A stretch of DNA of 32,000 nucleotides from Cupriavidus necator (GTDB lineage: Bacteria; Pseudomonadota; Gammaproteobacteria; Burkholderiales; Burkholderiaceae). The position numbers and the translations under genes were made by a program. Below, piece by piece: positions 1-32,000 of this stretch. Location: positions 2,670,001 through 2,702,000 of the forward strand of contig NZ_CP066018.1 of assembly GCF_016127575.1 (NCBI RefSeq), written 5' to 3'. The notes under the pieces are model-generated. The model had not been told where the DNA came from. It saw only the letters and a list, made by a program, of their open reading frames with translations, and ran no database searches. Within the stretch, counting starts at the first letter, position 1, and each line of letters begins with the position of its first letter.

Positions 1-2
1 CG

Positions 3-1271
3 GTGTCGTTCGCCGGGCTGATCGAGAAGATCGAGATCCTGCGTTCCACGCTGCGCTGGTCGTCGCGGCTTGACCGGCCGGAGATCGAGAAGCTGCTCAA
101 GCAGGTCACCACGCTGCGCGACGAGGTGATGGGGCTGTCGCACAAGGAGCGCTTCGTGCAGGCCGCGTCGGCCGAGGCGGCCCCGCCGCAGGAAGAAGTC
201 GAGCGCATGCCGCGCGCGCGCCGGCAGGCACTGGTTGAGCGCAGCTTTATTTTCGAAGGGACCTTCGGCGACAACCCCAAGTTGCTGGAGGCACTGGAGA
301 TTGCCGAGAAGGCGGCGCCGACCGACCTGCCGGTGCTGATCGATGGAGAGAGCGGCACCGGCAAGGAGCTGATGGCCAAGGTGATCCATGCCAATGGCTC
401 ACGCACCGACAAGCCGTTTATCTCGGTCAACTGCGGCGCCATCCCCGACAGCCTGCTTGAATCCGAGCTGTTCGGCCACAAGAAGGGCGCCTTCACCGGC
501 GCCAGCAATGACCGCCGCGGCAAGTTCGAGAGCGCGCATACCGGCACCATCTTCCTGGACGAGATCGGCGAGCTGCCGCTGACCGGGCAGGTCAAGCTGC
601 TGCGCGTGCTGGAGGCGCACGAGATCCAGCGCGTGGGCTCGGACGAGGCGATCTCGGTCGATACGCGCATCGTCGCGGCGACCAACAAGGACCTGCGCCG
701 CATGAGCCAGGCCGGCACCTTCCGCGAAGACCTGTTCTATCGCCTGAGCGTGATCCACGTCAGCCTGCCGTCGCTGCGCGAGCGGCGCGACGAGATCCCG
801 CTGCTGGTGTCGTACTTCAGTGACGAGGCCGCCGGCATGCTCAAGCGCCGGCCACTCAAGCTGACGCCGCGGCTGCGCGACTTCCTGCTGCACTACGACT
901 ACCCGGGCAATATCCGCGAACTGCGCAACCTGATGTACCGGCTGAGCTGCCTGGCCGGCGACACCGCCGACCTGGCCCAACTGCCGCAGGACATCCGCCC
1001 CAGGCCCGCCGCACTGGCGGTGGTGGGCAATGGCCCCGCCGCTGCCGACATTGCCATGGCGACGTCCCTCAGCGAAGCCAAGCGCGCCGCCAGCGACGAG
1101 GCCGAGCGGGCCTTCCTCGAACGGGGCTTGCAGGAGGTCGGCGGCACCGTCGCCGAACTGGCGCGGCGCTTCGACATGAACCGCTCGCACCTGCAGATGC
1201 TGCTGAAGAAGCACGGCATCCACTCGAAGGATTTCCGCGCCAACCGGCAGGCCGAAGGCGGCAAGGGGTAG
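3..1271 (+). CDS. Sigma-54-dependent transcriptional activator (bacterial enhancer-binding protein); 5' end cut by the window edge
   Basis: The ORF is open from base 3. It carries AAA+ sigma-54 interaction motifs: GESGTGKE (Walker A), ELFGHKKGAFTGA (GAFTGA loop) and IFLDEIGEL (Walker B). The C-terminus has a Fis-type HTH (VAELARRFDMNRSHLQMLLKKHGI). The N-terminal sensory domain lies outside the window. Confidence 0.9.
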   Translation: MSFAGLIEKIEILRSTLRWSSRLDRPEIEKLLKQVTTLRDEVMGLSHKERFVQAASAEAAPPQEEVERMPRARRQALVERSFIFEGTFGDNPKLLEALEIAEKAAPTDLPVLIDGESGTGKELMAKVIHANGSRTDKPFISVNCGAIPDSLLESELFGHKKGAFTGASNDRRGKFESAHTGTIFLDEIGELPLTGQVKLLRVLEAHEIQRVGSDEAISVDTRIVAATNKDLRRMSQAGTFREDLFYRLSVIHVSLPSLRERRDEIPLLVSYFSDEAAGMLKRRPLKLTPRLRDFLLHYDYPGNIRELRNLMYRLSCLAGDTADLAQLPQDIRPRPAALAVVGNGPAAADIAMATSLSEAKRAASDEAERAFLERGLQEVGGTVAELARRFDMNRSHLQMLLKKHGIHSKDFRANRQAEGGKG

Positions 1272-1299
1272 GGCGGCGAGGCCGCCGGCGGTCGTGCCT

Positions 1300-2076
1300 T
1301 CAGGCGTCCAGCTCGGGATTGACCAGGGTCTTGTCAGAGCCGTACGGGTCCGCCGCACGCAGCACCACCACCGACACGTTGTCGCGGCCGCCGGCATCGA
1401 GCGCCATCTGCACCAGCGTCGGCGCGGCCTGCGCAACGTCCTGCTGCGCCAGCACCGCCGCGATGTCGTCATCGTCGACCTCGTTGCTCAGGCCATCGCT
1501 GCACAGCAGGTACACGTCGCCATCGGCGACCTCGGTCAGCAGCTGCTCCGGCGCCAGCGTCGGGGCCGCGCCGACGGCGCGTGTGATGGTGTTCTGCGCG
1601 GGATGGTGGCGCGCTTCTTCCGGGGTGATCAGCCCGCGCGCCAGCAGGCGCTCGACCTGGTTGTGGTCGCGCGTGAGGCGCGCGAACTGGCCGCCGCGCA
1701 GCCGGTACAGGCGGCTGTCGCCGGCCCACACGCAGGCGCAACGGCGATCGCCCGCCAGCATTACCACCACCGTGCTGCCGATGCAGCGCACGCCCAGGCG
1801 CGCCGCTTCATCGACCAGCGCCAGGTTCACGCCCTGCAGCGCCGCGCGCGTGGCGTCGACCCGGTCTTCCAGCCGGGGCTGCGGCGGCAGCGTGGCCAGC
1901 GCCTGGACCACCGCCTGGCTGGCGAAGTCTCCCACGGCATGGCCGCCCATGCCGTCGGCCACTGCCCACAGGTCCTGGCTGGGCAGATCCAGGCAAGCGT
2001 CCTCGTTGCGCTCGCGCACGCGCCCGACGTCCGTGCATGCGGCCGAGGTCCACTGGAAGTGCGAGTCGAAACCCAA
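1300..2076 (-). CDS. PP2C-family Ser/Thr protein phosphatase
   Basis: PP2C motifs are present: TDVGRVRERNEDA, AVADGMGGH, LLCSDGL and GGRDNVSVVV. The start is TTG at 2076, with GGAGA 5 nt upstream. It lies 74 nt downstream of the small-protein gene on the same strand. Confidence 0.85.
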   Translation of the reverse strand: MGFDSHFQWTSAACTDVGRVRERNEDACLDLPSQDLWAVADGMGGHAVGDFASQAVVQALATLPPQPRLEDRVDATRAALQGVNLALVDEAARLGVRCIGSTVVVMLAGDRRCACVWAGDSRLYRLRGGQFARLTRDHNQVERLLARGLITPEEARHHPAQNTITRAVGAAPTLAPEQLLTEVADGDVYLLCSDGLSNEVDDDDIAAVLAQQDVAQAAPTLVQMALDAGGRDNVSVVVLRAADPYGSDKTLVNPELDA

Positions 2077-2150
2077 TCTTGTCTCCGGTCCGCGTCAAGC
2101 CCCGGACCAGCCGGGGCACTGCCACGGCGGCGCTGGCGCTCAGATCAGCA

Positions 2151-2444
2151 TCAGATCAGCCTGCCGTCGTTCCTCGCGCCCTGGTCGCCCTGGACATTGA
2201 TGTTGGCGTTTGGCGCGTTGTTGCGGATATCGATGTTCTGGAACTGGTTGTTCATCTGATCAGCATAGAAGCTGTAGTTGATCTCGTAAAAGTTGATCAC
2301 CGTCCCGAGCGGCAGCGGAGACGAGGGCACGAACGGGCGGATCCACCCGAACACCCACTGCCCGCCGGCGCCGCGCACGCGGGCCATGGCGGCGGGAGCA
2401 AGTTCGCGGCAGCTGGCGAGGTCGTTGATTGCAAGGGTGGCCAT
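2151..2444 (-). CDS. Small (97 aa) hypothetical protein with a double-glycine-type leader-like N-terminus and an Asn/Gln-rich C-terminal part
   Basis: ATG at 2444 (complement) has GGAGA 6 nt upstream. It sits about 40 nt downstream of the predicted start of a consensus sigma-54 promoter. The N-terminus reads MATLAINDLASCRELAPAAMARVRGAGG. The 248-aa ORF in the track is an in-frame upstream extension that would run through the promoter. Confidence 0.6.
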   Translation of the reverse strand: MATLAINDLASCRELAPAAMARVRGAGGQWVFGWIRPFVPSSPLPLGTVINFYEINYSFYADQMNNQFQNIDIRNNAPNANINVQGDQGARNDGRLI

Positions 2445-2495
2445 GTTCGGTCTCCGGTGGATGTGGCGTGGCGCCGGGGGCGGTACCGGTATTGA

Positions 2496-2510
2496 GCAAG
2501 GCGCGTGCCA
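2496..2510 (-). promoter_or_regulatory. Sigma-54 (-24/-12) promoter for the small-protein/PP2C operon
   Basis: The minus strand reads TGGCAC-GCGCC-TTGC(T), matching TGGCAC-N5-TTGCW with correct GG/GC spacing. It is about 50 nt upstream of the ATG at 2444. A sigma-54 activator gene is adjacent. Confidence 0.7.
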
Positions 2511-2908
2511 CAGCATGGGTGTGGCAGCAGGTCGACTGGAAACCCAAGTCCGGCGCGGGCTGCAGGGCGGGGCGGGGACAATGGGGCCCACCCCGGCAGT
2601 CCAGCCACGTTGGCCTCGACCCGACACCCGGCCAGCCAGTGTCGGGATGGACCCACCACAGCGCAAGCATCGCGCGATCCCTGCCGCCAGCCCGCCCAGG
2701 CCGCGCGGCGCGGGGCGAATGGTGGCTGCCAGCCAACAGAGTTGCCGCCACGCGGTTGGTTGCCATCCGACACTCGATCCCATCCAAAACCCCCGGATTT
2801 CCGCCAAACCGTTGTCGGGCCGTGCCTCCCTGGTATTGGCATGGTTGATGCGGTTGGTCTGGCACGAAGCAGCAATGCTTGCAGCAACCAGACACACCGA
2901 GGCCAGCC

Positions 2909-3394
2909 ATGAACATCCAGGAACAACAAGAACGCGCTACCGGCAGCGACGATCGTTTCGCGGACCCGCTGCCGCTCGGCGCCCACCTGGTCACCGAACG
3001 CCACGGCTACGCCCATCATGGGATCTACGCCGGCGCCGGCCGCGTCATCCACTACGCCGGTTTCGCGCGCTCCCTGCAGGCCGCGCCGGTTGAAGAAACT
3101 ACCCTCGAAGCCTTCGCCGCCGGATTCGGCATCGCCGTCAGGCCGGAGCCCTGCGCCCGCTTCGCCGGCCGCCAGGCCGTCGAACGCGCCCGTTCCCGCG
3201 TGGGCGAAAACGCCTACCACTTGCTGACCAACAACTGTGAGCATTTCTGCTCCTGGTGCCTGTCCGGCGAAAGCCGCAGCGAGCAGGTGGAAACATGCAT
3301 GCGCCGCCCGCGCGCCGCGCTGCACATCGGCTGGCTGCTGCTGGGCGCGCTGCTGCAAGCCCAACTGGGCGGCCTGAACCTGGACCTCGCCTGA
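2909..3394 (+). CDS. LRAT / NlpC-P60 superfamily (H-box plus NCEHF motif) protein with a hydrophobic C-terminal segment
   Basis: The catalytic-type motifs HHGIYAG and LLTNNCEHFCSWC are typical of lecithin-retinol acyltransferase-like papain-fold proteins. ATG at 2909 has GAGG 6 nt upstream. The C-terminal stretch ALHIGWLLLGALLQAQLGGL looks membrane-associated. Confidence 0.7.
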   Translation: MNIQEQQERATGSDDRFADPLPLGAHLVTERHGYAHHGIYAGAGRVIHYAGFARSLQAAPVEETTLEAFAAGFGIAVRPEPCARFAGRQAVERARSRVGENAYHLLTNNCEHFCSWCLSGESRSEQVETCMRRPRAALHIGWLLLGALLQAQLGGLNLDLA

Positions 3395-3428
3395 ACCGCG
3401 CGGCCATCACCGAATCAAGGAGCCTGCC

Positions 3429-3659
3429 ATGTCCGGACTGATCGACTGGGAATTGCGCTGCAACCTGCGCGGACAAGCCTGCCACCGCAGCTGCGCCACT
3501 GCCGCCGCCAACTGCGCCCGCGGCCACCACCGGCCGGGGCGCCGCGCCCTGCGCCATGCCGGCCGGCCGACGCGCCTGCCATCGTCCGGCCGCCTTGCCG
3601 GGCGAGGCCGCCGGGACGGGTCCGCCACTGCCGGCGAGCCGGGCCGGTGCGGATTTTGA
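3429..3659 (+). CDS. Possible small basic Cys-containing protein (76 aa); doubtful
   Basis: A strong SD (AAGGAG) lies 6 nt before the ATG, 34 nt after the LRAT-like stop. By eye this frame has the highest third-position G/C of the frames compared. The Arg/Gly/Pro/Ala-rich composition also fits an out-of-frame artefact of GC-rich DNA. Confidence 0.25.
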   Translation: MSGLIDWELRCNLRGQACHRSCATAAANCARGHHRPGRRALRHAGRPTRLPSSGRLAGRGRRDGSATAGEPGRCGF

Positions 3660-3665
3660 TATACT
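3657..3665 (+). promoter_or_regulatory. Possible extended -10 promoter (TGaTATACT) for the tRNA gene
   Basis: TG-n-TATACT lies about 55 nt upstream of the tRNA 5' end. No convincing -35 element was seen. Confidence 0.3.
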
Positions 3666-3721
3666 CCGGGCCGTCTCCAGGATCACCGCGCCCGCGGTTC
3701 CCGATCCTGACAGTCCTGTCC

Positions 3722-3796
3722 CTCGCCGTAGTTCAATGGATAGAACGAGCGCCTCCTAAGCGCTAGATACAGGTTCGATTCCTGTCGGCGGGACCA
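3722..3796 (+). tRNA. tRNA-Arg (anticodon CCT)
   Basis: The cloverleaf was folded by hand. Acceptor CTCGCCG/CGGCGGG; D arm GTTC-AATGGATA-GAAC; anticodon arm AGCGC-CTCCTAA-GCGCT; T arm ACAGG-TTCGATT-CCTGT; discriminator A with an encoded CCA. The D, anticodon and T arms resemble E. coli argW as I recall it. Confidence 0.88.
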
Positions 3797-3960
3797 GTCC
3801 ACAGTCCGTACCCTGTGGTTCCCAGCTGTGCCCTCTCCCCAACTCAATCTAGGTATTCCCCCGGAATTTCAGCCCAAGAAGATGGCGCCAGCCTCGCCGT
3901 CGAGGGCCTGGATTGACAGGTGCTTCATGCTACGATCCTCCAAACTCCGGAGCGCTCGCC

Positions 3961-4170
3961 ATGGAACTGAAATACAAAGGCCGAGAGATCTCAATCCAGG
4001 CCAAAAAGGACTCGGGCGGCCAGTGGGACTGGTCATATGGCATCCGCGGTCACGGACACCGGCACAACACCGGGGCGCTTGCTCCCACGGAATCGGTCGC
4101 GATCGATAACGCCTATGCGTGCGCGAAACGGGAGATTGACCAAGCCACTTCAGGCGACGCCAACGACTGA
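3961..4170 (+). CDS. Hypothetical small protein (69 aa)
   Basis: ATG at 3961 has GGAG 8 nt upstream. It lies in the AT-richer stretch just 3' of the tRNA. No recognisable motif was found. Confidence 0.45.
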   Translation: MELKYKGREISIQAKKDSGGQWDWSYGIRGHGHRHNTGALAPTESVAIDNAYACAKREIDQATSGDAND

Positions 4171-4201
4171 CACTTCCTGAATGCCACTAGTGGAGAAAGA
4201 C

Positions 4202-4438
4202 ATGGATCTCCAAGGGTTCACGTATTACCGCGACCACTGGTATGAAGCATCGGCAACGTCCCTTGGCGTTGGCGGCCCCTGGCAAGGTGAGGTGACCATC
4301 TGCGCGAAAGCGGCGGATGGCGCGCCACTCAAGGTCTTCGATCACCATCTTGTTCCGGGCCAGTTCTTCAGCGAAGGCGAGGCATGGCAGCATGCCTCGG
4401 ACTGGGCCAGGAAGCAGATCGATGCGCGCTTTGGCTAG
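4202..4438 (+). CDS. Hypothetical small protein (78 aa)
   Basis: ATG at 4202 has GGAG 6 nt upstream and is 31 nt after the previous stop. The C-terminal pattern (EGEAWQHASDWARKQID) parallels that of the upstream ORF (ESVAIDNAYACAKREID). Confidence 0.45.
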   Translation: MDLQGFTYYRDHWYEASATSLGVGGPWQGEVTICAKAADGAPLKVFDHHLVPGQFFSEGEAWQHASDWARKQIDARFG

Positions 4439-4465
4439 CACGCGCGCCAGTCGCTGCGCAAGTGC

Positions 4466-4837
4466 TCATGCCGCACTGCGTTCGGCGATCAGCACGTTCG
4501 CGGGAATCTTCAGGTCACGGTGCAGCCGCCGGATCATGGCCAGACTCAGCGCGCGCTTGCCATTGAGCACTTCATATACGCGGTTGAGGTTACCCAGGTA
4601 CGGTTGCATGTCGCGTGGCGTGAGGCCAGCTTGTTCCATGCGAAAGCGGATCGCGGCGATCGGATCCGGCAGATCCATCGGAAAGTGCCCGGCTTCATAC
4701 CGTTCCACCAGCATGGAGAGGATTTCCAGCTTGTCGCCCTCAGGCGTGTCGGGCACAGGGTCTGCGTCGACCAGGGCGGAGACCGCGGCCAGCGCTTCCT
4801 GGTAGTCGGCTTCAGTGTGCAGGGGGCGGATATCCAT
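4466..4837 (-). CDS. higA: HigA-family antitoxin (XRE-type HTH)
   Basis: The N-terminus MDIRPLHTEADYQEALAAVSALVD and the HTH region LNGKRALSLAMIRRLHRDLKIPANVLI resemble the E. coli-type HigA architecture. It starts 5 nt after the higB stop (a GTG at 4846 would overlap it). GGAG lies 8 nt upstream of the ATG at 4837. Confidence 0.8.
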   Translation of the reverse strand: MDIRPLHTEADYQEALAAVSALVDADPVPDTPEGDKLEILSMLVERYEAGHFPMDLPDPIAAIRFRMEQAGLTPRDMQPYLGNLNRVYEVLNGKRALSLAMIRRLHRDLKIPANVLIAERSAA

Positions 4838-4842
4838 GGTGA

Positions 4843-5145
4843 TCACTCCATTTCCGCGGTGGCGGCGTCTATGCGGTCATAGTCGAGATGGGTGCCGATG
4901 AACTTCACGCAGACGACCCCCAACCGGTATGCGACAGCGACGATAAGCCGGTACTTGTTCCCGCCGAGATTGAAGACCACGCGGTTGCTGCCGACGAAGC
5001 TGGCACTGGCGTAGCGTGCCTTGATGTCCCTGGGCGCGGTCCAGGCCGCGCAGCGGGCTTCTTCATGCCAGGCAAGCAGCGGTTGCCTGGCTTCGGGGTG
5101 GAACTTGCTGAATTGCAGCAAAGACCTCTTCGCTATGATTCGCAT
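4843..5145 (-). CDS. higB: HigB-family (RelE/ParE superfamily) toxin, mRNA interferase
   Basis: The 100-aa protein MRIIAKRSL...VVFNLGGNKYRLIVAVAY...KFIGTHLDYD aligns by eye along its length with E. coli K-12 HigB (VFNVGGNELRVVAMVFF...THKEYD). The toxin-first gene order is typical of higBA. Confidence 0.8.
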   Translation of the reverse strand: MRIIAKRSLLQFSKFHPEARQPLLAWHEEARCAAWTAPRDIKARYASASFVGSNRVVFNLGGNKYRLIVAVAYRLGVVCVKFIGTHLDYDRIDAATAEME

Positions 5146-5158
5146 GTGGGCAATGCCA

Positions 5159-5204
5159 GTCCCAAAATGGGACTGCGGCAAGAGTGGATGAGGGGTCATC
5201 CACT
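5159..5204. promoter_or_regulatory. Two perfect palindromes upstream of higB (candidate HigA operators, or a terminator of the SMR gene)
   Basis: GTCCCA-AAA-TGGGAC lies at 5159-5173. AGTGGATGA-GGGG-TCATCCACT lies at 5183-5204. Both are in the 76-bp gap between the SMR stop and the higB start. Confidence 0.35.
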
Positions 5205-5221
5205 GCCGAGCATACCTACGA

Positions 5222-5554
5222 TCAATGCGCGCTAGTCTTCGAAAACAGCTGAATGACGGCGACGCCGGCAATAATCAGACCAATCCCAGCGCAAGCCGCC
5301 AGGTCCGGCACCTGCCGGTACAGCACCACCGCGATCAGCGATACCAGTACGATCCCGGCCCCGCTCCAGATCGCATAGGCAATTCCCACCGGCACTGTCC
5401 GCATCACCAGCATCAGCAAATAGAACGCCGCCACATAGCCGGTCACGACCAGCACGCTGGGGACCAGCCGCGTAAAGCCCTGCGACGCCTTCAGGCTGCT
5501 GGTGGCGATGACTTCGGCGACGATGGCGAGGGCGAGGAGCAGGTATCCGTTCAT
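5222..5554 (-). CDS. emrE: SMR-family multidrug efflux protein (EmrE/Qac type)
   Basis: The 110-aa protein has four TM segments, the conserved membrane Glu in AIVAEVIATS, and GFTRLVPS and PVGIAYAIWSGAGIVLVSL matching E. coli EmrE. The ATG at 5554 is preferred over the TTG at 5566. Confidence 0.85.
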   Translation of the reverse strand: MNGYLLLALAIVAEVIATSSLKASQGFTRLVPSVLVVTGYVAAFYLLMLVMRTVPVGIAYAIWSGAGIVLVSLIAVVLYRQVPDLAACAGIGLIIAGVAVIQLFSKTSAH

Positions 5555-5814
5555 GGGAGCGTACAAGTGGGTGGGCCGAAACGGGCCGAAGCCGGCATCT
5601 TAGCGCTCCCGCATGTTGCGCCAAAGCCGCGTCCCTCCGTTGCGGTGGTTGTGCAAAGCGGTGATGGAGGATTGAATGTGGCTATAACGAAGAGAACAAG
5701 CGGGCGCATGGCCGGCCCGCGGCACAAGTCCTACAGGGCAGTCGCGGTAGTTGGCCCGACCAAGCCGGCACGAACCCCACGATGCCGGCGGCGGGCATGG
5801 GTAAGGGGAGCGGT

Positions 5815-6324
5815 ATGCATCACAATGGCATCGACGGCACGTCCGCCGGGACGTCTTCGCAGCCGGGGGACGGGGGGCCCGCGCCGGACGCGAATCCGTG
5901 GCAGGACACCATCGCCGCGGCGGACCAAGCACTGGAAGAGGCTTCGCGCATCCAACGCGGCGTGCAGCACAACCTGAAGCTGTTGCAGGAGGTGCGGTCG
6001 CTGCGCGAAGAGTTGCGCAAGGCCCATGCGGAGGTCGATCGCTACCGGGGCATGCATGCCCGGGTGGTGGTCAGCATGCGTCAGCTGGACGAAGACCATG
6101 TGGGGGAAATGAGCCGGCTCCAGGCGGCGAACGAGATGCTGCAGGTGCGTCATCGCGTCTACAAGCTGATGGCCGAGCACTACGCGCGCGCGGCGTTGAA
6201 CCTGGATCCGGAAACCTTCGCGGCCCATCGCGACCGCGTGCTGCAGCATGTCTTGTTCCAGCGCCGCAGGGGCGTGTCGTCCGACGATATCGGCTACGCG
6301 GACGTGGCTTTCCTGATGCTCTAG
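5815..6324 (+). CDS. Hypothetical protein with a predicted coiled-coil central region
   Basis: ATG at 5815 is preceded by AAGGGGAG. The N-terminus is low-complexity Gly/Pro-rich, followed by heptad-like charged helices (LKLLQEVRSLREELRKAHAEVDRY). No family was recognised. Confidence 0.5.
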   Translation: MHHNGIDGTSAGTSSQPGDGGPAPDANPWQDTIAAADQALEEASRIQRGVQHNLKLLQEVRSLREELRKAHAEVDRYRGMHARVVVSMRQLDEDHVGEMSRLQAANEMLQVRHRVYKLMAEHYARAALNLDPETFAAHRDRVLQHVLFQRRRGVSSDDIGYADVAFLML

Positions 6325-6333
6325 CGGCGATGC

Positions 6334-7512
6334 TCAGGCGGCGCGCCGGCGCAGCACGTGGAACGCCAGCATGCCGCCCACCACGCCCCAGAACGCGGAG
6401 CCGACACCCGCCAGGGTCATGCCGGACGCCGTGATCATGAAGGTCAGCAGCGCGGCTTCGCGCTCGGCCGGGATTTGCATGGCCACGGTCAGGCCGTTGG
6501 CGATCGAGCCCATCAGCGCGAACGCGGTCACGCCCACCACCAGCGCTTGCGGAAAGGCCGCAAACAGCGCCGCGATGCTGGCCGCCAGCGTGCCCGCGAC
6601 CAGGTAGCCCACGCCGCAGACCACGGCCGCGGTATAGCGGCGGTTGCGGTCGGGGTCGGCCTGCGGGCCGGTGCAGATGGCGGCGGTGATCGCCGCCAGG
6701 TTGACGCCGTGCGAGCCGAACGGCGCCAGCAGGGCCGAGGTCAGGCCGGTGATCGAGATCAGGCGCGAGGCCGGCACGTGGTAGCCGTCGGCTTGCAGCA
6801 CGGCCAGCCCGGGGATGTTCTGCGAGGCCAGCGCCACGATGAACAGCGGAACCGCCATGCTGACCAAGGCTGACAGCGAGAATGCCGGCGTGGTCCACAC
6901 CGGCACCGCCAACGCCAGCCGCACGCCCGAGAAATCGAGCTGGCCGAGCACGCCGGCGACCACCGCCCCGGTCAGCAGCACCCCTGGCACCGCATAGGCC
7001 GGCCACAGGCGCCGCCCGAGCAGGTAGGCGGCGAACATCGCCAGCAGCAGCACGGTCTGGTGCTGCGCCTGCACGAACACATCCACGCTGATGCGGAACA
7101 GGATGCCGGCGAGCAGGGCTGACGCGATGCTGGCGGGCAGGGCGCGCATCAGCTTGTCGAACCACCCGGTCATGCCGGCCGCGGCCATCATCAGCCCGGC
7201 CAGCAGGAAGGCGCCGATGGCTTCCGCGTAGGGCACGCCGGGCAGGCTGGCGATCAGCAGCGCCGCGCCGGGCGTGGACCAAGCCACCACGATCGGCACG
7301 CGCAGCGCCAGCGACAGGCTGATGGTGGTGATCCCCATTCCCATCGACAGCGCCCAGATCCAGGACGAAATCTGGGCATCGGTCAGGTGGGCGGCGTGGC
7401 CGGCCTGGATCATCAGCACCAGCGAACTGGTATAGCCGGTGAGCGTGGCGACCAGCCCGGCGACCAGCGCGGACACGGACAGGTCGGACAATTTCAGCGA
7501 AGCGGTGGTCAT
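6334..7512 (-). CDS. benE: Benzoate/H+ symporter BenE-family transporter
   Basis: This is a polytopic membrane protein. Its N-terminal segment VSALVAGLVATLTGYTSSLVLMIQ and later AWSTPGAALL are typical of BenE/YdcO. The ATG at 7512 gives 392 aa. Confidence 0.8.
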   Translation of the reverse strand: MTTASLKLSDLSVSALVAGLVATLTGYTSSLVLMIQAGHAAHLTDAQISSWIWALSMGMGITTISLSLALRVPIVVAWSTPGAALLIASLPGVPYAEAIGAFLLAGLMMAAAGMTGWFDKLMRALPASIASALLAGILFRISVDVFVQAQHQTVLLLAMFAAYLLGRRLWPAYAVPGVLLTGAVVAGVLGQLDFSGVRLALAVPVWTTPAFSLSALVSMAVPLFIVALASQNIPGLAVLQADGYHVPASRLISITGLTSALLAPFGSHGVNLAAITAAICTGPQADPDRNRRYTAAVVCGVGYLVAGTLAASIAALFAAFPQALVVGVTAFALMGSIANGLTVAMQIPAEREAALLTFMITASGMTLAGVGSAFWGVVGGMLAFHVLRRRAA

Positions 7513-7707
7513 GAAGGTGGCAGCAGGCCATTGGCACGGCCGACATCTTCGCATGAGTGCCTTGGTCGTACCAATTTGCCGCGGCGGCGTCCAGAAATCG
7601 CGGTTGACGGGGCTTTCCCTTACGGACTTTTCCGACTGGAGCGGGCAGGGGGGGCGTTGTTATGCTGGCTTCGTGCCTTGCGAGCAGGGCACCGAGGAGA
7701 GACTCTT

Positions 7708-7737
7708 GGGCCCGCAGTGCGCGGGCCCTTCTTTTTT
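7708..7737 (+). terminator. Rho-independent terminator with no annotated upstream plus-strand gene
   Basis: The stem is GGGCCCGC-AGTGC-GCGGGCCC, followed by TTCTTTTTT. It lies in the benE/uup divergent intergenic region, 110 nt before the uup ATG. Confidence 0.6.
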
Positions 7738-7846
7738 GGGGCCAGCCTTGGCCCGGCCCCGGTCGTCTACAATGCGGGCTGCCGTGCCACGCCAGCCCTG
7801 GCTGCCAGGCCGTCCCTCCTTTCCCTCGTCGTCTCGTCTTTTTCCC

Positions 7847-9776
<1,930 letters not shown>

Positions 9777-9778
<2 letters not shown>

Positions 9779-9799
9779 GGGTCAGGCAAGCCGACCCTC
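9777..9799. terminator. Hairpin spanning the convergent stops of uup and the small membrane ORF
   Basis: The sequence is GAGGGTC-aggcaagcc-GACCCTC, a 7-bp stem. There is no U-tract on either side, so function is uncertain. Confidence 0.3.
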
Positions 9800-9941
9800 A
9801 CCCGCACCAGGCCAACACCATGTTGGTCAGGTCGACCATGAACCCCGGCCGCAGGTAACCCACGAACCCAAGCGCCAGCACCCCGGCCAGCACCGCCAGC
9901 CCGGCTGCCTTCATCACGCGCGCCTGGGTCGTGCTCATCAT
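9798..9941 (-). CDS. Small single-TM membrane protein (47 aa), translationally coupled to the MFS gene
   Basis: Its ATG overlaps the MFS TGA stop (ATGATGA). There is one hydrophobic helix (AAGLAVLAGVLALGFVGYL). It occupies the C-terminal tail of an otherwise spurious 1274-aa antisense ORF in the track. Confidence 0.5.
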   Translation of the reverse strand: MMSTTQARVMKAAGLAVLAGVLALGFVGYLRPGFMVDLTNMVLAWCG

Positions 9942-11149
9942 GCCGCCGCCGGCTGCGCGCGCACCAGCGCCTGCTCGCGGATCGGCAGGTTCACCAGCGC
10001 GGCCACCACGCCCAGCGCGATCGCGATCAGCCACACGGTGTTGTAGCCGCCGGTGCGGTCGTAGAGGAAGCCGCCCAGCCAGGCACCCAGGAAACTGCCG
10101 ATCTGGTGCGAGAAGAACACCACGCCCGATAGCATCGACAGGTATTTCACGCCGAACACCTGGGCGATGATGCCGTTGGTCAGCGGCACCGTGGACAGCC
10201 ACAGGAAGCCCATGACCGCCGCGAACACCCAGGTGCTGGCCACCGTCAGCGGCAGCAGCAGGTAGCTGGCGATCACCACCGAGCGCGTCACGTAGATGGC
10301 GGACAGCAGGTAGCGCTTGGGCAGGCGCTGCCCCAGCGCACCCGCGGTATAGGTGCCGAATACATTGAACAGCCCGATCAGCGCCAGCGCCACGACGGCG
10401 ACTTTTGGGTCGGTCAGGCCCTGGTCCTTCAGGTAGGGCGCCAGGTGCACGCCGATAAACACCACCTGGAAGCCGCACACGAAGTAGCCCAGCGTCAGCA
10501 GCTGGAAGTTGCGGTTGCCGAAGGCTTCGTGCACGGCCTGGCCGATGGTCTGGTGGTGGCCGCCGGTGTGGGCCGCTTCGCGCGGCTCGCGCAGCGTCAG
10601 CGCCAGCGGCAGCATCACGCAGGCCATCAACGCCATTACATAGAGGGCGTTCTGCCAGCCCAGCCCGGAGATCAGGCCCTGTTCCACCGGGATCATCAGG
10701 AACTGGCCGAAGGAGCCGGCCGCGGCGGCGATGCCCATGGCCCAGACCCGCTTCTCGGGGCTGGCCACACGGCCGATCACGCCGTAGACGATGCTGTAGG
10801 TGGTGCCGGACTGGGCGATGCCGATCATCACGCCGGCACCAGTGGCAAAGGCGGTGCCGCTGGTGGCCAGCGCCATCACCACCAGCCCGGCCACATACAG
10901 CGCCACGCCGACCAGCATGATGCGCAGCGCGCCGAACTTGTCGGCGAGCGCCCCGGCAAAGGGCTGGCTGGCGCCCCACATCAGGTTCTGCAGCGCCAGC
11001 GCGAAGGCGAAGGTCTCTCGGTTCCAGCCATGGGCCTGGGTGATCGGCAGGTTGAACAGGCCGAAGCCGTGCCGGATGCCCATTGAAAGGGTCACGAGCA
11101 GCCCACCGCACACAAGTACGGTGGTCAGGGAGAGTTGTCGGTTCTGCAT
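9938..11149 (-). CDS. MFS transporter (oxalate/formate-antiporter-like or YhjX-like subfamily)
   Basis: The 403-aa protein has a 12-TM-type profile and an MFS signature region, PFAGALADKFGALRIMLVG. The start at MQNRQ (11149) was chosen; the upstream in-frame extension is Pro/Ala/Gly-rich. Confidence 0.85.
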   Translation of the reverse strand: MQNRQLSLTTVLVCGGLLVTLSMGIRHGFGLFNLPITQAHGWNRETFAFALALQNLMWGASQPFAGALADKFGALRIMLVGVALYVAGLVVMALATSGTAFATGAGVMIGIAQSGTTYSIVYGVIGRVASPEKRVWAMGIAAAAGSFGQFLMIPVEQGLISGLGWQNALYVMALMACVMLPLALTLREPREAAHTGGHHQTIGQAVHEAFGNRNFQLLTLGYFVCGFQVVFIGVHLAPYLKDQGLTDPKVAVVALALIGLFNVFGTYTAGALGQRLPKRYLLSAIYVTRSVVIASYLLLPLTVASTWVFAAVMGFLWLSTVPLTNGIIAQVFGVKYLSMLSGVVFFSHQIGSFLGAWLGGFLYDRTGGYNTVWLIAIALGVVAALVNLPIREQALVRAQPAAA

Positions 11150-11495
11150 GTCTTGGCTCGATGTGCGGCAGTCCCGCCGGGTAAGCGCGGTGCCGACAGG
11201 GATTGTGTGCTTGTTGTTGTCCATGCCGGGACGGCAATCGGGCTTGCCGGGGCCGGGTGCTGGCGAGTTTACTCCGGCTCGGGAAAACGCGTACGGCGCT
11301 GCCCGCGCTGCCGGCGCCCTGGCAAAAAGTGGCGGCGGCCCGGCAAAACCGGCGCCAGCGCGGGTCGGCAGGCCAAGCGCCTTTTTGGCGGGATTGCCGT
11401 CGCCCGCTTCCATTACAATGCAGTGCCCGGTGCCCCGGCGCGTGCACAGTTGTGCGCCTCATGGCAGCCGGGACCATCACTTTCGTAGCGACTCC

Positions 11496-13487
<1,992 letters not shown>

Positions 13488-13594
13488 GCGAAACCTGAGC
13501 GGAAAGCGGCGGCCGGTGATTGGGTAGATAATCCCCCAGTCTGCCTGGCCGTCATTCCCGACGGCCGCCAACGGACAGTAATCTGGAACGCACG

Positions 13595-14392
13595 ATGACG
13601 ACGAGAACTCCCGGCAAACCATGGCGCAAGGCGGCGGCAGCCGTCGTGGCGCTGGCCGGGCTCGCCTTCGTGCCGGCGGCGCATGCCGAGCTGTGGGGCT
13701 TTATCGATGCCGATGGCGTGGCGCACTTTGCCGACCAGAAGCTCGACGCGCGCTACAAGCTGTTCATGAAGGATGGCGGCAAGCTGGATACCGCGCGCCT
13801 GGCGGCGCGGCAGTCGCAGGCGGCCGCTGGCGCTGACATCGACCTGGAGCAGCACAAGCTGTACCGCTACGTCGTCAACCATCCCAATATCAAGACCGTC
13901 GAGCCGCTGATCCACCAGATCGCCGGCAAGCAGGATGTCGATCCCGCGCTGGTCAAGGCGGTGATGGCGGTCGAGTCGGGCTTCAACCCGGGCGCGGTGT
14001 CGCCCAAGGGCGCGATCGGCCTGATGCAGGTGATCCCCGACACCGGCGCGCGCTTTGGCGTGAACGCCGATGCGCGCCGAAGCATCGAGCAGAAGCTGGC
14101 CGATCCACGCACCAATATCACCGCGGGCGTGCGCTACCTGAGCTGGCTGATGCAGCTGTTCCCGAACAACCTGGAGCTGGTGCTGGCTGCCTATAACGCC
14201 GGCGAGGGCGCGGTGCAGCGCTACAACAACCGCATTCCGCCTTACCCGGAGACCCGGCAGTATGTCAGCACCGTGCTGCAGTTTTACCGGCTGTACCAGC
14301 CGCAGCAGGGCGCGGTGCTCAGGCGCGCCAGCGCCAGCGCGGACGGCCCGCGCGTGAAGATGGTCATCGGCGGGCGCCGCGCCATGCCCTGA
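13595..14392 (+). CDS. Lytic transglycosylase (SLT domain) with signal peptide
   Basis: The signal peptide is AAAAVVALAGLAFVPAAHA-EL. SLT motifs are AVESGFNPGAVSPKGAIGLMQV and AYNAGEGAV. Confidence 0.85.
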   Translation: MTTRTPGKPWRKAAAAVVALAGLAFVPAAHAELWGFIDADGVAHFADQKLDARYKLFMKDGGKLDTARLAARQSQAAAGADIDLEQHKLYRYVVNHPNIKTVEPLIHQIAGKQDVDPALVKAVMAVESGFNPGAVSPKGAIGLMQVIPDTGARFGVNADARRSIEQKLADPRTNITAGVRYLSWLMQLFPNNLELVLAAYNAGEGAVQRYNNRIPPYPETRQYVSTVLQFYRLYQPQQGAVLRRASASADGPRVKMVIGGRRAMP

Positions 14393-14464
14393 CCGGCATA
14401 CCCGAACAACAAGCAACCCGGCGCGCCGGCAGTTCAACGTGGCGCGCCGAATTCTTGCCTACCC

Positions 14465-16807
<2,343 letters not shown>

Positions 16808-16835
16808 TTAGCTGAATCGTCAGCCCAGGCGAATG

Positions 16836-16873
16836 TTTGCTCCCCTCTCCCGCAAGCGGGAGAGGGGAGCAAA
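16836..16873. repeat. 38-nt perfect palindrome (REP-like element / bidirectional terminator) between convergent genes
   Basis: The sequence is TTTGCTCCCCTCTCCCGC-AA-GCGGGAGAGGGGAGCAAA, with 18-nt arms. It lies between the parC stop (16807) and the ABC transporter stop (16882). Confidence 0.6.
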
Positions 16874-16881
16874 CCAGCGAC

Positions 16882-18711
16882 TCAATCCACTCCCACAAAT
16901 CCCCCGGTCTGATGCGCCCACAGCCGCGCATACAGCCCGCCGTGCGCCAGCAATTGCGCGTGCGTGCCGCTTTCCACGATATGGCCGTTGTCCAGCACCA
17001 CCAGCCGGTCCATGCGCGCAATCGTCGACAGCCGGTGGGCGATGGCGATCACGGTCTTGCCCTGCATCAGCGTTTCCAGGCTTTCCTGGATTGCCGCTTC
17101 CACTTCCGAATCCAGGGCCGAGGTGGCTTCGTCCAGGATCAGGATCGGCGCATTCTTGAGCAGCACGCGCGCGATGGCAATGCGCTGGCGCTGTCCGCCT
17201 GACAGCTTCACGCCGCGCTCGCCGACCTGTGCCTCCAGCCCGGTATTGCCGTGGGCGTCGACCAGGTGCGGGGTGAATTCGTCGGCGCGGGCGCGGTGCA
17301 GGGCTTGCTGCAGTTCAGCCTCGGTACTGGAGGGTTTGCCGTAGAGCAGGTTCTCGCGGATCGACCGGTGCAGCAGCGAGGTGTCCTGCGTGACCATGCC
17401 GATCTGTGCGCGCAGGCTTTCTTGCGTGACCGCGGCGATGTCCTGGCCGTCGATCAGGATGCGGCCGCGCTCGACGTCGTAGAGTCGCAGCAGCAGGTTG
17501 ACCAGCGTCGACTTGCCGGCGCCGGAGGGGCCGACCAGCCCGATCTTCTCGCCCGGGCGCACCGTCAGGTCCACGCCTTCGATGACGCCTGAGCCCTTGC
17601 CATAGTGGAATCCCACCCGCTCGAAGCGGACCTCGCCATGGGTGACGCGCAACGGCTTCGCGTCGGCGCGGTCGGTCACCACGCGCGGCACGGCTATCGT
17701 CTTCATGCCGTCCTGCACCTGGCCGACGTTTTCGAAGATGCCGTTGACCACCCACATGATCCAGCCGGACATATTGTTGATGCGGATCACCAGCCCGGTG
17801 GTGAGCGCAATCGCGCCGGTGGTGACGTGCCCCTCGCTCCACAGCCACAGGGCCAGCCCCGTGGTGCCGGCAATCAGCGCGCCGTTCATGGCGGTGATGG
17901 TGATGTCCATGCCGCTGATCATGCGCCCGGCCAGCCGCGACTTCTCGGTCTGCTCGGACATGGCGTCGCGCGCATAGTCTTCCTCGTGACGGGTGTGGGC
18001 GAACAGCTTGAGTGTGGTGATATTGGTGTAGCCGTCGACGATACGCCCCATCAGCCGGGAACGCGATTCCGTGGCGACCACCGAACGCTGCTTCACGCGC
18101 GGCACGAAGTGGAGCAGGGCGGCCACGTAGCACGCGATCCACAGCAGCAGCGGGATCATTAGCCGCCAGTCGGCCTGCGCGAACAGCACCAGCGAGCTGA
18201 TCGCGTAGATCACCACGTGCCAGATTGCGTCCACCGCCTGCACCGCGGAATCGCGCAGCGAGAAGCCGGTCTGCATGATGCGCTGCGCGATGCGCCCGGC
18301 AAAATCATTCTGGAAGAACGACAGGCTCTGCTTGAGCACGTAGCGGTGGTTCTGCCAGCGGATCAGGTTGGCCAGGCCGGGGTTGATGACCTGGTGCACA
18401 AGGACGTCGTGCAGGCCGAAGAAGATCGGGCGCAGCAGCAGCGCCACCACGGCCATCCACAGCAGCTCGTTGCGATGCCGGCTGAAGAACTCCGCGCCTG
18501 GCGTGGTCTGTGCCATGTCGACCAGCCGGCCGAGGAAGCTGAACAGCGCCACCTCGATCAGTGCGCCGACCAGACCCACCAGCAACAGCAGCGCGAACAC
18601 ACCCCACACTTCGCGCAGGTACCAGGCATAAAAGCGCCAGACCTGGCCGGGCGGCTCGTGGTCGGGCATGCCCCGGAAGGGGTCGATCAGTCTTTCCAGG
18701 CGACGCAACAT
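16882..18711 (-). CDS. ABC transporter, fused permease/ATP-binding protein (MsbA-like exporter type)
   Basis: The N-terminal half is a 6-TM domain. The NBD has GPSGAGKST (Walker A), LSGGQRQRIAIAR (signature) and ILILDEATSALD (Walker B). There is no N-terminal C39 peptidase domain. Confidence 0.9.
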   Translation of the reverse strand: MLRRLERLIDPFRGMPDHEPPGQVWRFYAWYLREVWGVFALLLLVGLVGALIEVALFSFLGRLVDMAQTTPGAEFFSRHRNELLWMAVVALLLRPIFFGLHDVLVHQVINPGLANLIRWQNHRYVLKQSLSFFQNDFAGRIAQRIMQTGFSLRDSAVQAVDAIWHVVIYAISSLVLFAQADWRLMIPLLLWIACYVAALLHFVPRVKQRSVVATESRSRLMGRIVDGYTNITTLKLFAHTRHEEDYARDAMSEQTEKSRLAGRMISGMDITITAMNGALIAGTTGLALWLWSEGHVTTGAIALTTGLVIRINNMSGWIMWVVNGIFENVGQVQDGMKTIAVPRVVTDRADAKPLRVTHGEVRFERVGFHYGKGSGVIEGVDLTVRPGEKIGLVGPSGAGKSTLVNLLLRLYDVERGRILIDGQDIAAVTQESLRAQIGMVTQDTSLLHRSIRENLLYGKPSSTEAELQQALHRARADEFTPHLVDAHGNTGLEAQVGERGVKLSGGQRQRIAIARVLLKNAPILILDEATSALDSEVEAAIQESLETLMQGKTVIAIAHRLSTIARMDRLVVLDNGHIVESGTHAQLLAHGGLYARLWAHQTGGFVGVD

Positions 18712-18814
18712 GGCAGGTTTCCCGTTGTGCCCGGCGCGCCCTGGCGTCTTCGTGGGAGGTGGGGGCGCGCGTGCGGCGGATCAGACACAACATGATACGC
18801 GCCTTGCACAATGG

Positions 18815-18838
18815 AAAAGCCCCGCCAGGGGCGGGGCC
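18815..18838 (-). terminator. Rho-independent terminator of the lactate permease gene
   Basis: The minus strand reads GCCCCGCC-CCT-GGCGGGGC followed by TTTTCC. It is 35 nt downstream of the permease stop. Confidence 0.7.
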
Positions 18839-18872
18839 TTGTCAGAACCGCAGTGCGGAAACTTCTGAATGG

Positions 18873-20555
18873 TCAGGGATGGTGGATCACCATATGCGTG
18901 AACGGCGGCACATAGGCCTGCAGCGTCACGAACAGGCCCACCAGGATCGCCAGCACGATCGAGTGGAAGAACACGTAGCGCAGGATGTCGCCTTCGTGGC
19001 CGTACCACTTGGTCGCGGTCGAGGCCACCACGATGGACTGCGCATCGATCATCTTGCCCATCACGCCGCCTGAGCTGTTGGCCGAGGCCATCAGCACCGG
19101 CGACAGGCCCAGCTGCTCCGCCGTGGTCTTCTGCAGGCCGCCGAACAGCACGTTCGAGGCCGTGTCCGAACCGGTCAGCGCCACGCCCAGCCAGCCCAGC
19201 ATGGTGCCGAACAGCGGATAGAACACGCCGGTGTGGGCGAAGGCCAGGCCCAGCGTGGCATCCAGGCCCGAGTAGCGGGTCAGGTAGCCGACGCCGAACA
19301 TCGCGCAGATGGTCAGCAGCGAGTAGCGCACCAGCTTGATGGTTTCCCAGTATTCCTTGAACAGGCGCGGCACCGAGTAGCCCATCAGCAGGCCGCCGGC
19401 GATGGCCGAGACAAAGATGCCGGTGCCGGCCATCGACAGCACGTTGAAGTTGAAGACCGCGCCTTCGATGACGTCCTTGGGCACGACCGGCGGCACCTTG
19501 ACGATGGCCTTGTCCAGCCCCGGGATCGGGAATTTCCACGCCCACAGGCTATCCATCAGCTTCTTGAACTCGGGCACGCCCCAGACAAAGACGAACACCG
19601 TCAGGATCACCCACGGCATCCAGGCCTTGGCCACCGAGATGCCGGCCGAGGCGGCGCTGGCGCGGGCATCGGCTTCGAGCGCTTCGGGATGGTCGACCTT
19701 GGAGTCGTCGTGGCGGCCCAGGATCCTGGTCGAGGTCCAGATCTCCTTCGGATGCCAGACCTTCAGGAACAGCGTCAGCGAGCCCATCGACACCAGCGCG
19801 GCGATCACGTCCACCAGCCACGGTCCGTGGTAGTTGGACACCAGGAACTGCGGGATCGCAAAGCTCACGCCCGCCACCAGGATCGCCGGCCAGATCGCCA
19901 GCATGCCGCGGAAGCCGGCAAAGGCCCAGATCAGCCAGAACGGCACGATTACGGAGAAGAACGGCAGCTGGCGGCCGATCATGGCCGACAGGTCGAGCAG
20001 GTCCAGCCCGGTCACCGACGCCAGGCCGATGATCGGGGCGCCCAGCGCGCCGTAGGCCACCGGCGCCGTGTTGGCGATCAGCGCCAGGCCCGAGGCGGCC
20101 AGCGGCGAGAAGCCCAGGCCGATCAGGATGGCGCCGGTCACGGCCACCGGTGTGCCGAAGCCGGCCGCGCCCTCGAAGAAGGCGCCGAAGCTGAACGCCA
20201 CCAGCAGCAGCTGCAAGCGGCGGTCCTCGGTGATGCCGGAGATCGAGTTCTGCAAGACCTTGAATGACCCGTTAAGGGTTGTCAGCCGGTGCAGGAAGAT
20301 GATGTTCAGCACGATCCAGCCGATCGGGAACAGCCCGGACACGATGCCCAGCCCCGCTGCCTTGCCGGCCATTGCCGCCGGCATGCCGAACACCGTGGAG
20401 GCGACCACGATGCCGATCAGCAACGCCAGCCCCGCCGCCAGGTGGGCCTGCATATGAAAGAACGCCAGCGCTGCCAGCAGCACGGCGACGGGAACGCCCG
20501 CGGCAATGGTCGACAGCGCCATATTGCCTAGCGGGTCATAGACTTGACTCCACAC
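18873..20555 (-). CDS. lldP: L-lactate permease (LctP family)
   Basis: The 560-aa polytopic protein carries typical LctP segments: LFPIGWIVLNIIFL, FSFGAFFEGAAGFGTPVAV and ANSSGGVMGKMI. Confidence 0.9.
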   Translation of the reverse strand: MWSQVYDPLGNMALSTIAAGVPVAVLLAALAFFHMQAHLAAGLALLIGIVVASTVFGMPAAMAGKAAGLGIVSGLFPIGWIVLNIIFLHRLTTLNGSFKVLQNSISGITEDRRLQLLLVAFSFGAFFEGAAGFGTPVAVTGAILIGLGFSPLAASGLALIANTAPVAYGALGAPIIGLASVTGLDLLDLSAMIGRQLPFFSVIVPFWLIWAFAGFRGMLAIWPAILVAGVSFAIPQFLVSNYHGPWLVDVIAALVSMGSLTLFLKVWHPKEIWTSTRILGRHDDSKVDHPEALEADARASAASAGISVAKAWMPWVILTVFVFVWGVPEFKKLMDSLWAWKFPIPGLDKAIVKVPPVVPKDVIEGAVFNFNVLSMAGTGIFVSAIAGGLLMGYSVPRLFKEYWETIKLVRYSLLTICAMFGVGYLTRYSGLDATLGLAFAHTGVFYPLFGTMLGWLGVALTGSDTASNVLFGGLQKTTAEQLGLSPVLMASANSSGGVMGKMIDAQSIVVASTATKWYGHEGDILRYVFFHSIVLAILVGLFVTLQAYVPPFTHMVIHHP

Positions 20556-20969
20556 GATCGATGTCCTCCTCAGGTTGGCTCAGGCGCCGGGACGATCTGC
20601 GTGCCCTCGGCGCCGTGCATGCGCTTTGCCCCGGCGAGCGGCATCCGCCGCGCGCGGGAAAGAACCAGCGATTGTAGGAACGGGTTCCGTGTTCGCTGTC
20701 GTATATTGCGTCATGCCTGGCATGAGCCACATTCAGGGATCAGGGTTTCCCTGGGGGGCATTGCGGCGCACGTGGTGCCTTCCAGGCACTCCGGCGAGAG
20801 TACTCTAAACGGCGCCTGTTGCAAAAGTCTGCGTGCCTGCCACCGGCTTGCATGACCGGCCCGGCAGCCATGCCGGGACTGGCATAAGCGCCGGCGCTCG
20901 GCGCATACTGGCGGGCGTCATGCCGCAGGCGCGCTGCCGCCCGCATCCAACCATTGAATGAGGCTGCCC

Positions 20970-21623
20970 ATGACCGAATTCCTTCCCCCCTGGCCTTTGC
21001 TGACCGCATTCGTGCTGGCCAGCCTGGCGCTGGCCATCACGCCCGGCCCGGCCGTGGTCTATATCGTCACGCGCACGCTGGCGCAGGGCCGGCAGGCCGG
21101 GCTGGCCTCGATCGGCGCGGTGGCGCTGGGCAACCTGGGCAACGCGATCGGCGCCTCGCTGGGGCTGGCGGTGCTGTTCTCGGTATCGGCGCTGGCGTTT
21201 TCGGTGGTCAAGTACGCAGGGGCGGCCTACCTGATCTGGCTGGGCATCCGCGCCTTGCGTGGCGGCGCCGCGGCGGCTGACGGCGGCACGGTTGAAGCAG
21301 CGCCACGCAGCCTGCGCCAGGTGGTGCGCGACGGCTTCGTGGTGGCGCTGCTCAATCCCAAGACCGCGATCTTCTTTGCCGCCTTCCTGCCGCAGTTCAT
21401 GAACCCGGCAGGCTCGGCGCTGACGCAGAGCCTGGCACTGGGCGTGGCCTTCGTGCTGATCGCCGCGACCACGGACGCCTGCTACGTGATGGCCGCCGCC
21501 GCGGTGATGCCGGCACTGCGCCGCGCCGGCAGGGCGCGCGCGCTCGGCCGCTACCTGACCGGCGCGGCGTTTATCGGGCTGGGGGTATTTACCGCGGCGT
21601 CGGGCTCGCGCGCGGCGAAGTAA
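20970..21623 (+). CDS. LysE/RhtB-family amino-acid exporter
   Basis: The N-terminal signature is LASLALAITPGPAVVYIV, with about 6 TM segments. ATG at 20970 has GAGG 6 nt upstream. Confidence 0.8.
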   Translation: MTEFLPPWPLLTAFVLASLALAITPGPAVVYIVTRTLAQGRQAGLASIGAVALGNLGNAIGASLGLAVLFSVSALAFSVVKYAGAAYLIWLGIRALRGGAAAADGGTVEAAPRSLRQVVRDGFVVALLNPKTAIFFAAFLPQFMNPAGSALTQSLALGVAFVLIAATTDACYVMAAAAVMPALRRAGRARALGRYLTGAAFIGLGVFTAASGSRAAK

Positions 21624-21657
21624 GGCAGGACGGCAGGAAAGAAAAAACTGCCGCGGC

Positions 21658-22302
21658 TCAGCGCAGCGGCAGTTCCAGGATGCCGTCCGCGGCGGGGCGG
21701 GCGCGCATTGCGCTCAACCAGCGCTCCAGGTTGGGGCGCGACTGGTGCTTGAGCGGCAGCCCCATCCAGCGGTGCGCGGCGCAGGCCAGCGAGATGTCGG
21801 CCATGGTGAAGCGGTCGCCGCCGATGAACTCGCGCCCGGCCAGCGCCTTGTCCAGCAGTTCGGCCAGCGGCTCGGTGCGCTCGCACGATGCCTTGATGGC
21901 AGCCTCGTCGCGCTCCGCCTTCGGCTTGCGCACCAGGTTCAGGAACGCCGTCACCATGGCCGGGCTGAAGGCGGTGGTCTGCCAGTCCATCCAGCGGTCG
22001 GCCGAGGCGCGTGCCTTGACGTCCTCGGGCCACAGCGTGCCTTCGCCGTAGCGCGCGCACAGGTACCGCACGATCGCATTGGATTCCCACAGCACGAAGG
22101 GCTCGCCGCCGACATCGGTGCCGCGGAAATCCTCGATCACGGGGATCTGGCGGTTCGGGTTCAGGCGCACATAGGCCTCGGTGTCGAGGTCGCCCTTGGT
22201 CACGCCGATATCCACGCGCTCATGGTCCAGGTGCAGCTCGCGCGCGCACCAGACCACCTTCTGCACGTTGATGGAGGAGAGTCGGCCCCAGATACGCAAC
22301 AT
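21658..22302 (-). CDS. Glutathione S-transferase family protein
   Basis: The 214-aa protein has an N-terminal thioredoxin-like part (SINVQKVVWCARELHL...NPNRQIPVIED...ESNAIVRYL) and a helical C-terminal domain. ATG at 22302 has GGAG 6 nt upstream. Confidence 0.8.
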   Translation of the reverse strand: MLRIWGRLSSINVQKVVWCARELHLDHERVDIGVTKGDLDTEAYVRLNPNRQIPVIEDFRGTDVGGEPFVLWESNAIVRYLCARYGEGTLWPEDVKARASADRWMDWQTTAFSPAMVTAFLNLVRKPKAERDEAAIKASCERTEPLAELLDKALAGREFIGGDRFTMADISLACAAHRWMGLPLKHQSRPNLERWLSAMRARPAADGILELPLR

Positions 22303-22333
22303 TTCGGCTCCAGTGGTGATGCGCGTCCGGGCT

Positions 22334-23524
22334 TCAGGCCGCGCGCGGTTGCCTGGCGGCGGCCGCGGCGATGGCTTCGCGGAACAGCTCGCCAAGGATG
22401 GCCACGCCCTGCTCGATGCGCTCTGCCGACACCGTGACGAAGGCCAGGCGCAGCGCGTTGCGCTTCGGGTTGCTGGCGTAGAACGGCGCGCCCGGCACAT
22501 AGGCCACGTTGCGCTTCACGGCTTCTTCCAGGATCACCATGCTGTCCAGGCCCTCGGGCAGCTCCATCCAGATGAACATGCCGCCTTCGGGCTCGTTCCA
22601 GGTCACGCCCTCGGGCATATGGCGCTTGAGCGCATCCAGCATGTACTGGCACTGCTTGCCGTAGAGCTCGCGGATGGTCGGGATATGCGTGTCGAGCAGG
22701 CCGTCGCGGATGGTCTCGTAGGCCACGCGCTGGGTGAAGGTCGGCGTGTGCAGGTCAGACGCCTGCTTGGCCTGGCACAGCTTGAAGTGCAGCTCGGGCG
22801 GGGCGATCACGTAGCCCAGGCGCATGCCGGGGGCCAGGATCTTCGAGAACGAGCCCATGTAGATCACGCCGTCCGGATTCATCGACAGCAGGCTGGGCAG
22901 CTGGTCGCCGGTGTAGCTGAGCGCGCCGTAGGGATCGTCCTCGACCAGCAGCACGCCCTGTTCCTTGGCGCGGGCCACCAGCGCCTCGCGGCGTTCCAGC
23001 GGCAGGCGGCGCCCGGTCGGGTTCTGGAAGTTGGGCAGGGCGTACAGGAAGCGCGCGCCGGCGGTCAGCTCGGGCGTCAGCGCCTCGGGCAGCAGGCCCT
23101 TGTCATCGCTGGGGATCGAGACGAACTCAGGTTCGAACAGCGAGAACGCCTGCAGCGCGCCGAGGTAGCTGGGGGTTTCCACCAGCACCTTGCTGCCCGG
23201 GTCGATCATCACCTTGGCGATCAGGTCCAGTGCCTGCTGCGAGCCGGTGGTGATCAGCACGCGCTCGACCGGCGCGTCATGGCGCCTGGCGACGAACTCG
23301 CGCAGCGGCAGGTAGCCTTCGGTCGCGGCGTATTGCAGCGCCGCCTGCGGGTTGTCGGCGAATACGCGGGCCGTCGCTGCCTCCATGGCCGCTACCGGGA
23401 ACGAGGCCGGCGACGGCAGGCCGCCGGCGAACGAAATGACTTCCGGACGCTCGGTGACCTTCAGGATTTCGCGGATGGCCGAGCTGGTCAGTTGCTGTGC
23501 CCGGCGGGAGATGGCCCATTTCAT
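22334..23524 (-). CDS. PLP-dependent aminotransferase (class I/II fold, 2-aminoadipate/aromatic aminotransferase-like)
   Basis: The PLP-lysine motif is GSFSKILAPGMRLGY. The N-terminal SSAIREILKV...ISFAGGLP is typical of the LysN/Aro8-like subgroup. Confidence 0.85.
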   Translation of the reverse strand: MKWAISRRAQQLTSSAIREILKVTERPEVISFAGGLPSPASFPVAAMEAATARVFADNPQAALQYAATEGYLPLREFVARRHDAPVERVLITTGSQQALDLIAKVMIDPGSKVLVETPSYLGALQAFSLFEPEFVSIPSDDKGLLPEALTPELTAGARFLYALPNFQNPTGRRLPLERREALVARAKEQGVLLVEDDPYGALSYTGDQLPSLLSMNPDGVIYMGSFSKILAPGMRLGYVIAPPELHFKLCQAKQASDLHTPTFTQRVAYETIRDGLLDTHIPTIRELYGKQCQYMLDALKRHMPEGVTWNEPEGGMFIWMELPEGLDSMVILEEAVKRNVAYVPGAPFYASNPKRNALRLAFVTVSAERIEQGVAILGELFREAIAAAAARQPRAA

Positions 23525-23577
23525 GATGTGTCTCTTGTGGTCTGGGGGAGTTCTGGGCTGAGCGGCAAGCCTGCCGC

Positions 23578-23907
23578 TCAGTCAACGATAAATAGTCGTG
23601 CGCCCTTCGGCGAGGACGAACGGTGCGCTTCCGCCTGGTCGGCTACCTGGTAGCTGGTGCCCGCGCCGAGCACGAACTGCCGGCCGTCTTCCAGCTCGGT
23701 ATGGAGCTCGCCGTCCAGCACGAACAGGATATGGCCCTTGCTGCACCAGTGGTCGGCCAGGTAGCCCGGCGAATATTCGACCATGCGCACGCGGATGTCG
23801 CCGAACTGGCGCGTGCGCCAGGTGGCCTCGCCCTGCTCGCCGGGGTGGCGGGTCGGCGCGATGGCCGACCAGTCGGTGGTGCCGAAGGGCAGGTTGTCGA
23901 TGCGCAT
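23578..23907 (-). CDS. Cupin-fold small protein
   Basis: The 109-aa protein has the beta-barrel cupin pattern RVRMVEYSPGYLADHWCSKGHILFVLDGEL...SYQV. It lies 7 nt downstream of the RidA-family gene. Confidence 0.65.
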   Translation of the reverse strand: MRIDNLPFGTTDWSAIAPTRHPGEQGEATWRTRQFGDIRVRMVEYSPGYLADHWCSKGHILFVLDGELHTELEDGRQFVLGAGTSYQVADQAEAHRSSSPKGARLFIVD

Positions 23908-23914
23908 GCGGGCC

Positions 23915-24376
23915 TCAGGCCGCCTTCACTTCGGCGATCATCTCGATCTCGACACAGGCGCCCAGCGGGACCTGCGCCACGCCGAAGGCGCTGCGCGCAT
24001 GCTTGCCCTTGTCGCCGAACACTTCGGCCAGCAGCTCCGACGCGCCGTTGGTGACCAGGTGCTGCTCGGTGAATTCGGGAGTCGAGTTGACCAGGCTCAT
24101 CACCTTGACGATGCGGGTGACGCGGTTCAGGTCGCCCACATGCGCGTGCAGCGTGGCCAGCAGGTCGATGGCGATCGCGCGCGCTGCGGCCTTGCCGGAC
24201 TCGGTATCGATGTCCTTGCCCAGCTTGCCGGTCCATACCTTGCCGTCCTTGCGGGCGATATGGCCCGACAGGAACACGGTGTTGCCGGTTTGCGCGGCCA
24301 TTACATAGGCGGCGGCGGGGGCGTTGACGGCCGGCAGTTCGATGCCGAGGCGGGCAAGGGTGTCGTAGACGGACAT
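23915..24376 (-). CDS. RidA/YjgF-family (reactive enamine/imine deaminase-like) protein
   Basis: The YjgF-family pattern is present: VFLSGHIA...ARAIAIDLLATL...RIVKVMSLVNS...ARSAFGVAQVPLGACVEIE. GGAG lies 6 nt upstream of the ATG. Confidence 0.85.
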   Translation of the reverse strand: MSVYDTLARLGIELPAVNAPAAAYVMAAQTGNTVFLSGHIARKDGKVWTGKLGKDIDTESGKAAARAIAIDLLATLHAHVGDLNRVTRIVKVMSLVNSTPEFTEQHLVTNGASELLAEVFGDKGKHARSAFGVAQVPLGACVEIEMIAEVKAA

Positions 24377-24387
24377 GTAGGCTCCAG

Positions 24388-25392
24388 TCAGTGAATGCGT
24401 CCAGGGAGGATCGGTGGCGTTTCCGGGGCGGGGGCGGGTGCGCTTTGCTGCACGGCGGCGCGGCGGCCGAGGGCCACGACGGCGATCACCGCCACCGCGA
24501 AGGCGATGGTGGGGGCGTCAAGCGGCTCGGCCAGGATCAGCGCACCGCCCGCCAGCGTCAGGAACGGCTGCAGCAATTGTATCTGGCCGACGCGCGCCAC
24601 GCCGCCTTTTGCGAGGCCGGCGTACCAGAAAAGGAAGCCGACAAACATCGAGAACACCGACACATAGGCCATGCCGCCCCAGGCGCGCGGCGACGCCGCG
24701 GCTATTGCCGGCAGGTCGCGCAGGGTCAGCCAGGCCACCACCGGCACCAGCACCGGCAGCGACACCACCAGCGCCCAGCTGATGGTTTCCAGCCCGCCCT
24801 GCTCGCGCGACAGCTTGCCGCCCTCGGCATAGCCCAGCGCGCCCAGCACCACGGCGGCGAACAGGTACCAGTCCGCATGCTGCAGGCCGCCGGCACCCTG
24901 CCAGACGGCAAAGCCCACCACCAGCGCGCTGCCGGCCACGGCCGACAGCCAGAACGCCGGCGACGGCCGCTCACGCCCGAGCCAGGCGGCGAATACCGCG
25001 GTCGCCAGCGGCAGCAGGCCGATCACGATGGCGCCGTGGCTGGCCGGCACCTCGCGCATCGCCAGCGAAGAAAACAGCGGGAAACCCGCCACCACGCCCA
25101 GCGCGGTCACGGCCAGCCGCGGCCACTGGCCGCCGCGCGGGCGGCGGCTGGCGGACAGCGCGCCGCGCCAGGCAAGCAGCGCCAGCGCCAGCAGCGCGGC
25201 CAGCACGGCGCGCGCCAGTGCCACAAAGACCGGGTCCAGCTCGGCCACCGCCATGCGCGTGAACGGCAGCGTCTGGCTGAAGATCGCCACGCCGACAAAG
25301 CCGAGCAGCATGCCGCCGGAGGCCGGTGGGGCAGACGTCAGTGGCGGAGAAGCGGGGCGGCTGGCGGGCATGGTCGGGGTCTTGGTTGTCAT
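24388..25392 (-). CDS. DMT-superfamily (EamA-type) transporter
   Basis: The profile is a 10-TM type with two EamA-like halves. The start at MTTKT (25392) was chosen. Confidence 0.8.
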   Translation of the reverse strand: MTTKTPTMPASRPASPPLTSAPPASGGMLLGFVGVAIFSQTLPFTRMAVAELDPVFVALARAVLAALLALALLAWRGALSASRRPRGGQWPRLAVTALGVVAGFPLFSSLAMREVPASHGAIVIGLLPLATAVFAAWLGRERPSPAFWLSAVAGSALVVGFAVWQGAGGLQHADWYLFAAVVLGALGYAEGGKLSREQGGLETISWALVVSLPVLVPVVAWLTLRDLPAIAAASPRAWGGMAYVSVFSMFVGFLFWYAGLAKGGVARVGQIQLLQPFLTLAGGALILAEPLDAPTIAFAVAVIAVVALGRRAAVQQSAPAPAPETPPILPGRIH

Positions 25393-25417
25393 CGGCTCGG
25401 AATCGGATCGCCGCGGG

Positions 25418-26056
25418 TCACGGCACGCCCGGGCTGGCGCTGACCGCAATCCACAGCGCGGTCAGCGCCAGCGCCGCGCCCATGGCGCGGTTGAACCAGC
25501 TCACGCGCTGGCCTTGCTGCAGCCATTGCCGCAACGACGCGCCCAGCACGCCGTACACGCCGTTGCTGACAAAGCCCAGCACGGCGAACAAGCCGCTCAC
25601 CAGCAGCACGCGCTGCAGCGGCGAGGGCGCGCCCGTCATGTAAGAGGCCGCGACTGCCAGCGCCAGCATCCACGCCTTGATGTTGGCGTACTGCAGCACC
25701 GCCGACTGCCACACGCTGAGCGGGCGCAGCACCTGCTTCTGCGCCAGCACCGTGCTGCGCGCGATCTTCCACGCCAGCCACAGCAGGTAGGCCACGCCGG
25801 CCAGGTGCACGCTGGCGGCCAGCGCGGGCTGGCCCAGGATCAGCGCGCCCACGCCCAGTGCGCACAGCGCCAGGATGCTGGCAAAGCCGAAGGCCACGCC
25901 CACGCAGTGCGGCAGCGTGGCGCGCAGCCCGAAGTTGGCGCCGGTGACCGCGGCGATGGTGGTGTTGGGCCCGGGCGTGAACAGGCCCACCGTCAGCAGG
26001 GTCAGCAGGGCCAGGAACTGCGCGGCCGTCAGGCCGGTGAGCAAGCCGGACGCCAT
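25418..26056 (-). CDS. LysE-family amino-acid exporter
   Basis: The N-terminal signature is LTVGLFTPGPNTT, in 212 aa with about 6 TM segments. Its ATG overlaps the TGA of the upstream AlaX-like gene (TGATG). Confidence 0.8.
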   Translation of the reverse strand: MASGLLTGLTAAQFLALLTLLTVGLFTPGPNTTIAAVTGANFGLRATLPHCVGVAFGFASILALCALGVGALILGQPALAASVHLAGVAYLLWLAWKIARSTVLAQKQVLRPLSVWQSAVLQYANIKAWMLALAVAASYMTGAPSPLQRVLLVSGLFAVLGFVSNGVYGVLGASLRQWLQQGQRVSWFNRAMGAALALTALWIAVSASPGVP

Positions 26057-26769
26057 CACGCGAACGCGACCACCACGCGCCGGTTGGTGCGGCTCTTCTT
26101 CTCGATCCTGGTCACCACCACTGCGCCGATCTCGCTGGTGTTGGCCACGTGCGTGCCGCCGCAGGGCTGGCGGTCCACCCCGGGGATTTCGATGATGCGG
26201 ATGCTGGCCGTGCCCGCCGGCGGCGCGGCGCCGATGGTGCGCACCAGCTCGGGCTGGGCGGCCAGTTCCTGCGGCGTGATCAGCGTGGTGCGCACGGCGG
26301 TGTCGGCGTGGATCAGCGCGTTCAGGCGTTCGGTCAGGTCGGCCTTGTCCAGGGTCGATTCCGGCAGGTCGAAGTCGACGCGCGCCGACTCCGGCGAGAT
26401 GCCGCAGCCGGTCACCGGCACCGGGATCAGCGAGCCCAGCAGGTGCAGGCAGGTATGCAGCCGCATCAGCTTGTGGCGTCGCGCCCAGTCGATGGTCACG
26501 GTGACGCGCTCGCCCACGCGCGGCAGCGGCGCATCCGGTGCGGGCACATGCAGGATGCGGCTGCGGTCTTCGGCGTAGATGGTGTCGGCGATGGCCACCG
26601 TGCGCCCGTCGGCCAGCGCCAGCGTGGCGGTGTCGCCGGCCTGGCCGCCGCTGCGCGCGTAGCACACGGTTTCGTCGAGTTCGATCCCTTCGGCGCCGGC
26701 CGCCACCACGGTGGCGGTGCAGTGGTCGAGGTAGGGGTCTTCGTCGAAGCGCTTGCGGGTGGCGGACAT
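26056..26769 (-). CDS. Alanyl-tRNA editing protein (AlaX-type, Thr/Ala-tRNA synthetase second additional domain)
   Basis: The zinc/editing motifs HTCLH (HxxxH) and CGGTH (CxxxH) are present in a free-standing 237-aa protein. Confidence 0.85.
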   Translation of the reverse strand: MSATRKRFDEDPYLDHCTATVVAAGAEGIELDETVCYARSGGQAGDTATLALADGRTVAIADTIYAEDRSRILHVPAPDAPLPRVGERVTVTIDWARRHKLMRLHTCLHLLGSLIPVPVTGCGISPESARVDFDLPESTLDKADLTERLNALIHADTAVRTTLITPQELAAQPELVRTIGAAPPAGTASIRIIEIPGVDRQPCGGTHVANTSEIGAVVVTRIEKKSRTNRRVVVAFA

Positions 26770-26803
26770 CGGGGGTCTCCTGGTGGGCTTGTTCCGGGTG
26801 TGG

Positions 26804-27481
26804 CTAGCGCAGGGTGCGGATGCCCTGCGCGGTTTCGATTTCGGCGCTCAGTTCAGGCGGGCCGTCGGCCTGCTCGATGGCGATGAGGTGGTCGGCGCCC
26901 AGCCAGGCCAGCCCCTGGCGCAGCAGTTCGGCGCGCGGGTGGCGCCCGGACAGCCTGCGCAGCGCCAGGCCCTGCCGCGGCAGGCTGGCGCCGGGGTAGC
27001 TGGCCACGTCCCACTGGATCAGGCTGGGCAGCAGGCCGTCGCCGGCGCTGTCGGCTTCGCCCGGCCAGGCCGGCAGGCTGCCATCCTCGGGCACGGTGAT
27101 GCGCCAGTGCAGGCCGCCGCGGGTCATCGGGATGACCGGGGCGATGCGCTCCGGGTACTGCGCCTGCCACCGGCCCAGGTCGGCGGGGCGTTCCACGCGC
27201 GCAGCCCAGTGCAGCAGGAAGGGGCCGTCGCGCAGGCGCTGCTGCACGGCCTCGGTGTCCAGGCCGAACCAGCGCGCCCGGGCCGGCGCTGTTGCCGTCG
27301 GATCGACCGCGATCACTTCCAGGTAGACGCCGCCGAACATGCCCAGCACACGGTTGTGCGTGCCCATGGCCGTGTGCGCACCGCCGCCCTGGGGCGCAAT
27401 GCCCAGCAGGCCGGCAACATGGTCCGTGCCGGCGTCCAGATCGGGCGCGGCGATGACAAGGTGATCGAGGGCGAGCTTCAT
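26804..27481 (-). CDS. VOC (glyoxalase-like) family protein
   Basis: The N-terminal LDHLVIAAPDLDAG...GGAHTAMGTHNRV...YLEVIAVDP is typical of the glyoxalase-like (Glyoxalase_3) domain. It is the first gene of the minus-strand cluster. Confidence 0.7.
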   Translation of the reverse strand: MKLALDHLVIAAPDLDAGTDHVAGLLGIAPQGGGAHTAMGTHNRVLGMFGGVYLEVIAVDPTATAPARARWFGLDTEAVQQRLRDGPFLLHWAARVERPADLGRWQAQYPERIAPVIPMTRGGLHWRITVPEDGSLPAWPGEADSAGDGLLPSLIQWDVASYPGASLPRQGLALRRLSGRHPRAELLRQGLAWLGADHLIAIEQADGPPELSAEIETAQGIRTLR

Positions 27482-27509
27482 CTTGGCTTGATGGTAGACA
27501 AGGTAGTCG

Positions 27510-27553
27510 GTACAGTACCGGTACAGTTGAGCGGATCGTATTCAGTACAGTTG
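27510..27553. promoter_or_regulatory. GTACAGT repeat array in the divergent control region (candidate MocR operator)
   Basis: GTACAGT occurs at 27510, 27521 and 27545; the last two copies are GTACAGTTG. The first copy is embedded in the palindrome GGTACAGTACC. The array lies between the VOC start (27481) and the MocR start (27566). Confidence 0.45.
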
Positions 27554-27565
27554 CAGGAGCAGCAC

Positions 27566-29116
27566 ATGGATGCCAACAGCAGGGATGGCGACGCCGGCGG
27601 CGAGACCGCCACCGTCACCCGTCAGAAGGATAGCGGAGGCGACGCCCACAGCACATCGGGGCATACCTCCGGCCGCGCGCTGCGGCTGGTGGTGCCGCCC
27701 ACCGAGCGCTTCCCGGATCCGATCCCCTCGGCGCAGATGACGCTGGTCGAGCAACTGACCGAATGGGCCCGCATGCGCATCGACGAGCGCGTGTTCCGCT
27801 CCGGCATGCGCATGCCGTCGATCCGGCAGCTGGCCCAGGAGAAGGGCATCTCGCGCTTTACCGTGGTCGAGGCCTATGAGCGGCTGGTGGCGCTGGGCTA
27901 CCTGGAATCGCGCCGCGGCTCCGGCTTCTACGTGCGCGAGCGTGCCCCGGCCGCGCCCGCGGCGCCGGTGTCCGGCGCCGTGGCGGTGGCGCGTAATATC
28001 GACGTGACCTGGCTGCTGCGCAGCATGTTCCATACCGCCGAGGCGCACAAGGCGCCCGGACTGGGCTTCCTGCCCAATGACTGGCTCGACGGCGAACTGA
28101 TCGCCAGCGCGCTGCGCGGGCTGGGCCGCCAGCCCGGCAACCATTTTCTGGCCAGCGGCACGCCGCAGGGCTTCCTGCCGCTGCGCCAGCAGTTGCGCAC
28201 CCGGCTGGAAGAACTGGAGATCGGTGCCAGCGCCGAGCAGATCGTGCTGACCTCGGGCATCACCCAGGCCCTGGACCTGATCGCGCGGCTCTACCTGCAG
28301 CCCGGCGACACGGTGCTGGTGGGCGACCCGGCCTGGTTCGTGATGTTCGGCCGCTTTGCCGCGCAGGGCGCCCAGGTGATCGGGGTGCCGTACACCGCCG
28401 AAGGGCCGGACCTGGAGGCGCTGGAGCGCATCGTGCAGGCGCGGCGGCCCAAGCTGTTCGTGATCAACTCGGTGCTGCACAACCCCACCGGCACCTCGCT
28501 GTCGGCGGCCAAGGCCTTCCAGCTGCTGCGCCTGGCCGAGCAGTACGACTTCCTGATCGTCGAGGACGATATCTACTGCGACCTGTGCCCGCCCGGCCAC
28601 GCCGCCACCCGGCTGGCCAGCCTGGACCAGCTGCGCCGGGTGATCTACCTGGGCAGCTTTTCCAAGACGCTGGCGGCCAACCTGCGCGTGGGCTTTATCG
28701 CCGCGCACCCGGAGACGGCGTCGGCGCTGACCGACAGCAAGCTGCTGGCGGGGCTGGCCACGCCGGAGATCAACGAACGCGTGCTGTACAAGGTGCTGAC
28801 CGAGGGCCACTACCGCAAACATGTGGAGCGCGTGCGCACCCGGCTGGACCGCGCCCGCGACGAGACCCGGCGCGAGCTGGAGCGCCTGGGCCTGCGGCTC
28901 TTTCCCGGCCAGCACGCCGGCATGTACCTGTGGGCCGATACCGGCCGCGACACCAACGCGATCGCCACCGCGGGGCATGAAGAGGGCTACCTGTTCGCCC
29001 CGGGCAGCCTGTTCTCGCCGTCGCAGATGCCGTCGGGCTGGATGCGCTTCAACGTTGCCAGCAGCGGCCACCCGGAAATGCTGGCCTTCCTGGCGCGCCA
29101 GCTAGAACGCCTGTAA
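27566..29116 (+). CDS. MocR-subfamily GntR transcriptional regulator (wHTH fused to an aminotransferase-like domain)
   Basis: The GntR wHTH is MPSIRQLAQEKGISRFTVVEAYERLVALGYLESRRGSGFYV. The fold-type I PLP domain has GSFSKTLAANLRVGF. ATG at 27566 has AGGAG 6 nt upstream. The first ~55 aa form a low-complexity extension, so a later start is possible. Confidence 0.85.
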   Translation: MDANSRDGDAGGETATVTRQKDSGGDAHSTSGHTSGRALRLVVPPTERFPDPIPSAQMTLVEQLTEWARMRIDERVFRSGMRMPSIRQLAQEKGISRFTVVEAYERLVALGYLESRRGSGFYVRERAPAAPAAPVSGAVAVARNIDVTWLLRSMFHTAEAHKAPGLGFLPNDWLDGELIASALRGLGRQPGNHFLASGTPQGFLPLRQQLRTRLEELEIGASAEQIVLTSGITQALDLIARLYLQPGDTVLVGDPAWFVMFGRFAAQGAQVIGVPYTAEGPDLEALERIVQARRPKLFVINSVLHNPTGTSLSAAKAFQLLRLAEQYDFLIVEDDIYCDLCPPGHAATRLASLDQLRRVIYLGSFSKTLAANLRVGFIAAHPETASALTDSKLLAGLATPEINERVLYKVLTEGHYRKHVERVRTRLDRARDETRRELERLGLRLFPGQHAGMYLWADTGRDTNAIATAGHEEGYLFAPGSLFSPSQMPSGWMRFNVASSGHPEMLAFLARQLERL

Positions 29117-29140
29117 GTCACATCCCGGCAGCACCCGGGC

Positions 29141-29169
29141 CTTGAAAAATGGCCCGGGCGGCCCTATGT
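29141..29169 (+). promoter_or_regulatory. Sigma-32 (heat-shock) promoter of htpG
   Basis: CTTGAAA-N14-CCCTATGT matches the sigma-32 consensus CTTGAAA-N13-15-CCCCATNT. It is about 70 nt upstream of the htpG ATG. Confidence 0.65.
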
Positions 29170-29239
29170 CTGGCGGCACCGGCCACAGGACCGTGGCCAC
29201 ACCGACTTTCCAGATTCGCCTGTTTCCAAGAGGAGAACC

Positions 29240-31141
29240 ATGACCGCACCGCACGAGACGATGAGCTTCCAGGCGGAAGTGAAGCAACTGCTGCACCTGA
29301 TGATCCACTCGCTGTACAGCAACAAGGAAATCTTCCTGCGCGAGCTGGTCTCGAATGCTTCGGACGCCACCGACAAGCTGCGCTTCGAGGCGATCGCGAA
29401 CCCGTCCCTGCTGGAGAACGACGCCGACCTGGCGATCCGCATCGAGGCCGACGCCAAGGCGCGCACGCTGACGATCACCGACAACGGCATCGGCATGAGC
29501 CGCGACGAGGCGATCCACAACCTCGGCACCATCGCCCGCTCGGGCACCAAGGAATTCTTCCAGCAGCTTTCCGGCGACCAGCAGAAGGACGCCGCGCTGA
29601 TCGGCCAGTTCGGGGTGGGCTTCTACTCGGCCTTTATCGTCGCCGACAAGGTCACGGTGGAAACGCGCCGCGCCGGCCTGGGCGCCGAAGACGCGGTGCG
29701 CTGGGAAAGCACCGGCGACGGCGAGTTCACCATCGATGCCATCGCCCGCAACGAGCGCGGCACCACCATCACGCTGCACCTGCGCGAGGGCGAGGACGAC
29801 TTCCTCTCGGCCTGGCGCCTGAAGGGCATCATCCAGAAGTACTCGGACCATATCTCGCTGCCGATCCGCATGCCCAAGGAGGTGTGGGACGCTGAATCCA
29901 GCACCTACCAGCGCACCGCCGAGTGGGAAAGCGTGAACCAGGCCAGCGCGCTGTGGACCCGCGCCAAGTCCGACATCACCGACGAGCAGTACACCGCCTT
30001 CTACCAGCACATCGCGCACGACAACGAGGCGCCGCTGGCCTGGACCCACAACCGCGTGGAAGGCCGCAGCGAATACACCCAGCTGCTGTATATCCCGGCG
30101 CGCGCCCCGTTCGACCTGTGGGACCGCAACCACAAGGCCGGCCTGAAGCTGTACGTCAAGCGCGTCTTCATCATGGACGATGCCGACCAGCTGCTGCCGG
30201 GCTACCTGCGCTGGGTCAAGGGCGTGGTCGATTCCGCCGACCTGCCGCTGAACGTATCGCGCGAACTGCTGCAGGAAAGCCGCGACGTCAAGGCCATCCG
30301 CGAGGGCTGCACCAAGCGCGTGCTGTCGATGCTGGAAACGCTGGCCGACAGTGAAGAAGAAGCCGAGCGCGCCAAGTACACCACCTTCTGGCAGCAGTTC
30401 GGCCAGGCGCTCAAGGAAGGCATCGGTGAAGACCAGGCCAATCTGGAGCGCGTGGCGAAGCTGCTGCGCTTTGCCTCCACCCACAACGACACCGCCGAGC
30501 AGAACGTGGCGCTGGCCGCCTACGTCGGCCGCATGAAGGAAGGCCAGGACAAGATCTACTACGTCACCGCCGATACCTGGTCCGCCGCGAAGAACAGCCC
30601 GCACCTGGAAGTGTTCCGCAAGAAGGGCATCGAAGTGCTGCTGCTGACCGACCGCGTCGATGAATGGATGCTTTCATTCCTGCGCGAGTTCGACGGCAAG
30701 GAACTGGTGTCGGTCGCGCGCGGCGACCTGGACCTGGGCAAGCTCGCCGACGAAGCCGAGAAGGCCGAGCAGGAAAAGGCCGAGGCCGACTGGAAGGACG
30801 TGGTCGATCGCGCCAAGACCGTGCTCGACGGCAAGGCCAAGGACGTGCGCGTGACGCTGCGCCTGACCGCGTCGGCCTCGTGCCTGGTCTCTGACGAAGG
30901 CGACATGAGCGGCTATCTGCAGCGCCTGCTCAAGCAGGCCGGCCAGAAGGCGCCGGACGCCCAGCCGATCCTGGAACTGAACCCGGAACACGCGCTGGTG
31001 CAGAAACTGCGCGATCTCCCCGAGGGCGATGCCTTCAGCGACCGCGTGCAGGTGCTGTTCGACCAGGCGCTGCTGGCCGAAGGCGGCATGCTGGACGATC
31101 CGGCTGCGTATGTGCAGCGTGTCAACAAGCTGCTGGCCTGA
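29240..31141 (+). CDS. htpG: Molecular chaperone HtpG (Hsp90)
   Basis: The N-terminus [40 protein letters not shown] closely matches E. coli HtpG as I recall it. The protein is 633 aa, with a GAGGAGA RBS. Confidence 0.95.
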
Positions 31142-31153
31142 CGCCCCGGCTGC

Positions 31154-31177
31154 CCCCGCCGCGCAGGCGGCGGGGGA
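31154..31177 (+). terminator. GC-rich hairpin after htpG (probable terminator with a weak U-tract)
   Basis: CCCCCGCCG-CGCAGG-CGGCGGGGG is followed by ATTCCCATCTC. It lies 13 nt after the htpG stop. Confidence 0.5.
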
Positions 31178-31214
31178 TTCCCATCTCAATGTGTTGTAGC
31201 GGAGCGCGTGACCG

Positions 31215-31727
31215 ATGACACTGAAGCGGTGCTTCCCGCCTGTCGTTGACGCCGGCACGCGCATCCTTATTCTCGGCAGCCTGCCGGGCGAGGCGTCACT
31301 GGCGCAATGCCAGTATTACGCGCATCGGCAGAATCAGTTCTGGCGCCTGACCGGCGAAGTTCTCGGTGAAGACCTGGTCCGCATGGAATATGCCGCGCGG
31401 CTGCAAACGCTTCTGGCGCATCACGTCGGTCTGTGGGACGTGGTGGCGCAAGCGAAGCGTGAGGGCAGCCTGGACAGCAATATCCGGGATCACGCCGGCA
31501 ACGACCTGGCGAGCCTGATCGAATCACTACCCAGGCTGGCTGTCATCGCCTTCAATGGCGGCACTGCCGCGCGTATCGGTTTGAAGGCCCTTGGGCAGCA
31601 TGGCGACCATCACCGGATCATCAGGCTTCCTTCCAGTAGTCCCGCTCATACCTTGCCCTACACGGAAAAGCTGGGCGCCTGGCAGGCATTGCGAGAGTGG
31701 CTGCCTGTAAGGCAGCGTCTGGCATAG
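31215..31727 (+). CDS. DNA-deoxyinosine (hypoxanthine) glycosylase, UDG family 6-like
   Basis: The motifs are ILILGSLPGEASL, QYYAHRQNQFW and LPSSSPA, in a 170-aa protein. Confidence 0.7.
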   Translation: MTLKRCFPPVVDAGTRILILGSLPGEASLAQCQYYAHRQNQFWRLTGEVLGEDLVRMEYAARLQTLLAHHVGLWDVVAQAKREGSLDSNIRDHAGNDLASLIESLPRLAVIAFNGGTAARIGLKALGQHGDHHRIIRLPSSSPAHTLPYTEKLGAWQALREWLPVRQRLA

Positions 31728-31745
31728 CTCGTTCACGCACCCACG

Positions 31746-32000
31746 TTACCTGGGCATCCCTTCATACATGCCGGTGACGTCATCCATTACCTGAAGAATA
31801 CGCTCGCTGGTCGTGGCGATGTTCCTCAACTGTTCCGCGCGACTGACCCCGGTCTGGTTGAGTGCCTCTTCAAAGAACAGCCACTGAGACCCGGCCAGCA
31901 GCAGTTCGCGACGGATTGCCTCGGTGTTTTGCGGCGCCGAGGTGAGAAGCTCCTGCGCGGCTGCGAATTCCCTGGTAGCCATGTCCAGATCCTGCGCCAT
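31746..32000 (-). CDS. C-terminal part of a helical periplasmic sensor-like protein (PilJ/NarX N-terminal-domain-like); may continue beyond the window
   Basis: The ORF reaches the window edge and begins with an ATG at 31998-32000, but may extend further. The helical pattern ELLLAGSQWLFFEEAL...SERILQVMDDV resembles the second half of PilJ-type four-helix domains. The assignment is tentative. Confidence 0.35.
   Translation of the reverse strand: MAQDLDMATREFAAAQELLTSAPQNTEAIRRELLLAGSQWLFFEEALNQTGVSRAEQLRNIATTSERILQVMDDVTGMYEGMPR

Follow-up and report, generated by a model that had tools for sequence, protein, structure and literature searches.

Does a short stretch of Cupriavidus necator DNA that pairs a sigma-54 activator with a small protein and a Ser/Thr phosphatase form a self-contained regulatory module, or is it a fragment of something larger? 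The window analyzed here is a 32,000-nucleotide stretch of chromosome 1 of C. necator H16 (GCF_016127575.1, NZ_CP066018.1, positions 2,670,001 to 2,702,000, forward strand), and the genes in question occupy its positions 3-3394. The initial annotation described an enhancer-binding protein (EBP) converging on a two-gene operon that encodes a 97-aa protein with a secreted-looking leader and a PP2C phosphatase, a consensus -24/-12 promoter, and a divergent LRAT-like gene. It proposed that the phosphatase could feed back on a phospho-dependent input, such as an FHA-type N-terminal domain of the EBP lying outside the window. Our analysis confirmed that what had been observed in the sequence is real, whereas the interpretation placed on it was only partly supported.

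The genes and regulatory sites in the window

All four genes were recovered (Table 1). Profile searches assigned the EBP to Pfam Sigma54_activat (E 1.7e-70), together with AAA_lid_14, and the phosphatase to Pfam PP2C and PP2C_2 (E 2.6e-13 for PP2C_2) and to NCBIfam Stp1/IreP (204.9 bits), while the divergent gene matched Pfam LRAT (E 1.9e-22). The 97-aa reading frame matched no Pfam or NCBIfam model, but the presence of 47 homologues and a median dN/dS of 0.26 over 105 pairs showed that it is a real gene. The sigma-54 promoter reads TGGCACGCGCCTTGCT on the minus strand and is one base wider than the 2496-2510 initially annotated. It ends 51 nt upstream of the ATG at 2444 and is the only exact match in the 32 kb on either strand, compared with 0.05 expected from shuffled sequences. 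Conservation provided stronger evidence that this match is not due to chance, because a GGCA[CT]-N5-TTGC[ATG] element lies 55-92 nt upstream of the orthologous ATG in almost all related loci and is the only stringent match in 23-kb loci. With a relaxed -12, a -24/-12 element preceded 50 of 50 type-A (the family of the 97-aa protein) and 61 of 63 type-B first-in-array peptide genes, but none of the 29 inner type-B genes and 1 of 5 inner type-A genes. No sigma-70-like promoter was found in window positions 1-3900.

Table 1. Features of the window, with positions counted from its first nucleotide.
Position	Strand	Feature	Details
3-1271	+	Sigma-54 EBP	Residues 17-438 of 438; conserved ~55-aa helical N-terminal segment with no known domain, AAA+ domain with a GAFTGA loop, C-terminal HTH
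1300-2076	-	PP2C (PPM) Ser/Thr phosphatase, PppA-like	258 aa; second and last gene of the sigma-54 operon; TTG start preceded by GGAGA
2151-2444	-	Type-A double-glycine-leader peptide precursor	97 aa; leader, residues 1-26 (nt 2367-2444, MATLAINDLASCRELAPAAMARVRGA); predicted mature 71-aa peptide starts at GGQWVFGWIRPF (nt 2154-2366)
2495-2510	-	Sigma-54 -24/-12 promoter (P_A)	TGGCAC-GCGCC-TTGCT; predicted transcription start near 2484
2609-2646		Candidate EBP binding site (UAS)	Dyad GTTGG-N7-CCGAC (2609-2625) with an overlapping perfect inverted repeat CCCGACAC-N11-GTGTCGGG (2620-2646); 115 bp upstream of the -24 element
2755-2771		Second copy of the dyad	GTTGGTTGCCATCCGAC; 245 bp upstream of -24 and 138 bp upstream of the LRAT start
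2909-3394	+	LRAT/NlpC-P60-like protein	161 aa; His and NCEHF Cys motifs; moderately hydrophobic C-terminal segment; divergent from the peptide operon; last conserved gene of the cluster

The candidate EBP site was also conserved. A GTYGG-N7-CCRAC dyad lies 79-146 bp upstream of -24 (mode 114-116) in 64 of 67 loci, and its spacer varies freely. The window holds three matches to this dyad against 0.17 expected, two of which fall in the peptide-LRAT intergenic region, and a distal dyad at 216-263 bp was also seen in other Cupriavidus loci. A related CCRAC-N14-16-GTYGG form lies upstream of the type-B promoters and of the promoter of a third peptide array, which has the same promoter and upstream site in H16 and Paraburkholderia.

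The wider locus and its conservation

Inspection of the sequence upstream of the window, a check that the initial annotation had itself suggested, revealed that only 16 residues of the EBP lie outside it and that the full protein carries no FHA, GAF, PAS, or receiver domain. Its first ~100 residues match no known domain, and its N-terminus has no PDB relative. The EBP stays below every NCBIfam equivalog cutoff, with NorR being the best (329 bits against a cutoff of 476) and PspF reaching 257 against 443 bits. Its start overlaps by 4 nt the stop of a gene encoding an ABC exporter with two cNMP-like domains and a C39 peptidase (a PCAT). The module is not self-contained, as the initial annotation had claimed, but forms one end of a cluster of about 25 kb built around this exporter. 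In H16 and its relatives, read in the orientation of the window, the locus comprises an array of four double-glycine (GG) leader peptide genes, a receptor-type Hanks Ser/Thr kinase, a periplasmic FGE-sulfatase protein that carries an added caspase domain in some genera, two secreted DUF4399 proteins, one to three type-B GG peptide genes, a NodT outer-membrane factor, a bitopic membrane protein of ~860 aa with two FHA domains, a HlyD adaptor, a parvulin, the PCAT, and the EBP, followed convergently by the type-A GG peptide and PP2C genes and, divergently from those, by the LRAT-like gene. In the full cluster, six further peptides related to the 97-aa protein are encoded.

The functional link proposed between the EBP, the small protein, and the PP2C was supported by synteny. 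Among 80 species-level genomes of Cupriavidus, Paraburkholderia, Caballeronia, Noviherbaspirillum, Aromatoleum, and others, the order FHA-HlyD-PpiC-PCAT-EBP was found in 70 loci and the PP2C plus type-A peptide genes in 72, and in 61 loci the PP2C gene is convergent and ends within 400 bp of the EBP stop. Pandoraea has the same arrangement. However, five loci with enough flanking sequence keep the exporter but lack the peptide-PP2C pair, which is thus dispensable for the exporter. The LRAT-like gene is present in 56 of the 72 loci that have the peptide and PP2C, travels with them even in two loci in which the block is inverted (designated L050 and L066), and nothing beyond it is conserved. In Paraburkholderia the PP2C gene starts 11 nt after the stop of the peptide gene.

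Proposed peptide export and phospho-signaling components

The leader of the 97-aa protein is not a Sec signal, its maximum 19-residue hydropathy being 0.83, but shows the double-glycine pattern, in which invariant L15 and M20, together with V/I23, fall at -12, -7, and -4 from the G25-A/G26 site. This suggests that the likely route is cleavage and export by the neighboring C39 transporter, a type of exporter that cleaves double-glycine leaders. The PCAT retains EEMDCGAACL and HWEGYHYVVV, the catalytic Cys and His motifs, and the outer-membrane factor passes the NodT cutoff (310.8 against 210 bits). By eye, however, the cNMP-like domains lack the phosphate-binding arginine, and AlphaFold gave no confident fold for the peptide (mean pLDDT 46). 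The type-A peptide is homologous to the other leader peptides of the cluster, type B included (hhalign probability 99%, E 4.5e-18), and a type-B profile found 1773 protein clusters, none of which carries a functional name, being 'hypothetical' apart from a few misnamed ones. No paper or family model describes the system.

A Ser/Thr kinase and FHA domains do exist in the locus, as the initial annotation had guessed, although the FHA domains sit on a protein separate from the EBP. A Pkinase gene lies in the cluster in Cupriavidus, Paraburkholderia, and Noviherbaspirillum, with a kinase domain spanning residues 123-375 and a membrane segment near 408-428. The kinase lies about 12 kb from the PCAT and was seen in only these three genera because the 80 loci stop short of it; a kinase-motif scan of those loci found none. 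The FHA protein has one membrane segment, and its second FHA domain, read by eye, has SK where the canonical GR lies. The best solved relative of the PP2C is 6JKV 'PppA' (E 9.6e-61 over residues 9-241, against 1.4e-39 for the next hit).

Proposed mechanism, related systems, and possible roles of the peptides

We consider it likely that positions 3-3394 are the regulatory and cargo end of a conserved locus for secreted peptides. Gene content, synteny, the leader pattern, and the conservation of the promoter and dyad were established by the sequence analysis, whereas RpoN dependence, EBP binding, cleavage, and export are all inferences. From conserved DNA, we infer that the EBP binds the dyad about 115 bp upstream and activates P_A, thereby driving the peptide-PP2C operon, and that the same activator probably drives the similar promoters in front of the other two peptide arrays. 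From the leader features, the intact C39 catalytic site, and adjacency, we infer that the precursor is cleaved after Gly25-Ala26 by the PCAT and leaves the cell through the PCAT-HlyD-NodT channel. The least certain step, inferred by analogy, is that the kinase, the FHA protein, and the PppA-like PP2C form a threonine-phosphorylation switch resembling PpkA/Fha1/PppA of type VI secretion, which would gate export or EBP activity.

Comparison with individual systems helps to place the locus. As in class II microcin and double-glycine bacteriocin type I secretion systems, such as MccV with CvaA, CvaB, and TolC, ribosomal peptides with an N-terminal double-glycine leader occur with an ABC exporter bearing a catalytically intact C39 domain, a HlyD-family adaptor, and an outer-membrane channel. 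In contrast to those systems, the leader here is 26 residues rather than about 15, the PCAT carries two N-terminal cNMP-like domains, the locus encodes its own NodT channel, a parvulin, and a two-FHA membrane protein, transcription is inferred to run from sigma-54 promoters with a dedicated EBP, a kinase and a PP2C are present, and no immunity gene was recognized. The PpkA, Fha1, and PppA pathway of type VI secretion likewise places a receptor-type Hanks kinase, an FHA protein, and a PP2C inside a secretion-system locus, and sigma-54 activators are found in some T6SS clusters; here, however, the machine is a type I, PCAT-based exporter with no T6SS gene present, the FHA protein is bitopic with two FHA domains, and the phosphatase would be co-transcribed with a cargo peptide from the EBP-dependent promoter. 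HetC of Nostoc PCC 7120 shares the order cNMP-like domain, C39 peptidase, and ABC exporter, and its extra domain is required for function and binds ppGpp in vitro (PMC10986499), but the PCAT here has two such domains and has its candidate substrates, adaptor, and outer-membrane factor encoded next to it, whereas HetC has no known substrate or adjacent adaptor. In peptide-pheromone-regulated bacteriocin loci of Gram-positive bacteria, such as pln, blp, and com, several double-glycine peptides are exported by one PCAT, as is inferred here, one conserved peptide likewise stands apart from diversified ones, and one regulator serves several peptide operons, as it appears to do here; in the present locus, a sigma-54 EBP with a Hanks kinase, an FHA protein, and a PP2C takes the place of a histidine kinase and response regulator, and any sensing of a peptide would be hypothetical. 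Finally, sensor-less EBPs controlled in trans, such as PspF and HrpS, similarly consist of an AAA+ domain plus an HTH with no recognized N-terminal sensory domain, but they differ from the present EBP, which carries a conserved N-terminal helical segment of its own.

The model of a self-contained three-gene circuit, in which the small protein would be Sec-secreted or otherwise unrelated to neighboring genes, is very unlikely. Although it accommodates the synteny, the conserved promoter, and the existence of a kinase and FHA domains, it is contradicted by the domain architecture of the EBP, the overlap with the PCAT gene, the type of leader, and the similar promoters that serve two peptide arrays outside the trio. 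It is also unlikely that the peptides are precursors of modified peptides (RiPPs) tailored by the parvulin-like, LRAT-like, and FGE-sulfatase proteins. All three are syntenic, LRAT-family enzymes transfer acyl groups, and the parvulin matches TIGR04500, 'putative peptide maturation system protein', but at 84.5 bits, far below the cutoff of 180. Moreover, the FGE-sulfatase and DUF4399 proteins have signal peptides and would be periplasmic, whereas type I export would bypass the periplasm; no radical SAM, YcaO, lanthionine, or similar enzyme is present in the cluster; and LRAT is missing from 16 of the 72 loci that have type A.

With respect to the role of the peptides, both antagonism and signaling remain tentative, with the former being somewhat the more plausible. 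The peptides may be class II microcin-like bacteriocins, with the elaborate regulation timing toxin release and the LRAT-like membrane protein or the PP2C serving as self-protection, as suggested by the microcin set of export machinery, the tandem, diversified arrays of up to eight copies, the repeated loss of the type-A gene in close relatives, and a leader start, M-x-T-L-T-I-x-D-L, that resembles the MccV leader. However, no small membrane immunity gene sits next to any peptide gene, which weakens a bacteriocin reading; the type-A core (W-V-F-G-W-I and FYADQMNNQFQNID) is strongly conserved across genera, which is unlike arms-race cargo; and the published microcin surveys that we searched do not mention these genera. 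Alternatively, and more doubtfully, the type-A peptide could be an exported autoinducer sensed by the periplasmic domain of the kinase or of the FHA protein, with the signal reaching the EBP, which would then induce all peptide arrays plus the PP2C as a reset, a Gram-negative counterpart of the peptide-pheromone, kinase, and regulator circuits of Gram-positive bacteriocin loci. Type A is the most conserved peptide, is usually single-copy, and is the only one tied to the phosphatase, while the kinase and the FHA protein both have large extracytoplasmic domains, one activator appears to serve three peptide promoters, and HetC, a PCAT with a cNMP-like domain, is linked to developmental signaling (PMC10986499). 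Against this, a 71-aa peptide would have to re-cross the outer membrane to reach a periplasmic sensor, no evidence of sensing was obtained, and five genomes keep the exporter without type A or the PP2C.

Because the EBP has no sensor domain, its conserved N-terminal helix is the likely point of control in trans, and because the phosphatase is inferred to be transcribed from the EBP-dependent promoter, it would, within the switch proposed by analogy, give negative feedback. In this view, the four genes are the visible end of a gene cluster, conserved across Burkholderiales, that makes small peptides and probably exports them through its own transporter, with a dedicated sigma-54 activator and a kinase/FHA/phosphatase set apparently controlling it.

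Gene content and conservation of the peptide locus

The four genes listed in the initial annotation are real, and its observation of a sigma-54 activator facing a small-protein and phosphatase operon was confirmed. The window corresponds to about 2.88-2.90 Mb (reverse strand) of C. necator H16 chromosome 1 (AM260479.1), where an identical copy of the 97-aa protein is encoded. The enhancer-binding protein (EBP) carried a sigma-54 interaction AAA+ domain (Pfam Sigma54_activat, E 1.7e-70) with an AAA lid, and the GAFTGA loop was visible in its translation as HKKGAFTGAS. The NorR and NtrC models aligned to their last residues, although no separate HTH hit was reported in Pfam. The protein fell below every NCBIfam equivalog cutoff for named groups (NorR, NifA, NtrC, PspF and others), with NorR being the best at 329 bits against a cutoff of 476. 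The phosphatase passed the Pfam cutoffs for PP2C_2 and PP2C but missed the Stp1/IreP equivalog (204.9 against 230 bits). In H16 the EBP has the accession CAJ93762 and the phosphatase CAJ93761. The divergent gene displayed an LRAT domain (80.2 bits against a cutoff of 24.3; E 1.9e-22), with HHGIY and NNCEHF, bearing the conserved His and Cys, visible in the translation. The 97-aa protein matched no Pfam or NCBIfam model, but its gene was under purifying selection, with a median dN/dS of 0.26 over 105 pairs (0.22 for the core and 0.47 for the leader).

Coordinates of the features (handles beginning with L denote individual loci among those compared; L088 belongs to H16, L091 to Paraburkholderia and L092 to Noviherbaspirillum autotrophicum)
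Feature	Sequence	Position	Strand
Sigma-54 EBP gene, incomplete at its 5' end	window	3-1271	+
PP2C phosphatase gene	window	1300-2076	-
Gap between the peptide and PP2C genes (74 nt)	window	2077-2150	
Predicted fold (-35 kcal/mol) containing the GC-rich hairpin	window	2071-2156	
Type-A peptide gene (97 aa)	window	2151-2444	-
-24/-12 promoter element, TGGCACGCGCCTTGCT	window	2495-2510	-
Dyad GTYGG-N7-CCRAC, 115 bp from -24	window	2609-2625	
Perfect inverted repeat CCCGACAC-N11-GTGTCGGG	window	2620-2646	
Second dyad	window	2755-2771	
LRAT-like gene	window	2909-3394	+
tRNA-Arg (anticodon CCT)	window	3722-3796	
HigB-toxin-like gene and its partner	window	about 4466-5271	
PCAT (cNMP-like domains at residues ~60-290)	L003	12487-15597	
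Disrupted type-A gene (deletion in the core)	L006	~15288-15623	
Disrupted type-A gene (7-nt deletion in the leader)	L008	~15318-15664	
Disrupted type-A gene (54-nt deletion removing the ribosome-binding site and start codon)	L009	~15292-15597	
Dyad inside the outer-membrane-factor gene	L088	2612-2628	
Dyad inside the outer-membrane-factor gene	L006-L038 and L041	~4760-5050 (mostly ~4830-4930)	
FGE-sulfatase protein gene (405 aa)	L088	6278-7495	
FGE-sulfatase protein gene with Peptidase_C14 (654 aa)	L091	5394-7358	
5' untranslated hairpin	L088	9925-9960	
5' untranslated hairpin	L077	~2945-2975	
5' untranslated hairpin	L091	~9925-9960	
Misnamed peptide gene	L088	10001-10270	
FHA-GAF-HD protein gene	L092	2658-4613	

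The interpretation of the initial annotation, a self-contained module in which the EBP might carry a phospho-dependent N-terminal domain, was only partly supported. The H16 DNA upstream of window base 1 revealed that the EBP is only 438 aa long, so that merely 16 residues lie outside the window, and no FHA, GAF, PAS, V4R or receiver domain was found. Instead, the first ~100 residues, which had no Pfam hit, hold a highly conserved ~55-aa helical segment, SYAGLIEKIEILRSTLRWSSRLER-EIEKLLRQA--LRDEVMQLSHKERFVQAA, followed by a variable linker, and this segment had no relative in the PDB. The EBP start codon overlaps by 4 nt the stop of a 1036-aa ABC transporter with two cNMP-binding-like domains, a Peptidase_C39 domain (E 1.5e-39), ABC_membrane and ABC_tran. 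Its C39 domain retains the catalytic motifs EEMDCGAACL and HWEGYHYVVV, and it is therefore a true peptidase-containing ABC transporter (PCAT) rather than a carrier of a degenerate C39-like domain. By eye, both cNMP-binding-like domains lack the arginine of the phosphate-binding cassette (FADIALLRDYRHESSVRA and FGERACVMRQEQLASAIA), which suggests that they may bind something other than cAMP or cGMP. Upstream of the PCAT lie a parvulin-type prolyl isomerase with a weak match to TIGR04500 (84.5 bits against a cutoff of 180), a HlyD-family adaptor, and a protein of about 860 aa with two FHA domains and one membrane segment near residue 364. The locus is thus larger, and more coherent, than could be seen from the window alone.

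The 97-aa protein (type A) has the features of a double-glycine-leader peptide. An alignment of 25-30 homologues from Cupriavidus, Pandoraea, Variovorax and metagenomes gave the consensus leader MATLTIxDLxxxRELDxRAMSxVRGG, in which L15, M20, R24 and G25 were invariant in 30 sequences. Counting back from the G25-(G/A)26 site, V/I23 falls at -4, M20 at -7 and L15 at -12, the positions that define double-glycine leaders recognized by C39 domains. In H16 the site reads RGA|GGQW, and the predicted mature peptide is 71 aa, starting at Gly27. The core motifs are nearly invariant, with WVFGWI-P right after the site and NFYEIN-SFYADQMNNQFQNID further on. A profile search of 1.84 billion representatives returned 131 relatives at E ≤ 0.001 and 67 at E ≤ 1e-10. 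Long proteins matching this profile (P0234, which was inspected, and P0247 and P0255, which show the same multi-stretch pattern) look like repeat proteins giving spurious hits. AlphaFold2 with a 30-sequence alignment yielded no usable fold for the type-A peptide (mean pLDDT 46, pTM 0.15). Public annotations of the peptides are misleading, since in some NCBI records the type-A peptide is named "Porin" and the related type-B peptides "STAS domain-containing protein".

A scan of one genome per GTDB species with the PCAT gave 525 confirmed relatives, of which the best 80 loci, at least 78% identical over the full length, were searched by tblastn with the H16 proteins. The FHA, HlyD, parvulin, PCAT and EBP genes were all present in 70 of 80 loci, and PP2C and the type-A peptide, whose gene lies one gene away from the PCAT in H16, were both present in 72 of 80, three of the eight exceptions being truncated contigs. 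In 61 loci the PP2C gene was convergent and ended within 400 bp of the EBP stop, and 56 loci also kept the LRAT-like gene. In two loci (L050 and L066) the peptide-PP2C pair was inverted, and the LRAT gene was inverted with it. Loss of synteny in related genomes, set beforehand as a refuting condition for the proposed linkage, was therefore not observed. In Paraburkholderia the PP2C start codon lies 11 nt after the peptide stop codon. The wider gap in H16 contains a GC-rich hairpin, CCCCGG-N5-CCGGGG, which may tune the ratio of peptide to phosphatase, and other Cupriavidus and Caballeronia loci have unrelated hairpins at this position. The type-A gene was disrupted independently in three close relatives of H16 (L006, L008 and L009), with the promoter intact in all three. 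Nothing beyond LRAT was conserved. In H16 the tRNA-Arg, the only hit of an Rfam search of window 1-6000, marks the end of the conserved cluster, and the genes beyond it, including the HigB-toxin-like gene with its partner and an SMR pump, are not conserved in other genera, hinting at a potential island inserted at the tRNA.

Candidate control DNA and the additional peptide arrays

The promoter element upstream of the type-A gene, with its GG and GC dinucleotides spaced 10 nt apart, was the only exact match to TGGCAC-N5-TTGCW in 32 kb, against 0.05 expected. It was present at -55 to -92 from the ATG in nearly all loci, and a stringent -24/-12 pattern occurred about once per 23-kb locus, nearly always in front of the type-A gene. 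No sigma-70-like promoter was detected in window 1-3900, where sigma-70 promoters and intrinsic terminators were at or below the number expected by chance. A dyad, GTYGG-N7-CCRAC, lies 79-146 bp upstream of the -24 element in 64 of 67 loci, with a mode of 114-116 bp and a 7-nt spacer that varies freely, which is the pattern expected of a protein-binding site. In the window the proximal dyad overlaps a perfect inverted repeat, and three dyad matches compare with 0.17 expected, two of them falling in this 460-bp intergenic region. The same dyad, mostly as GTTGGTGGACCGCCAAC with a variable spacer, lies inside the 3' end of the outer-membrane-factor gene in nearly all Cupriavidus loci, about 300 bp upstream of the FHA gene, and could be a further EBP site for autoregulation or simply coding-sequence conservation.

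Upstream of the FHA gene the loci carry a NodT-family outer-membrane factor (310.8 bits against a cutoff of 210), one to three further double-glycine peptide genes (type B), two secreted DUF4399 proteins, and a divergently transcribed Peptidase_C14/FGE-sulfatase protein, although the periplasmic FGE-sulfatase protein of H16 lacks the Peptidase_C14 (caspase) domain of its Paraburkholderia counterpart. Type-B peptides share the leader MxTLxIKDLxxxxxLDxKAMxAVRGG and a core with NGNNxAF...NNI, and they are homologous to type A over 80 columns (hhalign probability 99%, E 4.5e-18). The type-B profile found 1773 protein clusters, nearly all annotated as hypothetical and a few misnamed. The N/Q-rich NGNNxAF motif raised the possibility of a curli-like amyloid, but a BLASTP comparison with an approximate CsgA sequence gave nothing (E 0.44). 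Anchoring on H16's copy (P0306) revealed, beyond the FGE-sulfatase gene, a 683-aa Hanks-type Ser/Thr kinase with a kinase domain at residues 123-375, a membrane segment near 408-428 and a DUF4384-like C-terminal region, followed by a third array of four peptide genes. A kinase-motif scan of all loci within ±10 kb of the anchor genes had found none, because the kinase lies just outside those flanks. The same layout occurs in Paraburkholderia, whereas in Noviherbaspirillum autotrophicum the cluster is rearranged and carries an extra protein with FHA, GAF and HD domains between the DUF4399 genes and the outer-membrane factor, hinting at a nucleotide-signalling input. H16 thus encodes seven leader peptides, three membrane-spanning secretion components, a kinase, an FHA protein and a phosphatase in one locus. 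The candidate locus tag H16_A2627 proved to be gltA, and no H16 expression data could be tied to these genes.

The first gene of each type-B array and of the third array is preceded by TGGCAC-N5-(C/A/G)TGC, and a composite site, CCRAC-N14-16-GTYGG, lies further upstream, continuing with N7-CCRxC in the examples read. With the -12 relaxed to NTGC, a -24/-12 element was found 40-140 nt upstream of 50 of 50 type-A and 61 of 63 type-B first-in-array genes, but upstream of none of the 29 inner type-B genes and 1 of 5 inner type-A genes, and this near-absence before inner genes is a useful negative control. Among the 61 type-B promoters, 38 had the composite site 127-150 bp upstream. A conserved hairpin, CGAGC(A/G)...GCTCG, sits in the 5' untranslated region between the sigma-54 promoter and the ribosome-binding site of the type-B and third-array operons in both Cupriavidus and Paraburkholderia, and is absent from the type-A leader in the window. 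In P. xenovorans LB400, a near-consensus sigma-70 promoter (11 of 12 positions) precedes the FHA gene, from which we infer that the exporter operon, with the EBP as its last gene, has its own promoter. The EBP would then switch on the cargo operons.

The phosphatase and comparison with known systems

Against all PDB sequences, the PP2C matched 6JKV, deposited as PppA, at E 9.6e-61 over residues 9-241, aligning end to end with DGMGGH, SDGL and DN conserved, and the next hits, mycobacterial PstP and relatives, were at about 1e-39. PppA is the PP2C of the Pseudomonas aeruginosa H1 type VI secretion threonine-phosphorylation pathway, where it opposes the receptor kinase PpkA, which acts on the FHA protein Fha1. 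A Hanks kinase, an FHA protein and a PP2C were likewise encoded in one cluster in Cupriavidus, Paraburkholderia and Noviherbaspirillum. However, the kinase and the FHA protein matched only generic relatives, and no type VI component was seen among the called genes and Pfam families of the loci. The resemblance is therefore one of logic, plus relatedness of the phosphatase, and although the system may work like this pathway, it is not a member of it.

The other closest known systems are class II microcin and double-glycine bacteriocin exporters, Gram-positive pheromone-controlled bacteriocin loci, and HetC, a PCAT with a cNMP domain that binds ppGpp in vitro (PMC10986499). A dedicated immunity gene, as in class II microcin systems, was not found next to the peptide genes, whose neighbours are the PP2C, LRAT, the outer-membrane factor, the kinase and DUF4399, with no small membrane protein gene seen among them. 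A defence-system reading was not supported, as PADLOC gave only generic domain hits. Full-text literature searches found no description of this combination, a large microcin survey does not mention these genera, and a paper on an insect-symbiosis island that mentions a sigma-54 regulator concerns an unrelated region. PCAT-based export of double-glycine peptides is already known. What has not been described, as far as these searches and our knowledge extend, is such a system with a sigma-54 and phosphothreonine regulatory layer.

Proposed mechanism and its meaning

Sequence and comparison establish the gene content and order, the leader features, an intact C39 site, a conserved -24/-12 element and dyad at three operons, the tight coupling of peptide and PP2C, and the presence of the kinase, FHA and PP2C set. 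Everything functional is inference, including RpoN-dependent transcription, DNA binding, cleavage, export and any antibacterial activity. We consider it likely that the EBP binds the dyads and activates sigma-54 transcription of all peptide operons, and that the precursors are cleaved after the GG or GA site and exported through PCAT-HlyD-NodT. It is more tentative, and in its details rather less likely than not, that the kinase, FHA protein and PP2C form a phosphothreonine switch acting on export or on the EBP, whose only candidate control surface is its N-terminal helix. In this view, PP2C expression from the EBP-dependent promoter would close a negative feedback loop.

With respect to the role of the peptides, diversified tandem arrays and the repeated loss of type A in close relatives fit antagonism, whereas the strong conservation of type A and its unique link to the phosphatase fit signalling. 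A bolder possibility, which we regard as unlikely although the evidence does not rule it out, is a previously unrecognized peptide-based communication system in Burkholderiales. The conserved 71-aa type-A peptide would be an exported autoinducer sensed by the extracytoplasmic domain of the Hanks kinase or of the two-FHA membrane protein, and the signal would pass through phosphothreonine-FHA interactions to the sensor-less sigma-54 activator, which would switch on all three peptide arrays while the co-induced PppA-like phosphatase would reset the circuit. In effect, a type VI-style phosphorylation checkpoint would be rewired onto a type I peptide exporter to build a Gram-negative analogue of Gram-positive pheromone-controlled bacteriocin production.

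Double-glycine peptide export is well studied in Gram-positive bacteria and in enterobacterial microcins, whereas its regulation in other Gram-negative bacteria has remained largely unknown. The locus is conserved in at least 80 species-level genomes, including the model strains C. necator H16 and P. xenovorans LB400, and encodes a peptide superfamily of about 1800 sequence clusters that no Pfam or NCBIfam model recognizes. It joins a dedicated sigma-54 activator, with a conserved putative binding-site architecture at three promoters, to a Hanks kinase, FHA protein and PppA-like phosphatase set and to a tripartite PCAT exporter. If the model holds, the locus provides a tractable system for asking how phosphothreonine signalling gates a type I secretion machine and a tractable case of a sensor-less EBP controlled in trans, and it also opens a large pool of unexplored secreted peptides from soil and plant-associated bacteria.

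Follow-up and report, generated by a model that had tools for sequence, protein, structure and literature searches.

A predicted double-glycine peptide precursor with a putative sigma-54 promoter beside a type I exporter operon in Cupriavidus necator H16

How would a small bacterial protein with the N-terminus of an exported peptide leave the cell if no exporter is encoded near it? The question is raised by an open reading frame (ORF) in a 32,000-nucleotide stretch of Cupriavidus necator H16 chromosome 1, the window, for which an earlier note, made from the letters alone, described a double-glycine-type leader and no cognate exporter nearby. The ORF lies on the minus strand at 2151..2444 (ATG at 2444-2442, stop at 2153-2151) and encodes 97 aa; the coordinates, the translation and the N-terminus are as that note quoted them. 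A Shine-Dalgarno sequence, GGAGA, is read at 2451..2455 on the same strand, 6 nt 5' of the ATG. Searching a 5.8-billion-protein database returned 47 homologues, every one of them small. G-[GA] at the end of the leader is conserved, as are the WVFGW and NFY motifs. An orthologue is found at the corresponding place in 53 of 60 full-length related loci; these 60 loci, from at least five genera, underlie the synteny counts given here. Identity between the Cupriavidus and Paraburkholderia proteins is about 55%. Against the H16 gene, dN/dS is 0.38-0.54 to other genera and 0.12-0.39 inside Cupriavidus, the latter range indicating purifying selection on the coding sequence. Judged from these sequence comparisons, the ORF is a real gene under purifying selection; a spurious ORF is ruled out by conservation together with dN/dS. 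The earlier note had also tentatively mentioned similar unannotated small proteins in Burkholderia/Ralstonia genomes, and the family does occur among unannotated small proteins of Burkholderia-group genomes. In H16, the gene is one of seven in a genomic island that encode peptides with the same leader. These peptides fall into four core types (A, B, C and D), and we call the gene at 2151..2444 type A.

The double-glycine-type leader MATLAINDLASCRELAPAAMARVRGA comprises codons 1-26 (2367..2444, minus strand), and cleavage is predicted after Gly25-Ala26. This register was set by aligning type A with the type B peptides. The GG site had been placed at Gly27-Gly28 in the earlier note, and the family register moves the cleavage motif to Gly25-Ala26. 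In H16 the site is slightly atypical: Ala fills -1, and another GG follows two residues on. The consensus M-x-T-L-x-I-x-D-L-x5-L-D-x2-A-M-x2-[VI]-R-G-[GA] is common to at least 238 protein clusters (50% identity), whose cores are very different and Asn/Gln-rich. Among 119 distinct leaders, picked by a regular expression that itself preset the conserved positions other than -11, G stands at -2 in 100%, G/A/S at -1 in 73/26/1%, V/I at -4, M/L at -7 and L at -12, and D is present at -11 in 89%. A length of 26 aa is shared by 114 of the 119 members, and the same expression accepts 118 of 143 profile hits that had not been selected with it. In its strict form, the expression matches once in the 32-kb window, at the type A ORF, and 2.15 times per 21-kb related locus, with no match in 60 reversed-sequence controls. 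Three of the four canonical positions (-4, -7 and -12) are hydrophobic, -15 is polar (S/T/N) where a hydrophobic residue is canonical, and additional hydrophobic positions occur at -18, -21 and -23. AlphaFold2 predicts a short helix at leader residues 17-21. Neither NCBIfam nor Pfam relates the leader to nitrile hydratase alpha or Nif11. With G-[GA] at -2/-1, hydrophobic residues at -4, -7 and -12, and hundreds of peptides that carry it ahead of divergent cores, the reading of this N-terminus as a double-glycine-type leader stands.

Removal of the leader would leave a mature peptide of 71 aa (GGQWVFGWIRPF...NDGRLI; 2154..2366, minus strand). This core is devoid of Cys, Lys and His, contains 24% Asn+Gln and 14% aromatic residues, and carries a net charge of -1, in keeping with the earlier description of a Cys-free remainder rich in Asn, Gln and aromatic residues. 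The type A core is conserved over its full length, the far C-terminus included, and the conserved residues of the protein include W30, F32, G33, W34, P37, N51, Y53, Q63 and Q67. A Q-x3-Q-x-Q...N...Q-x-A-x-N skeleton is common to the type A and type B cores, and NGNN-x-AF / NNIY motifs recur among the core types. AlphaFold2 models of type A reach a pLDDT of 45.5 with 30 sequences and 57.6 with 63, giving no confident monomer fold. A leader helix followed by a disordered core, as predicted by the models, would be expected for a type I substrate. At E<=1, the type A, B, C and D peptides belong to no Pfam or NCBIfam family; no known microcin, bacteriocin or leader family in these collections matches the peptides, and Pfam holds no match at that threshold between type A and Curlin or another amyloid subunit family. 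Inspection by eye found no internal repeats in type A, and a PDB profile search found no relative. A camelid VHH match in that search (E=0.036) was dismissed as chance. Family peptides are at present annotated as 'hypothetical' or, wrongly, as 'STAS domain-containing'.

The exporter lies just outside the window. The statement that the window holds none is correct, and a C39 ABC exporter, an HlyD adaptor and an outer-membrane factor are encoded immediately to its left. A gene for a 1036-aa ABC exporter (PCAT) ends 42 nt left of window position 1, ~2.5 kb from type A, so the claim of no cognate exporter nearby was an artefact of the window edge. Since the cognate exporter adjoins the window, the puzzle of the missing exporter dissolves. 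The exporter operon encodes a NodT/TolC-type outer-membrane factor (TIGR01845, 315 bits, over the cut-off), a bitopic membrane protein with two FHA domains, the HlyD adaptor (TIGR01843, 3.4e-49), a cytoplasmic PpiC-like protein, the PCAT and a sigma-54 activator. Overlaps between gene ends, of 4 nt for FHA/HlyD, 20 nt for PpiC/PCAT and 4 nt for PCAT/activator, indicate a single operon. The PpiC-like protein weakly matches TIGR04500, 'putative peptide maturation system protein' (84.5 bits; cut-off 180). In the PCAT, cNMP_binding in two stretches is followed by C39 (Peptidase_C39, 1.5e-39), ABC_membrane and ABC_tran. The peptidase has the catalytic motif Q-x5-D-C-G, as against DYG in the inactive HlyB domain, and the His is conserved; judged from this Cys and His, the C39 domain appears catalytically competent. 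The PCAT is present in 60 of 60 loci and accompanies type A in every full locus with the peptide gene, and 492 relatives of the exporter were found in species-representative genomes.

The exporter operon extends into the window with its final gene, which encodes a sigma-54-dependent activator (bEBP) of 438 aa at 1..1271 on the plus strand (Sigma54_activat, 1.7e-70), with about 15 first codons beyond the window, and is present in 60 of 60 loci. Its N-terminal 100 aa contain no recognisable receiver or FHA-binding domain. A sigma-54 (-24/-12) promoter, TGGCACGCGCCTTGC, lies at 2496..2510 on the minus strand, 66 nt 5' of the type A ATG, and is the only perfect match in the window. The pattern GGCAY-N5-TTGC recurs 54-92 nt 5' of 63 of 65 intact type A orthologues (expected 0.006 per 150 nt), and a sigma-54 promoter precedes the first gene of other peptide arrays at 58 of 91 genes (expected 0.012 per 200 nt). 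An apparent restriction of this promoter to type A was an artefact of demanding TTGC at -12; with NTGC, the promoters of the other arrays are found. No sigma-70-like promoter was found in 1200-3000. A candidate upstream activator site, the inverted repeat CCAAC-N17-GTTGG, occupies 2733..2759, ~225 nt upstream of the promoter, and matches once in the window. In other loci, similar repeats stand 100-300 nt 5' of the sigma-54-like promoters that precede peptide operons; 1.55 Mb contain 57 such repeats in total. We infer that the activator may bind at the repeat in the window. Neither the sigma-54 promoter nor the link of the peptide to the activator and the phosphatase encoded in the window appeared in the earlier note.

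This phosphatase is a PP2C-type Ser/Thr phosphatase of 258 aa (1300..2076, minus strand; Pfam PP2C_2 and PP2C; NCBIfam Stp1-like, 1.2e-60). Its gene is convergent with the activator gene, starts 74 nt downstream of the type A gene and is probably co-transcribed with it, to judge from gene order and from the lack of a terminator-like site between the two; both genes are jointly lost in four loci. A hairpin or attenuator between them was considered and rejected, the fold being no better than that of shuffles (z = -0.29). On the other side, divergent from type A, is the gene for an LRAT/NlpC-P60-family protein of 161 aa (2909..3394, plus strand; Pfam LRAT, 1.9e-22). It occurs in 42 of 60 loci and adjoins in Pandoraea and C. 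agavae as well, where the genes further out differ; on this gene order, it is the conserved island edge. At the opposite end, the island encodes a receptor Hanks-type Ser/Thr kinase with a TM segment and a periplasmic DUF4384 region, and it further includes genes for a periplasmic FGE-sulfatase-like protein and a DUF4399 protein. Pfam and NCBIfam scans of the island proteins revealed no recognised maturase (LanM/LanB, YcaO, radical SAM or cyclodehydratase); the nearest candidates are the PpiC-like, FGE-sulfatase-like and LRAT-like proteins. The island is syntenic in Cupriavidus, Pandoraea, Paraburkholderia, Caballeronia and Noviherbaspirillum. We found no published description of it in a literature coverage that is incomplete, so that this absence is not proof, and two recent microcin surveys do not mention Burkholderiales, these genera included.

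We propose, with a probability of about 0.72, that type A is a sigma-54-controlled precursor that is cut after Gly25-Ala26 and exported by the neighbouring type I system. The activator would open the sigma-54 promoters of every peptide operon. The amphipathic leader would then dock in the C39 domain, where cleavage after Gly25-Ala26 would take place, and the Asn/Gln-rich peptide of 71 aa would be pumped unfolded across both membranes. The kinase, the FHA protein, the PP2C and the cNMP domains might gate transcription and/or transport, with a logic that would resemble that of type VI PpkA/Fha1/PppA plus VasH. The least certain step concerns function. The mature peptides might work extracellularly, and competition in the manner of microcins is their most probable role, a tentative assignment to which we give somewhat less than even odds. 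Microcins and bacteriocins without an immunity gene are unusual, and here no small membrane (immunity-like) ORF was found beside type A or in or after the tandem peptide arrays, which argues against this role; the LRAT-like or the DUF4399 protein, both conserved neighbours, may be a non-canonical immunity protein. The conservation of type A as a single-copy gene across genera would also fit a housekeeping role better than a fast-evolving toxin.

The position of type A within its family could point to another role. Of all island peptides, type A alone is single-copy, fixed in position and most conserved, and the others are multi-copy and diverge faster; it is also the one uniquely paired with, and lost with, the PP2C gene. 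These features would suit an autoinducing signal that leaves through the PCAT and is perceived on the periplasmic side by the receptor Ser/Thr kinase, whose TM segment and DUF4384 region would provide for such sensing. The kinase would act through the FHA protein on the sigma-54 activator, which would in turn feed back positively through type A and negatively through PP2C, and would raise the variable types B, C and D. Such a system would match, in a Gram-negative, the BlpC/ComC/PlnA regulons of pheromone plus bacteriocins. The sigma-54-type promoters of the peptide operons and the single activator of the island agree with this circuit. However, a peptide of 71 aa would make a long pheromone, diversification into pherotypes is the usual course for pheromones, and the N-terminal region of the activator offers no recognisable domain for a direct link to the kinase. 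In addition, the Q/N skeleton common to types A and B suggests that both are the same kind of molecule, and we consider a signalling role for type A unlikely. If the two are instead related subunits, perhaps a nucleator and a major subunit, the peptides could build an extracellular, self-assembling material of amyloid-like, cross-beta character, kept soluble before export by the PpiC-like protein. The Cys-free Asn/Gln-rich cores with their shared skeleton and motifs, the lack of a confident monomer fold even with 63 sequences, the absence of immunity genes and the several paralogues per island are consistent with such a material, and microcin E492 is both PCAT-exported and amyloid-forming. Low AlphaFold confidence, however, is not evidence of amyloid. 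The peptides match neither Curlin_rpt nor any amyloid family and lack internal repeats, and the high diversity of the cores is more typical of conflict molecules. The likeness to amyloid, which the earlier note extended to beta-helix-forming segments, lies in composition. No functional amyloid is known to have type I secretion as its dedicated export path. We place self-assembly next in order after signalling, and unlikely as well.

It is also conceivable that type A never leaves the cell. Inside, it might regulate or plug the C39 domain by mimicking a leader, or work together with the PP2C or the FHA protein. The operon pairing with PP2C and the slightly atypical H16 site point in this direction. 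Against it, six sibling peptides and hundreds of relatives share this leader, Gly-Ala is a tolerated variant with Ala at -1 in 26% of the family, and conservation of the core over its whole length would be needless for a simple leader mimic. We regard retention in the cell as very improbable, and the exported precursor is the reading that we carry forward. A broader view, possible and on balance doubtful, is that the island is an undescribed Gram-negative module for peptide secretion and communication, in which a PCAT gated by cyclic or other nucleotides and by threonine phosphorylation through the receptor kinase, FHA protein and PP2C is wired to sigma-54, type A is a self-signal or nucleator, and its variable Asn/Gln-rich siblings are effectors or fibre subunits. 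If true, proteobacteria would have in this module their analogue of the pheromone-plus-bacteriocin regulons of Gram-positives, assembled from entirely different regulatory parts.

Double-glycine PCAT peptides are well known in Gram-positives, and from Gram-negatives they are known chiefly as enterobacterial microcins. The present family adds to these a large, sharply defined and unannotated group in Burkholderiales. Its context is unusually informative, as substrates, a dedicated tripartite exporter and a signalling set of receptor kinase, FHA, PP2C, sigma-54 and cNMP components are found together. C. necator H16 is genetically amenable, making the control of a type I exporter by cNMP and threonine phosphorylation tractable. 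In addition, the leader consensus could be used in genome mining and in engineered secretion.

Several known systems resemble the island in part. Like the class II microcins (for example MccV: CvaC with CvaB/CvaA/TolC), it combines unmodified precursors of <10 kDa that bear an N-terminal double-glycine leader with a C39 ABC transporter, an HlyD-type adaptor and a TolC-type channel, and it has several peptide genes per locus. Unlike them, it uses a 26-aa leader with its own consensus and no similarity to known microcin families, lacks an adjacent immunity gene, has an exporter with two extra cNMP-binding domains and its own outer-membrane factor, and is under sigma-54 and putative kinase/FHA/PP2C control; the cores are Asn/Gln-rich and not Gly/Ala-rich. 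The NHLP/Nif11 systems likewise have many paralogous precursors with one leader and hypervariable cores, together with a C39 ABC transporter and HlyD, and the island PCAT and HlyD score on the corresponding models (TIGR03796 and TIGR03794) under the cut-off. However, the NHLP/Nif11 leaders are ~70-80 aa long and homologous to nitrile hydratase or Nif11, whereas those described here are 26 aa, and the island has no LanM, cyclodehydratase or radical-SAM maturase.

The architecture of the PCAT itself has a counterpart in HetC of Nostoc PCC 7120, which acts in heterocyst differentiation of this cyanobacterium and consists of an N-terminal cNMP-binding region, an active C39 Cys/His peptidase and a six-TM ABC part (PMC10986499). 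The cNMP domain of HetC is needed for function and binds ppGpp in vitro, there is no adjacent membrane-fusion protein, and the cargo is only an unnamed putative signalling peptide (PMC10986499). The island PCAT shares the cNMP-C39-ABC order; in contrast, its cNMP domains number two, it belongs to a full tripartite system, and obvious substrates are encoded close by. In the Blp, Com and Pln regulons, a single PCAT exports a conserved peptide together with a variable set that bears the same leader, all co-regulated through a histidine kinase and a response regulator. The island has the same composition and predicted co-regulation, but here the peptides are much longer, export is of the Gram-negative tripartite kind, and a sigma-54 activator and Hanks kinase/FHA/PP2C parts take the regulatory place. 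Such parts also occur in type VI secretion, where PpkA, PppA and Fha1 form a threonine-phosphorylation pathway and VasH is the sigma-54 activator. Both systems hold a receptor Hanks kinase, a PP2C, an FHA protein and a sigma-54 activator for the genes of the secreted substrates within a secretion cluster, and in the island the exporter that they accompany is of the type I/PCAT kind.

The 97-codon reading frame at 2151-2444 (minus strand), type A, begins with an ATG that lies 6 nt downstream of a ribosome-binding site, GGAGA (2451-2455, minus strand), and its translation is identical to the sequence quoted in the earlier note. Among 5.8 billion proteins searched, 47 relatives were found, every one small and named 'hypothetical', nearly all from Cupriavidus and one from Pandoraea. 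Their alignment keeps the leader pattern, the R-G-[GA] site and the WVFGW-I-x-P, NFY and ADQM-x-NQFQ motifs. Against the gene of C. necator H16, pairwise Nei-Gojobori dN/dS is 0.12-0.39 for Cupriavidus genes and 0.38-0.54 for those of other genera. Therefore, the reading frame is under purifying selection, which bears out the coding conservation, and the gene is real. The described core composition also holds: Cys, Lys and His are absent, Asn and Gln make up 24%, and aromatic residues 14%. The exact protein is encoded on H16 chromosome 1 (AM260479.1, ~2.89 Mb) and in close relatives. A peptide HMM run against six-frame ORFs of related loci located an orthologue in 53 of 60 full-length loci at the same place, after the PP2C phosphatase gene and convergent with the sigma-54 activator gene. 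Some genomes carry pseudogenes (in the related loci's own coordinates, L007:15285-15761, L009:15300-16091, L010:15289-15861 and L025:15359-15715). The gene is frameshifted in C. necator A5-1, decayed in C. yeoncheonensis, and has leader deletions in Cupriavidus sp. UYPR2.512 and 'Ralstonia pickettii' RAL3.

The double-glycine-type leader was read correctly and turns out to be family-wide, standing over divergent cores. Weaker HMM matches at the opposite end of the cluster are peptides with the type A leader and different cores. One of these, type B (89 aa), reads ...A-x-Q-x-I-A-Q-M-Q-x-V-T-N-x-N-G-N-G-S-A-F-L-D-H-V...N-Q-N-A-x-N-N-I-Y. Aligned, types A and B agree at leader positions M1, L15, M20, R24 and G25 and at core positions P37, Q63, Q67 and N92; they are probably distant homologues. 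A joint A and B profile matched 238 of 1.84 billion cluster representatives at E<=0.001; the matches listed are small, mostly ~50-160 aa with one of 204 aa. The strict leader pattern was passed by 118 of the 143 new sequences listed, whose cores are very diverse. Across the window this pattern occurs once, in related loci 2.15 times per locus, and in reversed-sequence controls not at all. With the sequences anchored at the cleavage site, leader length is 26 aa in 114 of 119. G at -2, G/A/S (73/26/1%) at -1, V/I/L at -4, M/L at -7 and L at both -12 and -18 are set by the selecting pattern itself. At pattern-free positions, R -3 (67%), A -8 (83%) and D -11 (89%) are conserved. The layout matches the classical L(-12)-polar-x-x-x(-8)-L/M(-7)-x-x-I/V(-4)-x-G-G, but position -15 is polar here. 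The family register puts the H16 motif at Gly25-Ala26, two residues earlier than had been assumed, so that the predicted mature product would be 71 aa long and start at Gly27.

The apparent lack of a cognate exporter nearby is an artefact of the window's left edge. Flanks of 10 kb on each side show that the sigma-54 activator (3-1271) closes an operon running on leftwards beyond the window. With a 4-nt overlap between the exporter gene and the activator start, the C39 ABC exporter ends 42 nt to the left of window position 1. This protein of 1036 aa has two cNMP-binding stretches followed by Peptidase_C39 (1.5e-39), ABC_membrane and ABC_tran. In its C39 domain the catalytic motif is Q-x5-D-C-G, against D-Y-G in the C39-like domain of HlyB, which is inactive, and the His is retained; with these residues present the exporter's domain should be catalytically competent. 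Upstream lies the gene for a PpiC-type protein of 250 aa without signal peptide, whose best NCBIfam match is TIGR04500 'putative peptide maturation system protein' (84.5 bits vs a cut-off of 180). Past it come an HlyD-family adaptor, an FHA protein (L008:5178-7805, plus strand, in one related locus, between the outer-membrane factor and HlyD genes) and a NodT/TolC-family outer-membrane lipoprotein. The FHA protein (869-875 aa) carries a pair of FHA domains, a single TM helix (364-382) and a helical C-terminal part of ~490 aa. It is bitopic, with both FHA domains cytoplasmic and the Ala/Arg-rich helical part periplasmic, a topology that recalls YscD-type secretion-system scaffolds; a faint Yop-YscD_cpl Pfam match was seen.

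Beyond the outer-membrane factor, the H16-type island has another two same-leader peptide genes, a pair of DUF4399 proteins and one FGE-sulfatase-like protein (each with a signal peptide), a Hanks-type Ser/Thr kinase of 683 aa (kinase domain, TM near residue 400, periplasmic DUF4384 region) and four additional tandem same-leader peptide genes. In L087 (C. necator CP196472.1), the six further genes with the 26-aa leader lie outside the window, at 4165-4751 (minus) and 10001-11296 (plus), and encode four type B peptides (89 aa), a single type C (90 aa; NSWLS...VNVNQNIAQLQSINVN...) and a basic peptide of 80 aa, type D. Some of the type B copies go under the name 'STAS domain-containing protein' at NCBI, although Pfam and NCBIfam scans detect no domain. 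The two tandem DUF4399 proteins (L087:5070-5983, minus), which have signal peptides as well as a His-rich motif, and the periplasmic FGE-sulfatase/PvdO-like protein (L087:6278-7495, plus) are conserved island parts without an obvious role in type I export.

The cNMP-C39 part of the exporter, searched against one genome per species, has 492 relatives. The best 80 of these loci belong to Cupriavidus, Paraburkholderia, Caballeronia, Noviherbaspirillum, strains labelled 'Ralstonia' or 'Burkholderia', and Burkholderiales and Rhodocyclaceae MAGs. Among the 60 full-length loci, PCAT, the PpiC-like protein and the activator occur in 60 each, HlyD, the outer-membrane factor and the FHA protein in 57 each, PP2C in 56, DUF4399 in 55, the FGE-like protein in 50 and the LRAT-like protein in 42. 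The kinase is under-counted in this tally, as it lies at the limit of the 10-kb flank or past it. Other same-leader peptides (L045:15135-15485, L052:14514-15185, L049:16864-17472, L062:18413-21353), whose cores are rich in Gly/Ala/Val or contain Cys, take the place of type A and PP2C in some loci of Oxalobacteraceae and Noviherbaspirillum; N. autotrophicum has a tandem run of at least six.

On the other side of type A, the LRAT/NlpC-P60-family gene (2909-3394, plus) is divergent from it and is directly followed by tRNA-Arg(CCT) (3722-3796, plus). Pandoraea terrae and C. agavae have the LRAT-like-to-FHA block in the same order and different genes past the LRAT-like gene. The stretch at 3800-5600, with small ORFs, a HigB-toxin/HTH antitoxin-like pair (~4466-5271, minus) and an SMR efflux gene (5222-5566, minus), varies among strains that are nearly identical elsewhere as well as from species to species, and looks like a variable islet at the tRNA gene.

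A perfect sigma-54 -24/-12 element, TGGCACGCGCCTTGC (2496-2510, minus strand), lies 66 nt upstream of the type A ATG and is the only one in the window (0.15 expected); no sigma-70-like site was found at 1200-3000. Across genera, 63 of 65 intact type A genes have GGCAY-N5-TTGC, with variable spacer bases, at an upstream distance of 54-92 nt (0.006 expected per 150 nt). With the -12 part relaxed to NTGC, a site stands 70-110 nt upstream of the first gene in other peptide arrays and is present for 58 of 91 non-A genes (0.012 expected per 200 nt); in the loci inspected, those without it are internal to tandem arrays. One such array heads the outer-membrane factor, FHA, HlyD, PpiC, PCAT and activator string, and therefore the activator may control its own operon. 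An inverted repeat, CCAAC-N17-GTTGG (2733-2759), ~225 nt upstream of the sigma-54 promoter, resembles repeats upstream of the two other H16 promoters and is a candidate activator-binding site. In other genomes, similar repeats concentrate 100-300 nt upstream of promoter-like sites, an enrichment only partly independent since the motif derives from three H16 sequences. PP2C (1300-2076, minus) lies directly downstream of type A, with no terminator-like site found between them, and the two genes are missing together from four other loci, which fits a single operon.

As to the mature peptide, sequence and profile searches gave no family or solved relative for type A. AlphaFold2 models reach pLDDT 45.5 (30 sequences) and 57.6 (63 sequences), with short helices only at 17-21 in the leader and 29-32 just past the predicted cleavage. 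This low order would be consistent with a type I substrate that stays unfolded for its export, and says nothing positive on function. A microcin-like role is our leading reading, at a probability of about 0.4: the export machinery is present, the siblings are multi-copy and hypervariable, and type A decays in some strains. However, immunity-like ORFs were not found, and type A is well conserved. It is unlikely, though conceivable, that type A is a signal, as its single copy, unique among the peptides, its pairing with PP2C and the receptor type of the island kinase would suggest. Self-assembly of the mature peptides seems similarly improbable; pointing to it are an Asn/Gln skeleton that types A and B have in common, sequences free of Cys, a PpiC-like protein located in the cytoplasm and models that show no monomer fold.

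In summary, the type A finding is real and its leader was read rightly, while its orphan status was wrong. We found no published description of the island or the peptide family; literature coverage was incomplete, and this is absence of evidence only. The island represents a variant of peptidase-ABC peptide secretion that is widespread, clearly bounded and uncharacterised, and whose regulation is unusual. The list of its regulatory parts matches that of the type VI threonine-phosphorylation pathway plus VasH. In its export logic it follows class II microcins and the double-glycine peptides of Gram-positive bacteria. The peptides recall the one-leader-many-cores pattern of NHLP/Nif11 systems, whose transporter models score on the island exporter proteins, below cut-off. 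The exporter architecture matches that of HetC of Nostoc, whose cNMP domain is essential and itself binds ppGpp in vitro (PMC10986499).
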